Assembly: GCA_963735035.1 (NCBI GenBank)
Contig: CAVTJJ010000006.1
Coordinates: forward strand, 608,001 to 672,000
DNA from: an uncultured candidate division Zixibacteria bacterium
GTDB lineage: Bacteria > Zixibacteria > MSB-5A5 > GN15 > FEB-12
Reading direction: 5' to 3'
Length of the DNA: 64,000 bases
In this document: positions 1-64,000 of the stretch, in pieces
Layout: the number at the start of each line of letters is the position of its first letter
Position numbering within the stretch: position 1 is the first letter of the stretch
The notes under the pieces: generated by a model
What the model was told of the DNA's origin: nothing
Databases searched by the model: none
What the model saw: the letters and a program-made list of their open reading frames with translations, nothing else
Program-made: the position numbers and the translations under genes

Positions 1-118
1 GGGGGTTGTCTTTTTCTCATTCCGGATGCATATTGGAAAATGTCTTCGTTGATGTGGCAATGGCGCGATGCGGTGCGGACGGCGGAATGTCGACCGGGGC
101 GCCGGAAAGGATAAATTC

Positions 119-1327
119 GTGTTGGCTGAAGTCAAGCAGCAGGTCAATCCAGATAAATGGCCGATTGCGCCGCATGTCAAGAACCTTGAGGCGTCTATAA
201 TTCGTGAGATTCTGAAGGTCACGTCTCAACCGGGAATAATCTCATTCGCCGGGGGATTACCTGCCCCGGAACTATTCCCGCTGAAAGATCTCGCCCGGAT
301 CTCCGCCGAAGTTATCGAGAAATACGGCTCGAATTGTCTTCAATATTCCCTTACGATGGGTATCGTGCAGCTTCGTGAGAAAATTGCCGAGATGGCCACC
401 CGGGCCGGCTCGCCCACGAAGATCGAAAATCTACTGATCACGTCGGGGTCACAGCAAGGTATCGAGTTATTGGCGCGCGTGTTTGTAGACAAAGGCGATT
501 ATATCATTACCGAGAATCCCACCTATGTCGGTGCGCTGCAGGCTTTCCAGTATTACCAGGCCCGATATGCCCCGGTGGAGATTGACGACGACGGCATGAT
601 TGTCGATCAGGTCGAAGAGAAGATCAAGAAGTACAGCCCCAAGATGATCTATACCGTCTCGAATTTCCAGAACCCAACCGGTATTACGATGTCGCTCGAA
701 CGACGCCGTCAACTGCTGGCTCTGGCCTCGCGTTACGGGATTCCGGTAATCGACGACAACCCCTACAGCGATATCCGCTTCTCGGGAGAGCCGGTGCGGA
801 CTTTGAAGTCGATAGGTGGCGATGAGGTCATAGCGCTCAAGACGTTCTCCAAGACGCTGACTCCGGGACTTCGCATCGGCTGGATCAATGGTCCGGCGAG
901 CATTGTTCGTCAGTTTGAAAAAGTGAAACAATGCACCGATCTTCACACGAGCACCTACGGGCAGTACATAATCTACGAATATATCCAACAGGGCCTGCTG
1001 GAGCCGCAGATCGAGCGTCTCCGACGCGACTATCTGGCCAAACGCGACACTATGATGAAGGCGATGGAAGAGAAGTTCCCTAAAGAAATCACCTGGACCA
1101 AGCCGGACGGCGGCTTGTTCCTGTGGGTCACGCTGCCTGAGCACATGTCGGCCAAAGCGCTGTTGCCCAAGGCTATCGAGCGCAAGGTGGCGTATGTATA
1201 TGGCGAGCCGTTCTTCCCCAATGGCGGCGGCGTGAACACGCTTCGAATGAACTTCTCGAACGCTTCTCTGGAAGGGATTGTCGAAGGAGTCGGCAGGCTA
1301 GGCAAGCTGTTCAAAGAGAATATGTAA
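119..1327 (+). CDS. PLP-dependent aminotransferase, class I/II (LysN/2-aminoadipate transaminase-like)
   Basis: Motifs ISFAGGLPAPELFP, ITSGSQQG, FQNPTG, DDNPY, TFSK(PLP Lys)TLTPGLRIGW, GGLFLW. Start moved to GTG 119 (or TTG 122) behind GAAAGGA at 105-111. Confidence 0.9.
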   Translation: MLAEVKQQVNPDKWPIAPHVKNLEASIIREILKVTSQPGIISFAGGLPAPELFPLKDLARISAEVIEKYGSNCLQYSLTMGIVQLREKIAEMATRAGSPTKIENLLITSGSQQGIELLARVFVDKGDYIITENPTYVGALQAFQYYQARYAPVEIDDDGMIVDQVEEKIKKYSPKMIYTVSNFQNPTGITMSLERRRQLLALASRYGIPVIDDNPYSDIRFSGEPVRTLKSIGGDEVIALKTFSKTLTPGLRIGWINGPASIVRQFEKVKQCTDLHTSTYGQYIIYEYIQQGLLEPQIERLRRDYLAKRDTMMKAMEEKFPKEITWTKPDGGLFLWVTLPEHMSAKALLPKAIERKVAYVYGEPFFPNGGGVNTLRMNFSNASLEGIVEGVGRLGKLFKENM

Positions 1328-1376
1328 GCGTGTGAAGACTTTGGCGGGCCGAAAGCTCAGTCCGCCTGAACTTGCT

Positions 1377-1407
1377 AAGCCGTGGCTTTCCAAGCTGCGG
1401 CTTTTTT
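1377..1407 (+). terminator. Probable intrinsic terminator
   Basis: AAGCCGTGGCTT-TCC-AAGCTGCGGCTT stem with G-U pairs running into a T-tract, about 50 nt after the aminotransferase stop. Confidence 0.65.
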
Positions 1408-1445
1408 CTTGAATTTCGAGGGCGGTTTGGATTTATAGGATCGAT

Positions 1446-2288
1446 ATGATAGTCAATTTCCATAAATACCACGCGCTCTGGAACGACTTTGTCGTTCTCG
1501 ACCAATCCGCCAACCGACGGCTGACCCTGAGCCGCCTGCCCGCTTTGGCGCGAGCAGTCTGCGATCCCCGAACGGGGATTGGCGCCGATGGCATCCTTTG
1601 GCTTACGACCAGCCGCAAAGCCGAGAGGCGGATGCATGTTTTCAACGCCGATGGCAGTTGGGCCGAGAAGTCCGGCAACGGGCTCAGAATTACGGCCGTT
1701 CACCTTAAGGGGACCAATCCGTCACAGCGACATTTCGATATCGAAACCGCGACTTCCGTGGATCGCACCCGCATCCTCAAGAAGATCGAAGGCGGGTACA
1801 TAGTCCGGGCAGAGCTGGGTAAGCCGGTATTCGAAGTTGCCACTCTCCCAATGAAGTCGCGCAGCAAGTATGTCATTAACGGCTCGGTCAAGATCAGCAA
1901 GACCAAGATAACGATGACCTGTTTGTCGGTGGGGAATCCGCACGCCGTCATATTTGTCGAGAATTTCGATTTTGACTGGAAGACGCTGGGGGCCGAAATA
2001 GAAGTCGCCCGGAATTTTCCACGTGGCACTAATGTTGAATTCGTTCGCGTGATCAACCGCAGTCACATAAAGCTGGCGGAATGGGAGAGAGGTGCCGGCG
2101 CGACCGGGTCTTCGGGGACCGGGGCGGCCGGAGCGGTCTGTGCCGCGGTCGTGCTCGGCCTAACCGAGCGCAAGTGTCGGGTCGAGTTTGAAGCCGGTGA
2201 GCTCGAAATTGACTGGCGAGCCGATGACATTGTCGAATTGACCGGACCGGTTCAGTTCATCATGCGGGGCGAATTCGAATATCTCTGA
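1446..2288 (+). CDS. dapF: Diaminopimelate epimerase-family protein, Ser/Ser active-site variant
   Basis: KYHALWNDF, GIGADG, FNADGS-AEKSGNG, SVGNPHAV, FPRGTNVEF, WERGAG-TGSSGTGA, LTGPV match the DapF fold motifs; both catalytic Cys positions are Ser. Confidence 0.85.
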   Translation: MIVNFHKYHALWNDFVVLDQSANRRLTLSRLPALARAVCDPRTGIGADGILWLTTSRKAERRMHVFNADGSWAEKSGNGLRITAVHLKGTNPSQRHFDIETATSVDRTRILKKIEGGYIVRAELGKPVFEVATLPMKSRSKYVINGSVKISKTKITMTCLSVGNPHAVIFVENFDFDWKTLGAEIEVARNFPRGTNVEFVRVINRSHIKLAEWERGAGATGSSGTGAAGAVCAAVVLGLTERKCRVEFEAGELEIDWRADDIVELTGPVQFIMRGEFEYL

Positions 2289-2350
2289 ACTTCCGAACGG
2301 CCAGGCGATAGCAACGGTTAGTCGCACGTCCCGTCGTATCATTCTATAAT

Positions 2351-2917
2351 ATGATCATAGTGCTCGATAATTACGACTCGTTTACCTATAACCTGGTACA
2401 GTATCTGGCCGAACTGGGAGCGGAATTGAAAGTCGTCCGAAACGATGAGATGTCGACCGCGGAGATATTGAACTTGAATCCATCCGGAATCGTGCTGTCG
2501 CCGGGGCCGGGGCGCCCCGAAGAAGCCGGCATTATGAATTCGCTCATACAGGAAGCGGCCGGAATCGTGCCAATGCTGGGCGTTTGTTTGGGATGTCAGG
2601 CCATGGCGCAGGTCTACGGCGGTCGAGTGGGGTATGCACCGAGCCTTATGCACGGGAAGACATCGGAGATCCAGCACGACGGATCGCAATTGTTTCGCGG
2701 AGTAGAATCACCGTTCACAGCTATGCGATATCATTCGCTGGCCGTGGAACGCGATTCACTTCTGGCGGAAGTAGTAGTAAACGCCTGGACCAACGACGGC
2801 GTGGTGATGGCTTTATCGCACCGGGAGCTTCCGCTCTACGGTGTTCAGTTCCACCCGGAGTCGATCCTGACTGATTCCGGCAAGACGATTCTCGCTAACT
2901 TCCTCGAAATTGTATAG
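2351..2917 (+). CDS. Glutamine amidotransferase, anthranilate/aminodeoxychorismate synthase component II (TrpG/PabA)
   Basis: DNYDSFTYNL, LSPGPGRP, GVCLG, RYHSL, GVQFHPES; trpG versus pabA cannot be resolved from sequence. Confidence 0.92.
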   Translation: MIIVLDNYDSFTYNLVQYLAELGAELKVVRNDEMSTAEILNLNPSGIVLSPGPGRPEEAGIMNSLIQEAAGIVPMLGVCLGCQAMAQVYGGRVGYAPSLMHGKTSEIQHDGSQLFRGVESPFTAMRYHSLAVERDSLLAEVVVNAWTNDGVVMALSHRELPLYGVQFHPESILTDSGKTILANFLEIV

Positions 2918-2997
2918 TCCAGGTTTGTGTCTGAGACAAAATATGGGCTGCCATTGACTATATTACCGGGCTTGGCGCAACCGTACGTTGACATATA

Positions 2998-4327
2998 ATG
3001 ATTGTTGAGTCACCACAGAAACCGGGTAGTTCCGAATCGAAAGGCTGGCTGGAGCGGATTCGGTCCGGTGCGACCGAGTATGCGGCGTCGGTGCGAATGT
3101 TCTCGCCCAATGCCCGGCTATATCTGATAGGTTCGTTCCTAATCGGATTCAACAATGCGGTCTTCGAATTGCTGCTGAATCTCTATCTGAAGCAGCTCGG
3201 TTATGTCGAAGGACAGATCGGGCTGGTGCAATCGAGCCGGGCGCTCGGTATGACTCTGGTGGCTATTCCGGCCGCGATGCTTCTGAGTCGGGTCAAGCTC
3301 AAACCGCTCCTGCTGACGTTCTGTGTCTTGCTGGCGATGTTTTCGTTCGGGTTGACGACCTGGACGCAACTGCAGTTCCTGCTCGGTTTCGGACTCCTGA
3401 CCGGGATGGCTTTCGCGTTCTTCCGGGTGGCAGGGGGGCCGTTCTACATGAGGAATTCCACCCCGGCCGAGCGGACTCATCTATTCTCGTTCTCATTTGG
3501 GGTACATCTTCTGGCGGGGATCATCGGATCGTGGGGCGCCGGACGACTGGTCAAGCTGCTGTCTGAGCAGACCGGTGACATAATTCTGGGATATCAGTAC
3601 ACCCTCTATGTAGGTTTGGCGGTAAGTCTGCTGGCCGTCATCCCGATGGGGTTGATCAAAGCGACCGAGCCGTCGTCGGATGAAAATCGAATCCATATCT
3701 CAATCGAGCAGTTCCGACGGCGGGGCGGATTCTACATGAAGCTCATGACAGTCAATCTACTGGTCGGGATCGGGGCCGGGCTGATAATTCCGTTCCTGAA
3801 CTTGTATTTCCGCGACCGTTTTGAACTTCCCCCGGAACAGATCGCTTTCTATTTCATGCTGCTGACTTTGGGAATGCTGGCCGGAACGCTGCTCGGACCG
3901 CTTGTCACACCGCGACTGGGTTTGGTGCGCACGATAGTCTCTGACCCAGTTGGCGTCGATTCCGTTCATGATTACGCTGGCTTACACGCATTCGCTCTAT
4001 CTGGCCGTGCCCGCATTCTTGCTGAGAGGGGCGCTGATGAACATGGGTGTCCCTATAAACAACAATTTCAGCATGGAGCTGTCCGAGAAGGGCGAACAGG
4101 GGTTGGTGAATGCCATCCTGATGATCTCCTGGACAGGGTCATGGATGTTTTCGGTGGCCGCGGGCGGGGAGATCATCCAGCATTACGGTTACACCGTGGT
4201 GCTGAACATTGCCGTAGTGCTGTATGTGGCGGCGTCGCTGGCGTACTATGCATTCTTCTCCAAGGTCGAGAAGCGCCACGCGGAGGGGGTTGGCTGGTAT
4301 ATCTCCGATGAGGCCCGCCAGGAATAG
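2998..4327 (+). pseudogene. MFS transporter interrupted by a frameshift near 3940 (true lesion or assembly error)
   Basis: Hydrophobic MFS helices run to ...GLVRTIV (3939). That frame then turns non-hydrophobic, while the +1 frame continues LTQLASIPFMITLAY...RGALMNMGVP... to stop 4327. Confidence 0.8.
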
Positions 4328-4432
4328 TCGCCCGGCAAAGTCGCTGTATTGGAACGGCTTGGGGAGGTCTGTCGGGGCGATATTAGTGTTTGCCAACGGT
4401 CATGTTTCGTGAGATATTAGCCTCCCTTGAAG

Positions 4433-4602
4433 GAGTGTTGAAGAAGTCCGCATCGTGTCATTGCGAGCGGAGCCGGCTCCCGTTAGGCGGGCCGCGTAGC
4501 GCGGCAATCTCAAAGTTGTAACTGTAGAGCAATTTGAGATCGCCACGGCCCCGATCAAGTCGGGGGCCTCGCGATGACGTACTTGAAGTTTCTTCAGCCG
4601 GC
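4433..4602. repeat. Palindromic MITE/REP-like intergenic element
   Basis: GTCATTGCGAG (4457-4467) / CTCGCGATGAC (4568-4578) inverted pair, inner GGCAATCTCAAA / TTTGAGATCGCC pair and GGCCCCGA..TCGGGGGCC hairpin; weaker outer ends GTTGAAGAA / TTCTTCAGC. Confidence 0.7.
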
Positions 4603-4626
4603 ATTTATAGATTGGTAGCAACATCG

Positions 4627-6438
4627 ATGACGCAGGATATATACAGAGAGAAATTCGCCCAGGCGACAGCGGCTGCTTTTCGCCAGGTTTACCCGGACGT
4701 ATTCCAGACACAGGGCGACCAGGGTCCGTTTAGTGCGGCTACAATACTATCGGAGCTGATTCCCCCCAAAGATCCAGCCATGGGTCGTTTCTGTCTGCCG
4801 GTTTTCAAGCAGGCCCGCCTGTTTTCACAATCTCCGCCGCAGATTAGCGCGGCTGTCGCACCGGTCGTAAACGTGTTCCTGAAGCAATTGGGGGCGGCGG
4901 CGACAGTGTGCGAAGCGGTCGGTGGCTATCTAAACGCTCGAATTGATCCGGTTGCATTCACTCAGGAGACTCTGACTTCGATACTAACTAAGGGGAGTCA
5001 CTACGGCGACAGCACGCTGGGAGGCGGGAAGGTCTATCTCGTCGAATATTCCTCGCCGAATATCGCCAAGCCGTTCGGAATCGGGCATCTCCGCTCTACT
5101 ATTATTGGTCATTCCCTCAGGCGCATCAATCTGAAGCTCGGTTACAAGGCGCTGGGTATCAATTATCCGGGCGACTGGGGGACGCAGTTCGGCAAGATGA
5201 TTGTCGCTTTCCGGAAATGGGGCAATACTGACACGCTCGAAGGCGACGCGGTCAAGAAGCTACTAGAACTTTATGTCAGATTTCACCGCGAGGCGCATGA
5301 GAACCCGGCTCTCGACGACGAAGCCCGCCGGGCGTTCAAAGACCTTGAAGACGGCCATGCTGATGCGGTTGCCCTGTGGGAGAAGTTCAAGAAGATATCG
5401 TACGCCGAATTTGATCGCATCTACGGGATGCTCGGTATCGAATTCGACTGGACTTACGGCGAATCAGTTCTGAACGAGCGGATGGAGCCCATGATCCAGC
5501 GCTTGGACAAAGCCGGGCTGACATCGCGGTCGCAGGGAGCGCTGGTGGTCGAACTGGGTGACCCCAATCTTCCGCCGCTCTTGTTGCGCAAATCCGACGG
5601 CGCCACACTCTATGCTACGCGCGATCTGGCGGGTATCATCTACCGTTGCGAGAAATATCCGGATCTTTACAAGTCGCTCTACGTCGTGAATGTCGCCCAG
5701 TCCGATCATTTCAAGCAGTGCTTCAAGGTCATAGCCAAGCTGGAAGAGGCTGAGGGGGTACCGGTCGGTCAACGAATGCACGAGCGAATCGTGCATGTCG
5801 ATTTCGGCTGGGTCAGATTCGACGGCCAAATGATGTCGACCCGTGAGGGCAACACGGTGCTCCTCGAAGACGTAATTGACGAGGCCACCCGCCAATCGAG
5901 CGCGTTGATGAAAGAGAAGAACCCCGATCTGGCCAATGCCGATGAGATCGCCCGGATGGTTGGTGTGGGGGCGGTCATCTTCTCGCAAATTTCAGTTCGA
6001 CGTCAGCGTGACATCGATTTCCGCTGGGCGGACGTGCTCAATTTCGACGGCGAGACCGGGCCGTATTTGCAGTACACGCACGCGCGGCTGGCATCGGTCA
6101 TCAGGCGATACGGCAAACCGGTGAGGGAGTCGGTAGATTTCAGCCTTCTCAATCAACCGGAAGAACAGCGGGTTATCGAATTACTCGCGGATTTCCCCGG
6201 CGTGATAGTTGACGCGGGAGAACAATACGAACCGTATTTTATTTCCAGTCACCTGTTGAAACTGGCGTCGGCGTACAACAAAGTGTACCAACGCAAGGAC
6301 GATCAGGGTCGAATAGACAAGATTCTTTCGGACGATCCGGCGCTCACTGACGCGAGGCTGGCGCTAGTCAAGTCGGTGCAGACTGTGATAGACATAGGTT
6401 TGCACTTGCTGGGTTTGCGCGCGCCGGAGGCAATGTAG
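4627..6438 (+). CDS. argS: Arginine--tRNA ligase
   Basis: VEYSSPNIAKPFGIGHLRS, GDWGTQFG, KSDGATLYATRDLA, MSTREG, FDGETGPYLQYTHAR, C-terminal APEAM. Start moved to ATG 4627. Confidence 0.96.
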   Translation: MTQDIYREKFAQATAAAFRQVYPDVFQTQGDQGPFSAATILSELIPPKDPAMGRFCLPVFKQARLFSQSPPQISAAVAPVVNVFLKQLGAAATVCEAVGGYLNARIDPVAFTQETLTSILTKGSHYGDSTLGGGKVYLVEYSSPNIAKPFGIGHLRSTIIGHSLRRINLKLGYKALGINYPGDWGTQFGKMIVAFRKWGNTDTLEGDAVKKLLELYVRFHREAHENPALDDEARRAFKDLEDGHADAVALWEKFKKISYAEFDRIYGMLGIEFDWTYGESVLNERMEPMIQRLDKAGLTSRSQGALVVELGDPNLPPLLLRKSDGATLYATRDLAGIIYRCEKYPDLYKSLYVVNVAQSDHFKQCFKVIAKLEEAEGVPVGQRMHERIVHVDFGWVRFDGQMMSTREGNTVLLEDVIDEATRQSSALMKEKNPDLANADEIARMVGVGAVIFSQISVRRQRDIDFRWADVLNFDGETGPYLQYTHARLASVIRRYGKPVRESVDFSLLNQPEEQRVIELLADFPGVIVDAGEQYEPYFISSHLLKLASAYNKVYQRKDDQGRIDKILSDDPALTDARLALVKSVQTVIDIGLHLLGLRAPEAM

Positions 6439-6538
6439 ATTTGGGATACCGGGTCCGTACCGGGTAATATCTGGCAATGGAAATTGATTTCACAATTTTG
6501 ACGCGGTGTTCGGGCAGGGCTGACCGGAGGAACAATCA

Positions 6539-7555
6539 ATGCTGATTGTGATGTCGCGCTCCGCCACTCCGGACCTCGTGGCGCGGGTATGCGAAGAAGT
6601 TGAGAAGATGGGGCTGGCGGCTCATCCGATGTTCGGCTCCCAACGTGTCGCTATCGGGATCACCGGCAACAAGAAGCAGGTGGATTCGGACCGAATCGCG
6701 AATCTGCCTGGCGTGCAGGAAGTCATTCACGTTACCAGACCGTATCATCTCGTCAGCCGCGAGAATCACCCCGAGGATACGATTGTCGATATCGGTGGCG
6801 TTAAGGTCGGCGGGCGAGAGTTCACAATTATGGCGGGTCCGTGTTCGGTCGAGAGTGAAAGCCAATGTTTCACTGTCGCTGAAGCGGTTGCGAAGTCGGG
6901 TGTGAAGATTTTTCGCGGCGGAGCCTATAAACCGCGAAGCTCGCCGTACACTTTTCAGGGCCTGGGTGAAAAGGGTCTCGAAATTCTGGCGAAAGTAAGA
7001 GAGCGTTTTGGGTTGAAGATAGTCACAGAAGCGATCGATACGGAAACAATCGGTCTAGTGTCTCAATACGCCGACATCATCCAGGTCGGCGCCCGCAATA
7101 TGCAAAACTATTCGTTGTTAAAGAAAGCCGGTCGCACCGGCAAGCCGGTGCTGCTGAAACGGGGTCATTCGGCCACTCTGGATGAGTTGCTTCTTTCGGC
7201 GGAGTACATTCTGGCCGAGAACAATCCAAACGTTATTCTGTGTGAGCGGGGTGTCCGCACGCTGGCCAACCACAGCCGCAACACGTTAGACCTGTCAGCG
7301 GTGCCGTTCATCAAGGGCAATAGTCACCTGCCTATTATAGCCGACCCGAGTCATGGGACCGGGCGTCGCGAGAAAGTCCTGCCACTGTCGCGTGCTTCTA
7401 TTGCAGTTGGGGCCGACGGACTCATGGTCGAAGTGCATAACCAACCCGATCAGGCTCTGTCCGACGGGGCTCAGTCGATTACCTGTGAGATGTTCGTACA
7501 ACTTATGAAAGACATGCGCCGAATCGCGCCTGTGGTTGACAAAATATGTCCGTGA
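6539..7555 (+). CDS. aroF: DAHP synthase, type I-beta with N-terminal regulatory domain
   Basis: AGPCSVES, RGGAYKPRSSPY, QVGARNMQN, LLKRG, LCERG, ADPSHGTG, EVH, SDG; GGAGG RBS upstream. Confidence 0.95.
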   Translation: MLIVMSRSATPDLVARVCEEVEKMGLAAHPMFGSQRVAIGITGNKKQVDSDRIANLPGVQEVIHVTRPYHLVSRENHPEDTIVDIGGVKVGGREFTIMAGPCSVESESQCFTVAEAVAKSGVKIFRGGAYKPRSSPYTFQGLGEKGLEILAKVRERFGLKIVTEAIDTETIGLVSQYADIIQVGARNMQNYSLLKKAGRTGKPVLLKRGHSATLDELLLSAEYILAENNPNVILCERGVRTLANHSRNTLDLSAVPFIKGNSHLPIIADPSHGTGRREKVLPLSRASIAVGADGLMVEVHNQPDQALSDGAQSITCEMFVQLMKDMRRIAPVVDKICP

Positions 7556-8898
7556 AGAAGGATCTCAAACCGGTCAGAAAAGTACACGGCACGGTGCGGA
7601 TGCCGGGGGATAAGTCTATCGCGCAGCGGGCGGCGCTGATATCGGCTCTGGCCACCGCGCCATTGACGGTACAACACTATCCCGACGGCGCCGACAGCCA
7701 GACCGCTTTGAGTGCCGCTCGGATGCTGGGTGTGCAGATACAGAAAAGTGACGATGGTTCACTGACCCTGACACCGCCACCTTCGATCAATCTTCCATTT
7801 GACTCGGTCATTGATTGCGCCAATTCCGGTACTACGGCTAGACTCTTGGCCGGTCTCATCGCCGGAACGAATCAGAGGACTGTGTTATCCGGTGACGAGT
7901 CCCTTTCGAGCCGACCGATGAAGCGGATAGTGGAGCCGCTCTGTGCGATGGGTGCCGAAGTCGTGGCTACCGAAGGACACCTGCCTCTGATGGTGCAGGG
8001 GAAGACATTGCTGCCATTTGAGTATCGTCTGCCGGTACCATCGGCACAAGTAAAGTCGGCCATTCTGCTGGCTGGAATCTCCGCCGGTTGCTCGATCAGA
8101 ATACTCGAGGATGTCATCAGCCGCGATCACACCGAGTTGATGCTGGCACATTTGGGGACCGCAATTGAAATGCGTGAGATTAACGCGGTGCTGCAGATCG
8201 ATCCCGATGATCCCCGAAAGAAACGCCGCATCATGCCGGAATCTTTCCGAAACGAGGTCAAGCTCGGCTCGCGAACGCGGCCGGGTGGCGGGGTGATCAA
8301 TATCCCAGGCGACATATCAACGGCAGCGTTCTTCTTTGCGGCGGCAGCCCTGACCGGTGGTACGGTTACAGTCGAACAGGTGGGATTGAACCCCACGCGG
8401 ACGGCGTTTCTCGACCATTTGAAATCAATTGGTTGTGAAGTATCGATTGCCGACCGAGTAGTAATCAGCGGCGAACCACGTGGCACGGTGACTGTCACAG
8501 GCGGCGAACTCAAGGGGCGCAACATATCAGGCGAGAACACGGTCGCACTCATTGACGAAATACCGATTGTGGCGGTATTGGCTGGATTTGCAAAGGGCGA
8601 GACGATCATCCGCGATGCCGCCGAGTTGCGTCACAAAGAGTCTGACCGTCTCGAAGCGATAGATTTCAATCTACGCCAGATGGGTGTACCCTGTGGCACA
8701 CTCGAGGACGGTTTGATTATAGAAGGTCGCAAGGACCCGAGCGGCAGCGATTTCAAATCGTACGGGGATCACCGTATCGCCATGGCCTGTGCGATAGCGG
8801 CTCTGGCGGCAGTGGGACCATCGACCATTGACGATTCATCGGTAGTGAGCGTCTCCTGTCCGACTTTCTTTGACATTTTGACTCAGATTGTGCAATGA
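7546..8898 (+). CDS. aroA: EPSP synthase (3-phosphoshikimate 1-carboxyvinyltransferase)
   Basis: PGDKSI, NSGTTARL, SLSSRPM, SAQVKSA, RDHTE, DEIP, ELRHKESDR, DHRIAM. Confidence 0.96.
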   Translation: MSVKKDLKPVRKVHGTVRMPGDKSIAQRAALISALATAPLTVQHYPDGADSQTALSAARMLGVQIQKSDDGSLTLTPPPSINLPFDSVIDCANSGTTARLLAGLIAGTNQRTVLSGDESLSSRPMKRIVEPLCAMGAEVVATEGHLPLMVQGKTLLPFEYRLPVPSAQVKSAILLAGISAGCSIRILEDVISRDHTELMLAHLGTAIEMREINAVLQIDPDDPRKKRRIMPESFRNEVKLGSRTRPGGGVINIPGDISTAAFFFAAAALTGGTVTVEQVGLNPTRTAFLDHLKSIGCEVSIADRVVISGEPRGTVTVTGGELKGRNISGENTVALIDEIPIVAVLAGFAKGETIIRDAAELRHKESDRLEAIDFNLRQMGVPCGTLEDGLIIEGRKDPSGSDFKSYGDHRIAMACAIAALAAVGPSTIDDSSVVSVSCPTFFDILTQIVQ

Positions 8899-9734
8899 AA
8901 CCACTCCGGTTTGGACTCGTTGGTGAGAATGTCGGCTATTCGCTGTCGCCGGATATCTTCCTGGCGATGCTCGCCCAACTTGAACTGAAGGGTTGCTTTG
9001 ACGTTCACTCGGTCGCGAGACAACAACTCGGACCTTGCGTGCGGCAACTGGTCGAAACCGGTTGCTCCGGCTTCTCGGTGACCATTCCCCACAAGGAACA
9101 GATAGGACAATTTCTGGATGCCACCGATGACAGCGCCAAGGCTGCGGGTGCGATCAATTCTGTCAGTATTCGCAATGGTTCGTTAACGGGCCACAATACC
9201 GATCGCGAGGGATTTACCTATTCATTGCGACGGCAGGGTTTCACCGGCTGCAAACGTGCGCTCATTCTTGGCCGGGGTGGCGCTGCGAGAGCAGTGATGG
9301 CCGGCCTTCGTCACGATTTCGACGTAACAAAGTTTGTGGTGTGTGGTCGGACTAACGGCGATGAGGCCGATCAGGCGGATAGACTTCAAGCGCTAAGAGA
9401 GCATCTCCAGGCTGACATTAAGGCCGTGCCGCTCGAAGAGTGCGCCGGTGATATGAGTGCCGAGTTGATCGTCAATTGTACTCCACTGGGTGGACCGAAT
9501 CATGCTGACAAGAGCGCTGTCCCGGAACGCCTCGATTGGCAATCGGTCTCTCTGTACTATGATCTGAACTACAACGTGGGCAATCGCATGGTAGCCGAGG
9601 CGCAACGTCACGGTGTGGTCGCTACGGACGGCTCCACTATGCTGGTGGCACAAGCGGTCAGGTCGTTTGAGCTGTGGACCGGACATCGGGCCGACTTCGA
9701 AATGGTCTACAAGAAAGTCTTCCCCAATAACTAA
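8895..9734 (+). CDS. aroE: Shikimate dehydrogenase
   Basis: SLSP, SVTIPHK, GAINS, GHNTD, GRGGAARA, VNCTPLG, YDLNY, MLVAQA; operon context. Confidence 0.93.
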   Translation: MKPLRFGLVGENVGYSLSPDIFLAMLAQLELKGCFDVHSVARQQLGPCVRQLVETGCSGFSVTIPHKEQIGQFLDATDDSAKAAGAINSVSIRNGSLTGHNTDREGFTYSLRRQGFTGCKRALILGRGGAARAVMAGLRHDFDVTKFVVCGRTNGDEADQADRLQALREHLQADIKAVPLEECAGDMSAELIVNCTPLGGPNHADKSAVPERLDWQSVSLYYDLNYNVGNRMVAEAQRHGVVATDGSTMLVAQAVRSFELWTGHRADFEMVYKKVFPNN

Positions 9735-9749
9735 TCCGAAGGTGCTCGT

Positions 9750-10304
9750 TTGACTCAGGCTGGAAAACGATGGGTGTTTCTAATCGGTTTCTCCGGTTCG
9801 GGCAAAACGACCGTGGGCCCATTGTTGGCTGCCAGGATGAAGCTCCCGTTCAATGATCTGGACAGTGTTATCGAGAAACAGTCAGGGAGATTGGTCACTG
9901 ACATATTTGCGGATTCAGGGGAGAAGGTGTTCCGTCGGATGGAACTTACTGAGCTCAAGCGACTCCTATCAAGTGGAAGAGGGGGCGTAGTCGCGCTGGG
10001 CGGTGGAGCGTACGAGAATGAGAGCATCCGCGACACGGCTATGAATTATGGCTACACAGTGTATCTGAGTTGCTCAGCCAGAGAGCTATATAGAAGATTG
10101 CGAACGTCGGAAGATCGGCCACTTTTGCGGGTGACGTCCCGACAAGGTGAAACGGTCAGGCAAGCCCGGATGCGGCGGATCAAGACGCTGGTGAAGAAGC
10201 GTCTTGCTAATTACTGTCGCGCCGATTTCATTGTCTCGACTACGAAAAGGACGCCGAGCCAGGTAGTCAGACACCTTCAGAAGATTCTGAGTGAGTTCGA
10301 ATGA
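9750..10304 (+). CDS. aroK: Shikimate kinase
   Basis: Walker A GFSGSGKTT, DLD, GEKVFR, LGGG, RPLL; TTG start. Confidence 0.93.
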   Translation: MTQAGKRWVFLIGFSGSGKTTVGPLLAARMKLPFNDLDSVIEKQSGRLVTDIFADSGEKVFRRMELTELKRLLSSGRGGVVALGGGAYENESIRDTAMNYGYTVYLSCSARELYRRLRTSEDRPLLRVTSRQGETVRQARMRRIKTLVKKRLANYCRADFIVSTTKRTPSQVVRHLQKILSEFE

Positions 10305-11413
10305 AGCAATTGATTGTCAAGATATCGGGGCGCGAGTATCCGGTACTCATCGGAGAGAATCTCGCGCCGTCGCTTAAGAAGCTGCTGCTCAAGAATGTTG
10401 GACGGGGACGTCCGTTTGTCTTCTTCGATGCCAATCTATACGCTCTTCATGGCCGTACTCTGGAGCGACAGCTTAGCTCTCCAAATTCTCACACTATCGA
10501 ATTCGTGGTACCGTCGGGCGAAAAGGCCAAATCTTCTTCGGTACTCGCTGGAATCTATGACTTTCTCTTGGCCAATGAGATTACCCGGGATGATTTCATC
10601 ATCGCCTGTGGCGGCGGAGTTACCAGCGATCTGGTCGGCTATGCGGCCGCTACAACCCTGCGGGGCATTCGGTGGGGTGTTGTGCCGACCACGCTCTTGA
10701 GCATGGTCGATGCCTCAATCGGCGGCAAGACGGGGATCAATCATGCACGTGGCAAGAATCTGATCGGCGCTTTCTGGCAGCCATCGTTTGTGTGTTCTGA
10801 TCTCCGATATCTGATGACTCTGGACGAGCGCCAGATGTGGGCGGGGCTTGGTGAAGTTGCCAAGACAGCCGGATTGGCTGGGGGCAAAGCAGTTCAGAAT
10901 CTGGCTCGCTTCCTGGATCGACATCGGCTTTACGATTTAGGTGGACTTTCCCACTTGGTCTGGCAAACGTCAGCGTACAAAGCACAAATCGTTGCGAGTG
11001 ACGAACGTGACGCTGGAACGCGTATGATTCTGAATTACGGCCACACCTTTGCGCACGGTATCGAGAAAGCGCTCGGTTACGGTCGTTTGCTCCATGGCGA
11101 GGCAGTTATAATCGGGACTGAAGCGGCTTTGGCACTTGGAGAAAGACGCGGGCATAGTTCAGCGGCTTTGTCGGGCTATCGCTCAATAGTAACGTCGATG
11201 TTGAGTCACCTCCCGAAGCACCGGATCGACCCGGATAAAGTATGGCAGGCGATGGCGCTCGACAAGAAGCGCACGGCTCGGGACTTTCGATTTGTCATTC
11301 TGAAATCGCTCGGCAAGCCGATAGTTGTCGATGATATCAAGTTCTCTATGGCGAAGGCCGCGTTGGATGAGGCTCTCGAGACGTATCACAAGATTGGACG
11401 AAGTCATGCCTAA
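10301..11413 (+). CDS. aroB: 3-dehydroquinate synthase
   Basis: GEKAKS, GGGVTSDL, PTTLLSMVDASIGGKTGIN, KNLIGAFWQP, LNYGHTFAH, LHGEAV, DKK. Confidence 0.96.
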   Translation: MKQLIVKISGREYPVLIGENLAPSLKKLLLKNVGRGRPFVFFDANLYALHGRTLERQLSSPNSHTIEFVVPSGEKAKSSSVLAGIYDFLLANEITRDDFIIACGGGVTSDLVGYAAATTLRGIRWGVVPTTLLSMVDASIGGKTGINHARGKNLIGAFWQPSFVCSDLRYLMTLDERQMWAGLGEVAKTAGLAGGKAVQNLARFLDRHRLYDLGGLSHLVWQTSAYKAQIVASDERDAGTRMILNYGHTFAHGIEKALGYGRLLHGEAVIIGTEAALALGERRGHSSAALSGYRSIVTSMLSHLPKHRIDPDKVWQAMALDKKRTARDFRFVILKSLGKPIVVDDIKFSMAKAALDEALETYHKIGRSHA

Positions 11414-11834
11414 GATTTTGCTGGTAAACGGACCGAATCTGAATCTCCTCGGAAAACGGAACCCTGAGATCTATGGGACGACAACATTGCCGGAGATTGT
11501 TGATCGACTCACCCAGGCAGCAAGAGTCGCCGGATACGAATTGCTCGCGTTTCAGTCCAACCACGAAGGGGCTATCATTGATTTTCTGCACAAGGAAGCC
11601 CCGTCCGCGAATGGATTAATCATCAATCCCGGGGCGCTCGGCCACTACAGCTATTCCTTGCGAGACGCCATCGAAGCAGTCGCGATCAAGAGTATCGAAG
11701 TGCATATCAGCAATGTTCACGCCCGCGAAGAATTCCGCCGCCAACTTGTTCTAACTCCGGTCTGCGTCGAGCAGATTGTCGGCCAGGGAGTCGAGGGGTA
11801 TTTCGTGGCACTTCGGAAACTCATCGGAACCTAA
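11406..11834 (+). CDS. aroQ: Type II 3-dehydroquinate dehydratase
   Basis: NGPNLNLLGKR-PEIYG, FQSNHEG, INPGA, EVHISNVHAREEFR. Start at ATG 11406, overlapping aroB. Confidence 0.96.
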   Translation: MPKILLVNGPNLNLLGKRNPEIYGTTTLPEIVDRLTQAARVAGYELLAFQSNHEGAIIDFLHKEAPSANGLIINPGALGHYSYSLRDAIEAVAIKSIEVHISNVHAREEFRRQLVLTPVCVEQIVGQGVEGYFVALRKLIGT

Positions 11835-11916
11835 TCCGGTTCCTACTCGACCAAGGTAGTCGCCATGCTGACTACCACTCAATAATTGCGAATACTTGCC
11901 TTCACACAGTAGAACT

Positions 11917-13290
11917 ATGAGTGACGTTCAAGCCAAGGCGGTGAAGAATCGGGACTTGATCACATCAGGCCCGATTGTCAAAGCCGTATTCTCGCTAGCG
12001 ATCCCGGTGCTGCTCGGGATGCTGATGGAGGTCGCGCTGGCTGTCACGAACTTCTTCTGGGTCGGCTGGCTGGGGCCGTCGGCTCAGGACGCGGTAACAT
12101 CGTCGCTTGTCATGGTATGGACGGTGTTTGCCCTGACCACGATTGTCGGGATCGGAGTCACAGCGCTCGTCGCCCGACACGTAGGAGCCGGTGAATTCGA
12201 TATGGCGGCCGACTACGCCCGCCAGGCGCTCTGGCTGGCGACCATCGTGGGTGGTACGGTAAGTGTCTTGGGAATGCTGTTCGCGCCCCAGCTATTAGCG
12301 CTGATGCAGACCGGGGAAGCTACCCGGGTGCAGTCGGTCGCGTATCTGCGGATATTCTTCGCGGGCTCCTGGCTGATCTTTCTCGCCGATGGAACTTATG
12401 CGGTCTTTCGCGCTTCGGGTGACACCAAAACGCCGGTGCGGGTGGGAATCGCCGTAGTCGTAATCAATATGCTTCTCGACCCACTGTTCATTTTCGGGTG
12501 GGGCCCCGTTCCTGCCTTCGGAGTGCCGGGGGCCGCTGTCGCTACGACCATCTCTCTGCTCATCGGTGCCGGTCTGATTGTGCGGTCACTGCTTAGAGGT
12601 GGCGTCGGTTTTCAGATCGGAAATCCCTGGGCCGTACGTCCGAAAGCGGCCAGTTTCGGCAGGATCGTGAAAATCGGATTCCCGGTCACCAGCCAGCAGG
12701 TCGTCTTCGTAATGGTCTACTGGTTCCTGATCGGGTTCGTGCATCGATTTGGCGAAACAGCCGGTGCTGCGATGGGTATCGGCAATCGGATGGAAGCGTT
12801 TTCGTACCTTACCTGCTACGGTTTCTCGATTGCCGCGTCGACTCTGGTGGGACAGAATTTGGGGGCGGGTCAGCCGGAGCGCGCCGCCCGTTGCGCCTGG
12901 GGGGCGGTCTGTCTGGGTCTGGCTCTGACCTTGATCTTCTCGGCCGCTTTCATAGGCATACCGGGCGCCATCGTCGGAGTCTTCACGGACGATCCGGCAG
13001 TCCGCCACATCGCGATTGACTATCTGGTCATTCTGGGACTGTCTCAGGCGGCGATGGCATTCGAAATCATCCTGGAGGGGGCCTTTTCAGGAGCCGGAAA
13101 TACGATCCCCCCGATGGTCGTGATGCTTCCTGGATCGATTCTGCGCATTCCCCTCGCCTGGTACCTGGCTTTCCAACTCGACTGGGGGATCAACGGAATC
13201 TGGTGTACCCTGACCATCACAACCGGTCTCAAAGCGGTACTTCTGGCCTGGTGGTTCTCACTCGGCCGCTGGAAACGCCGGCCGTTGTGA
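11917..13290 (+). CDS. MATE-family efflux transporter
   Basis: About 12 hydrophobic segments; FRASGDTKTP, NMLLDPLFIFG, GAAVAT, VGQNLGAG, GAGNT. Confidence 0.92.
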   Translation: MSDVQAKAVKNRDLITSGPIVKAVFSLAIPVLLGMLMEVALAVTNFFWVGWLGPSAQDAVTSSLVMVWTVFALTTIVGIGVTALVARHVGAGEFDMAADYARQALWLATIVGGTVSVLGMLFAPQLLALMQTGEATRVQSVAYLRIFFAGSWLIFLADGTYAVFRASGDTKTPVRVGIAVVVINMLLDPLFIFGWGPVPAFGVPGAAVATTISLLIGAGLIVRSLLRGGVGFQIGNPWAVRPKAASFGRIVKIGFPVTSQQVVFVMVYWFLIGFVHRFGETAGAAMGIGNRMEAFSYLTCYGFSIAASTLVGQNLGAGQPERAARCAWGAVCLGLALTLIFSAAFIGIPGAIVGVFTDDPAVRHIAIDYLVILGLSQAAMAFEIILEGAFSGAGNTIPPMVVMLPGSILRIPLAWYLAFQLDWGINGIWCTLTITTGLKAVLLAWWFSLGRWKRRPL

Positions 13291-13332
13291 TATTCTGTTG
13301 ACCGGTCCGAAGGCGACCGGTTTATTCTCGAC

Positions 13333-14274
13333 ATGAACCCGGTAGGTCTGGCTTTACATCTGGCGGAGAAGTCGCATCCGGCCCCGTTGGGGCACCCCGA
13401 AAATTTCGGGCGGCTGGCGCTTGTCCCGGCCGCGCTGGAGCGACCTGAAATTGCGGCTCTGACTGCACCGATACCTCAAAACCAGTACGACCTCAAAGTG
13501 CTTGGCCGTGTACATCACCCGGACTATATCGACCGGCTGAAGTCCTACAAGATTGCCGAGACCGATTATGTCGATCCCGACACCTACCACGGGCCCTTGT
13601 CGTTCGAGGCCTCTTGCGATGTCACCTGGGCGGTCTTGAGTGGGGTGGATGCGGCGTTTGGGCCCGGTCCAAGCGTTTCGTTTGTGCTGGGACGTCCCCC
13701 GGGGCACCATGCTGAAGCTGATATCGGCATGGGGTTCTGCCTGGTCAACCACTCGGCCGTGGCCGCGCAGTATGCTATCGATGTCCACAAATGTCGGCGC
13801 GTGGCTGTGGTCGACTTTGACATCCACCACGGCAACGGCATTCAGCATATATTTTATGAGCGCAGCGATGTGCTCTATATCTCAACGCACCAGTCTCCAT
13901 TCTATCCGGGAACCGGTTCCTCGGGAGAAGAGGGCGCGCACGAAGGCCACGGGTACACGGCCAACTTCCCATTTTGGGCAGGGGCAGGCAACACCGAGTT
14001 GGTGAACGTCTTTAAGGGTAAGATCACCGAACTGCTCGATAGTTACGGGCCGGATATCATACTCGTTTCGGCTGGATTCGATGGGCACTATCTCGATCCT
14101 CTCGGCGGGTTCAAGATGACCGGCGAAGGCTTTCGTCTCATAGGGGTCTGCCTGCGCGAGGCCGCCGACCGGCTGTGCGGCTCGCGCCTGGTTTCGACCC
14201 TGGAAGGGGGATACCATCCCGAAGCCAACGTTGACTCGATAACAAATTATATTAGAGGAATAGCATTAGCATGA
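13333..14274 (+). CDS. Histone deacetylase-family (Zn-dependent) amidohydrolase
   Basis: GHPE, RPPGHHA, GFC, DFDIHHGNG, STHQSPFYPGTG, SAGFDGH, LEGGY all intact. Confidence 0.94.
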   Translation: MNPVGLALHLAEKSHPAPLGHPENFGRLALVPAALERPEIAALTAPIPQNQYDLKVLGRVHHPDYIDRLKSYKIAETDYVDPDTYHGPLSFEASCDVTWAVLSGVDAAFGPGPSVSFVLGRPPGHHAEADIGMGFCLVNHSAVAAQYAIDVHKCRRVAVVDFDIHHGNGIQHIFYERSDVLYISTHQSPFYPGTGSSGEEGAHEGHGYTANFPFWAGAGNTELVNVFKGKITELLDSYGPDIILVSAGFDGHYLDPLGGFKMTGEGFRLIGVCLREAADRLCGSRLVSTLEGGYHPEANVDSITNYIRGIALA

Positions 14275-15041
14275 GCACCAGGTACGTAAGATATCGACTG
14301 ACGAATGAAACCCGCGAAGTCTATGGTATAGTCAAGGGCGATTCGGTTTCTGAACTCGATGCCGCCCCATGGGCGGGAGGGAAGCCCACCGGCAAGACTA
14401 CACCGCTTTCTGGTGTGACGCTTCTGGCGCCGGTACAGCCTTCGAAAATTGTCTGTATTGGGCTCAATTATCATGCCCACGTACAGGCCTCGTTCTCGGC
14501 CGACAAACCGCCCGAATATCCGCTGATCTTCCTCAAGCCGCCATCATCGATAATCGGACCCAACGACAAGATCGTCCATCCCCCACAATCGGAGCGGGTT
14601 GATTATGAGGCGGAGCTGGGTATAGTGATTGGTCGGCAAGGGAGCCATATCCCCCTCGAAGATATCGAAAAGTACATCTTTGGTTTCACCTGTGTCAACG
14701 ATGTCACCGCGCGGGACCTGCAAAATAAAGATGGTCAGTGGTCGCGGGCCAAGGGGTTTGATACTTTTTGCCCCGTGGGCCCGTGGATTGTTGACGAGTT
14801 GAACTTCCGCGATGTATTGGTCGAGGGAATTCATAACGGCGAAACAAAACAATCGGGGCGCACGTCGCTGATGATCTTCGACATCCCGTTCCTGATACAT
14901 TACATATCGCAGGTTATGACCTTGAATCCGGGCGATTTGATTTCCACCGGGACGCCATCGGGTATCGCCCCGATGAAATCGGGTGATACGATTGAAGTGC
15001 GGGTGGAAGGCATAGGGAGTCTCAAGAACAGCATGGCTTGA
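14271..15041 (+). CDS. Fumarylacetoacetate hydrolase-family protein
   Basis: SKIVCIGLNY, FLKPPSS, DYEAEL, NDVTARDLQ, RAKGFDTFCP, PGDLISTGTP. Confidence 0.93.
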   Translation: MSTRYVRYRLTNETREVYGIVKGDSVSELDAAPWAGGKPTGKTTPLSGVTLLAPVQPSKIVCIGLNYHAHVQASFSADKPPEYPLIFLKPPSSIIGPNDKIVHPPQSERVDYEAELGIVIGRQGSHIPLEDIEKYIFGFTCVNDVTARDLQNKDGQWSRAKGFDTFCPVGPWIVDELNFRDVLVEGIHNGETKQSGRTSLMIFDIPFLIHYISQVMTLNPGDLISTGTPSGIAPMKSGDTIEVRVEGIGSLKNSMA

Positions 15042-15064
15042 AAGCCCATGTTGCGTCGGAGAGA

Positions 15065-16261
15065 ATGCAAGTGACCGAACGGCTCTACTACAAAGACGCT
15101 GATTTGTTGGAATTCGATGCGACCATCGTTGAGTCAGGTCGGGTCGATTCGCACGCCTATGTCGTGCTCGACCGTTCAGCGTTCTATCCGACTTCCGGCG
15201 GGCAGAGCCACGACACCGGATTTCTGAACGACAAGCAGGTGATCGACGTAATCGAAACCGAGGACAGCGTCGTTCGGCATATTATGTCAGACGAGATCGG
15301 TCCGTCGGGAACGCGTGTACATGGTGCGGTTGACAAGAACCGACGTCAGCGCAATCGCCAGAATCACACCGCCCAGCACATATTGTCAGCGGCGTTTGCC
15401 CGGCTTTACGGCTATCGCACGATGTCGGTTCATCTCGGAGAAGAATACGGCGCCGTCGAATTGCAGGTCGAGGCCGTTTCTGATGAACAGTTGCGAGAAG
15501 TCGAATCCGCGGCCAATCAGATCATAGCGGACAATGTCCTGGTTGAAGTGATGTTTGTCGATAGCCGTCAGGCGGAGTCCTTGCCGTTGCGCAAGGAGTC
15601 GCAACGCGAGGGAGAGCTTCGCATCATCCGGATCGGCGAATTCGACTACTCTGCTTGCGGCGGGACACACTGCAGCACGTCGGGCGGTGTCGGGTTGGTC
15701 AAGATCATTGGCGCGGACAAGATGCGCGGTCGCGCCCTGGTGAAGTATCTGGCGGGACATCTGGCGGTGGCCGATTACGCGCGACGATTCGACATCACCG
15801 ACGCCCTGGCGAAAACGTTCACCTGTCATTACACCGATCTGTCAAGCAAGATCACCAAGGTCCAGGAAGAGTCATCACACCTGCGACACCAATTGATCGA
15901 CGCCCAAAAGGAGCTGCTTCCGATCAAAGCCGAGCACCTTTCCCAGAACTCGATCGTCTGTGGTCGGTACAAGCTGGTAATGGAGCGAGTTTCCGGAGTT
16001 GATTCATCGGCGATCTCATGTTTGGCCGGCATGGTAGCGGACAGCGCCGGCGGTCTGGCGGTTCTCTTTGTGGATGATAAGATTTTATTGGCCGCGGCGG
16101 GTGGGTCAGGTTTGCACGCGGGCAATCTGGCCCGACAATTGTCCACCCAGACAGGTCTGAAGGGGGGCGGGAACGAACGCGCCGCACAGATAGGCGGTGT
16201 ACAGGAAGCTCAGATCGCGGCAATTCAAGACGCTGTCAGGACTTTTCTCCAGAATGAATAG
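15065..16261 (+). CDS. Free-standing alanyl-tRNA editing protein (AlaX-L type, C-terminal DHHA1-like domain)
   Basis: TERLYY, FYPTSGGQ--DTG, Zn motifs HTAQH and CGGTH, C-terminal KGGG; no aminoacylation domain. Confidence 0.9.
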   Translation: MQVTERLYYKDADLLEFDATIVESGRVDSHAYVVLDRSAFYPTSGGQSHDTGFLNDKQVIDVIETEDSVVRHIMSDEIGPSGTRVHGAVDKNRRQRNRQNHTAQHILSAAFARLYGYRTMSVHLGEEYGAVELQVEAVSDEQLREVESAANQIIADNVLVEVMFVDSRQAESLPLRKESQREGELRIIRIGEFDYSACGGTHCSTSGGVGLVKIIGADKMRGRALVKYLAGHLAVADYARRFDITDALAKTFTCHYTDLSSKITKVQEESSHLRHQLIDAQKELLPIKAEHLSQNSIVCGRYKLVMERVSGVDSSAISCLAGMVADSAGGLAVLFVDDKILLAAAGGSGLHAGNLARQLSTQTGLKGGGNERAAQIGGVQEAQIAAIQDAVRTFLQNE

Positions 16262-19200
16262 ACTTCAAATTATACTGGCCGTCCTGACGACGTTATTCCT
16301 GACCGCGTTGTCTCAGAGCGCTCAACCGCCGAAGAAACTGGATCTTCAATACGCCGACAAGACCGAGTTCATCTTCTCCAAGTTACAGGACACAACTTTC
16401 GTAACGGGGGCGGTGGTATTTCAGACTGAAACGGGCATGGTCTACTGCGATTCCGCGATGTGGTCCCGAGGCGATATGGCGGTGCTCTGGGGGCGGGTTA
16501 TCATAGATGACAAAGAATACCACCTGGCTGCCGATTCCGTGCGCTACGATCTGAGGACCGGACAGGCGGTGGCAAGAGGAAGTTATGTCGAGCTTTGGTC
16601 GCACAGCGATTCTTTGTTTGCGGTCGGAACGCATGCCTTCTTCGACCGTGGTCAAAAGTATTTCTACATGCTCGAACGCCCGACCGTATATCTGAATTAT
16701 CCCGATAGCGGTCGTATGATAGAAATCATCGCTGATTATGTGCAATATGACGGGTTGGGGGGTGAGGCGGAGGCCGAAGGAAATGTCAAGATATCATCGA
16801 AGGAGTTCAATTCGACCTCTGGTTGCGCCGTCATGTACCCGCAGCGGCATTCGCTCGACCTTTTCGAAAGTCCCGTGATCAGCCGCAAGAAATCGGAAAT
16901 TAGCGGACGGTTCATAACTGTCGCGTCGGACGAACACTCGATCAGACAGGTCGATGTGATCGACTCCGCCACCGGTGTGTTCCTGGAGCCGGCTGTTTGG
17001 AGCGATTCGGTGTTTGACCGCTCGAAACTGTCCGGACGGCGGATCTTAATGGACTTTCTCGCCGGCGACCTTCAATCAGTAACCTGTTACGGCCAGGCTT
17101 ATTCCTGGTACAATCCGGCCGCTCCAGCCACCCACGAACAGCAGGAAAACTCGGTGTCCGGCGACACGATACGATTCCTGGTAAACAACGAAGCCTTGCG
17201 CAGTGTGGAAGTTGTCGGCGGGGCGGTGGGACGGTATCTGTCCACCAAGAAGATTGTCAGTGATACGACGGTAGTGACGAAAGTCGATACGGTTAATTAC
17301 CAGGCCGACGACATCAGCTACAATCTCAACGATTCGCTGATTACGCTGAAGTCCCGTGCCAAGACCCAATCCGGCACGGTAGCTCTTGAAGCCTATCGGA
17401 TTCAGTTGAATACCAAAGAGCGTATCATAGAAGCGTACTCCGGTGCGATTGTAAGCGATTCGTCCACGAAGAATGAGTACTTCGGCCCCGATTTGCAGCC
17501 GAACGATGTTCCTGTGTCATTGGCCGACCGGGACCAGAGGTTGCAGGGGGATTATCTTCGCTATTCGATCGACACCGAGAAGGGTCGGATTGTTACCTCC
17601 AAGTCGAGCTACCAGTCCGGGTTATTCTATGGCCAGGAATTGCATCGGCAGCACAAAGACATCTACTACCTGGAAAACGGCAAGTACACCACTTGCGACG
17701 CCGCTGAACCACACTTTCATTTCAGTTCACGCAATCTGAAGTTGATCGAAGGGAAGCGGCTGATCGCCAGGCCAGTGGTTATGAACATTGGCCGCCTGCC
17801 GATTCTGGCCGTACCGTACTACGTCTTCCCGCTCGAAAAGGGACGCCATTCCGGGATTCTTCCATTTACTCTCGGAAATCTTGAGCGGGGCGAAAGGTAC
17901 ATTCGTAACGTTGGCTATTTCTGGGCCGCATCCGATTACTGGGATTGGCGCGGGGCACTGGATTATTTCGAGCAGAGCGACCGCCTCAACATGTCCAGCG
18001 CCGTTAACTACAACAAGCTGTACGCTTTCAACGGATCCGTGCAGGGCAACTGGGGGCGGGAAACCAATCTTGATCGCAACTATCGGGAAGTCCGCAAATC
18101 GCGCTGGACGCTCAAAGCGACACACAATCAGGATTTTACGCCCAGCTTCAAGATCAGCGCCACGGGCGACATACGTTCGGACTCCAGATACTACAACGAT
18201 TATTCGACCAATATGGCTGATCGTCTCAATCGCGATGTGCGGTCCTCAATTAACTTTACCAAGAGATTCGGCAAGCAAGTGTCATTGTCGGGAATATTCT
18301 CACATGACAATCAATTAGATGTCCAGTCGCGTACGGATCATCTCCCGTCGATGAGTCTCAACCTTCCGACCGTGAGCCCGTTTGGAAGCGGGGGACTGGA
18401 TGAGCAAGGCAACCCCGTCCGACGCTGGTACAACTCCTTGATCGTGACTTACCGGCCCAAGCTGGAGAATTTCTCGAGCCGCGTAACCAAAGACTCCCTC
18501 GGCCGCGCCTGGGCCGACACCGTCTATCTGGATAGCGCGAACAATCCTGATTCTATTCAGGTCACCCGGCATCAGGACACTCTGTCGTACCGCAGCCGGA
18601 AGAAGTACACACGCGTGGATCATTCTTTAAGCGTCAATTTCCCGATGACGATTGCCAGGTACTTCACTCTTAATCCTTCCGTAGCATACTCAGAGAACTG
18701 GATGCTCGTGCATCAGACCGACCAGTCCCGGGCGTTGAACATCGACGCTTCGACCGGTTACCGCACTTACGCCTACAGCGTTGGGACCTCGCTTTCGACC
18801 AAACTCTACGGGACGGTGTATCCGAAGATCCTGGGCCTGGAGGGTTTCCGCCAGGTGATTACTCCTACCGTGTCGTACCGGTTTTCACCCAAAGCCGATC
18901 GGCACCCGCTCATTTCTACTTATACGGGTGCTTCGGCTCGGTCTTCAGCACGAAGCCGGGACATGACGTTCTCGCTGGAGCATTTGTATCAAGCGAAGTT
19001 TCGATTCGGTGAGAAGGAGAGAGACCTGGATCTGCTTTCGGTTAGACACTCGTTCAGTTACGATTTTGAAGAGCCAAAACGGAAAGTGTCGAGTCTTAGT
19101 TCATCAATGACCTCGAATCTCTTGAAGAACATTCGCCTGACCGCCGACATGAGTCATTCATTCTACAAGTCCCCGACCAGCGACGAGTTTGATCTCCTGA

Positions 19201-19700
19201 ATCCACATTTAACCAATTTTCAGATCAATGCGGTCCTGAGTCTGCGGGGGAGCAGGTTCCTGTTCGATGAACCGGTGTTGCGGGCTCCCCGCATGGGAGA
19301 TTCCACCGCGCCGCAGGGGCAGTCGCTAGCCCTTCCGGGACCGGTCAGCCCGGTGGCGAAGGGATGGAACATGTCCGCTACCTACAGCTATGCGGAGGGC
19401 GGTAAGTTCGGTGGGATCTTCAGAAAGACCAGCGCGATACGGCTGAGCCTCGACTTCAATCTGACTTCTACTACACAGGTGAGATACTCCCAATATTACG
19501 ACATTGCCCATCAGATGACGGTGTCCAATGAAGTGAACATAGTCAAGACCCTTCACTGCTGGACTGGAACATTTCATTGGGTGCCAACGGGTTCCACCAA
19601 GGGGTGGGGCTTCATGCTGTATGTCACTGCAATGCCGGAAATAAAGATCGACAATTCCCAAAGCTCACTCAACGCAACCTATTTCCAGGGCCTCCAGTAA
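16254..19700 (+). CDS. lptD: LPS-assembly protein LptD-like, with long N-terminal OstA/beta-jellyroll region
   Basis: Signal peptide from MNRLQ (16254); repeated OstA-like strands; YTTCD--EPHF; beta-barrel-type C-terminal half ending LHCW. Confidence 0.8.
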   Translation: MNRLQIILAVLTTLFLTALSQSAQPPKKLDLQYADKTEFIFSKLQDTTFVTGAVVFQTETGMVYCDSAMWSRGDMAVLWGRVIIDDKEYHLAADSVRYDLRTGQAVARGSYVELWSHSDSLFAVGTHAFFDRGQKYFYMLERPTVYLNYPDSGRMIEIIADYVQYDGLGGEAEAEGNVKISSKEFNSTSGCAVMYPQRHSLDLFESPVISRKKSEISGRFITVASDEHSIRQVDVIDSATGVFLEPAVWSDSVFDRSKLSGRRILMDFLAGDLQSVTCYGQAYSWYNPAAPATHEQQENSVSGDTIRFLVNNEALRSVEVVGGAVGRYLSTKKIVSDTTVVTKVDTVNYQADDISYNLNDSLITLKSRAKTQSGTVALEAYRIQLNTKERIIEAYSGAIVSDSSTKNEYFGPDLQPNDVPVSLADRDQRLQGDYLRYSIDTEKGRIVTSKSSYQSGLFYGQELHRQHKDIYYLENGKYTTCDAAEPHFHFSSRNLKLIEGKRLIARPVVMNIGRLPILAVPYYVFPLEKGRHSGILPFTLGNLERGERYIRNVGYFWAASDYWDWRGALDYFEQSDRLNMSSAVNYNKLYAFNGSVQGNWGRETNLDRNYREVRKSRWTLKATHNQDFTPSFKISATGDIRSDSRYYNDYSTNMADRLNRDVRSSINFTKRFGKQVSLSGIFSHDNQLDVQSRTDHLPSMSLNLPTVSPFGSGGLDEQGNPVRRWYNSLIVTYRPKLENFSSRVTKDSLGRAWADTVYLDSANNPDSIQVTRHQDTLSYRSRKKYTRVDHSLSVNFPMTIARYFTLNPSVAYSENWMLVHQTDQSRALNIDASTGYRTYAYSVGTSLSTKLYGTVYPKILGLEGFRQVITPTVSYRFSPKADRHPLISTYTGASARSSARSRDMTFSLEHLYQAKFRFGEKERDLDLLSVRHSFSYDFEEPKRKVSSLSSSMTSNLLKNIRLTADMSHSFYKSPTSDEFDLLNPHLTNFQINAVLSLRGSRFLFDEPVLRAPRMGDSTAPQGQSLALPGPVSPVAKGWNMSATYSYAEGGKFGGIFRKTSAIRLSLDFNLTSTTQVRYSQYYDIAHQMTVSNEVNIVKTLHCWTGTFHWVPTGSTKGWGFMLYVTAMPEIKIDNSQSSLNATYFQGLQ

Positions 19701-19849
19701 TTGGCTTTATCTAGGCAGGGTTCGGACCGGAATAGCCTGCAAGAAGCCGATTTTCAGCCGGTTTATTGTTGACAGTTCGCCCATATCCGGGGTTCTTGAG
19801 TCAATGATAAGTTGGTAGCGTTACACCTCACTTTAGAAAGGAATGGGCC

Positions 19850-20125
19850 ATGACCAAGGACGAAATGATAGCAATCATGGCTGAGTCATCCGGCATCACC
19901 AGAAAGCAGGCGACTCAGGCTCTGGAATCGTTTATGGACAACGTAACCACGAGCTTAAAGATGGGAACTAAGGTCAGTTTTTCCGGATTTGGAACCTTTG
20001 CCATTTCCAATCGCAAGGCTCGCACCGGGCGTAATCCCCAGACGGGCGCCGCGATTAGTATTCCGGCTTCGAAAGTGCCGGTTTTCCGCGCGGGTAAGAA
20101 CCTCAAGGAGGCGGTGCGGAAATAG
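19850..20125 (+). CDS. hup: HU-family nucleoid protein
   Basis: MTKDEMI, GFGTF, RKARTGRNPQTG, PVFRAGKNLKEAV; GAAAGGA RBS. Confidence 0.96.
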   Translation: MTKDEMIAIMAESSGITRKQATQALESFMDNVTTSLKMGTKVSFSGFGTFAISNRKARTGRNPQTGAAISIPASKVPVFRAGKNLKEAVRK

Positions 20126-20144
20126 AGCCGATAATTTGATCCGC

Positions 20145-20178
20145 AGGAGGCAGGTTCGGCAGGCCTGCCTCCTTTTTT
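20145..20178 (+). terminator. Intrinsic terminator after HU
   Basis: Perfect 10-bp stem AGGAGGCAGG / CCTGCCTCCT followed by TTTTT. Confidence 0.88.
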
Positions 20179-20227
20179 GACTCGAACCTGCCGTTTCGGA
20201 TGTACTCCTCACGCGATCAGTTTCGTT

Positions 20228-22534
20228 ATGGGCAAACGCAAAGAATCCAAAGTTGACCATCGCTGGCGCCGTCTCATCGGAGGCCTGATCTTTATCGTAG
20301 CCGTGCTAATCCTCGTAGCCCTGGCGACCCACGATGGGTCCGACGACGCCCGTATCAAAGGCGAACTCGATCGCTACCTCGACCCGTTCGAGGTGCAATA
20401 CCACAATCAGGGCGGAATGCTGGGGGCCTATTTATCGTATGCCCTGATGGTAGTTCTGGGCTGGCTCTCGTTCTTCATTCCGATTGGACTTATGCTCGTG
20501 TCAATTCGGCTGTTCTCAGCGGAACTGGCCGCCCGAATGAAACTGACCGGCCTGGTCTCGTTTTCTGTCGCCGTCTTTATTACAGTGATATACGATGTGT
20601 CGCAGGTTGGATCGCCGCACCTCGGTTCCGAGACCGGGGCGATTGGCGGCTATCTGATGGTCAAGCTGACCGGGCTGAGCCTTCGCCTTCTCGGTACCGC
20701 CGGTACCTACGTAGTATGTGCCGGTTTGATCGTGGTGCTGTTGCTGACTTTTACTTCGATTCATCACCTGTTGAAGTTTCGCAAGAAGGAAAAGGATTCC
20801 GATGCGGAGCCGGGGCGTCTTAGTCGCTGGGCCGGCGTTGTCTGGGCGGCTATTATGAAGTTCTTCTCGTTTGGCTGGCTGTCCGGGGGAGCCCGTGATT
20901 CCGAAGACGATGACACACTTCGCGAATCCGAAGAAGAACTCGAGATTGAGGAAATAGAGGAAGAAGAACCGGAAGAGACTGGTGCGGTCAATGGCACTCG
21001 AAGCGTCTCGCCGGCCAAGCCACCCCGCAAACGGGCCACCCTCATACGACCGGCCGAAAAGGTTCAAGTGGCTTCGGTCAACTACACCTACCCGGGCCTT
21101 GACCTGCTGAATGACCCGCCGCCGACATCGCAGACGGTCACCGACGAAGAACTTCAGATGACCGCTCGAATGCTCAAAGAGACGCTTGAGACGTTCCAAG
21201 TAACGGTCGAGGGACCAATAAGTTACTACCCAGGTCCAATCATCACTCGATATGAGTTCAAGCCCGGCTCGGGTGTGAAAGTCAATCGAATTGTCAGCCT
21301 GGCCGACGATCTGGCGCTGGCCCTGAAAGCCAAACGAATCAGAATAGTGGCCCCAATTCCAGGCAAGGCGGCGGTCGGGGTCGAGATACCCAACCGTCAT
21401 GCCCAGTCGGTCTACCTCAAAGAGATTTTGAATTCGGAAGAGTTCCAGGATCAGAAGCTCAGGTTGCCACTGACTTTGGGCAAGACCATCAGCGGGCGTC
21501 CGTTCGTAGCCGACCTGGCCAAGATGCCGCATCTGCTGATAGCGGGTGCCACCGGTTCAGGCAAATCGGTCTGCATGAACGTGCTGATCACTTCGCTTAT
21601 ATACAAGTTTCACCCCCTGCATATCCGGTTCGTGTTTATCGATCCCAAGATGTTGGAGTTGTCGGTTTACTCCAATATCCCTCATTTGGGCCGCCCGGTG
21701 GTCACTAGCCCCAAACGGGCTGAGCAGGTACTCTCAGACATAGTTGCAGAAATGGAGAAACGGTACCGGCGTCTGGCCGAGAGCGGCGTGCGCAATATTG
21801 AGGACTTCAACAACCGCCAGAAGCAGGAAGAGACCAAGCTGCCATATATCGTTGTGTGCGTGGATGAGTTGGCCGATTTGATGATGTCCGCGACTTCGAA
21901 CAAGGTTGAGTTGTTGATTACTCGTCTGGCCCAGATGGCGCGAGCAGTCGGTATACACCTGGTGCTGGCCACCCAGCGGCCGTCGGTGGACGTCATTACC
22001 GGCCTTATCAAAGCGAATTTCCCGGCTCGTATAGCTTTCCAGGTAGCCAGTAAAGTCGACTCGCGCACTATTATAGATGCCAACGGAGCGGAGAAGTTGC
22101 TGGGCGCAGGGGATATGCTGTTCCTGAGCACCGGCCAGCCCGAACCTACCCGGCTCCACGGCGCCTATATCTCAAGCGAAGAAACCGATAGAATCGTGAG
22201 TTTCATCAAGGAACAGGGCCTTCCAATGATGGCGCTCGAGGGCATCTCTCAGGCCACCGGCGACAACGTTGAAGCCGAAGTTGACCTGGGCGATCCACTC
22301 TTCCGCGAGGCTTGCGAAGTGGTCATCCGTCACAAGCAGGGTTCCGTGTCGCTTCTGCAGCGTCGGCTTGGTATCGGGTATCAGCGCGCCGCCCGCTTGA
22401 TTGACAAACTGGAGCGGGCCGGGGTGGTGTCGCCGTTCGACGGCTCCAAGGCGCGAGAAGTGATTGTGGACCAGGCCTATGTTGACACCATGTTCTCCGG
22501 CCAGGCGGGCGAGCCGGCCGACCGACCCTCCTGA
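20228..22534 (+). CDS. ftsK: DNA translocase FtsK/SpoIIIE
   Basis: N-terminal TM domain, acidic linker, PHLLIAGATGSGKS, DELADLM, ATQRPSVDV, gamma domain SLLQRRLGIGYQRAARLID. Start at ATG 20228. Confidence 0.96.
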   Translation: MGKRKESKVDHRWRRLIGGLIFIVAVLILVALATHDGSDDARIKGELDRYLDPFEVQYHNQGGMLGAYLSYALMVVLGWLSFFIPIGLMLVSIRLFSAELAARMKLTGLVSFSVAVFITVIYDVSQVGSPHLGSETGAIGGYLMVKLTGLSLRLLGTAGTYVVCAGLIVVLLLTFTSIHHLLKFRKKEKDSDAEPGRLSRWAGVVWAAIMKFFSFGWLSGGARDSEDDDTLRESEEELEIEEIEEEEPEETGAVNGTRSVSPAKPPRKRATLIRPAEKVQVASVNYTYPGLDLLNDPPPTSQTVTDEELQMTARMLKETLETFQVTVEGPISYYPGPIITRYEFKPGSGVKVNRIVSLADDLALALKAKRIRIVAPIPGKAAVGVEIPNRHAQSVYLKEILNSEEFQDQKLRLPLTLGKTISGRPFVADLAKMPHLLIAGATGSGKSVCMNVLITSLIYKFHPLHIRFVFIDPKMLELSVYSNIPHLGRPVVTSPKRAEQVLSDIVAEMEKRYRRLAESGVRNIEDFNNRQKQEETKLPYIVVCVDELADLMMSATSNKVELLITRLAQMARAVGIHLVLATQRPSVDVITGLIKANFPARIAFQVASKVDSRTIIDANGAEKLLGAGDMLFLSTGQPEPTRLHGAYISSEETDRIVSFIKEQGLPMMALEGISQATGDNVEAEVDLGDPLFREACEVVIRHKQGSVSLLQRRLGIGYQRAARLIDKLERAGVVSPFDGSKAREVIVDQAYVDTMFSGQAGEPADRPS

Positions 22535-22566
22535 GTCTCCCCGCATTGAGGGGTGTATAAGCTGCA

Positions 22567-23178
22567 ATGACTAAATCGACGTTCATACTACTCGCATTAT
22601 TATTGGCTGCGGCCAACTCTTTCGGACAGGTGGATCCGTTCGCAGGCGTCAAAGCCTCTATGAGCAAGGCCGCCTGTTGCCATTATGAATTTCTTTCCAT
22701 CGTTGAGTCCAAGGTGTTTGAGACAATCGACACGACTCAGGGTACGGCCGTGATAGCCTCCGATGGACGGTACTACATTACCATCGGACCCGACGAATAC
22801 TTGAAGACTTCGGACTCCCTTTATAGTTACTCGCAAACCGAGAGCCAGTTGACCGTTGAGTCGACACCCCCGGGCACGCAGTCGCAGGAGAGTGTTTCGT
22901 TTATCACCCGCCTGGACGACTACTACAGCACTCAGGTTCGGGTTCCTCAGCGCCATTATTTCCTGAGACGAACCGATACCGCCGCAGTCGATCTACCGGA
23001 TTCGTTGACCGTTGTAATGACCGAGGGGAAAGCCCGCCTGGACCGCTTGGTCTACTTCGACGCCAACGACGACCTCAATCAGATAGTTTTCAAGAAATGC
23101 GAATATCTGGACAAGTGCGACGAGAAGGCTCTCGTTCCGCATTTCCCCGGCTCGGCCGAAATTATCCACATTCGGTAG
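22567..23178 (+). CDS. lolA: LolA-like outer-membrane lipoprotein carrier
   Basis: Signal peptide, beta-rich ~200-aa protein directly after ftsK (conserved ftsK-lolA order); sequence motifs weak. Confidence 0.6.
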   Translation: MTKSTFILLALLLAAANSFGQVDPFAGVKASMSKAACCHYEFLSIVESKVFETIDTTQGTAVIASDGRYYITIGPDEYLKTSDSLYSYSQTESQLTVESTPPGTQSQESVSFITRLDDYYSTQVRVPQRHYFLRRTDTAAVDLPDSLTVVMTEGKARLDRLVYFDANDDLNQIVFKKCEYLDKCDEKALVPHFPGSAEIIHIR

Positions 23179-23186
23179 ACTGTCCC

Positions 23187-24515
23187 GTGAAATTCTACGT
23201 ACAGAAGCTGGGGTGTCCGAAGAACGACGTTGACGCGGACTATATTACGGCGCGTCTGATTGAGGCCGGACATCGCCCGGTTGATGATCCTTCCAAAGCG
23301 GATACAATCGTAGTGAATACGTGTGGCTTCGTTAGAGACGCCAAGGAAGAATCAATCGATTCCATACTTGAGCTTGCGCAGCTTAAGAAGAGCGGGCGAC
23401 TGAAGAAGATTTACGCTTCGGGGTGCCTAACTCAACGGTACGGCGACGAACTGCTGTCCGAGATGCACGAGTTGGACGGCGCTTTCGGTATCGGGGCCCT
23501 TGATGCGATTGCCGAGGCTGTGACCGGCGGCACGTCAAACCGCAAGGCGGTCCGTCAGGATATTCGCAAGCTCACCTATCTTGATTGGAGAAGCCGCGCT
23601 GTTACAGATCGTTTCCCTTACGCCTATATCAAGATTTCCGATGGCTGCGACCGCAAGTGTAGCTATTGTGCGATTCCCCAGATGCGGGGGAAGTACCGAA
23701 GCCGCCCCGCCAAATCCATTTTGAACGAAGCTCGTTATCTGGCGGAACAGGGGAAGAAGGAACTGATTCTGGTGTCGCAGGAGGCCACCCTCTGGGGCAG
23801 TGATCTAACTGGCCGCCCGACTCTGGTCAAACTTCTGGATCAACTTAGTGCGGTCGACGGCATCGAATGGATCAGGCTCTTGTACCTGCACCCCGCCCGG
23901 ACCGGCTCCGATCTGATCGAAAGAATGAATGGAGATGGCAAGGTCCTCGGATACTTCGACCTTCCATTGCAGCACGTCAGTACCCCGATTCTTCGCCGTA
24001 TGAAACGGGAGTCCAACCGTTCTACAATCGAAAGGCTTCTTTCTGATATTCGAGCTCGGGCGCCAAAAGCTACTATCAGGGTCAGCTTCATGGTCGGCTT
24101 TCCGGGCGAGACCGAGGCGCAATTCAAGGAGCTTTGTGAATTTGTCGAGGAACAGCGTTTCGACCGCCTGGGCGCTTTCATTTTTTCACCCGAGGAAGAA
24201 ACGGCGGCGGCGATTCTGCCCAAACAGGTTTCGCAAAAGGTCAAGATGCGTCGCCTGGATTGCCTTATGACGCTGCAGCAGAGCATAGCTTTCGAAAAGA
24301 ATAACTCCTTGATTGGGACTGAGGTCGACGTTATCATTGACTCCAGGCAGTCGGGGAGCTCGGCGCTCGGGCGGACCCCCGGCGACTGCCCGGAGATTGA
24401 CCAGATGGTTGCGGTTCGCGGACGTGGCCTGCGCGTCGGCGACATATGCCGCGTAGAAATCACCGACGCAGAGGGATATGATTTGACAGGCAGAAAGGTG
24501 ACCGGCAAAATATGA
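23187..24515 (+). CDS. rimO: Ribosomal protein S12 methylthiotransferase
   Basis: LGCPKN-VD, NTCGF--DAKEESI, GCLTQRY, radical-SAM CDRKCSYC, C-terminal TRAM (PEIDQ). GTG start 23187. Confidence 0.95.
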   Translation: MKFYVQKLGCPKNDVDADYITARLIEAGHRPVDDPSKADTIVVNTCGFVRDAKEESIDSILELAQLKKSGRLKKIYASGCLTQRYGDELLSEMHELDGAFGIGALDAIAEAVTGGTSNRKAVRQDIRKLTYLDWRSRAVTDRFPYAYIKISDGCDRKCSYCAIPQMRGKYRSRPAKSILNEARYLAEQGKKELILVSQEATLWGSDLTGRPTLVKLLDQLSAVDGIEWIRLLYLHPARTGSDLIERMNGDGKVLGYFDLPLQHVSTPILRRMKRESNRSTIERLLSDIRARAPKATIRVSFMVGFPGETEAQFKELCEFVEEQRFDRLGAFIFSPEEETAAAILPKQVSQKVKMRRLDCLMTLQQSIAFEKNNSLIGTEVDVIIDSRQSGSSALGRTPGDCPEIDQMVAVRGRGLRVGDICRVEITDAEGYDLTGRKVTGKI

Positions 24516-25156
24516 TACAGTTCGAAAAACTGGGAATCTTCTTATCGCGCCCCATCGCATTTCTGCTGGTCCTGATTTACTTTCTTCAATCGGGGCTGCT
24601 GGTATATCTGATCGCCAATAAATTCGATCTCGAGGAACAGATCTCGTTTCAGCAAAAGCGCATTCGTGAGGTCGAAGAACGGATACAGATTCTAAAGGCG
24701 ATCGATGATTTCCAGATCGGCTTCAATCAGCAGGAAGCCAACAAGCTGGGTGACGTCATCTATTCCGAAAGCAAGAAATATGGCTATGATCCCATGTTTA
24801 TACTGGCGATCATTTTGACCGAGTCATCGTTCAAGAAGGACCAGGCATCGTCAGCCGGCGCTCTCGGATTGATGCAGGTCGTGCCTTATGTCGGCGCCGA
24901 TGTCGCCCCCCGTGCGGGGGTCAACTGGGACGGCAAAGCCACCCTGGAAGAACCGGAGTCGAATATCAAAGTGGGGACCCGTCTGCTGTTCGAGCAGATT
25001 CTGAAATTCGGCGACGTGAAGAAAGCGCTGGTTTCCTACAACATGGGGGAGACGGCTCTTCGCGACCTGATGAAACATAATCAGCCGCTGCCGAAACGAT
25101 ACCTGCGGACGATCGAAGAGAATTATCGCATGCTCAAGGAGACTTACAAGGTTTGA
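24512..25156 (+). CDS. Membrane-anchored lytic transglycosylase (SLT domain)
   Basis: N-terminal TM plus coiled coil; ILTESSF (catalytic Glu), GALGLMQV, SYNMG. Confidence 0.88.
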   Translation: MIQFEKLGIFLSRPIAFLLVLIYFLQSGLLVYLIANKFDLEEQISFQQKRIREVEERIQILKAIDDFQIGFNQQEANKLGDVIYSESKKYGYDPMFILAIILTESSFKKDQASSAGALGLMQVVPYVGADVAPRAGVNWDGKATLEEPESNIKVGTRLLFEQILKFGDVKKALVSYNMGETALRDLMKHNQPLPKRYLRTIEENYRMLKETYKV

Positions 25157-26079
25157 CAACTCTGCGTTCGAAACTGCTCTGGCTGTTGCCGATCCTTGTG
25201 CTGGTCGGGTGCGGCGGTGGCCCCAAACTCGCCAATCTGGGTTCCCGGGAACTATTCCAGCTCGGCATGAACAAGTATGCCAAAGGTAAGTATCTCGGTG
25301 CGATTGAAGCGCTTCAGATGGCGATCTTCAACTACCCCGGCGAGACTCAGGTCGATACGGCCCAGTACTATCTGGCCCTTTCATATTACGGCAATCATGA
25401 TTATGTACTGGGACAAGTCGAATTCAATCGCCTGCTCACCAATTACCCGGCGTCGGCTTTTGCCCCCAATGCGCAGCTCATGAAGGCCGTTTGTTTCTTC
25501 AAAGGCACACCCAAACACTATGCTTTGGACCAGACTGATCTCGTAACAGCTATCACACAATTCGAGGATTTCCTTCAGGATCATCCCGAATCAGAAGCGG
25601 TTCCGGAGGCCAAACAGTACTTGAAGGACGCGCAGAGCCGCATGGCCCGGAAATACTACGAAAGTGGAATTGTCTACATTCGGGTGCGTGACTTCAATGC
25701 CGCCAGAACTTATTTCCAGAAAGTGGTGGACGAATACACCAATACGGAATACGCGTCCGATGCCACTTATCAGATTGCCGAAACATACTATCAGCAAAAG
25801 AACTGGGATAAAGCCGAAGAGCAGTTCAGCAATTTCGGAGTCGTATGGCCGCAGCACAAATGGACCGCCCAGGCGGCCAAGCAAGCTTCCGAGGCCTCCT
25901 ACAAAGGCGGCATGGCGGCCCTCAAGGCGGGAGATACCGCTCTGGCTCGGAAACGACTTGAGAGATTCGTGCTGATCTGCGGGCCGGACAACGGCAAGCT
26001 CAAGAAGGTCAACGCCACATTGCAGCAGATCGGCAACACCCCGGTTGTGGAGACAGATACCACCCATGCCGGCTCCTGA
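25153..26079 (+). CDS. bamD: Outer-membrane protein assembly factor BamD (TPR lipoprotein)
   Basis: Lipobox LVGC, TPR repeats with YPG/YPAS turns, LDQT, MARKYYESGIVY. Confidence 0.85.
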   Translation: MTTLRSKLLWLLPILVLVGCGGGPKLANLGSRELFQLGMNKYAKGKYLGAIEALQMAIFNYPGETQVDTAQYYLALSYYGNHDYVLGQVEFNRLLTNYPASAFAPNAQLMKAVCFFKGTPKHYALDQTDLVTAITQFEDFLQDHPESEAVPEAKQYLKDAQSRMARKYYESGIVYIRVRDFNAARTYFQKVVDEYTNTEYASDATYQIAETYYQQKNWDKAEEQFSNFGVVWPQHKWTAQAAKQASEASYKGGMAALKAGDTALARKRLERFVLICGPDNGKLKKVNATLQQIGNTPVVETDTTHAGS

Positions 26080-26674
26080 GCCGGGGGGACGCTGGGGGAT
26101 TCTCGGAGGGGCGTTCGACCCCATTCATCTCGGCCACCTGAATCTGGCTCGCGAAGTTCGACTTCTGAGACATCTGGACGGCATTCTATTAGTGCCGACA
26201 TATGCTCCGCCTCACCGCCCGGTCCACCCGATTGCATCGTATGAAGATCGAATAGAAATGACTCGTCTGGCCATACAGGACCAGACTGGTATGGAAGTAA
26301 GTCGCGTAGAAGAACGGACCGGTCGACCAAGTTTTACGATCGACACGGTGCGGGTACTTAAGACTGTCCATCCCGGAGTTGAATTCGAATTAGTAATGGG
26401 CGCCGACCAGCTCAGCCAGCTACAAACCTGGCATCGCTGGCGCGATCTTCTTGATGAAGTTTTGCTGGTCGTTGGGGGTCGCCCTGGAGTGAACATGCCT
26501 GAGGTGAGCGGTGTTAAGTCGGACAGGATAATTGTGTTGAACACCCCGCTCGTGCTTGCTTCATCGACCCAGGTGCGGGCGCGTATTACAGCCGGTGCCA
26601 ATTCCGATGAGTTAACGGCTATGGTTCCGGCTGAAGTAGCGAAGTATATTCAGTCCAGGAACCTTTACCGATGA
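26066..26674 (+). CDS. nadD: Nicotinate-nucleotide adenylyltransferase
   Basis: GILGGAFDPIHLGH, PPHR, SFTIDT, MGADQ, WHRW, SSTQVR, YIQSRNLY. Confidence 0.94.
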   Translation: MPAPEPGGRWGILGGAFDPIHLGHLNLAREVRLLRHLDGILLVPTYAPPHRPVHPIASYEDRIEMTRLAIQDQTGMEVSRVEERTGRPSFTIDTVRVLKTVHPGVEFELVMGADQLSQLQTWHRWRDLLDEVLLVVGGRPGVNMPEVSGVKSDRIIVLNTPLVLASSTQVRARITAGANSDELTAMVPAEVAKYIQSRNLYR

Positions 26675-29397
26675 GTCCTGAGAAGCGAAAACGCATCTAT
26701 CTGGTCGATGGCTCGGCGATCTTCTACCGTGCCTATTTTGCGTTTATCCGCAATCCGCTGATCAATTCCAAAGGGGAGAATACATCGGCCTCGTTCGGCC
26801 TGGTTAATTCGTTGCTGAAGATTATGCGGGAGGAAGAACCGGAGTATCTGGCGATTGCATTCGACACCGGCAAGCCGACTTTCCGCCACGAGATGTACGC
26901 GGATTACAAGTCCACTCGCGCCAAGATGCCCGACGATCTGGTGTCCCAACTACCCCGTATCCAGCAGGTAGTGGCGGCGCTGAACATCCCGGCTCTCGAC
27001 ATGGAAGGTTTCGAAGCTGACGATCTGATCGGCACGTTGGCAGTCAAGGCCGTACGCGAAGGATTCGATGTCTGGTGTGTGACGGGTGATAAAGACTTCT
27101 TCCAACTGGTCAATGACCATGTAAGCATCTATGTCCCGCGCAAAGCTTCCGAGGCTCCCGAACGGATGGGACGGGAAGAGGTCAAAGAGAAATTCGGGGT
27201 ATATCCGGAGACGGTCATTGACAAACTCGCCCTGATGGGTGATTCATCGGACAACATCCCCGGCGTACCCGGTATCGGTCCCAAGACGGCCGACAAGCTT
27301 CTGGAGCAATTTGGCACGCTTGATGGCGTCCTCGAAAACTGCGACAAGATCATGCCCGCGGGCGTTCAGCAGAAGGTCAAAGGTAACGTAGATAAGGCGA
27401 GACTTTCGAAAGTCCTGGCCACGATTCATACGGACGCACCTATCTCGGTAGACCTTGAGACTCTGAAACGCCGTTCGCCCGATTTCGCCAGGGTGAAACA
27501 ACTCTTTACTGAGTTGGAATTTACCTCCCTGCTTAAACAGGTTTTGCCCGAGACCGTCGCAGCGACACCGGACAAGACTTCTGCAACTGCCACCAAAGCC
27601 TTTTATCACACCGTTGCGACCTTGGCTGATCTCAAGAAGCTAGTCGCTATCATGAACAAGACGGATATTATTGCAGTAGACACCGAGACCACTTCCACCG
27701 ACGCTCTCACCGCTCAATTAGTTGGTGTATCGCTATCTGACCGATCCGGCGTTGGTTACTACATTCCGGTAGGTCATACTACCGACTCTGAGAAGAACCT
27801 GCTCCTGGATGACGCGATATCCCTGCTGAAGACATTGTTGGAAAATTCCGCCGTCCGCAAGTTGGGGCAGAACATCAAGTATGATTTCCATGTGTTGAGA
27901 CGTTACGGCATCGAGATCGCCCCGATATCGTTCGACACGATGATTGCCTCGTACGTAATCAATCCGACCCTGCGTCAGCACTCACTCGACGCCCAGGCGT
28001 TGCGACATTTCGATTATCAGATGCAACCGATTACCGATCTCATCGGCAGTGGCAAGGGGCAGAAGACGTTTGATATCGTACCGGTCGACAAAGCGACCTT
28101 CTATTCCGGCGAGGATGCTGATTTCACGTTCCGGCTGCACGGTGTGCTGGCGCCTGAAATCGAGAAACTCGAACTCAAGAACCTTTATTATGACATCGAG
28201 CTGCCTTTGATCAAGGTACTCGCCAACATGGAACAGGCCGGTGTCAGGATTGATGATGTCTTCCTGGGCGAGTTGAGCGCTCAGATGGAATCAGGTCTGG
28301 CGGAAGTCGAAGGCCAGATTTACAAAATGGCGGGCGGGCAGTTCAACATCAACTCCACTCAGCAGCTGGGGCATATCCTATTCGAAAAGCTTGCGCTGCC
28401 TACGAAAGGCAAGACCGCCAAGAAGACTGGGTTCTCGACAGACGTGCGCGTCTTGGAAGAGCTGGCGCTCGTGCATGAATTCCCGAAACTCATTCTGAAC
28501 TACCGCCAACTGAACAAACTGAAGAGCACCTATGTTGATGCCTTGCCACGTTTGATCAATCCCGAGACGGGACGTGTACACACTACTTTCAATCAGACCA
28601 TCGCGGCTACCGGGCGGTTATCATCGACCGACCCCAATCTTCAGAATATCCCGATTCGTACCGACGAAGGCCGGGAAATCCGAAAAGCCTTTGTCCCGCG
28701 TGATGCCGATCATGTATTACTCGCGGCCGACTACAGCCAGATCGAGCTTCGCATTCTGGCGCACTATACCGGCGACGTCGGTTTGATCAAGGCGTTCCGG
28801 AATGCCGAAGACATCCATGCCCGCACCGCGGCTGAAGTGTTTGGGGTGAACATTACCGACGTGACCTCCAAGATGCGACGCGTCGCCAAAACGGCCAATT
28901 TTGCGGTGATATACGGAGTGTCGGCTTTCGGGCTGTCGCAGCAGACGGAGATGAGCTTAGAGGAGTCCAAGCAATTCATCAATACTTACTTTGCCCGCTA
29001 TCCCGGCATCAAGAAGTACATTGACGATACCATTGCTTTCGCCCGCCGTACCGGCTATGTGACCACGCTGTACAACAGGCGGCGCTACCTACCGGAGATC
29101 AACGATAAGAATTGCAATATCCGTCAGTTCGCCGAGCGCACCGCTATCAACACGCCGATTCAGGGCACCGCGGCGGACATAATAAAGGTGGCCATGATTG
29201 ATATCGACCGGCGTCTGCAGCCGATGCGCTCCAGGATGGTATTACAAGTGCACGATGAGCTCGTTTGCGATGTCCATAAAGACGAACTTGAGGAAGTGAC
29301 CCGGCTGGTGCGAACCGGACTGGAGCAGGCAGCGACGTTGAAAGTGCCACTGGTGGCCGATATGGGAACTGGCCAGAACTGGCTTGAAGCGAAGTAG
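26671..29397 (+). CDS. polA: DNA polymerase I
   Basis: 5'-3' exonuclease (LVDG, EADD, GDSSDNIPG), 3'-5' exonuclease (DTETT), polymerase motifs DYSQIELR, AKTANF, LQVHDEL. Confidence 0.97.
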   Translation: MSPEKRKRIYLVDGSAIFYRAYFAFIRNPLINSKGENTSASFGLVNSLLKIMREEEPEYLAIAFDTGKPTFRHEMYADYKSTRAKMPDDLVSQLPRIQQVVAALNIPALDMEGFEADDLIGTLAVKAVREGFDVWCVTGDKDFFQLVNDHVSIYVPRKASEAPERMGREEVKEKFGVYPETVIDKLALMGDSSDNIPGVPGIGPKTADKLLEQFGTLDGVLENCDKIMPAGVQQKVKGNVDKARLSKVLATIHTDAPISVDLETLKRRSPDFARVKQLFTELEFTSLLKQVLPETVAATPDKTSATATKAFYHTVATLADLKKLVAIMNKTDIIAVDTETTSTDALTAQLVGVSLSDRSGVGYYIPVGHTTDSEKNLLLDDAISLLKTLLENSAVRKLGQNIKYDFHVLRRYGIEIAPISFDTMIASYVINPTLRQHSLDAQALRHFDYQMQPITDLIGSGKGQKTFDIVPVDKATFYSGEDADFTFRLHGVLAPEIEKLELKNLYYDIELPLIKVLANMEQAGVRIDDVFLGELSAQMESGLAEVEGQIYKMAGGQFNINSTQQLGHILFEKLALPTKGKTAKKTGFSTDVRVLEELALVHEFPKLILNYRQLNKLKSTYVDALPRLINPETGRVHTTFNQTIAATGRLSSTDPNLQNIPIRTDEGREIRKAFVPRDADHVLLAADYSQIELRILAHYTGDVGLIKAFRNAEDIHARTAAEVFGVNITDVTSKMRRVAKTANFAVIYGVSAFGLSQQTEMSLEESKQFINTYFARYPGIKKYIDDTIAFARRTGYVTTLYNRRRYLPEINDKNCNIRQFAERTAINTPIQGTAADIIKVAMIDIDRRLQPMRSRMVLQVHDELVCDVHKDELEEVTRLVRTGLEQAATLKVPLVADMGTGQNWLEAK

Positions 29398-29418
29398 CCG
29401 ATAACCCCGTGAGTAATT

Positions 29419-30009
29419 GTGAATATGATCATCGGTCTGGCAGGACAAATTGGTTCAGGCAAGAGCAGTGTCGCCAAGATATTGGCGCGGTTCGGTGCGA
29501 TTGTCATAAGTGCCGATCAGATCGGGCACGAGGTCGTAGATAGATCGCAGGCACTTCGACTCAAACTCGTTCGCGCGTTCGGTCCCACTATTATCGATTC
29601 GAGAGGGATTATCCGCCGCAAGAAGCTGGCGGAGCTGGCCTTTGCCGGTGAAGATTCTCGCATCAAGCTGAATTCGCTCGTGCATCCATACTTGCTGGCC
29701 GAGTTAAGAAAACAATTACGCCAGGCAAAGCGCGGGGGAAAAATCGTTGTGATTGACGCCGCTCTCCTGCTGTATTGGAAGATGGATCGCGAAGTTGACT
29801 GCGTGATTGTCGTCCATGCTTCCCGTCAGCTACGCCTGAATCGTCTTCAAGCGCGGGGAGTAGATCGCAAGGATGCTCTGGCGAGGGAGAGGGCCCAGTT
29901 GCCGTACAGCGAATATCTCGGTCGCGCCGATCATGTTATTCTCAACAACGGCACAAAGGCCGACCTCAGTCGGAAAGTACGCACCCTGCTATCACGTCTC
30001 GATTCCTAA
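29419..30009 (+). CDS. coaE: Dephospho-CoA kinase
   Basis: GLAGQIGSGKS, SADQIGH, LVHP, DAALL, ADHVILNNG; follows polA. Confidence 0.93.
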   Translation: MNMIIGLAGQIGSGKSSVAKILARFGAIVISADQIGHEVVDRSQALRLKLVRAFGPTIIDSRGIIRRKKLAELAFAGEDSRIKLNSLVHPYLLAELRKQLRQAKRGGKIVVIDAALLLYWKMDREVDCVIVVHASRQLRLNRLQARGVDRKDALARERAQLPYSEYLGRADHVILNNGTKADLSRKVRTLLSRLDS

Positions 30010-30085
30010 TTCATTTGACAGTCTGGCCATTCGGCCGCTTATTCCTAATCGCTGCAATTGGTAATGCAGGTAACGAGGAACCGCC

Positions 30086-32098
30086 GTGCCGCTTATTGAT
30101 TCCACTACGGGCAACATTGTCCGCGAATACACCATAGACGAACTATGCGAGCGAGCTCGCTACATGCGGGGTCTCAACCTGATCGCCCTCTGCGCGGCCG
30201 GCTCGGGACATTCGGGTGGAACCCTCGGCGTGATGGACATCGCCGCCGCGCTCTACCTCAAAGTAGCCAGACACGACCCGAAGAAACCTGACTGGCCCGA
30301 CCGTGACCGGATTATCTGGTCGGCAGGACACAAAGCCCCCGCACTCTACACTGCCCTGGCGGTCTCCGGATACTTCGATCAGAACGAAATAGTTCGGCTT
30401 CGGCAACTTGGTTCACCGTTTCAAGGCCACCCGCACCGACTGGAGCTCGGTGGTGTAGAATTTTCCACTGGTTCATTAGGGCAGGGGCTGTCGCTTGGAG
30501 TCGGCACGGCCCTCTCCTGCCGACTCGATAAGAATGAATACCGGGTTTTCGTGATCTGTACCGATGGCGAGCAGCAGGAAGGTTCGATCTGGGAGGCCGC
30601 CATGTCGGCCGCGCACTATCACTTGGGCAATCTTATCGCCCTGATAGATTTAAATCGGCTCCAGATTGATGGCCCGGTCAAGGATGTCATGAACATCGAG
30701 CCGCTCGCCGACAAGTACCGCGCTTTCGGCTGGGATGTGGTTAGCGCCGACGGCCATGATATGGGCGACCTTGTCGCCAAGCTTGAGACTGCCTGCAATC
30801 GACCATTAAAAGGCAAGCCTGCGGCCATAATATGCCACACCAACAAGGGGCACGGCGTTTCCTTCATGGAGAACGTGGTCGGCTGGCATGGGAAGGCGCC
30901 CAACCGCGAAGAACTCAACCGGGCCCTGACAGAGCTCAAACTGAAGGACGCTTTCGAGGTCGATCGGATGCTATCCTATGCGCGTGAGTGCGAAGTTCGT
31001 GTTGAAGAAGGTCTCGCTACGGCACTTCCGAAATACTCCCGCGATTTCTGGTGGAACGCCGGTCCACGGATGAAAGTCGAGATGAAGCCGACCCGTATCG
31101 GTTTCGGCGTGGCGCTGGAAAAGCACGGCGACGATCCCAGAATTGTCTGTCTCGGCGCTGACATCTCGGACTCAATTTGCATCTCTGAATTCTACAAGAA
31201 CCATCCGGAACGCCGCGAACGGTTCATCTCAGTCGGGATCGCTGAACAAAACGCGACTACTATTGCGGCCGGTTTGGCCAAGGAAGGGAAGATTCCGGTT
31301 TTCGGGACTTACGGAGTCTTCTCGTCCGCCAGAAATCTCGACCAGGTTCGGGTGTCGGTCTGCTATGCCAACCTCAATGTCCTGATTGTTGGAGCTCACG
31401 GTGGGGTCTCGGTCGGCCCCGACGGCGCCACGCATCAGGAATTGGAGTCCCTTTTTCAGATGACCGGACTCCCCAATATGCACGTGGGCGTTCCCTGTGA
31501 CGCTTTCGAGACCGAAAAGATGACCCGCGCCATGCTGTTCGACGTCCTTGGCCCCAAGTACCTTCGTCTGGCTCGCGAGGCGACCCCGGTCATGACGTCA
31601 GAAGATACCCCGTTCAAGTTCGGCGAGGGGTTGATTTTCAGATATCGACAGGAGTCTGACCGGCTGGTTGACGCTTTCGAGGCCATTCCGGCCGGGTCAT
31701 ACCGCTCCGAAGGCGAGGCGGTCACAATAGTCTCCTGTGGCCCGGAGACAGCCGAGGCGCTCCGGGCGGCCTATATCCTACGCACTGACCTTGACCTTCA
31801 GGCCCGCGTGTTGCATCTTCATACTTTGAAGCCGCTAGACAAGGCGGCGGTCGCCAGAGCGGCCTTGGAAACCGGAGCGGTCATAACCGCCGAAGAACAC
31901 CAGATTGGTGGTCTCGGAAATCTAGTAGTGGCCGTGCTGGCGGAGCAGTCCGGAAAGACCAGAAAGCCGTGCCGTTTCGCCATGATCGGCGTTCCGGATC
32001 GGTTTGGCGAGTCCGGACGGCCGTGGCAACTGATGAAACGGTTCGGCCTGACAGCTGAGTACATAGCGAAGCAAGTTAAAGTGTTACTTGAAGCATAA
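30086..32098 (+). CDS. Transketolase, single-chain fusion of N- and C-terminal subunit types
   Basis: GSGHSGG, FQGHP, STGSLGQG, DGEQQEG..N ThDP motif, WHGKAP, GIAEQN, GPDGATHQ, TAEEH. Confidence 0.9.
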   Translation: MPLIDSTTGNIVREYTIDELCERARYMRGLNLIALCAAGSGHSGGTLGVMDIAAALYLKVARHDPKKPDWPDRDRIIWSAGHKAPALYTALAVSGYFDQNEIVRLRQLGSPFQGHPHRLELGGVEFSTGSLGQGLSLGVGTALSCRLDKNEYRVFVICTDGEQQEGSIWEAAMSAAHYHLGNLIALIDLNRLQIDGPVKDVMNIEPLADKYRAFGWDVVSADGHDMGDLVAKLETACNRPLKGKPAAIICHTNKGHGVSFMENVVGWHGKAPNREELNRALTELKLKDAFEVDRMLSYARECEVRVEEGLATALPKYSRDFWWNAGPRMKVEMKPTRIGFGVALEKHGDDPRIVCLGADISDSICISEFYKNHPERRERFISVGIAEQNATTIAAGLAKEGKIPVFGTYGVFSSARNLDQVRVSVCYANLNVLIVGAHGGVSVGPDGATHQELESLFQMTGLPNMHVGVPCDAFETEKMTRAMLFDVLGPKYLRLAREATPVMTSEDTPFKFGEGLIFRYRQESDRLVDAFEAIPAGSYRSEGEAVTIVSCGPETAEALRAAYILRTDLDLQARVLHLHTLKPLDKAAVARAALETGAVITAEEHQIGGLGNLVVAVLAEQSGKTRKPCRFAMIGVPDRFGESGRPWQLMKRFGLTAEYIAKQVKVLLEA

Positions 32099-32119
32099 TC
32101 TCGCGATAAAGGTTGGAAA

Positions 32120-33289
32120 ATGAGATACGCTGACAACATAACCCGGCTGGAATCGGAAGGGGCTTTCGAAGTCCTCGCCAAGGCACGACGGATGGAACAG
32201 GAAGGTCGCAAGATCATCCATATGCAGATCGGCGAACCCGATTTCGATACCCCGCGCAATATCACCGAGGCCGCCTACCAGGCAATCTTGAGAGGTCAGA
32301 CCCACTACGCGCCGTCGGGGGGCATCCCGGAAGGCCGCGAAGTCGTGGCCCAGTATATGTCTCGCACCCGGGGGGTGACCTGGGGAGCCGAGAACTCGAT
32401 AATCATGCCCGGCTGCAAGCCGCTCATCTACTGCTCGATGATGGCGCTCATCAACCCTGGGGACGAGATAATCGTGCCCAATCCGGGGTATCCGACCTAT
32501 CGGTCGGTTACCAAATATCTCGGCGCGACTCCGATATCAGTGAAATTGCGTGAAGAGAACGACTTTCGTTTCCTGGTGAGCGATTTCGAGAAATTGATTA
32601 CGCCCAAGACTCGCATGATCATTCTCAATTCGCCGGAGAATCCGACCGGCGGACAACTTACCTGGGAAGACCTTGAGGCCATCTATGCCCTGGCCAAGAA
32701 GCACGATCTCTGGATTCTGTCGGACGAAATTTATTCGCGCATTGTATATGACACCCAATTCAAGTCGATCGCGGCCATACCCGGCGCTCTCGATCGGACA
32801 GTCGCCATAGATGGTCTCTCGAAAACGTATGCCATGACAGGCTGGCGACTTGGTTTTGCCTGCATGCCTAAGCGGCTGGCAGATTATCTCTTCACCATAG
32901 CGATTAACGCCTTCTCCTCAACTGCCACATTCACGCAGTATGCCATGATCGAGGCGCTTACCGGCCCTCAGACCGAAATCGACCAGATGGTCGCCGAGTT
33001 CCGTCGTCGGCGCGATGTAATCGTCGATGGCCTCAACAGCATGGAAGGGGTACACTGTAAGAAGCCGGAAGGGGCGTTCTACGTCTTTCCCAACATCACC
33101 GGCACAGGGCTGAATTCGAAACAGTTCGCCGACATGTCGCTGGAGCAGGCGGGCGTGGCGTGTCTGGCCGGATCCGCCTTCGGTGAACATGGCGAAGGGT
33201 ATGCCCGGTTTTCTTACGCCAACTCGATTGACAACATCAGGGCGGCGCTAAAACAGATCAAGGAAGTGCTTGCCACGGCAAAACGCTAG
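32120..33289 (+). CDS. Aspartate aminotransferase-family PLP enzyme
   Basis: IGEPDFDTP, NSPENPTG, SDEIY, GLSKTYAMTGWRLG, GAFYVFP, RFSYA. Confidence 0.93.
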   Translation: MRYADNITRLESEGAFEVLAKARRMEQEGRKIIHMQIGEPDFDTPRNITEAAYQAILRGQTHYAPSGGIPEGREVVAQYMSRTRGVTWGAENSIIMPGCKPLIYCSMMALINPGDEIIVPNPGYPTYRSVTKYLGATPISVKLREENDFRFLVSDFEKLITPKTRMIILNSPENPTGGQLTWEDLEAIYALAKKHDLWILSDEIYSRIVYDTQFKSIAAIPGALDRTVAIDGLSKTYAMTGWRLGFACMPKRLADYLFTIAINAFSSTATFTQYAMIEALTGPQTEIDQMVAEFRRRRDVIVDGLNSMEGVHCKKPEGAFYVFPNITGTGLNSKQFADMSLEQAGVACLAGSAFGEHGEGYARFSYANSIDNIRAALKQIKEVLATAKR

Positions 33290-33375
33290 ACATCTAACGG
33301 TTTGGATATTGGAAACCGGGCCCCTTGGCCCGGTTTTTAATTGATCCCCATCGACATAGTCGCTACGGTAGTAAG

Positions 33376-34167
33376 GTGAAGCAGGCGTTTGTCATCACCA
33401 ATCTGCTCGATCTTCGGTGCGAGCCGAAGTTCTCCGCCGAACGGGCCAGCCAGTTGTTTTTTGGCGAACCTGTCTATGTCGGGATTGTTCGTAAAGGATA
33501 TGTCCGAGTCATTCAACCTGATGGCTATGCCGGCTGGGTGGACCGACGATTCTTATGCGAAGCGTCCAATCGGGCGGTCGCCGTGTACAAGAAGGCGGCT
33601 GAATTCGTTGTGGTGAAAGAGAAGGTCAAAGTCATCAACGTGGACAAACGATCCTCTGAATCGCCTCATTTTCTATTTTATGGCACCCGGATCAGGGTGG
33701 CGTCGCATCGACAGGGTTGGGCGACTTGCCTGCGGATGGATGGAAGTAAGTTCCTAGTCACGAGCAACGGTCTCGTTCCCGTCCCGAAACATCCCGAAGC
33801 TTCTGGGGCTGATATAGTGAGAGAAGCGCGCCGCTTCCTGGGAGTGCCTTATCTCTGGGGCGGAATTTCTCCCGCCGGATTTGACTGTTCCGGTATAGTA
33901 AGAACCGTTTTGAGCCGATTCGGTATCTATGTACCACGAGATACCAAGGACCAGATCAAAGTCGGAAAACCGGTGGAGCGGGAAACCGTAAGAACCGGAG
34001 ACCTGTTGTTTTTCAAACGTCATGTCGGATTTGCCCTGGGACGAGATAAGATCATTCACGCTTCAATGGGCGGCTCCGGAGTCAGAATTAACTCATTGCG
34101 GCCGGGTACCGATGACTACCGGCCCGATCTGGACAGGGATTTTGCAACCGCGAGGAGGATTTTGTGA
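33376..34167 (+). CDS. SH3 + NlpC/P60 gamma-D-glutamyl peptidase (YkfC-like)
   Basis: SQLFFGE..DGYAGWV SH3b-like region; FLGVPYLWGG, GFDCSG, PRD, GDLLFF, HVG, IHA; no signal peptide. Start GTG 33376. Confidence 0.87.
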   Translation: MKQAFVITNLLDLRCEPKFSAERASQLFFGEPVYVGIVRKGYVRVIQPDGYAGWVDRRFLCEASNRAVAVYKKAAEFVVVKEKVKVINVDKRSSESPHFLFYGTRIRVASHRQGWATCLRMDGSKFLVTSNGLVPVPKHPEASGADIVREARRFLGVPYLWGGISPAGFDCSGIVRTVLSRFGIYVPRDTKDQIKVGKPVERETVRTGDLLFFKRHVGFALGRDKIIHASMGGSGVRINSLRPGTDDYRPDLDRDFATARRIL

Positions 34168-35195
34168 TCCAGATTGAGACCATAAAAGTCTCTCTGCCAT
34201 TGAAGAAGAAGTTTTCCATCTCCGGCGGAGGGGCCGGAGAGAAGATCAATCTCATCGCCATTCTCAACAATCGATATTCGGGTGAGGCGGCCGCCTCGGT
34301 CAAGTACGGACCGACTGTCGAAAGAATGGTCACCGATCTGCACCGGGGAGTTGAACTCCTGAGTAAGCTGAAGGTGCTGGACTTCGAGGCGTTGCAGGCT
34401 ATCGGCCAGTATGACCTGCATCCAACAGTACGCTCGGCTCTTTCCGGAATGGTGCTGAATTTTCTGTCGGGTGAGACAGAGCGTTACCCCTGGGAGGTGC
34501 TCTCGCTCGGAGCCCCGGTAGGCATCAAGAATTCCCTTACCATCAGTATTGATGACCCCGCGCGCGTCATCGAAGAGATCAACGCTTGCGACATGCCCAT
34601 CGTGAAGATCAAGATGGGAAGCGAGCATGACCCCGAATTGATCCTCGCGCTCGGCAAGGTCAAGGGGAAGGAACTTCGGGTTGATGCCAACGGTGGCTGG
34701 ACGCCCGAGCAGGCCGAAGAGATGATTCATCATCTGGCGGAGATAGGCATACGCATTATCGAGCAGCCGACCGACACCAAGTACATTGGCGACTGGCCTC
34801 TCATGAAGGGCAAGCATCAGGACGTCGAATTGATAGTCGACGAAGGAATGAGCAACTTTGAGGATTACCAGAAGCTGGCCCCGAACTGCGACGGCGTGAA
34901 TATCAAGATGGAGAAGACCGGCGGAATTATCGAGGCCATGCAGATCGCCCGTCAGGCGCGCCAGGATAAGAAAAAGGTGATGCTCGGCTGCATGGTGGAA
35001 TCATCGGTCGGAATCGCTCAGTCGGTCTATATGTCGTCGCTGGCCGACTACCACGATCTCGATTCACCGCAGTTGCTCGAAGTCGACATCGCCCAGGGAA
35101 TCATATACAATAAAGAAACGATCCAGGTCGACCGTGAAATAATCGGCGGCCCGGCTCTAAAACGTGATGTGGTCGAGAAGTACATTCGCGACTAA
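34164..35195 (+). CDS. L-Ala-D/L-Glu dipeptide epimerase (enolase superfamily, YkfB/YcjG-like)
   Basis: KIK, RVDANGGW, IEQP, VDE, NIKMEKTGG, GCMVES, DLD; adjacent to NlpC/P60. Confidence 0.87.
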   Translation: MIQIETIKVSLPLKKKFSISGGGAGEKINLIAILNNRYSGEAAASVKYGPTVERMVTDLHRGVELLSKLKVLDFEALQAIGQYDLHPTVRSALSGMVLNFLSGETERYPWEVLSLGAPVGIKNSLTISIDDPARVIEEINACDMPIVKIKMGSEHDPELILALGKVKGKELRVDANGGWTPEQAEEMIHHLAEIGIRIIEQPTDTKYIGDWPLMKGKHQDVELIVDEGMSNFEDYQKLAPNCDGVNIKMEKTGGIIEAMQIARQARQDKKKVMLGCMVESSVGIAQSVYMSSLADYHDLDSPQLLEVDIAQGIIYNKETIQVDREIIGGPALKRDVVEKYIRD

Positions 35196-37146
35196 TCGGA
35201 AACGGCTGTCCTGGCGTTTGTTGGGATGGGTATTTCCCTGTCTGCTGGCGGCGCTCATCCCCCTGACGGCTCACGCCGGTGTGTCGATGAAAGTCGTGTA
35301 TCCCAAGCCGGGGCAGAACATTGCGGCAGTCGATTCCACTTTCATATTCGGCTCTATCACCGGCGATTTCAAGAGCGCCACCGATCATCTGGAGATAAAT
35401 GGCCAGACCATACCAGTTCACCAAGCGGGTGGCTTCCTGGCGTTTCTTCCGGTTGCTCCGGGGGAGTTCGTCTTTCATCTCCGGGTTCTGCGGAAGACGG
35501 AACTTCCTCTCAAGGGATCAGAGCTGGAGCGCGCATTGTTGCTGTGTGAAGACAGCGTGAAAGTCTCAATACCTTCGCCACGCCGATCGCTCCCCGAAGA
35601 CAGCCTTGCCATCGCCGGAGACTATAATCCTCCTGGCGGTGATCTGACTCTTTCAACCGGGGATATCTTGAATGTCATGTTCCAGGGGACGCCCCGGATG
35701 TACGCCTGGTTCTCGATCCCGGGCGTAGTCGATTCGGTTCCGATGAGCGAGACCGACCCGGCCCAGCAACCCTATTGGGGCGAGACGGTGTTCGGAGTCG
35801 GGGCTGTGCCGGATACTTTGTTGATCGAAGGTGTGTACTCGGGCATTTACAGCGTGCCCGAATCTGTCTCGGTGACGAATGTGCCGGTGACTTATCATCT
35901 GGCGACCCCGCCTGAACGATACATCCATCCGCCTGCGGACGATTCGACGGCGACTGCTGAAACCGAGCACCAGACGAAACTGGTGGCCGCGCCGGACTCG
36001 ATCACGAAAGAATCCAGCTACAAGATCAGCCTCAACAATCCGGCGTATCCATTTACCGTGCGGTTCCTCGATTCAGTGCAAACGCTCCGTTATGGACCCC
36101 GTCTCGGTTATTTCGCGATATACCAGCCTGCCGGAGTCGAGGCCCTGGTAGTCGGCTCGGAGGGTGACTGGTATCGCGCCCGTCTTTCACGCACTCAGTA
36201 TGCATGGATTGAGAAGATTGCCGTCGTACCGCTCGCACAAGGCATTCTACCACCGCAGTCACGTCCCACTACGGTGCGAACGTACAGCCATAAAGATGAC
36301 GTGCTTGTCGAAATCGCCCTGAGCGGCCGACATCCTTTTCGAGTTTACGAAGACGATGCCCGCACGTTGCGCCTGCAGTTGTTCGGTCTGACGAGCAACA
36401 CCGACTGGATCAGGTATGACTTTGCCGACTCATTAATCGACATGGCCTCATGGTCGCAGCCGGAAGAGGGGCTGTACGAAGTGAAACTCGTACTCTCCAA
36501 AGACCTCTGGGGGTATGACACATGTTACGAGGGCAATACCTTCTATCTCAAGATCATCCGGCCGCCAGTTCCTGTCGGAGACATTCGGGGGAAGACGGTC
36601 GTACTCGATCCGGGCCACGCGTCGGATCCCGGCGCTATCGGCCCCACCGGACTTACCGAGGCTGAGGCAAATCTGAATATTGCCAAAGCGCTTCGCGACG
36701 AGCTCACCAAACGCGGCGCAAAGGTAGTAATGACTCGCGAGGATATGCATCACGTAGCATTGAACGATCGCCCGGCTATCGCCAAGCTCGCGCATGCCGA
36801 CTTGTTTGTTTCAATTCATAACAACGCCTTGCCCGATGGTGTAAACCCGTTTACCAACAACGGGGTGTCGGCCTATTACTATCACCCGCATTCGGCACTA
36901 TTGGCCAAAGAGATTCACAAGGAAATGCTCGCAGCTACCGGGATGCCCGATTTTGGACTCTATCACGGCAATCTGGCGGTTGACCGTCCGACACAATATC
37001 CTGCCGTGCTGGTAGAATGTGCTTTCATCATGATACCTGAGCAGGAAGCGATGCTTCGGACGGATCAATACTGTCGCAAGGTTGCGCGCGCCGTAGCCAA
37101 AGGTATCGAAGATTTCCTGGGCGAATATGATCACCGAAACCATTGA
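35164..37146 (+). CDS. N-acetylmuramoyl-L-alanine amidase (Amidase_3) with large N-terminal extension
   Basis: Signal peptide ending TAHA; C-terminal VVLDPGH, EAEANL, SIHNNA, VLVEC. Start uncertain (35164-35221). Confidence 0.88.
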   Translation: MMWSRSTFATNRKRLSWRLLGWVFPCLLAALIPLTAHAGVSMKVVYPKPGQNIAAVDSTFIFGSITGDFKSATDHLEINGQTIPVHQAGGFLAFLPVAPGEFVFHLRVLRKTELPLKGSELERALLLCEDSVKVSIPSPRRSLPEDSLAIAGDYNPPGGDLTLSTGDILNVMFQGTPRMYAWFSIPGVVDSVPMSETDPAQQPYWGETVFGVGAVPDTLLIEGVYSGIYSVPESVSVTNVPVTYHLATPPERYIHPPADDSTATAETEHQTKLVAAPDSITKESSYKISLNNPAYPFTVRFLDSVQTLRYGPRLGYFAIYQPAGVEALVVGSEGDWYRARLSRTQYAWIEKIAVVPLAQGILPPQSRPTTVRTYSHKDDVLVEIALSGRHPFRVYEDDARTLRLQLFGLTSNTDWIRYDFADSLIDMASWSQPEEGLYEVKLVLSKDLWGYDTCYEGNTFYLKIIRPPVPVGDIRGKTVVLDPGHASDPGAIGPTGLTEAEANLNIAKALRDELTKRGAKVVMTREDMHHVALNDRPAIAKLAHADLFVSIHNNALPDGVNPFTNNGVSAYYYHPHSALLAKEIHKEMLAATGMPDFGLYHGNLAVDRPTQYPAVLVECAFIMIPEQEAMLRTDQYCRKVARAVAKGIEDFLGEYDHRNH

Positions 37147-37190
37147 TAGGTGTCGGGCGCTCAGAATGATATAGGAGCAGGTGAAGAAAG

Positions 37191-37445
37191 ATGGCTAAGG
37201 ATTCAAGCGGAACAGCGGCCGCCAAGAACCAATATTACTGGCTGATCTATCTGGCCGCCCTGTTGGCCGGTCTGCTGCTCATTGCCCACGCAATCAATTA
37301 TCGCCCCTTTACCAAGATTCCCGCCCGCTTAGGAATCGCCTTATTGTATTCGGCTTTCGCCTTCATGGTCGGCGGTTCCAAAGCACCGGCGATTATCGGG
37401 ACAATTCTGGTCTGGTTAGCGGTACTCCTGATGTTCTTTGTGTAA
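37191..37445 (+). CDS. Small hypothetical membrane protein (about 3 TM)
   Basis: 84 aa, three hydrophobic stretches, AGGAG/AGGTG purine-rich leader. Confidence 0.7.
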   Translation: MAKDSSGTAAAKNQYYWLIYLAALLAGLLLIAHAINYRPFTKIPARLGIALLYSAFAFMVGGSKAPAIIGTILVWLAVLLMFFV

Positions 37446-37475
37446 GAATTCAGCTCTTACGGTATCTCGTAAAGT

Positions 37476-37553
37476 CGGCAGATGTGGACATCTGCCGGGC
37501 ACTAGAGTTTAACGGCGACTGCAGATGTGGGTCCGCCGCGGCGGACCGGGCAC
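37476..37553. repeat. Two tandem REP-like units (GCAGATGTGG...CCGGGCAC)
   Basis: 37476-37502 CGGCAGATGT-GG-ACATCTGCCG-GGCAC; 37521-37553 has the same ends, with TCCGCCGCGGCGGA in the middle. Confidence 0.6.
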
Positions 37554-37562
37554 GTGAACAAT

Positions 37563-37691
37563 GCGGCAGGTCACACGCCCCGCCTTGGCGGGTCGCAGGA
37601 CCAGCCGCAACCCGATTAGGACCTCTATATAGAGTGTTTCAAGGTTGCGTCAGGTCCTGCACCGCCCCTTGGGCGGGGTGTGACCTGACGC
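37563..37691. repeat. Inverted doublet of ~50-bp REP-like palindromes
   Basis: 37563-37612 is a near copy of the reverse complement of 37643-37691; each unit is itself a hairpin (GCGTCAGGTC...GACCTGACGC). Confidence 0.8.
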
Positions 37692-37725
37692 TTGAAGACT
37701 TTACCGTCAGGCCACTGGCAAATCC

Positions 37726-38151
37726 TCACACCAGCTTAGCGTCGAGCGTAATTTTGACCCCGGTCAAGGCCTTGGAGACCGGGCAGCCTTTTTTGGCACC
37801 CTCGGCGTACTCTTTGAATTTTGCCTCATCAATACCGGGGACTTCGCCGCGTGTCGTGAGATGAATCGTCTCAATCCGGAATCCGTCGGCTCCCTTGACC
37901 AGCGTGAGCTCGGCCGATGTCTTCACACTCTTGGGCTTGTGACCGGCCTCGGCGATCCCGTGTGAAAGCGCCATCGAAAAACACCCGGCGTGAGCAGCAG
38001 CGATCAATTCTTCAGGGTTGGTGCCGGCCCCGTCTTCGAAACGAGATTTGAATGTATACGGGCCTTCGTAGGCGCCGCTGCCGAGCTTCATCGTGCCGTG
38101 GCCCTGGATCAGGTTTCCTTCCCATACGGCTGAAGCGTGTCTTGTAGCCAT
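37726..38151 (-). CDS. osmC: OsmC-family peroxiredoxin
   Basis: AVWEG, SRFE, GTNPEELIAAAHAGCFSMAL, CPVSKAL; AAGGAG RBS before ATG 38151. Confidence 0.95.
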   Translation of the reverse strand: MATRHASAVWEGNLIQGHGTMKLGSGAYEGPYTFKSRFEDGAGTNPEELIAAAHAGCFSMALSHGIAEAGHKPKSVKTSAELTLVKGADGFRIETIHLTTRGEVPGIDEAKFKEYAEGAKKGCPVSKALTGVKITLDAKLV

Positions 38152-38390
38152 AATCCGCACTCCTTCTACATATATTCCGTGTGCCGGTCGCATACCCGGC
38201 TATGGGCGCAACTATTACCAGTATACTGAAACAATAGCAGAAGAAGATGGTTCTTCCAAGCTCAGATTGGATTATATCTGCGAAGTGTGGAGCGTTGCGG
38301 AAGCTTGGGGGAGTTGCCTATTGAAACGTTTGCACGGGCTGCCGGTTAGATTGTATCCCGTGAGGCAACTGAAGAGTCGCCGGTTCTGAC

Positions 38391-40049
38391 TTATAGGCAA
38401 ACAGGCAGACCCTTCGAAGATCCTGTAATGAACAAGTAGTCTATCAACGTCGAAACGTCGCCGATCGTCACGTCATCGCACGTGGGATTGAAGCCGCCCG
38501 ACTGATTGACGTCGGCTTCAGATAAGCAGCCCAGAAGTCCGACGCACGTACCCGTAATGAACTTCGCGTCGATCAAGACTGAGACGTCGCCAATCGTTGG
38601 CTCATCGCCACCCGCGCTATTAGCGTCGCCGACTCGTCCGACACAACACCCGTCGCAGGCATCACCAAGACCGTCAAGATCGCGATCTTCCTGACCGGGG
38701 TTGGAAACGAAAGGGCAATTGTCGCATTCGTCGCCAACACCATCGTGGTCAATGTCGGTCTGAGCCGTGTTCTCAATCGAGGGACAGTTGTCGAGAGCGC
38801 AGGTATTCGCCGGGAATCCTGGATTGCCGAAACCGTCAAAGTCGGCGTCGGTGCAGTCATCACAAACATCTCCGACGCCGTCCCAATCAGCATCACTCTG
38901 ATCGGGATTGTAGGCCAGGAAGCAGTTGTCGGTCGGCCAAAGGATTCCGTCCACGTCCGGGTCTTTGTCGGCCGGTCCAAGCACTCCCCAGATACGAACC
39001 GTGCGGTCCCAACTGGCACTGGCAATCATTTTCCCGTCGGGGCTGAACGCCACCCTGATCGCCGGTTGGGTGTGCCCGGTCAGATTTCGCAGAAGGATAC
39101 CGGTACTGACCTCCCACAGCCGCACCGATCCATTATGCCCGGTGGAGGCAAGCACACGACCATCGGGGCTGAAAGCCAGACCGTTGACCCAGTTCTGCTC
39201 CGCTTGATTGACACGGATCGATTGGCCGTCGGCAACATTCCAAAAGCGGATCGTGTAGTCATCGGCCGACGAAGCCAGCATGGTCCCATCGGGACTGAAA
39301 GTGACAAACCCGATGTTGTTAGTGTGCCCGGTCAGGGTGCGTACCAGCTCTCCGGTGTCAGCGTTCCATATCTTCACGGTCTGATCAATGCTTGACGTCG
39401 CTATCAAGTTTTGGGTCGGACTGTAACTGACACACAGGACCCAGGCGGTATGACCAATGAGGGTGTCGAGCACGAGCCCGGTGGTCGCGTCCCAGAGCAT
39501 AACCAGATTGTCGATGCCGGCTGACGCCAGAACGTTGGTGCCGTTTCGATAGGCCAGGCTCCAAACCCCGCCAAGATGGCTGCCCCATTGACGGGTCACG
39601 CTGCCGTCGGCTGGGTTCCAAATTCTGATTTGATTGTGGACCGCGAAGTTCTGGGTGGCTTCTCCGGAGGCGATAGTTTGGCCGTCCGGGCTGAAGGTGA
39701 GGCCGGTTACTCTGCCGGCGTGGCCGGAAAGCGTTCGGGCCAGTGAGAAAGTGCTGAGATCCCAGAGACGCACGGTACGGTCATCGCCGCTCGAGGCCAG
39801 CAAGTTTCCATCGGGACTGAATGCGACCGACCAAACGTTGCCGGTGTGTCCTGTAAGCACTTTGTAGGACGAAACCGAACCCGCCAGCTCGGGCGTGATC
39901 ACTTGCAGTACCGAGTCTGCCTCTGCTGAACTCTCCCCGGGGACCGGATTTGAAGCGGTGGCGGTCGAAACTCCGATCGCGGCTGAGATTAGGCAAAACA
40001 GGACTAACAGAATATTAGTGGGCGCTTGACGGTCGCAATTCGTGAACAT
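38391..40049 (-). CDS. Secreted WD40 beta-propeller with thrombospondin type-3 repeats and dockerin-like C-terminus
   Basis: Signal peptide; 7 WD40 units (mostly GH..FSPDG..W); DxDxDGxGDxCDxC repeats; paired GDAN..IGDVSVLI / ADVN..IGDVSTLIDYLF motifs. Start 40049 or 40061. Confidence 0.9.
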   Translation of the reverse strand: MFTNCDRQAPTNILLVLFCLISAAIGVSTATASNPVPGESSAEADSVLQVITPELAGSVSSYKVLTGHTGNVWSVAFSPDGNLLASSGDDRTVRLWDLSTFSLARTLSGHAGRVTGLTFSPDGQTIASGEATQNFAVHNQIRIWNPADGSVTRQWGSHLGGVWSLAYRNGTNVLASAGIDNLVMLWDATTGLVLDTLIGHTAWVLCVSYSPTQNLIATSSIDQTVKIWNADTGELVRTLTGHTNNIGFVTFSPDGTMLASSADDYTIRFWNVADGQSIRVNQAEQNWVNGLAFSPDGRVLASTGHNGSVRLWEVSTGILLRNLTGHTQPAIRVAFSPDGKMIASASWDRTVRIWGVLGPADKDPDVDGILWPTDNCFLAYNPDQSDADWDGVGDVCDDCTDADFDGFGNPGFPANTCALDNCPSIENTAQTDIDHDGVGDECDNCPFVSNPGQEDRDLDGLGDACDGCCVGRVGDANSAGGDEPTIGDVSVLIDAKFITGTCVGLLGCLSEADVNQSGGFNPTCDDVTIGDVSTLIDYLFITGSSKGLPVCL

Positions 40050-40318
40050 ATATGGTTTCATCCTTTTTCAAGCATTCGGGTTGTGTCGGTTCTTGGTTGC
40101 TGCCTGTAAAATGGACGTGGGATGCGCGAGGTTTATTCAATTCTGGAATGTTATGTAATGTTAAAGTTTGGAGCGCCCCGATGACAGAATAGGATGGGGG
40201 CTAATTCACAAACTTGAGTTGTAATATGTAAATCGTTGACGTGCTGACGAAAGCCCGGCCGGGTCGGCTATGCACGTACTGTTCGGAATACTTTCGAAGA
40301 AATGTCTGACTTGATATA

Positions 40319-40402
40319 TGCCGGAGGCCGGAATCGAACCGGCATGGTATTGCTACCGGAGGATTTTGAGTCCTCTGCGTCTACCAATTTCACCACTCCG
40401 GC
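40319..40402 (-). tRNA. tRNA-Leu(CAA)
   Basis: Reverse complement GCCGGAG-TG-GTGAAATTGGTAGACGC-A-GAGGA-CTCAAAA-TCCTC-(long variable arm GGTAGCAATACC)-GCCGGTTCGATTCCGGC-CTCCGGC-A; CCA not encoded. Confidence 0.96.
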
Positions 40403-40508
40403 AAAAGCCGAATCCCTGCCAACCACCTAAAGATAGTCAGGCCGGACGTACGAAAGTAAGTTGTCCGTCCCCGCCTGTCAACCCCGACTTTCACTCTGAA
40501 AACCCCGC

Positions 40509-42677
40509 CTAGAAATGGGTCCGGTCATCGGCCGTATCGGGTGCATCCTGCCTGAGAAGCATCTGGTGGTCACCCCGGTGCAACCCGGTCGACGGGTGCA
40601 GGTGGCAAGTTACAGTCGGCTGGTTCCCCTCGATAAAGATCTCATCACGAACGTCCAGACAGCGATCAGTGGCAATCTCGCCCGATTCGGCACAGACGTC
40701 CAGATGGACGATGCCTTCCGGTTCTTCAAAATCCATAATGGGCAGGGAATCATGGGCCGCGATCATATACTCTGTCCACACCGGCACGGCATTGGTAGCG
40801 CCGTCGGCTCCACCGCCGATGGCCAGCTTGGTGTCGAACCCGATCCAGACACCCGACGTGATCTGCGGCGTAAAACCTATAAACCAGTTGTCACAGAAGT
40901 TGTTGGTCGTGCCGGTCTTGCCTCCGGCGGGACGAGTGAACCCCATCCAGCGCGCCCGCGCCGCGGTACCACCTGGTTCCATCACCGATTGCAGCAGACT
41001 GGTCATTATGTACGCCGTCGGCGCCGACAGGACTTCGTCCTTCTGAATGGCCGTATTGTTTTCGAGCACCCGGCCGTATCGGTCGACGATTTTATGAATG
41101 TAGCGATACGGGATGTGAATACCCCGGTTGGGGAAAGTCGAAATGGCGGAGACCATTTCCACGACTTTAACTTCACAGGCGCCGATCGCCAGAGATGGCA
41201 CCGGCTCCAGAGGCGTGGTAATACCCATCCGCCGGGCGTAGAAAATCGCTTCCTCGGGGCCGACTCTGAGAATTAACCGGACCGCCACCAGGTTGCGAGA
41301 CATCTTGATCGCGTCTCTGATGGTCAGGGGACCTTTGAACTCGTTGTCGTAATTGTGCGGCCGATACTGCTCGGCTCCCGGGATGTCGAGCACAATCGGG
41401 TTATCATCCATGATGTCAGTCGTGTTAATGCCGTTGTCAATCGCCGCCGTGTAGATAAACGGCTTGAATGAAGAACCCGGCTGACGGTTCGCCTGTACCG
41501 CGCGGTTCCACTCGGACTGGTTGAACGAGCGACCGCCAACCATGGCGAGAACATCGCCGTTTGAATTGTCGATTGAAACGAACGCCGCCTGCACCTTCCG
41601 ATAGACGCGGATAGAATCGCCCCGCTCGTCGACCGTGTCCGGCTGGAACATGGTGTAGTTCTTGTCAAAGCGGCCGTAGCTCCGCTCGATATCGGCCTGT
41701 ATCGAATCGACCTTCTTGAACACCGCGGCTTCGGCCACCTGCTGCAGTCGGGCGTCCAGCGATGTGAAAACTTTCAACCCACCGGAATAGAGAACGTCCT
41801 CACCGTACTTGGCGAGAATTTCGCGTCGGATTGTCTCCGTAAAATAGGGGGCTATACCTGGGTCTTCGACCGGCGGAGTAGCCTCGATCGGCGCCTGACG
41901 AAGCGAATCGTACTGCTGCTGGGTGATCCCGCCAAAATGATAGTATGAAGTGAGTACCCGGTTTCTGGCGAGTCGAGCCTTCTCGGCGTCTTTCAGGGGA
42001 GAGTTGATGTTGGGGCCGGGGAGCATCCCGATCAGGATAGCGCAGTCGTTGATATTCAGATCGGAGACCTGTTTGTTGAAAATAAGTCGTGCTGCGGCCG
42101 CTACGCCATACGCGCCACGGCTGAAATAGTGCTGGTTGAGATACATCTCGAGGATTTCATCCTTCGAGTAAGTCCGCTCCAGTTTGACCGCGGTCATGGC
42201 CTCTTTGATTTTGCGCTCAAGTGTCTGGCTCTGGGTGAGGAAGAGCATCCGGGACAACTGCTGGGTAATGGTCGACGCGCCCCCGCGGATATCCCAGGTT
42301 ACCAGATTGCCGATGGCCACGATTACGAGCCGGCGAAGGTCCACGCCCCAGTGGTCGTAGAATTTCTGATCTTCCGACGCGATCAGCATCTTTTTCAAAG
42401 CGGTCGGCATCTCTTCCAGCGGCACCAGAACGCGGTTTTCTGAGTAGAATTCCTTGAGAAGGGCGCCGTTGCGATCGTAAATGCGCGTGTTAATGCTCGG
42501 CTCAATATTGTGTAGTTTTTCGAACGAAGGGAGCTGTTCCTGATAGACGGTATAGGTGTGGGCTGCGATCACGGCCACGAGAACAACCGCCAGGCCGACC
42601 AAAATTATGATCGAATTGCGCAGGCGGTTGCGGCCGCCCTTTTCTGCGAATACTTGTTTGCGAGCTCGGAACGACAT
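40509..42677 (-). CDS. mrcA: Class A penicillin-binding protein (PBP1A family)
   Basis: N-terminal TM; transglycosylase EDQKFYDH, GASTITQQL, RKIKE; transpeptidase SSFK, SRN, KTGT. Confidence 0.93.
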   Translation of the reverse strand: MSFRARKQVFAEKGGRNRLRNSIIILVGLAVVLVAVIAAHTYTVYQEQLPSFEKLHNIEPSINTRIYDRNGALLKEFYSENRVLVPLEEMPTALKKMLIASEDQKFYDHWGVDLRRLVIVAIGNLVTWDIRGGASTITQQLSRMLFLTQSQTLERKIKEAMTAVKLERTYSKDEILEMYLNQHYFSRGAYGVAAAARLIFNKQVSDLNINDCAILIGMLPGPNINSPLKDAEKARLARNRVLTSYYHFGGITQQQYDSLRQAPIEATPPVEDPGIAPYFTETIRREILAKYGEDVLYSGGLKVFTSLDARLQQVAEAAVFKKVDSIQADIERSYGRFDKNYTMFQPDTVDERGDSIRVYRKVQAAFVSIDNSNGDVLAMVGGRSFNQSEWNRAVQANRQPGSSFKPFIYTAAIDNGINTTDIMDDNPIVLDIPGAEQYRPHNYDNEFKGPLTIRDAIKMSRNLVAVRLILRVGPEEAIFYARRMGITTPLEPVPSLAIGACEVKVVEMVSAISTFPNRGIHIPYRYIHKIVDRYGRVLENNTAIQKDEVLSAPTAYIMTSLLQSVMEPGGTAARARWMGFTRPAGGKTGTTNNFCDNWFIGFTPQITSGVWIGFDTKLAIGGGADGATNAVPVWTEYMIAAHDSLPIMDFEEPEGIVHLDVCAESGEIATDRCLDVRDEIFIEGNQPTVTCHLHPSTGLHRGDHQMLLRQDAPDTADDRTHF

Positions 42678-42748
42678 AGTCTTGTATTTTCCCGCTTGGA
42701 GCAGGTCGGGTCAACTTAAAATACCCTTTCTCGGCGCCACTTTGATTC

Positions 42749-42778
42749 TTGCCCGACCGGCCACCGAAAAGTTATACT
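42749..42778 (+). promoter_or_regulatory. Possible sigma70-type promoter for tyrS
   Basis: TTGCCC-N18-TATACT in the divergent PBP1A/tyrS spacer. Confidence 0.4.
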
Positions 42779-42862
42779 CCTCAATCCCGCTGGTGATCGG
42801 CTACTTAAATCCCTTTGAACGCCAAGCCGATATAGCGGAGATGGAGCATGAGAGGCAGGTGC

Positions 42863-44128
42863 ATGTTGAGTCAGTCTGAATTCAGCCCGTCGGTTCTGAA
42901 AGAAGTCGAACGTCAATTGGAAGTAATCGGCCGCGGTACGGTGGATATTCTCCCTCTTGACGAGATGAAAGCCAAGCTGGCCCGCTCAATTCGGGACAAC
43001 AAGCCCTTGAGGGTCAAACAGGGGTTTGATCCTACTGCACCTGATATCCATCTGGGCCATGCGGTCTGCATACGTAAGCTCAAGCAGTTCCAAGAGTTAG
43101 GCCATCAGGTCGTTCTCATCGTGGGTGACTATACCGGACTCGTAGGGGATCCATCGGGGCGTTCCGCCACCCGCCCGCAACTTGAATACGAAGTCATTTT
43201 GGAGAACGCTAAAACTTACCAGGAGCAGTTCTTCAAGATTCTGGACGCCTCCAAGACCGAAGTGGTCCGCAACGGCGACTGGTTCAAGAAGATGCAGTTC
43301 TCCGAGGTAATGCGCCTGGCCGCCAAATACACGGTCGCAAGAGTGCTCGAACGGGACGATTTCGCGATCAGGTTCAAGGAGGGGAGTCCCATTTCCGTCC
43401 ATGAATTGATGTATCCTCTGATGCAGGCCTACGATTCCGTGGCGATCCGGTCAGACATCGAAATCGGCGCCACCGAGCAGAAGTTCAATCTCCTGGCGGG
43501 GCGGACCATTCAGGAAGCCTACGGTCTCGAACCCCAGTGCATTCTGACCATGCCGGTTCTGGTCGGTACCGACGGTGAACGCCGGATGTCCAAATCACTC
43601 GGGAATTACATCGGTATCGATGAAGCCCCGCGCGAGATGTTCGGCAAGGTCATGTCGATCCCTGATCGGTTGATCTACGATTATTTCCTGTACACCACGG
43701 ACGCTTCGTCGAGTAAGCTGGAAGAAGTGAAACGAAAACTGTCTGATGGCGAAACCAACCCGATGGAGCTCAAACGGGAACTGGGGATAGCTATTGTTGA
43801 TGGCTACCATCCGGCTGGTTCAGGAAAAGAAGCGAGTGACGAATTTACCCGGATGTTCTCAGAGAAGGAACTTCCGGACGAGATGCCGGAGATGACTGCG
43901 AAAGACCTGAAGAAACTGGAAATCGACCCAGCGAAGATATACCTGGTGCATTTGATGACCAGGGCGGGGCTGGCGAAATCCAACAGCGAAGCCCGTCAGT
44001 TGATAGAGTCCGGCTCGGTAAAATTGGACGGCCAGAAGGTCGGCGATGTCGGCTTTGAGTTTGCCCTGGGTTCTGAAATTGTGCTCAAAGTGGGCAAACG
44101 CAGGTACCTTCGGCTCAAGCCGAGATAG
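42863..44128 (+). CDS. tyrS: Tyrosine--tRNA ligase
   Basis: GFDPTAPDIHLGH, IGD-like VGDPSG, YPLMQAYD, RMSKS, C-terminal S4 domain (KVGKRR). Confidence 0.96.
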   Translation: MLSQSEFSPSVLKEVERQLEVIGRGTVDILPLDEMKAKLARSIRDNKPLRVKQGFDPTAPDIHLGHAVCIRKLKQFQELGHQVVLIVGDYTGLVGDPSGRSATRPQLEYEVILENAKTYQEQFFKILDASKTEVVRNGDWFKKMQFSEVMRLAAKYTVARVLERDDFAIRFKEGSPISVHELMYPLMQAYDSVAIRSDIEIGATEQKFNLLAGRTIQEAYGLEPQCILTMPVLVGTDGERRMSKSLGNYIGIDEAPREMFGKVMSIPDRLIYDYFLYTTDASSSKLEEVKRKLSDGETNPMELKRELGIAIVDGYHPAGSGKEASDEFTRMFSEKELPDEMPEMTAKDLKKLEIDPAKIYLVHLMTRAGLAKSNSEARQLIESGSVKLDGQKVGDVGFEFALGSEIVLKVGKRRYLRLKPR

Positions 44129-44183
44129 CCTGCAACTTTAGGGCGGTCCGGACATTAAACGATATGGAAGACCGACTTACTGA

Positions 44184-45830
44184 ATGAAGAAATGCAGAGT
44201 GACCCGACTGAATACAAATATACGAACGATATTAGTTCTTCTGGTAATGACCTCCGGCGTCTTGGCGGTATCCGGACGGCACGAGGCACCTCGCAAGGTA
44301 GCGGCCGACAAACAGAAAGCGGCTGAACCGGTCGCCAGGCCAAAGCCGGCCCAGCTTCCGCAGCGGGCTCTCGATTTCTATTTGGCCGGGCTGGTAGCCG
44401 AGGGGAGCGGCGATATCCCAGCCGCTACGTTGTTCTACGATTCCGCCTGGCAGTACTACCCCCAATCGGTCGAAATAGGCATAGCCTATGCCCAGGCGCT
44501 GCTATATGACCGCAAGATTCGCGAAGCACTGGAAGCGCTTCAGCGGATATCCCCGCCGGTGGCTGAGCAGCTCGGTCTCATCGCATTTTGCTATCGCCAG
44601 TTGAGCAACGACGATCTGGCCCGCGAGGCTTATCTACAGATGCTGACTCTCGATTCGAGCCGGAACGTCGGATACATGTTTCTCGCCAACTACTATCAGC
44701 AGAAGGGTAACAGCGACTCGGCGCTCTGGGCCCTCCGAAACCTGGCGCGGACCATGCCGGAAAATTATCAGGTGCTCAACGAACTGGGCAAAGCGTATAT
44801 CGTCAAGTCCGATTGGAAAGCTGCTAAGGACGCTTTCCGTCGTTCGCTCGAACTCGCCCCGCTCTCTACCAATATGGATGCCTTGCTGAATCTGGCGGAT
44901 ATTTACCAGCGGAACCAACAGGCCGACTCAGTGGAACGACTCTTTGAGACGGCCGCTCAGGATCAGCCAGACAATGCTTTTCTACAGCGAGAGATCTCGC
45001 GACTGTTATTGGAGAAGGACTCGGTCAATCAAGCGCTGCCGCATTTGTGGGCGGCCGCGCGTCTGGAACCTAACGACTATTCGGCTCAGCGCCGTTTGGC
45101 AATTGTGTTGATTTCGACCGATTCTCTGGCCACCGCCGATTCCATTCTAACTTCGCTGGTGCAGGCGGGTGATTCCGAACCCGCCAACCACTACTATCTC
45201 GGACGTGTAGCCGCACTGAAGAACGACAACTACCGTGCTCGAGATGAATTTCAACTGGTGACACAGGCGGCCCCGTCGATATCCGACGGCTGGCTCTCGC
45301 TGGCCTTTGTGTACCGTCGCCTCGGGCAACCGGAAAACGAGATCGATACTTACCGGAACGCGCTAATCAAAATGACCGAGGAGAAGAACGCCGTTCAGGT
45401 TTACTTTGCGCTTGGGGCGGCGTTCGAGCAGCAAGGTCAGGTCGACTCCGCGGTCGCTACTCTCGAAACCCTTCTGCAGAACAGTCCCGACCACGCACCG
45501 TCACTCAACTACCTCGGGTACCTGTTGGCCGATCGGGGTCTGCGCCTTGAATATGCTCGTGATCTGATCGCTCGGGCGCTCAAGCAGGAACCTAAGAATC
45601 CCGCTTATCTCGACAGTTACGGCTGGGTCTACTATCGTCTCGGTAACTTCAAGGAAGCGGTGAAGTACCTCAAGATGGCGGTCGAGCTTGACAGTGACCC
45701 GGTGATATACGATCATCTCGGCGACGCTTATCAATCTACTGGAAAAACCAAACAGGCGCGTGAATGGTGGCAGAAAGCTCTCGACCAACAGCCCGACAAC
45801 GCAACCATCAAACAGAAATTGCAGCGCTGA
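44184..45830 (+). CDS. Exported tetratricopeptide-repeat protein
   Basis: N-terminal hydrophobic segment, many TPRs, C-terminal LNYLGY..YLDSYGWVYY..DHLGDAY. Confidence 0.87.
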   Translation: MKKCRVTRLNTNIRTILVLLVMTSGVLAVSGRHEAPRKVAADKQKAAEPVARPKPAQLPQRALDFYLAGLVAEGSGDIPAATLFYDSAWQYYPQSVEIGIAYAQALLYDRKIREALEALQRISPPVAEQLGLIAFCYRQLSNDDLAREAYLQMLTLDSSRNVGYMFLANYYQQKGNSDSALWALRNLARTMPENYQVLNELGKAYIVKSDWKAAKDAFRRSLELAPLSTNMDALLNLADIYQRNQQADSVERLFETAAQDQPDNAFLQREISRLLLEKDSVNQALPHLWAAARLEPNDYSAQRRLAIVLISTDSLATADSILTSLVQAGDSEPANHYYLGRVAALKNDNYRARDEFQLVTQAAPSISDGWLSLAFVYRRLGQPENEIDTYRNALIKMTEEKNAVQVYFALGAAFEQQGQVDSAVATLETLLQNSPDHAPSLNYLGYLLADRGLRLEYARDLIARALKQEPKNPAYLDSYGWVYYRLGNFKEAVKYLKMAVELDSDPVIYDHLGDAYQSTGKTKQAREWWQKALDQQPDNATIKQKLQR

Positions 45831-47560
45831 TGCCGCACCATCGGGCGATTCGATGCACTGCGTTTATCGGCTTGCTATCAGTCGCAGTTTGGCTACTGTT
45901 TATAGGCGGCTGTGCCGAAGTCGGCCCCCCACCCGGCGGTGAGCGTGATGTGACCGGACCGCACATCGTGGAATCGTACCCGGCGAACGGCGCTTTGGGA
46001 GTAGTTCCCGACAGTTACATCCGGCTCAACTTCTCCGAAGCAGTGACGAGACCTGATAAAGGGTCGGTAGTGTTCATTTCGCCCCGCCCGATCCGTCCGC
46101 CGGAACTCAAATGGAAGTCAAGCGAACTGCTGATTAAGCTGCCGGAATTGTTTCGCGCCAACCAGACTTATGTTGTATCGATCAGTTCCAACGTTACCGA
46201 TCTGCGTCGCAACCGACTCGACAGTGCCGCCACTATCGCGTTTTCGACCGGCTCGAGCCTCGATAGCGGTCTGGTCGCCGGTCAGGTGTGGACGCCCGAA
46301 TCCAAAACAGCGGTCGGATGGATAGTCGGTCTTTATCCTTCCGGCATATTTGACACCTATCAATTTGCCGATTCGGTTTATCCGCCCTATATGACTACAG
46401 TTGGCAGCGACGGCAAATTCAGTCTGCGCCACCTGCCCAACGGGTCATTCAGTCTCCTGGCGTTTGAAGACCGGAACCGTGACGAACTGTTCAATCCAGC
46501 CACCGAGGCCTTTGCCGTATCGGACCGCAACATTGTGGTCGGTGGTCCGCTGAAGCTGGATCGTCTTAATTTGCCTGGGACGCAATTCGACTCGCTCGCG
46601 CCCGGAATCATCTCGGTCGTTCCGAACAAAGACCGACTGCTTCGAATCCGGTTGAGTCGAAAGATCAATCCGAGCTTCCTGGCTCTGAATAGCCGCTTGA
46701 CCACTCTCAAACCGATCTCGGATTCGACCGCCCCTGAGCTGCAATGCGCCGGATTCGCCGAGACCGGAGCGGAACCGTCTGATGTGGTCACACTTTACTT
46801 CCCGGACATGAATGAGGCCATCTATCGCCTCACGCTCTCGTACAGTGCCGAGGCCCCAGCTTTGGTTCGTGATTCAGTTGTGGTCAAAGCACCGAATGAT
46901 GACGCCCCGCCGGAAGTCGTGGCCTTTCTGCCGGGTGAAAAAGCGTTGTTCGTGGATCAGATCAAGTTGGGATTGACTATGTCCGAGCCGCTCAAGCAAG
47001 AGATGGTTACTGATCAATCTATCCTGCTCTGGGAGGGCGAGAAGAGAGTGGGATGCAAGCCGATCTGGGATGACGTCTTTCATCTCACCCTGAAGCCGGA
47101 TCGATTGTTGGCCGGGAAGAAATATCGTTTGGATGTGGCCGAGTCGGACTTCCGCGACCTCAGCAATAACCCCCTGGGCGATTCGCTACGCTCTTACAAG
47201 TTCTCCACTCTGGACGACGACTCCGTTGGATCGGTTACGGGCGTGCTGCTGGTCAAGATTACCGGTAAGGAAGGTCAGACAGCGATCCTGACGCTTCAAG
47301 AGCCGGCAGGCAAACAGAGCTTCGTTACGAAAGTACCCGCGTTGGGTGCAGGACATGCATCCGATCAACGGATGTTCGAATTCAAGGTCCCGCCCGGCAA
47401 GTATCTTTTGTCGGGATTCCTTGACGCCGACGGGGACGGTCGCCCCACCCCGGGCTCTATTCGTCCGTTTCGCCCGGCCGAGACCCAGGCCAACTACGCC
47501 GACACTATCGCCGTGCGGGCGCGCTTCGAGTCGGCCGGTACTCAATTTATCATAGAATAG
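45830..47560 (+). CDS. Ig-like (Big_5-type) domain lipoprotein
   Basis: Lipobox-like IGGC followed by A...PPGG.RD..GP; FSE motifs; DxNxD/DxDxDG loops; ATG overlaps the TPR gene stop. Confidence 0.78.
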   Translation: MPHHRAIRCTAFIGLLSVAVWLLFIGGCAEVGPPPGGERDVTGPHIVESYPANGALGVVPDSYIRLNFSEAVTRPDKGSVVFISPRPIRPPELKWKSSELLIKLPELFRANQTYVVSISSNVTDLRRNRLDSAATIAFSTGSSLDSGLVAGQVWTPESKTAVGWIVGLYPSGIFDTYQFADSVYPPYMTTVGSDGKFSLRHLPNGSFSLLAFEDRNRDELFNPATEAFAVSDRNIVVGGPLKLDRLNLPGTQFDSLAPGIISVVPNKDRLLRIRLSRKINPSFLALNSRLTTLKPISDSTAPELQCAGFAETGAEPSDVVTLYFPDMNEAIYRLTLSYSAEAPALVRDSVVVKAPNDDAPPEVVAFLPGEKALFVDQIKLGLTMSEPLKQEMVTDQSILLWEGEKRVGCKPIWDDVFHLTLKPDRLLAGKKYRLDVAESDFRDLSNNPLGDSLRSYKFSTLDDDSVGSVTGVLLVKITGKEGQTAILTLQEPAGKQSFVTKVPALGAGHASDQRMFEFKVPPGKYLLSGFLDADGDGRPTPGSIRPFRPAETQANYADTIAVRARFESAGTQFIIE

Positions 47561-47592
47561 CGTTCCAACTTCACGAGTCTGAAGCTGGAGTT

Positions 47593-47629
47593 GAAAACAA
47601 GAAAGGCGGACCGGAATTGGCCCGCCTTC
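47593..47629 (-). terminator. Probable intrinsic terminator of the OmpA gene
   Basis: Minus strand GAAGGCGGGCC-AATTCC-GGTCCGCCTTTCTTGTTTT, between convergent genes. Confidence 0.7.
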
Positions 47630-47650
47630 GAATCTAACCAAGACAATATC

Positions 47651-48250
47651 TTACTGTGCCTGCGGCAGGCCCCAGATAGTCAGCATCACCCGACGATTCT
47701 TCGACGCGGCATTCTTTTGATCGGGAAGAGCGACCGGCTTCTCCGCACCGTACGAGTTGATAAACATCCGGAAGAGTGACACGCCGAACTTCTCGGCGAG
47801 GTATCTCCGAGCGGCGTTGGAGCGCTTCTCACCCAGCGTGAGATTGTACCCGGCGCTGCCGGTCTTGTCGGTGTGGCCGACAATTTCAACCAGGGCGTAG
47901 GGAACCTGTTCCAGCTTGGCGCCGGCCTGATCCAATACGGACGCAGCCAGCCCGTCGATCTCGTAGCTGTCGAATCCGAACCTAATTTCGCCGGTCCAGA
48001 TGACCTGGTATTTCTCGAAACCGGAGGCCTTGTTGATGGCCATATCGGTCTTTTCGCCAAGTTGCAGCGCCAATTGTTGAAGCTTCGCCACCTCGGCGGC
48101 GTTGGCATCGGTCTTTTCCTGAAGCGCCTTCACGTCGAGGGCGGTCTTGGCTTCAGAAGTGGCTATCTGCTCTGAAACATATTGTTTATTGACCCCGCAA
48201 GCGCCGAGTAAGAGCAGGGCACACACGCTGAGTATGGTAAGACTTCTCAT
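47651..48250 (-). CDS. OmpA/Pal-like peptidoglycan-binding lipoprotein
   Basis: Lipobox LGAC, coiled coil, FGFDS, GHTDKTG--GYNLTLGEKR, YGAEKP, KNRRV. Confidence 0.92.
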   Translation of the reverse strand: MRSLTILSVCALLLLGACGVNKQYVSEQIATSEAKTALDVKALQEKTDANAAEVAKLQQLALQLGEKTDMAINKASGFEKYQVIWTGEIRFGFDSYEIDGLAASVLDQAGAKLEQVPYALVEIVGHTDKTGSAGYNLTLGEKRSNAARRYLAEKFGVSLFRMFINSYGAEKPVALPDQKNAASKNRRVMLTIWGLPQAQ

Positions 48251-48356
48251 GATGTTCCTTCCTTTCCTTTGGAAAGCAACGGCTTCCTGATATTCGCCGC
48301 TTTATGCTATCGGCCGGTTGAACCCGACGCAAGAGAAAAGTTCACCCTGCCGGACC

Positions 48357-49184
48357 CTATTGTTTGACCGCTCCGGCCGTAATACCCGAAACAATCTGCC
48401 TTTGCATGAACAAAAAGACGATCAATATCGGCACCACCGCGACTGTCGATCCCGCCATAAGATGCGGCCAATCGATGGCCTGATGGCCCTGATAGAGCGA
48501 AAGAGCCACCGGGAGGGTGCGAAGAGACGCGCGCGACGTCAGGATGAACGGAAACAGGAATGAATTCCAGTTAGTGAAGAACACCTGAATTGCCAGCACG
48601 CCCAAGGCCGGTTTGCAGAGGGGCATGACAATGCGGAAGACTATCCGCAACTCGCCGGCTCCATCTACCCGGGCGGCTTCTTCCATCGAAGGCGGCAACG
48701 CCTCGATGTACTGCTTGACGAGAAATATGCCTATCGGATTGACCAGCCAAGGGAGAATCAGCGCCCAATAGCTGTCGTAGATGCCGGCTTTGAGGCAGAT
48801 CAGATAGAGCGGGATGATTACGATATGAATCGGGATCATCAGCACGAACAGAGCGGCCCCAAACAGCAATTTGTGTGTCAGAGTCCGGTAGCGCGCCAGT
48901 CCATACGCGGCCAGGAAACAGAAGACAATATTGCCGAGCGTTACAACACCGCCGACCAATATAGAATTGAACAGCGCCCTTCCAATATCCGCTTGTGTGA
49001 ACAGGTCGCGAAAGTTCTGGAACGTCCAGGTCGATGAAACCAGGGCGCTCAGATCGGTTCCGTCCGACGGCAACATGAACGACACACGAAACATCCAGAG
49101 TAGCGGAAAGAGCATCGTCAGCGCCACCAGGCCCAGTGCGACGTACCGCAACGTCAGAGAGATGGTGCCTTCCCGACCTACCAT
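48357..49184 (-). CDS. Carbohydrate ABC transporter permease (MalG-like)
   Basis: EAA loop MEEAARVDGA, WNSFLFP, RTLPV, GITAGAVK. Confidence 0.93.
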   Translation of the reverse strand: MVGREGTISLTLRYVALGLVALTMLFPLLWMFRVSFMLPSDGTDLSALVSSTWTFQNFRDLFTQADIGRALFNSILVGGVVTLGNIVFCFLAAYGLARYRTLTHKLLFGAALFVLMIPIHIVIIPLYLICLKAGIYDSYWALILPWLVNPIGIFLVKQYIEALPPSMEEAARVDGAGELRIVFRIVMPLCKPALGVLAIQVFFTNWNSFLFPFILTSRASLRTLPVALSLYQGHQAIDWPHLMAGSTVAVVPILIVFLFMQRQIVSGITAGAVKQ

Positions 49185-50050
49185 AAGGGTCTCTTTCTCC
49201 GCAGCAATAAGAATTGAACTATAGAGAAGATTCCAATTATCATAAAGAGGATGTAGGCCGCGGCAGACGCGTACCCCATCCGGAACGCCGTAGTCAACCC
49301 TTGTTCATAAATGTAATAGACACCCGTGGCAGTGTTGAATTTCCCTTTGGTCATTATGAAGATTTCTACGAACACCTGAAATGATTTAATCGAATTGATC
49401 ACAACTACAAAAAGCATGACCGGTCGCAAGAGCGGCAGAGTAATTGAAGAGAACGTCCTTGCCCGAGAGGCCCCTGCTATTTCCGCAGTCTCGTACAGCT
49501 CGTCCGGAATACTCTGCAGGCCCGCGAGGAAGATCAGCATGTAATAGCCGAGGGACATCCAGACATCCATCGCCATTATCGCATACAGAGCTGTACCACT
49601 ATCGTAAAGATACCCGTTGACCGGTGCCTGCAACCCGATCATCTCGGCCAGGAAGGCAATGTAGCCGCCCCGAGAATACAGGTTCGTGAAGATCAGCGAA
49701 ATTACTACGAGAGAGGTAATCGACGGCAGGAAGAACGCCGAGCGAAAGAAGGCTCGTCCCCTAAACTGGCGATTGACCAACAAAGCCATGGCCAAGGACA
49801 AGACAGTCGTAATCGGGATTGTCCAAAGGACGAATACAAAAGTATTCCAGAGTGATGACAGAAAGGCCGGGTCAATCAGGAGTTGACGATAGTTGTCCCA
49901 ACCCACCCATTGGTAGTCAGCCGCAAGGAGGCGGTAGTCGGTGAAACCGATCACGAACGAATAGACTACGGGGAAGGCCCAGAACAAGACGAAAGTGAGC
50001 GTCCACGGTGAAGAGAGACTCAAACCGAGCGACGATCGGGATGACGTCAT
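49178..50050 (-). CDS. Carbohydrate ABC transporter permease (MalF-like)
   Basis: WVGWDNY, FFLPS, LAGLQSIPDELYETAEIAGAS, GYASA. Confidence 0.93.
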   Translation of the reverse strand: MTSSRSSLGLSLSSPWTLTFVLFWAFPVVYSFVIGFTDYRLLAADYQWVGWDNYRQLLIDPAFLSSLWNTFVFVLWTIPITTVLSLAMALLVNRQFRGRAFFRSAFFLPSITSLVVISLIFTNLYSRGGYIAFLAEMIGLQAPVNGYLYDSGTALYAIMAMDVWMSLGYYMLIFLAGLQSIPDELYETAEIAGASRARTFSSITLPLLRPVMLFVVVINSIKSFQVFVEIFIMTKGKFNTATGVYYIYEQGLTTAFRMGYASAAAYILFMIIGIFSIVQFLLLRRKRPLW

Positions 50051-51312
50051 TTCCTGTGGATGTCCGTGATGGTTTTCTGCAATATGCGCAGCGTCTCACC
50101 TGGGAGCGCGTTCTCGAAAAGCACTTTCTCGACCGCTTTTTCGATCTCGGCTTCGATCAGCACCCAGTCAGGATCGACCGGCGGATGCTCGGAAAGATTC
50201 AACTGCATTACAAAAGTCTGCAGATTCGGGTTTGACTGGAAATACTTGTCCTGCTGAGCGGTGCGACTCGACGGATTCGCCGACCGATTGGCTTTGCAGA
50301 ATCGCAGTTGGTTCTCAGGTGAAGTAATAAAATCTATCAGCTTTTGAGCCGCTGCCTGTTGGGCAGACTTGGCGCTAACGGCCAGGAACTCGCCTCCCTC
50401 GAAAGACTTTCCGGGATAGACTGCGGATTGCAACCCGGATACGAATGGGCGACCGGTGCCAAAAGTCGGATCAGGTCCCGGCATTAGACTGGTCGCGAAA
50501 TCGATCTTACGATTCTCCAATTCGATCCGTTTGAGAAGCCAATCGCCCGACATTATGACACCAATCTTCCCATCCAGGAAGGCATCTTCGATACCGCGCT
50601 GATCGGCCACGTAGCCACAGCAATCGTGCAACTTCTTGTAGAATTTGAGGGTCTCGACCGCTTTTTGCGACGCGATCACGCAGTACTTGTTGTCATCGGA
50701 GAAGATATGGCATTTCGCCGACCAGAAGAACGGCATGAATTTCTTGTAAAGCCGATGAGTCTCGGCGGTATTGGAGCCCCAGCCGTAGGTGTTCTTTCCC
50801 AGAGCGGTTACCCTCTGGATAGCGGTATCAAGATCGTCCCAGGAAAGGGGCATGAAATCGCGGGCGTACCCAGCGCGGCCCAACAAGGTGCGATTAAGGA
50901 AGAGGACACGGGTCCCAAGGATCCAGGGTTTGGCATAGATCCTCTCGTTATAGCGGGCCATTGACCAGCCCTGATATTCCAGCTTCTGCGTGGCGACCTG
51001 GTCGGTCAGGTCGGCCAGTTGACCGGTCGCGGCGAATTGGGCAATCCAGTCAGAGCCGAGCTCGACCACGTCTGGAGCCGTCCCCGAAGCGAAAGCGATA
51101 GCAATCTTCTCATTGCCGTTGGCCCAGGTCAGATCGGTCACGTTGACACGAATGCCCGGATTTTGCTTCTGGAATTCTTCGACCATGGACGTAATGGTCG
51201 GTCTGATTTCCGGATCGGTCCAAAATTGCCACCATTCGAGAGTGGTCTGAGCCGAAAGAGCCGGTGCCAGAACGAGACAAATCAGGAACAATATCAAGCT
51301 GCATTGACGCAT
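50047..51312 (-). CDS. Carbohydrate ABC transporter substrate-binding protein
   Basis: Type I signal peptide (ALSA), EFQKQNPGIRV, SGTAPDV, GKIGVIMSGDW; ATG 51312 behind GGAG. Confidence 0.9.
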   Translation of the reverse strand: MRQCSLILFLICLVLAPALSAQTTLEWWQFWTDPEIRPTITSMVEEFQKQNPGIRVNVTDLTWANGNEKIAIAFASGTAPDVVELGSDWIAQFAATGQLADLTDQVATQKLEYQGWSMARYNERIYAKPWILGTRVLFLNRTLLGRAGYARDFMPLSWDDLDTAIQRVTALGKNTYGWGSNTAETHRLYKKFMPFFWSAKCHIFSDDNKYCVIASQKAVETLKFYKKLHDCCGYVADQRGIEDAFLDGKIGVIMSGDWLLKRIELENRKIDFATSLMPGPDPTFGTGRPFVSGLQSAVYPGKSFEGGEFLAVSAKSAQQAAAQKLIDFITSPENQLRFCKANRSANPSSRTAQQDKYFQSNPNLQTFVMQLNLSEHPPVDPDWVLIEAEIEKAVEKVLFENALPGETLRILQKTITDIHRK

Positions 51313-51430
51313 ATTTACATTCTCCACATAGATGGCTCAAGAAGGACCTAACAGTCGCATTGGTCAATTAAAATATCTTTTAGTTGATCGACCCGCTCCC
51401 GGTCTAATCTCTTACAGGGTGGTACATTTG

Positions 51431-52231
51431 ATGCCTGGTGTCATAGTAACGGCCTCCGATCCGGCCTGGATCGATGTTTCCCGGTTGCCGGTTTTGATCG
51501 GGACGGTTCTGGCGGTCGTCATAGTTCTTTATACCACTTATTATCTCCAGGGACGCCGGACCTTCAAGATTCGCGAGATCGCCGGTCTCAAGGCGATTGA
51601 GGAAGCTATCGGCCGGGCCACTGAGATGAACCGCCCCCTGCTATTTACACCGGGGTGGGGGGGCGACATACAGCGACCCACGACATTAGCCTCTATGAAC
51701 ATCCTTAGCCATGTCGCCGAAACCACGGCTCGCTACGACTGCCCGCTGGTCTATCCGACTCACGACCCGGTCATCATGTCTGTCGCGCAGGAGGTAATTC
51801 GCGAGAGTTACACCCGGGCGGGCTACCCGGATCGAGTCAGAATGGATCGAACGATGTATGTCTCGTCGTCCCAGTTCGGTTACGCAGCGGCGGTCGAGGG
51901 AATGATCAGCCGCATGCGGCCGGCGTCGGTCTTTCTGCTTGGGACTTTCGAAGCCGAATCTCTGATCCTGGCCGAGACCGGGAATTCGGTGGGTGCGATA
52001 CAAATCGCCGGTACCGATTCGACTATCCAGCTGGCGTTTTTTATAGTTGCCTGCGATTACACCCTGATCGGTGAGGAGTTGTTTGCCGCCTCCGGATATC
52101 TGTCAGGCGATCAATCAATAGTAGCCTCGGTAAGGGCGCAGGATATTCTCAAAATGGCCATCGCCGCCATCCTGATCATCGCGACCGTCTGGGTCACGGC
52201 TGAACCTGCCTCAACCTGGTGGAATTTCTAA
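51431..52231 (+). CDS. Uncharacterised two-TM membrane protein (recalled as DUF6754-like)
   Basis: TM, then IREIAGLKAIEEAIGRATEMNRP, soluble alpha/beta region, CDYTLIGEELFAASGYL, C-terminal TM. Family name from memory, not searched. Confidence 0.78.
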   Translation: MPGVIVTASDPAWIDVSRLPVLIGTVLAVVIVLYTTYYLQGRRTFKIREIAGLKAIEEAIGRATEMNRPLLFTPGWGGDIQRPTTLASMNILSHVAETTARYDCPLVYPTHDPVIMSVAQEVIRESYTRAGYPDRVRMDRTMYVSSSQFGYAAAVEGMISRMRPASVFLLGTFEAESLILAETGNSVGAIQIAGTDSTIQLAFFIVACDYTLIGEELFAASGYLSGDQSIVASVRAQDILKMAIAAILIIATVWVTAEPASTWWNF

Positions 52232-52854
52232 TGGGGCGGAAACTGCCTCAAATCGTCTGCGGTTTCTTTGGGATTGCTCTGCTGGTCCTGTACTTTTCGA
52301 GCCATCCGACAGCGCGCGCAATCAATCTCGCCGTAATCGAGGACTACTATCAAATCATTTTCGCTTTCACACTGCTGGTCGGGGTGGCCAGTTTTGTCAA
52401 AGTAAACGCCCAGGCCGTTGAACGAGGGGAAGAGCGCCCCTACCGGATAGTCGCGCTGGCCGGTCTGGTAGCAATGCCGACAGTCGCCCTGATCTGGGGT
52501 ATCAAAGGTGACTCTCCGTTTATGTGGCTATTTGATAATGTCCAGGTGCCGCTTCAGGCAACAGTCTTCGCACTCCTGGCTTTCTTTGTGGCCTCGGCTT
52601 CTTTCCGGGGATTTCGCGCTCGTTCTACTGCGGCCGGCGTTCTGTTGGTGGCGGCCGTCCTGACACTCCTGAGTCGCTCCGATCTCGGAATTTTCGGTTC
52701 AGACTATGTTACACCCGTGGCCGATTGGCTGCGGAATAACCCGTCGATGGCGGCCCGCCGGGCCATTCTGATAGGCATCGGTCTGGGGTCACTGACAACC
52801 TCCTTGAGAGTAATTCTGGGCATTGAGCGAACGTGGCAGGGAGGCGGAAGATGA
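52231..52854 (+). CDS. Uncharacterised polytopic membrane protein
   Basis: 207 aa, about 6 hydrophobic segments; ALLAFFVASASFRGFR, RAILIGIGLG; TAATG overlap with the previous gene. Confidence 0.8.
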   Translation: MGRKLPQIVCGFFGIALLVLYFSSHPTARAINLAVIEDYYQIIFAFTLLVGVASFVKVNAQAVERGEERPYRIVALAGLVAMPTVALIWGIKGDSPFMWLFDNVQVPLQATVFALLAFFVASASFRGFRARSTAAGVLLVAAVLTLLSRSDLGIFGSDYVTPVADWLRNNPSMAARRAILIGIGLGSLTTSLRVILGIERTWQGGGR

Positions 52855-53660
52855 ACCTCGACAGCCGCCACTATTGCTTTCTCGGTCTAGGGATTGTGGT
52901 CGTGGTCGCGATGCTGCTTAACGTGCAACCGGTGCAGCAGATATCCGACGAAACCCAGCGCATGTTCAACTATATCGATTCGCTTCCTGAAGGCTCGACC
53001 CTCATTGTCTCGTTCGATCACGAAGCGTCGGCCCTGCCGGAAATTCGTCCTCTCGCGCTGGCTTTCTTGCGTCAGGCGTTTGCCCGCAATCACCGCCTGA
53101 TAGGAATTGCCCTGTTGGCGGAAGGCACTGGTATCGGCTACGGTCTGATGCACCAGGTGGCGGGCGAACATGGGAGGGAATACGGTCGCGATTATGTCTA
53201 TTTGGGCTTCGCCCCACAGTATATAGCGGCGATCCTCTCCATGGGAGAATCGATCAAGCACACCTTTCCGCAAGACTACACCGGGCGGCCCTGGGATAGT
53301 CTTCCCATGTTGCGAAACATCACCAACTACGCCGACGTCGCGGGCGTGGTTTCGATCACCGACGGTTCCATGGTGATGCACTGGGTGGAGTACGGACACG
53401 GTCGTTTCGGGGTAACTATTTCGGCATTTGTCGCCGCGGCAATGGCAACGACCTACGATCCATATCTGGCTTCAGGTCAGATGCGGGCGATGGTCAGCGG
53501 ACTTCGCGGCGCCGCCGAGTACGAGCAGTTGATCGGCATCGGCGGTTCCGGAGCGCGGGGGATGCTGGCTCAATCCGCGATGCATCTGTATGTTATCGCC
53601 CTGATCGTGATCGGCAACGTGATCTATTTCAAGAGACGGCGGCAGGGAAGGGGAGCCTGA
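52851..53660 (+). CDS. Uncharacterised two-TM membrane protein, probable distant paralogue of 51431-52231
   Basis: TM - soluble domain (YGRDYVYLGF, PYLASGQ, GLRGAAEYEQL) - TM; ATGA overlap. Confidence 0.8.
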   Translation: MNLDSRHYCFLGLGIVVVVAMLLNVQPVQQISDETQRMFNYIDSLPEGSTLIVSFDHEASALPEIRPLALAFLRQAFARNHRLIGIALLAEGTGIGYGLMHQVAGEHGREYGRDYVYLGFAPQYIAAILSMGESIKHTFPQDYTGRPWDSLPMLRNITNYADVAGVVSITDGSMVMHWVEYGHGRFGVTISAFVAAAMATTYDPYLASGQMRAMVSGLRGAAEYEQLIGIGGSGARGMLAQSAMHLYVIALIVIGNVIYFKRRRQGRGA

Positions 53661-54271
53661 TGGACCTGACTACGGTTCTGGGGGCGATTCTCACTCTGGC
53701 GGTGCTATCTTTCCTGTACCGCGATAATCCGTTCTACAAAGTAGCGGAGTCGTTACTTATCGGACTCTCTATCGGCTACGTGCTGGTAATGACCTGGACT
53801 AACACGCTGATGGCGCGATTAATCGTACCGCTGTTCGAAGATGCCCGACTGGCGTTGATTATTCCGTTCGCGCTCGGGCTGCTGATGTTCGGTCGGTTCC
53901 ACTCCAGGACCGCTATCTGGTCGCGAATTCCGATTGGACTGCTAATCGGTTCCGGCGCCGGTGTAGCCATTCCGGCGATGCTTGGTGCCCGAACCATGAC
54001 CCAAATGTCATCGACAGTTCAGCCGCTTTGGGGCGAGGGCGTATTCAACTTCTCAGCGGTTGTCGTCCTGTGCGGCGTGCTCTGTACGCTCGCCTATTTC
54101 TACTTCACTCGGGAACACCGGGGGGCGTTTGGTCGGGTGGCCAGGACCGGCACCTGGTTTCTGATGATCTTCTTTGGCACCACTTTTGGCTACACGGTTA
54201 TGTCAAGAATGTCCACTTTGATCGGCCGGGTGGAGTTCCTTCTGGGCGACCTTTTACACCTCCTGCGATAA
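53660..54271 (+). CDS. Uncharacterised polytopic membrane protein with internal repeats
   Basis: 203 aa; SFLYRDNPFY, three GxxxG-ending helix pairs; TGATG overlap. Confidence 0.82.
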   Translation: MDLTTVLGAILTLAVLSFLYRDNPFYKVAESLLIGLSIGYVLVMTWTNTLMARLIVPLFEDARLALIIPFALGLLMFGRFHSRTAIWSRIPIGLLIGSGAGVAIPAMLGARTMTQMSSTVQPLWGEGVFNFSAVVVLCGVLCTLAYFYFTREHRGAFGRVARTGTWFLMIFFGTTFGYTVMSRMSTLIGRVEFLLGDLLHLLR

Positions 54272-54274
54272 ACT

Positions 54275-54403
54275 ATGGCCCTGATTTGCCCCAAGTGCCG
54301 TTGCGCGATGAAAGAGCAGAAGCGGGTCTTTCATAAACGCCGCAAATGGATTTGTCCCCGTTGCGGCCGCGTCCGATTTCAAGTACCTACGAAACCACGG
54401 TAG
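54275..54403 (+). CDS. 42-aa basic zinc-ribbon-like microprotein (not in ORF track)
   Basis: Hand translation MALICPKCRCAMKEQKRVFHKRRKWICPRCGRVRFQVPTKPR*; CPKC and CPRCG knuckles; ATG 3 nt after the upstream stop. Confidence 0.72.
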   Translation: MALICPKCRCAMKEQKRVFHKRRKWICPRCGRVRFQVPTKPR

Positions 54404-54549
54404 CCTGAAACTCTCCGGCGCAATTTTCCGTACTATACCTCGAATTTCGGTACTAAGCTCAAGTAGTAACTTCGATGAACAACTGGGGGCTTTTGCCCTG
54501 TTTTTAGGCTGGGAGTCGCGTGAAAATCCGGTTCCGGCCCCGATTTTGG

Positions 54550-54577
54550 TTGACGCTACTCGCTTGTTTAGTAAACT
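54550..54577 (+). promoter_or_regulatory. Possible sigma70-type promoter for the ABC exporter operon
   Basis: TTGACG-N16-TAAACT about 25 nt upstream of ATG 54603. Confidence 0.45.
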
Positions 54578-54602
54578 ACTCAACTTATATGCAGGAGTGC
54601 CA

Positions 54603-55532
54603 ATGCATTTGAAGCTGGAAAATATCAGCAAGCAGTACGACGGCAAAATAGCCGTGGAAGACCTCTGCCTGGAAGTCCCGAAAGGGGTTATCTACGGCAT
54701 GATCGGTCCCAACGGCGCCGGTAAGACCACGACCATCAGAATGGTCATGGATATCGTCCCGCCCGACTCGGGACGGGTCCTCATTGAGGGGCGCGAAGCC
54801 GACGGCCCGGCTCGCGACCGAATCGGCTACTTGCCCGAAGAGCGGGGCCTCTACAAGAAATTCACCCTCCGTGAAGTCATCACTTATCTGGCCGAACTAA
54901 AGGGATGCCCCAAAGCGGAAATCAGTCGGCGCATCGGTCCCTGGCTGGAACGCATGAATCTCAAGGAATATGAACTGAAGAAGGTAGAAGAGCTGTCCAA
55001 GGGGATGGCCCAGAAACTCCAGTTCATCACCACTGTTCTGCACGAACCCGACATTGTCATACTTGACGAAATCTTCTCCGGCCTCGATCCGATCAACATC
55101 GAAGTCGTGAAAGATGTCTTGCTGGAGCTGAAGCGTAAAGGCACGACCATCCTGTTTTCGACACACGTCATGGAGCAGGCCGAGAAGTTGTGTGACCACA
55201 TTTGCATGATCTCGCGCGGGCACAAGGTTCTCGACGGCCGCATCGGCGATATCAAGACACGATTCGGACGTAATTCGGTACAGATGTCATTTGAAGGTGA
55301 TGGCCACTTTATAAAGACCCTCCCGGGTGTCAAAGAGGTTAGGGAGTTCAACACTTACGTGGAACTTCAACTGACCGGCGAAGTGCCGCCTCACGAACTA
55401 CTGAAAGCCGCGGTAGAGCGGCTCAAGGTGAGCCGGTTCGAAGTCATGGCGCCGTCGCTGTACGACATCTTCATTGAGCAGGCCAAGGTCGATCCGGCTG
55501 AGCTCAATCAGAAGGGAGAACACCATGCGTAA
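54603..55532 (+). CDS. ABC-2 type exporter ATP-binding subunit (NatA/YhaQ-like)
   Basis: GPNGAGKTT, GYLPEERGLY, LSKGM, ILDE, STH; AGGAG RBS. Confidence 0.94.
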   Translation: MHLKLENISKQYDGKIAVEDLCLEVPKGVIYGMIGPNGAGKTTTIRMVMDIVPPDSGRVLIEGREADGPARDRIGYLPEERGLYKKFTLREVITYLAELKGCPKAEISRRIGPWLERMNLKEYELKKVEELSKGMAQKLQFITTVLHEPDIVILDEIFSGLDPINIEVVKDVLLELKRKGTTILFSTHVMEQAEKLCDHICMISRGHKVLDGRIGDIKTRFGRNSVQMSFEGDGHFIKTLPGVKEVREFNTYVELQLTGEVPPHELLKAAVERLKVSRFEVMAPSLYDIFIEQAKVDPAELNQKGEHHA

Positions 55533-56847
55533 ATTCTGGGTGATTCTCCAGCGCGAGTACGCACAGCTCGTACACAAGAAGTCGTTCTTGTTTACCACAC
55601 TCCTGACACCCGTACTCATGGTCGTTATGATGTTCCTGCCTGCGTTCCTGATGCAGAAGGGTTCGAATACCACCGAAGTGTACTCGGTCATCGATCTGGA
55701 CGGCCATGGCCTCGGTCGCGAACTCACGAACGGCGTTGCAAGCTACAAGCTTAGCGATACCTCCAAAGCGGCGTTTCGGCTCGACCGCCTGGAAGAGATT
55801 CCCGCGTCAGATACGGCTCGGTTTGGCGAAACCTACCGCCACCTGGTGCAGTGCATCCGGGACAGCGGCCTTACTTATCTCTTCGTGATCAAGCCGAATG
55901 CGTACCTTGCGGATTCCAACCTGCTGCTGGTGACGAACTCGGACAATATTCGCGCTATAGGCCGGTTTGAATCTCAACTCGGCCAGGTGCTGTCGCGCCG
56001 ACGAGTCGAAGTCAGTGGGATCAACATTCCCATCGATTCGATCATGGCGCTCACTCGGAGCGTAGACCTGCCCCGTCAGGACACGAAGGGTGAATCGGTC
56101 AGCCCTGAGATCAAGTTCATGTTCGGCATGGTCCTGATGATGTTGATCTATATGCTAATTTTGATCAACGGACAATGGATGATGCAGGCGGTGATCGAGG
56201 AGAAGTCGGCGCGAATCATGGAAGTGTTGGTTTCTTCGGCTACGCCATTCCAAATTATGGCCGGCAAGATTTTCGGAAGCGGCCTGGCCGCTCTCACCCA
56301 GGTAGCTATCTGGATCGCCGGCGGCGCGGCCATGATGGCATTCGCATCGTCGACCGGAACCCAGATCGATCCGTCGATCACAAAGGTCGTGTTCAATCCG
56401 GCTACGATCATCTGTTTCGCCGCTTTCCTTGTCCTGGGCTACCTGCTGTTCTCGACTATCTTCGCCTTTGTCGGCTCCCTGGTTAACAGCACCAAAGATG
56501 CTCAGCCTCTGATGATGCCGATTATTGTAGTCTTCTTCATTCCGGGTATGATGATCGGCATGGCAGCGTTGCAGATGCCCGACGAGGGATGGATTCGAAT
56601 AGTGTCGTTCATCCCGACTTACGCACCTCTGGTGATGATGATAAGAGTGGCGATACTGGCGCCCAGTTTTGAGGGCAATCCGCTGCTGTCACCCATCATG
56701 CTGGAAGCTGTCATTAGCATGATCGGCATCGTGATAGCATTGGTAGGGGCGGTATGGGTTACGGGACGCGTGTTCCGGATAGGGATTCTCATGTACGGCA
56801 AGCGACCGACGCTACCGGAAATCATGCGCTGGATAAGGCACAGTTAA
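55525..56847 (+). CDS. ABC-2 type exporter permease (NatB/YhaP-like)
   Basis: REY--LVHKKSF, large extracytoplasmic loop, VIEEKSARIMEVLVSS, GKIFG, FRIGILMYGKRP. Confidence 0.92.
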   Translation: MRKFWVILQREYAQLVHKKSFLFTTLLTPVLMVVMMFLPAFLMQKGSNTTEVYSVIDLDGHGLGRELTNGVASYKLSDTSKAAFRLDRLEEIPASDTARFGETYRHLVQCIRDSGLTYLFVIKPNAYLADSNLLLVTNSDNIRAIGRFESQLGQVLSRRRVEVSGINIPIDSIMALTRSVDLPRQDTKGESVSPEIKFMFGMVLMMLIYMLILINGQWMMQAVIEEKSARIMEVLVSSATPFQIMAGKIFGSGLAALTQVAIWIAGGAAMMAFASSTGTQIDPSITKVVFNPATIICFAAFLVLGYLLFSTIFAFVGSLVNSTKDAQPLMMPIIVVFFIPGMMIGMAALQMPDEGWIRIVSFIPTYAPLVMMIRVAILAPSFEGNPLLSPIMLEAVISMIGIVIALVGAVWVTGRVFRIGILMYGKRPTLPEIMRWIRHS

Positions 56848-56855
56848 GGATTGTC

Positions 56856-57770
56856 ATGCTGTCTTTTCGAGACATGCGAAATCGTTACGGCAAATTAGTG
56901 TTGCTGTTGGCCGGGTTGGTATTCTTCTCGGCCAACGGTCTCTACTTCCTGGAGATATCCACCAATGAGGTTCAGGCCGCCGGCGAGAAGACCCTGGCCT
57001 TCGATTTCGAAAACCTTCCCAGCACTCCACGTCTCAACATAAGCGCCCAATCGGCGCTGCTAGTGAATTACGACAACGGCCAGGTGCTTTACGCCAAAAA
57101 CGTAGACGCCCCCAGACCGATCGCCTCGATTACCAAGCTGGTAACGGCTATGGTGGTACTGGATAAGAAAGTTGATCTGGCGACATCGGCAACGATCAGT
57201 GAGGAAGACGCCCGCAATTCGTCACGCTCGCGTCTGAGAACCGGTTACAAGCTAAGTGTGCAGGATCTGCTTTACGCCGCCCTGCTCAATTCTGATAACC
57301 GGGCGGCGCGAGCCCTGGCACGAACTACTAGCGGCACATATGAGGCTTTCGCCGAAGAAATGAACGCGAAGGTGAAGAAGCTCGGCTTGAAAAACACGAT
57401 CTTCTTCGAACCGTCCGGGCTGGACTCGCGAAACGTCTCGACCGCTCAGGAAGTAGCCAAGATTTTGCACTATGCCTACGACTACCCGTTGATCAGGGTA
57501 ATCACATCCCAGAAGACCTGGCGGTGCCGACTGCTGAACCGCAAGAATAAGTATGTCCAGATGGCCAACACCAACATGATCATCAATTCAAAATACCGGG
57601 TGTTGAGCGGCAAGACGGGTCACATAAATGAATCGGGCTACTGTCTGACCACGCTCGTGCAAAATGGAAAAGGGGAGAGGTTGACCTGTGTGGTGCTTGG
57701 GGTTCCCGGCGACCACCTTCGCTTCAAAGAGGCCCGCCGTCTGGTTGACTGGGGCTTTGGACGGCGATAA
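56856..57770 (+). CDS. D-alanyl-D-alanine endo/carboxypeptidase (peptidase S11, PbpG-like)
   Basis: ASITK (SxxK), SDN (SxN), KTG; N-terminal hydrophobic segment. Confidence 0.92.
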   Translation: MLSFRDMRNRYGKLVLLLAGLVFFSANGLYFLEISTNEVQAAGEKTLAFDFENLPSTPRLNISAQSALLVNYDNGQVLYAKNVDAPRPIASITKLVTAMVVLDKKVDLATSATISEEDARNSSRSRLRTGYKLSVQDLLYAALLNSDNRAARALARTTSGTYEAFAEEMNAKVKKLGLKNTIFFEPSGLDSRNVSTAQEVAKILHYAYDYPLIRVITSQKTWRCRLLNRKNKYVQMANTNMIINSKYRVLSGKTGHINESGYCLTTLVQNGKGERLTCVVLGVPGDHLRFKEARRLVDWGFGRR

Positions 57771-57776
57771 GAATCT

Positions 57777-59264
57777 TCAGGGTGTGGGGACGCCGCCCAA
57801 TTCGGCCGCTTTTTTGGCGGCATCTCTTCTGACCAACGCGTAGTTCACCGAATTGATCTGATATGCTTGCGCCAGATCGCGGTACGTGTCTGCCGCTTTA
57901 GTGAGCTCACCTTTGCCCTCGTAGGTTTTCGCGAGAAAGTACCTCGTGAAAGGCTCATTGGGGTCGGCCTGTTCCAATTCCGCAATCGCCCGGTCGAAAT
58001 CCTTTTCGCCCACGGAAATCATGCCCATTATCAAATATGCGTTGCGTATCCGCGCGGCATTGGTGGCGGGTTCGACCTCGGACAGAAAGGCATCGGTCTT
58101 CTGACGAGCCTCGGCGAAATTTCCCTGCCAGAGCAGAGTCACGGCCTGCCAGAGATAGGCATCCAGATGGGCATTCTTCTTTATCCGAGCGAACAACTGC
58201 GAGTTGTCAACTATCTCCAACGATTGAGCGAGACGGCTTTCCAACTCCTGAAATCTACCAAGACGCGTCAGAACCGGAACCATTTGAGCCAGGTCATTCG
58301 CCGCGGTAGCCGGATCTGGAACAGACGAATCAAATTGGAAAAGCTCATCGAGCTTGCCCAGCCCCTGTTCCAAATTGCCTTCATCGATGTAGCTTACGGC
58401 CGTTCCCAAGATGGCGGCGCGTCGCTGACCACTGTCGACGGCGGAATCGTACAGGATTTGAAGTTCCCGGCGGGCGTCATCGTAGCGACCCAGATAGACC
58501 AGGTTGGATGCGATCCCGATCCGGGAGGCACCAAAGTCCCGGTCCTGCTTAAGGGCCAGACGATACTGCTCGATCGCCTTGTCGAACTGGCCTTCGTGCA
58601 TCAACAACTCGGCATAGGAATCGTAAGGGTTGGGATCATTGGGAGTCAGCCTGATGTATTCCTGAAACGCTCTGCCGGCTGCCTCATTATTGTTCAGAAA
58701 GCGATACGAATAACCCAGGATGTTGTACGGCGGCGGGTAGTTGGGAACTATCTTAACAACGCGTTCGCATACCGTGACGGCTGAGTCAAATTGCTGCTGG
58801 GCGAAATACTGTGAGGCCAGGAACATGAGCACGCACTCATCACGAGGATAGAGTCCGGCCAGTTTCAAGAGTAGTTCCTTCTGCTTGTTCGGCTCGCCGT
58901 TACCGCCGGCCAGCATGGCGTCAATCAGGAGGCGCTCACCCTCCGACGCTTTCAAGGCGAGTTTACTGGCCGTTTGAATGTTATCGAAGAAACCCTTGGC
59001 GCTGGGATTCGAGAGCGCCAGGTAGAGATAGGCCTGGGCAAATTCGGGATCCAGTTTGGCCGCTCGTTCAAAATGTCTTTGAGCTTCATGGAAGCGGATA
59101 TTATTGAACATCTGAACGCCGGTTTCAAATTCCCGCCGGGCCTCATCCGAAGACGTCGTTATCTCGAGCTTGTCGTTGCGCGTACCACTGCAGCCCCAGA
59201 GGCCGGTGACGGCTATCAATCCGATGAAAAGTATCGCTACAAATCTATTGGGAGCTGTTCTCAT
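57777..59264 (-). CDS. TPR-repeat lipoprotein
   Basis: Lipobox LWGC; many TPRs; PNDPNPYDSYAELL. Confidence 0.86.
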   Translation of the reverse strand: MRTAPNRFVAILFIGLIAVTGLWGCSGTRNDKLEITTSSDEARREFETGVQMFNNIRFHEAQRHFERAAKLDPEFAQAYLYLALSNPSAKGFFDNIQTASKLALKASEGERLLIDAMLAGGNGEPNKQKELLLKLAGLYPRDECVLMFLASQYFAQQQFDSAVTVCERVVKIVPNYPPPYNILGYSYRFLNNNEAAGRAFQEYIRLTPNDPNPYDSYAELLMHEGQFDKAIEQYRLALKQDRDFGASRIGIASNLVYLGRYDDARRELQILYDSAVDSGQRRAAILGTAVSYIDEGNLEQGLGKLDELFQFDSSVPDPATAANDLAQMVPVLTRLGRFQELESRLAQSLEIVDNSQLFARIKKNAHLDAYLWQAVTLLWQGNFAEARQKTDAFLSEVEPATNAARIRNAYLIMGMISVGEKDFDRAIAELEQADPNEPFTRYFLAKTYEGKGELTKAADTYRDLAQAYQINSVNYALVRRDAAKKAAELGGVPTP

Positions 59265-59407
59265 GATCTGTCCTCACACGAGTAGAGGGCGGCAGACTTG
59301 TCGCACCGGGCCGAAGTCACAACAGCCTACGCCACATGTCCACAAGATGTCTAACGTCTAAGAAAGCAATCAGGCCTGTTGAAACAAGCGATTTATCAGG
59401 GAGCGGC

Positions 59408-60952
59408 TTACAGGTCACCGGCCAGAGGCTTGCGTGCAGACTGACCTCGTCCCGGCTCACGAAGAAGCACCAGCATGGCGCTAACCTTGTCGCGGGTCCG
59501 GCGCTGAACGAGAGCGTGAAAGAGCGGATCGTACTGATCGTAGTCCAAGGCCTGACCGTAGTATTTCAGAGCCTGCGTATAGTTTCCCGACATTTCGTAG
59601 GCCCGTGCCATGTAATACTCACTGCAGGTCCGGGTAAAGTCGGTCTGAGAAAGCTGCCTGATAGCCTCCTGGGGCCGACCGGCAGCCAACTCAACCAATC
59701 CACTGGTTTCGTGAGCCAACTGCATTAGGGCGGGATCATCGGATTGTGCGGCCAACTCTACAAACCTGTCGGCGCAAGCCGAGGCCGATTCGATATTGCC
59801 ACGGACCAGCCACACCAAAACCATACGTTGCTGATGCTCTAATTCAGCCGTCTGGGCAGCTCCCTCGGGCAGAGACGCGGCGTTGGACTGAATCACCTGA
59901 AGAGATTGTATAAATGCCTGAGCCGCCTCGTCCGGCTGACCGACTTCCAGGCGAATTTTTCCCAGACAGTCGAGGTCGGCCGCGAAAGAGACCGGATCGC
60001 CGTCTTCCCGCGCAAGTTTGGCCGCATTATTGAACTGCCTGGCGGCTTCTTTCAGGTTTCCTTCGAACACGTAGGAAATAGCCAAACCTACCAGAGCGCG
60101 GTGACGATCATCAGGTACCGTAGCGCTGTCAAGGAGATAGTTGAGTTGATCACGAGCTTTAGCGAACTCGCCTAACATATTGTAGTTAGTGGCGATACCG
60201 AGATGCGATGCCGGAAACCCGGGATTGATATCGAGCGCCCTTCGATAGAACGAAATCGCCTCGGCATGGCGATTCATCTCGGTCAGCAAATCGGCATAGG
60301 AATCATAAGGATTAGGGTCATCGGGGTTAAGGCCGAGATACTTCAGGAAGTAGCGTTCAGCGCTCGGTATATTTCCCTGATAACGATAGCTGTATCCCAA
60401 CCCATTGTAGGGCTCGCTGAAGGTAGAATCCAGCTGGTTCGCGATTAGATACTGCTCAATCGCCGCGGCCCAGTCTTTTTGCAAATAGAAGTAATTGCCT
60501 AAGTCGTTGTGGGTTCTGGGGTCATTTGGGTACTTCTCAACGAGTTCTCGAAGCAACCAGCCGGCCGGGGCGACGTGTCGGCTTTGTAGTGCATCCGTGG
60601 CCGCGATTTCAAGCCTTTCGCCCTCAGACACCGTGTTCGTCAAGGCGAGAGCATGCGCTATCGCATCCGTACGATCCGCGGAATTTGTCAATAGACGGGA
60701 GATCTGCAGGTAGGCCATAGCAAACGAGCTGTCAAGCTCGATAGCCCTTTCGAACTTGGCCAGAGCTTCATCACGGCGATGTCGCTCGGCCAAGCCCCGC
60801 CCTTGAAGATACAAATCGCGAACGGCTTCGGAGCTGGTAGTGATGGGGACCAGGGTTGGGGAATGACGTCCACCAGAATAATGGAAGCTGGCAAATGCCG
60901 CGATTCCGACTAATACGGCTGCAACTAAGTACTGGAGCACTTTGGTAAACAT
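59408..60952 (-). CDS. TPR-repeat protein with N-terminal anchor, paralogue of 57777-59264
   Basis: N-terminal hydrophobic helix; TPRs; PDDPNPYDSYADLL. Confidence 0.86.
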   Translation of the reverse strand: MFTKVLQYLVAAVLVGIAAFASFHYSGGRHSPTLVPITTSSEAVRDLYLQGRGLAERHRRDEALAKFERAIELDSSFAMAYLQISRLLTNSADRTDAIAHALALTNTVSEGERLEIAATDALQSRHVAPAGWLLRELVEKYPNDPRTHNDLGNYFYLQKDWAAAIEQYLIANQLDSTFSEPYNGLGYSYRYQGNIPSAERYFLKYLGLNPDDPNPYDSYADLLTEMNRHAEAISFYRRALDINPGFPASHLGIATNYNMLGEFAKARDQLNYLLDSATVPDDRHRALVGLAISYVFEGNLKEAARQFNNAAKLAREDGDPVSFAADLDCLGKIRLEVGQPDEAAQAFIQSLQVIQSNAASLPEGAAQTAELEHQQRMVLVWLVRGNIESASACADRFVELAAQSDDPALMQLAHETSGLVELAAGRPQEAIRQLSQTDFTRTCSEYYMARAYEMSGNYTQALKYYGQALDYDQYDPLFHALVQRRTRDKVSAMLVLLREPGRGQSARKPLAGDL

Positions 60953-61188
60953 TCCATGGCCGATCTCTCAAGTTGAAGAATAACTCTATAATAGTTATTC
61001 GGCACTCACTGGATAGACCTTGAATCACCGGTTGGGCCTCGGAGTGGGGGCATGTCGAGGGAGGTAAAGAACCCGGGCTACAATGGCCGCTGGAATGGGC
61101 TACTTTCGAAGCTGGCGCGTCCTATAATATATATTATGTTTACTCATACAACCGCAAACCATTGTCTTCGATCGCTCGAAACCGCCCC

Positions 61189-63690
61189 TTACCCTTTGAC
61201 CACAATACTCAGCAGTCTTCCCGGCACATAGATCTTCTTAACGATCTGTTTGTCGGCCGTATGAGCCTTCACCCTTGGATCGCCAAAGGCCGCTTCGAAA
61301 GCAGTCGCCTCATCACAGCCGACCGGAACCATGACCGAACCGCGCAGCTTGCCGTTGATTTGAACTGCAATTTCGACCGAATCACCGACTACCGCCGCCT
61401 GATCGTATTTGGGCCATGCCGATTTGAAGATCGATTCGTTGAATCCGGCCAGTTGCCAGACTTCTTCAGCCAGATGCGGCGCCAGCGGCGCGATCGCCTG
61501 AATCGTCTTGAGAATTATCTGATCGTTCAATTCGTCGTTCTTGATCTGATCCGCCTGGTAATCCCGGACCAATTCCATGAGCGCCGCAATGGCCGTATTG
61601 AACTGCAATCGCTCGAAACTGTCATCGACTCGTTTAAGCGTCTGGTTCAACTTGATATAGATATTGCGCTCAGCCTCGGTCAATTCGGCGGTCTTAAAGT
61701 ATCGCTTTAAGTCGACCTGAGCTCCCCGCAAATGCGAAACCATGGGGTAGAGCTTGCCCGTTACGAACTTGTGCGGGCCTGTCAGGAACTCCTCGGTATT
61801 CCAGGCGACCGGTTTCTCCGATGGACCTACGAAAAACATCGCCAGCCGGGAGACATCCACCCCGTAATTGGCCATCAACTCAATCGGGGAGACGACATTG
61901 CCGCGCGATTTAGACATAACCTGGCCCTGTGAGTCCGAAACCATCCCGTGGTTAAACAGGCGCAGGGCAGGCTCTTCGCAATTCAACCAGCCGATGTCGT
62001 GCAGGAACTTCGTGAAGAACCGGAAATATATAAGGTGTCCGGTAGCGTGGGTGATTCCACCAATGTATAGATCGATCGGCATCCACCGGTTGGCTTTCTC
62101 ACGGCTGTACGGTTCCCGGTCGTTAGTCGGGTCGAGATACCGCAGGAAGTACCAGGACGAGCAAACAAACGTATCCTGAGTGTCCGGATCCCGCTCGGCC
62201 TCTCCCCCGCACTTAGGGCATTTTACCTTCACGTACGAAGCAACGTCGGCCAGAGGCGACCGCCCTTTGGGCATGTAATTCTCGACATCCGGCAGAAGCA
62301 CCGGCAGGTCGGCTTCGTCAACCGGCACCTCGCCGCATTTCTGGCAATGGATGATCGGAATCGGACAACCCCAATAGCGCTGGCGTGAGATCGACCAGTC
62401 CTTGAGCTTGTAATTGACTTTGCGACGGCCGATCTGCTTTTGCTCGGCGTAATCACTGACTGAGGCAATCGCCTTGTCGCCCGAGAGGCCATTGAATCGG
62501 TCGGAATTGACCATCGGCCCGTAATCAACGTAGGCTTGATCCATATGTGCAGCATCCAGAGTCGTTTGCGTGTCGGAATGAATCACCACCCGAATCGGGA
62601 TGCCGTATTTCTTTGCGAAAGCGAAATCGCGAGTGTCGTGCGCCGGAACCGCCATGACCGCGCCGGTGCCATAGCCTGCAAGAACGTAATCGGCCACCCA
62701 GAGTTGTACTCGCTCACCGTTGAACGGGTTAATGGCATACTTCCCGGTGAAGATGCCGTCTTTGTCGTCGGTCTGAGCGGCTCGTTCAATATCAGTTCGA
62801 GCGGCGGTCTTCTTCTGATATTCCACAACTTTCGCCGCGAACTCCGGCGTCATTTTCAAATGAGACAGAATTTCCGACTCGGGCGAAATCGCCATGAATG
62901 TCACACCATAGATAGTATCCGGGCGGGTAGTGAAAATCGGCAGCTTCTCGCCCGTATCTTCAATAGTGAAATCAACTTCGAGGCCGTGCGAACGGCCGAT
63001 CCACTCCCGCTGCATCGCCTTGACATTGTCCGGCCAGCCGGGGAGTTTGTCCAGGTCGTCAATCAGACGGTCGGCATAGTCGGTAATCTTGAAGTACCAC
63101 TGGATTTGCTCTTTCTTCTCGACCAGAGTGTCGCACCGTTCGCAGCGACCGTTCACCACCTGTTCATTGGCCAGGACCGTCTTGTCTTCGGGACACCAGT
63201 TGACAAACCCGCGACGCCTATAGGCCAGCCCCTTCTTAAAGAGTTGGATGAACATCCACTGCGTAAACTTATAGTACTCAGGGTCGCACGAGGCCACTTC
63301 GCGGGACCAGTCGAATGACACACCCACTTTCTGTAGGGTGCTTCGGCTGACCGCAATGTTCTGTTTGGTCCATACGGCCGGGTGAATCCCGCGCTGGATG
63401 GCGGCTCTCTCGGCTGGCAACCCGAACGCGTCCCAGCCAAACGGGTGCAGGACGGCATTACCTTTCATCATTTGCTGGCGCGCGACCGCGTCCCCGATGA
63501 TATAATTACGGAAATGGCCCATGTGGATGTCGCCGGACGGATAAGCGAACATTACCAGCATATAGAATTTGTTGGCAGGGTCCGGCAAGTCCGGAGCGCG
63601 GAATAGTTTCTGTTCCTCCCAGCGCTTCTGCCATTTTGCTTCGATCTCTGCGAAGTTGTATTCGGGAATCGTCATAACTTTCTGAGCCAT
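61189..63690 (-). CDS. leuS: Leucine--tRNA ligase
   Basis: YPSG-IHMGH, GWDAFGLPAE, TVLANEQV, editing FTTRPDT and GTGAVMAVPAHD, SRQRYWG, MSKS, VQING-like C-terminal domain. Confidence 0.96.
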   Translation of the reverse strand: MAQKVMTIPEYNFAEIEAKWQKRWEEQKLFRAPDLPDPANKFYMLVMFAYPSGDIHMGHFRNYIIGDAVARQQMMKGNAVLHPFGWDAFGLPAERAAIQRGIHPAVWTKQNIAVSRSTLQKVGVSFDWSREVASCDPEYYKFTQWMFIQLFKKGLAYRRRGFVNWCPEDKTVLANEQVVNGRCERCDTLVEKKEQIQWYFKITDYADRLIDDLDKLPGWPDNVKAMQREWIGRSHGLEVDFTIEDTGEKLPIFTTRPDTIYGVTFMAISPESEILSHLKMTPEFAAKVVEYQKKTAARTDIERAAQTDDKDGIFTGKYAINPFNGERVQLWVADYVLAGYGTGAVMAVPAHDTRDFAFAKKYGIPIRVVIHSDTQTTLDAAHMDQAYVDYGPMVNSDRFNGLSGDKAIASVSDYAEQKQIGRRKVNYKLKDWSISRQRYWGCPIPIIHCQKCGEVPVDEADLPVLLPDVENYMPKGRSPLADVASYVKVKCPKCGGEAERDPDTQDTFVCSSWYFLRYLDPTNDREPYSREKANRWMPIDLYIGGITHATGHLIYFRFFTKFLHDIGWLNCEEPALRLFNHGMVSDSQGQVMSKSRGNVVSPIELMANYGVDVSRLAMFFVGPSEKPVAWNTEEFLTGPHKFVTGKLYPMVSHLRGAQVDLKRYFKTAELTEAERNIYIKLNQTLKRVDDSFERLQFNTAIAALMELVRDYQADQIKNDELNDQIILKTIQAIAPLAPHLAEEVWQLAGFNESIFKSAWPKYDQAAVVGDSVEIAVQINGKLRGSVMVPVGCDEATAFEAAFGDPRVKAHTADKQIVKKIYVPGRLLSIVVKG

Positions 63691-63781
63691 AATACTATGT
63701 CCTGCCAGTAATTAATGGCCGGATAGTATTATGTTATCGACGCTTTGGCAACTGATTTCAATCTGACCCAGATTGGGGCAA

Positions 63782-64000
63782 TCAGCCGCGAATCCGGTTC
63801 AGCCAGACCGTTCCACCGGACAGTAGACTGACTACGCGTGACTTGGCGCGTTCAATACATGCCATAGGCCCGTGGCCGAGCTTCGCGCTGACACTCATCG
63901 GTGTGTCGAAACCGTAAACCGGCACCCGTCCGCGAGACAGATCATCGTCTTCGGCTTTCGGGAATTCCATCGTATAGCCAAAGCGATATCCGGCTGCGGC
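63782..64000 (-). CDS. C-terminal fragment of a gene running off the window, possibly a polysaccharide deacetylase
   Basis: Open frame from the window edge: AAAGYRFGYTMEFP....DLSRGRVPVY, resembling NodB-type C-termini; catalytic motifs lie outside the window. Confidence 0.5.
   Translation of the reverse strand, partial: AAAGYRFGYTMEFPKAEDDDLSRGRVPVYGFDTPMSVSAKLGHGPMACIERAKSRVVSLLSGGTVWLNRIRG

Follow-up and report, generated by a model that had tools for sequence, protein, structure and literature searches.

A four-gene membrane unit from a Zixibacteria-type genome: two helix-domain-helix subunits with predicted opposite orientation and no detectable kinship

Introduction

Must two membrane proteins of like build, encoded in one operon and predicted to face opposite sides of the membrane, be duplicates of one ancestor? 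The question is raised by genes 1 and 3 of a four-gene operon that lies within a 64,000-nucleotide stretch of DNA (the window) from a Zixibacteria-type genome. RnfA/RnfE, NqrD/NqrE, EbrA/EbrB and the EmrE-type SMR proteins are inverted-topology paralogue pairs or proteins; in the known inverted-topology pairs both partners are polytopic, lack soluble domains and show clear homology. The original prediction took genes 1 and 3 for an antiparallel pair conceptually of the RnfA/RnfE or EbrA/EbrB kind, though one with soluble domains. The opposite orientation is sustained, as a prediction, while the homology is not detected, and it is this combination of opposite topology with no detectable kinship that we put forward with high confidence.

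The four-gene unit

Genes 1-4 encode subunits A-B-C-D. The genes make up an operon with translational coupling, and their reading frames overlap at all three junctions (TAATG between genes 1 and 2, ATGA between genes 2 and 3, TGATG between genes 3 and 4):

51431-54271, + strand: four-gene operon, genes 1-4 (subunits A-B-C-D), Zixibacteria-type genome
51431-52231, + strand: gene 1, subunit A, 266 amino acids, DUF6754 (ORF, Pfam, AlphaFold2 model)
52231-52854, + strand: gene 2, subunit B, about 207 amino acids from the ATG at 52231 (ORF, hydrophobicity)
52851-53660, + strand: gene 3, subunit C, 269 amino acids, without a Pfam or NCBIfam model (ORF, AlphaFold2 model)
53660-54271, + strand: gene 4, subunit D, 203 amino acids, polytopic (ORF, hydrophobicity)

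The lengths of genes 1 and 3 are as originally given, and both ORFs lie on the + strand. The sequence AGGGTGG stands 5' of the gene 1 start codon (ATG at 51431), and the database contains a 266-residue protein identical to gene 1. Gene 1 matches Pfam family PF20539 (DUF6754), which is catalogued but not characterised, far above the cut-off (E 5.4e-94; 314.5 bits, cut-off 27), with residues 11-258 falling on profile positions 3-249 of 257. Its score of 314 bits is lower than the 374-405 bits that the genome's four other copies reach against the same model, and it is without the exported N-terminal extension of those copies. Gene 2 is polytopic, with about six hydrophobic segments and an invariant ASASxRxFRAR motif; an alternative GTG start is open at 52219, and Met-5 of the longer gene 2 ORF is nearly invariant across the family. 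The conserved motifs of gene 4 are YRDNPxYK and FSxEHxG. Neither gene 2 nor gene 4 matches any Pfam or NCBIfam family. No ATPase motif was found, and PDB profile searches turned up no solved relative of the subunits: genes 2, 3 and 4 gave no match, and the sole match on the gene 1 side was to the Fn3 extension of its paralogues. The gene-3 family comprises 3782 representative clusters at E<=0.001, and in the 150 gene-3 representatives listed no domain of gene 1, 2 or 4 is fused.

The arrangement of these genes is conserved. HMMs of the four families find the full order 1-2-3-4 in 63 of 115 loci and a partial order compatible with it in 51 more, which are cut at locus ends or run on into the next tandem unit; a single locus (L042) is listed with another order of ORF starts. 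The order 1-2-3-4 is found in all related loci of sufficient length, with that one exception. In the host genome each family is represented exactly five times, all inside five cassettes and none apart. In the window cassette the four families are present in the same order, on one strand and closely packed; it is one more ordinary member of the DUF6754 unit and no new kind. Genes 1 and 3 are probably two different subunits, A and C, of a conserved inner-membrane unit made up of four proteins.

Complex prediction for all of the subunits, in which gene 3 was set as partner, gave a score of 0.73 (runs of 0.77, 0.73 and 0.73); the score was still 0.73 with an unrelated protein swapped for gene 1, so that this result is neutral on binding between genes 1 and 3. 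A scan for promoters and terminators returned counts no higher than in shuffled sequence; a weak terminator-like hairpin is seen at 54484-54500, 3' of gene 4. The window cassette is flanked by ABC-transporter genes.

Predicted membrane orientation

Both AlphaFold2 models consist of a membrane helix, an alpha/beta domain and a second membrane helix, in agreement with the TM-domain-TM layout that had been proposed for each protein:

51476-51544, + strand: TM1 of gene 1, residues 16-38 (model helix 16-38; hydrophobic window 16-34)
51551-51574, + strand: gene 1 basic cluster GRRTFKIR, immediately C-terminal to TM1 (sequence, family statistics)
51575-52105, + strand: loop domain of gene 1, residues 49-225, predicted cytoplasmic, Rossmann-like
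52112-52201, + strand: C-terminal TM helix of gene 1, residues 228-257 (model, hydrophobicity, K+R statistics)
52863-52916, + strand: TM1 of gene 3, residues 5-22 (model, hydrophobicity, K+R statistics)
52938-53540, + strand: loop domain of gene 3, residues 30-230, predicted extracytoplasmic, Rossmann-like
53547-53630, + strand: C-terminal TM helix of gene 3, residues 233-260 (model)
53631-53657, + strand: basic tail KRRRQGRGA of gene 3 (sequence; family mean K+R after TM2 3.63, n = 222)

Gene 1 runs from a short acidic N-terminal tail through TM1, which is read as an N-out signal anchor, the Rossmann-like domain, a highly conserved hydrophobic/acidic segment and TM2 to an uncharged C-terminal tail. 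Gene 3 is laid out as N-in, TM1, a Rossmann-like domain (predicted periplasmic), a conserved Gly-rich segment, TM2 and a basic tail. The charge patterns from which opposite orientations had been proposed are real: basic residues directly follow TM1 of gene 1, whose tail VTAEPASTWWNF has not one K or R, and gene 3 presents the opposite picture, with its first 12 residues after TM1 free of basic residues.

The same bias runs through the homologues. K+R lies on the domain side in all 116 gene-1 relatives (means of 0.25 before TM1, 5.13 after TM1, 1.90 before TM2 and 0.65 after TM2) and on the side of the termini in 197 of the 222 gene-3 relatives, with 5 reversed and 20 tied (corresponding means of 3.24, 1.75, 1.88 and 3.63). 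Domain architecture backs the same assignment. In the gene-1 paralogues T1-T3 the start resembles a signal peptide and an Fn3 domain lies N-terminal to TM1 (titin Fn3 at E 4.6e-6 in the PDB profile search; Pfam fn3 at E 4.4e-4 and 20.9 bits, under the cut-off of 25); export of the Fn3 domain ahead of TM1 would fix the start of the loop domain in the cytoplasm. On the gene-3 side, one relative (P0317) carries a CARDB domain (E 1.1e-6) within a 550-residue insert in the loop domain, which would place that domain outside, and in paralogues with one or two added N-terminal helices the helix nearest the domain is still preceded by a basic 'DRR' loop. The gene 1 domain is thus most likely cytoplasmic and the gene 3 domain most likely extracytoplasmic, as predicted by the positive-inside rule together with this domain logic.

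Fold and conservation

Both domains are Rossmann-like, with alternating strands and helices, a parallel sheet and matches to solved Rossmann-like domains; this is the commonest alpha/beta fold. The order of elements is alike in the two models: a helix, strand/helix repeated five or six times, a conserved helix and the TM helix. The top-50 lists of PDB neighbours of the two models have one chain in common, 3oj0_A. A Foldseek search of the PDB returned nothing for gene 1 at E<=0.001; for gene 3 its top rows were GPCR constructs with a Pyrococcus glycogen-synthase domain, which were set aside as an artefact of combining membrane helices with a Rossmann domain.

The best-conserved part of both proteins is strongly indicated to be the stretch before and within the C-terminal TM helix, not the Rossmann core. 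Conservation peaks at residues 171-220 in gene 1 and at residues 111-120 and 191-260 in gene 3, in whose C-terminal helix His245 is nearly invariant and Asn256 invariant. Gene 1 has in addition an invariant helix, IAGLxAVxEAIGRATEM, ahead of strand 1. The AlphaFold2 model of gene 1 is of low quality (mean pLDDT 63.7; below 50 across residues 173-221), and residues 173-221 are at once its most conserved and its worst modelled segment; this hydrophobic/acidic segment could be intramembrane, which would alter the picture of a 'soluble' domain.

Tests of kinship

The case for hidden paralogues had been made with three by-eye alignments. All six of the peptides do occur, at residues 139-158, 212-224 and 236-253 of gene 1 and residues 113-131, 214-227 and 240-257 of gene 3, but their alignments are no better than those of shuffled sequence. 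The pairs score 9, 6 and 30 with BLOSUM62; when gene 3 is shuffled, its best window of equal length against gene 1 scores 26-27 on average, and the three scores are reached in 100/100, 100/100 and 18/100 shuffles, respectively. With the first pair offset by +26 residues and the others by -2 and -4, the three do not lie on one common diagonal.

Profile methods give no significant similarity either, an outcome that the original prediction had itself named as refuting it, and the claim of paralogy is not supported. Comparison of the family profiles by hhalign yields probabilities of 0.3% (shallow) and 2.1% (deeper), the deeper alignment covering only a TM helix and a basic stretch; with the domains alone the scores are 22.2 and 18.6 vs 19.5 and 19.3 for reversed-profile controls. 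Between the full-length proteins, BLASTP has no hit better than E 9. With hmmsearch --max, the gene-3 HMM finds one gene-1 ORF at E 7, which is noise, and the gene-1 HMM finds no gene-3 ORF at E<=10. Gene 3 has no match to DUF6754 at E<=1, and of the 46 Pfam families that the 118 gene-3 relatives match at E<=10, the 25 listed do not include DUF6754. The 30 Protein Atlas clusters nearest to each protein are from its own family only, with none from the other. The gene-1 profile comes from a single phylum (Neff 2.4); sequence tests are therefore of limited reach, and a very old duplication could escape them. It is strongly indicated that genes 1 and 3 are not detectably homologous, and that they resemble each other in build and in sharing a class of fold that is very common.

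Alternative explanations

One alternative is that genes 1 and 3 are duplicates of one TM-domain-TM ancestor, one of them inverted, so that each face of the membrane would bear a homologous domain. It would cover their near-equal length, the same helix-domain-helix layout and element order, the Rossmann-like character of both domains, the concentration of conservation before and within the C-terminal helix in both, the opposite charge bias and the way in which they alternate with two polytopic genes within the operon. In the domain-only hhalign comparison, moreover, the two top segments run collinearly (residues 88-142 of gene 1 pair with residues 69-117 of gene 3, and the C-terminal helices pair with one another), and such weak collinear segments combined with a similar order of elements would also be expected of true remote kinship. 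Against this stand the failure of every comparison (BLASTP, hhalign, reversed-profile controls, HMM, Pfam and Atlas) to reach significance, by-eye alignments at the level of chance and top-50 structural neighbours that coincide only in 3oj0_A. The conserved positions differ as well, the invariant pre-strand-1 helix of gene 1 being poorly conserved in gene 3. Genes 2 and 4, the second pair to be expected if a whole unit had duplicated, were tried as such and rejected (hhalign probability 0.7%). Duplication is, on balance, unlikely.

Two other readings dispense with opposite faces or with the unit itself. Both loop domains would lie on the same side if the charge bias were misleading, for example if residues 195-225 of gene 1 formed an extra span; the gene 1 segment IQLAFFIVACDYTLIGEELFAASGYL is indeed hydrophobic, has many invariant positions and is without a confident model. 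It is under the helix hydrophobicity threshold in all five paralogues, however, the loop before TM2 of gene 1 exceeds the C-terminal tail in mean K+R (1.90 vs 0.65), and the exported Fn3 domain puts the start of the gene 1 domain on the cytoplasmic side, as the CARDB insert puts that of gene 3 on the outside, so that a shared side is given very little credence. That the four genes are mere neighbours, and genes 1 and 3 independent membrane-anchored enzymes or sensors, is hard to square with four families that occur in equal number (five each) and only together in the host genome, in one order kept across the loci examined and with overlap at all three junctions; this reading is highly improbable.

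Relation to known systems

Subunits A and C resemble the RnfA/RnfE, NqrD/NqrE and EbrA/EbrB pairs in being encoded in one operon, in their similar length and in their opposite charge bias. Unlike these known pairs, they have no detectable homology and only two membrane helices each, and the bulk of each is a soluble domain that would have to fold on a different side of the membrane. The closest systems include membrane-tethered Rossmann-like modules of transporters and pumps, namely domain III of transhydrogenase, the RCK/KTN domains of the Trk/Ktr K+ systems, and TeaD, a universal stress protein that belongs to the TRAP transporter TeaABC. None of the subunits has a relative that has been solved or studied, and a family model exists for gene 1 alone; a complex with similar-looking domains on both faces of a membrane would make a useful case for the evolution of membrane-protein orientation.

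A working model and the actin-fold neighbour

The explanation that we favor, and as a whole consider probable, takes each of A and C, as is strongly indicated, as a hairpin in which two membrane helices hold one Rossmann-like domain. Polytopic B and D would form the membrane core, and A and C would dock onto it from opposite faces by their conserved C-terminal modules. C may serve as an outward-facing binding or receptor domain, with adhesion-type inserts in some relatives, and A as an inward-facing platform. A single GlmL/MutL-type actin-fold protein might act on the A platform, making of the whole a modular transport or signalling machine; the transport-machine part of this model is tentative and rather doubtful. 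A bolder reading, in which A and C are an ancient inverted helix-Rossmann-helix duplication and the unit together with an actin-fold ATPase constitutes a new class of modular transport machine, is decidedly unlikely. If true, it would imply a two-fold axis lying in the plane of the membrane and relating soluble domains on both faces as well, a property that to our knowledge no dual-topology pair has.

DUF6754 is present in all 121 genomes of the phylum that were searched, mostly with 4-6 matches per genome, and related clusters are on record from several bacterial phyla, among them Bacillota, Planctomycetota and Chloroflexota, and from archaea; no mention of DUF6754 or PF20539 was found in the literature searched. 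The candidate actin-fold partner is encoded by a 619-residue MutL/GlmL-type gene (PF13941, E 5.9e-128) that adjoins three tandem cassettes in divergent orientation. GlmL is the accessory protein of methylaspartate mutase; no mutase genes are seen beside the PF13941 gene at the tandem cassettes, and no actin-fold gene adjoins the window cassette. The genome's protein differs from GlmL/MutL in its size (about 620 residues vs 450 model positions) and falls under the NCBIfam equivalog cut-offs for GlmL (237 vs 475). The PF13941 family is found in 120 of the 121 phylum genomes, usually as a single copy. Judged by us from the coordinates, its distance to a DUF6754 match is under 5 kb in at least 50 of the 121, a lower bound drawn from the 150 of 579 DUF6754 matches listed.

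Organization of the cassette

The four genes are closely packed on the forward strand of the window, and overlap at all three junctions (TAATG, ATGA and TGATG), the usual sign of translational coupling:

51431-54271, +, four-gene cassette
51431-52231, +, gene 1, 266 aa, helix-domain-helix
52231-52854, +, gene 2, about 207 aa, polytopic (the frame is open from an upstream GTG at 52219 too)
52851-53660, +, gene 3, 269 aa, helix-domain-helix
53660-54271, +, gene 4, 203 aa, polytopic

Gene 1 belongs to Pfam DUF6754 (E 5.4e-94); genes 2, 3 and 4 have no match among Pfam or NCBIfam models. The gene 3 family is large nonetheless: a 50%-identity library yields 3782 representative clusters at E<=0.001. 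Database relatives carry the name Zixibacteria. All 121 phylum genomes searched contain DUF6754, mostly with 4-6 matches each, and the family is mentioned in no paper of the literature library searched. The window cassette adds a further example of a four-subunit membrane unit that is catalogued but unstudied.

The source genome (G000) has five such cassettes. Those outside the window, whose gene 1 proteins are 292-533 aa long, lie on contig C4:

C4:1203395-1214807, three tandem cassettes, head to tail (loci L003, L001, L004)
C4:446213-449216, a single further cassette (locus L002)

Gene order is stable. It is completely 1-2-3-4 in 63 of 115 related loci and consistent with 1-2-3-4 at 51 more that are truncated or tandem; the one differing locus (L042), where ORF starts are listed as 1-3-2-4, probably reflects an over-long ORF start.

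Predicted opposite membrane orientation of genes 1 and 3

Genes 1 and 3 had been proposed to be hidden paralogues inserted in the membrane in opposite directions. The sequence contains every quoted string and bears out the lengths and charge features, and the predicted opposite orientation holds, both in the K+R bias across relatives and in domain architecture. The basic residues flanking the first and last membrane helices (TM1 and TM2) are distributed as follows.

Mean K+R content of 15-residue flanks, non-identical relatives
Family; before TM1; after TM1; before TM2; after TM2
Gene 1 (n=116); 0.25; 5.13; 1.90; 0.65
Gene 3 (n=222); 3.24; 1.75; 1.88; 3.63

The domain side is the K+R-richer one in 116 of 116 gene 1 relatives, whereas in the gene 3 family the termini are richer in 197 of 222, with the reverse in 5 and ties in 20. 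Domain architecture gives independent support for the predicted placement of the two domains on opposite faces. In three of the four other gene 1 copies of the genome, those of the tandem cassettes, TM1 is preceded by a start that resembles a signal peptide and by an exported Fn3-like domain (titin Fn3, E 4.6e-6; the Pfam fn3 match, at E 4.4e-4, is below the family cut-off). In gene 3 paralogues with extra N-terminal helices, a basic loop is retained at the cytoplasmic end of the helix next to the domain, and longer gene 3 relatives have domain inserts of 80-550 residues, one of which holds a CARDB domain. Among the gene 3 relatives P0241-P0390, insertions in the longer members cluster at two sites, one following roughly residue 130 of the domain and the other immediately ahead of the final TM helix.

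Kinship of genes 1 and 3

The proposed paralogy fares differently. The three by-eye alignments have BLOSUM62 scores of 9, 6 and 30, which is chance level: the best equal-length window of gene 1 against shuffled gene 3 averages 26-27, and 100, 100 and 18 of 100 shuffles attain the three scores. The offset of the first pair is +26 residues, those of the second and third -2 and -4. The best BLASTP match between the two proteins is only E 9. Comparison of orthologue-only profiles (28 sequences each) by hhalign gives a probability of 0.3%. Widening the gene 1 profile to 120 sequences of five paralogue classes (Neff 2.4, all from one phylum, a caveat on the profile result) and that of gene 3 to 223 sequences (Neff 4.7), including 118 representatives with 26-50% identity to the window protein, raises this only to 2.1%, and the piece so aligned pairs TM1 and the basic stretch of gene 1 with TM2 and the basic tail of gene 3. 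Once TM1 is left out, the top local score, 22.2, comes from the two C-terminal helices, and the next, 18.6, pairs gene 1 residues 88-142 with gene 3 residues 69-117; controls with reversed profiles reach 19.5 and 19.3.

Wider searches agree. At full sensitivity, the family HMMs recover exactly five members apiece among all ORFs of the genome and no cross-family match above noise; neither family appears among the 30 nearest Atlas clusters of the other, and DUF6754 is absent among the 25 listed of 46 Pfam families for 118 diverse gene 3 members (E<=10). Because hhalign, HMM and Atlas comparisons find no significant similarity, the outcome on sequence profiles is the one that the original prediction had itself named as telling against paralogy; its orientation stands and its paralogy finds no support in these sequence tests. 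Genes 2 and 4 show no detectable kinship either (hhalign probability 0.7%).

Predicted structures and conserved segments

The AlphaFold2 model of gene 3 is good (mean pLDDT 83) and that of gene 1 weak (mean pLDDT 63.7, with residues 173-221 below 50). Both models run from a TM helix and a second helix through five or six strand-helix units to a conserved helix and a closing TM helix. When the two were compared with 48,161 PDB representatives, their top-50 neighbor lists had one chain in common, 3oj0_A, and structural-match values were close to those reported where a model has no true relative. The fold class common to the predicted structures is real but generic. The two proteins may still be distantly related.

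Conservation in gene 1 peaks at residues 171-220, which are acidic and hydrophobic with invariant C208, D209, E215 and E216; in gene 3 it peaks at residues 111-120 and 191-260. We infer that these stretches are surfaces meeting the polytopic subunits. DUF6754 is most conserved (block conservation 0.86-0.96) at gene 1 residues 173-221 (window 51947-52093), a stretch that coincides exactly with the region of pLDDT below 50. It may contact a partner or lie embedded in the membrane.

Neighboring genes

The cassette is flanked by transport genes:

47651-51327, -, sugar-type ABC operon with genes for a binding protein and two permeases but none for an ATPase, and OmpA-like lipoprotein gene, divergent from the cassette
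54484-54500, weak terminator-like hairpin between the cassette and the ABC ATPase gene
54546-56847, +, ABC ATPase and ABC-2 type permease, downstream
54550-54577, promoter-like site, reported between the cassette and the downstream ABC genes

The divergent binding-protein gene is found upstream of the cassette at 80 of 80 orthologous loci, and the two sugar permease genes are kept at 71 and 66 of them. The downstream ATPase and ABC-2 permease are present at 42 and 40 of the 80, many of which end earlier.

The tandem cassettes adjoin a divergently transcribed gene for a 619-aa MutL/GlmL-type actin-fold protein (PF13941, E 5.9e-128; C4:1201040-1202899, equivalent to L116:3041-4900, - strand), which scores below the NCBIfam GlmL cut-offs. 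As read from the coordinates, at least 50 genomes of the phylum have a member of this family within 5 kb of a DUF6754 match among those listed. The support for it as a candidate partner is adjacency and co-occurrence in one phylum; PF13941 occurs in 120 of the 121 genomes searched, as a rule in single copy, and since nearly all of these genomes carry both families, co-occurrence has no discriminating power. After the MutL/GlmL-type gene comes one whose 260-aa product shows a weak PsbP-like match.
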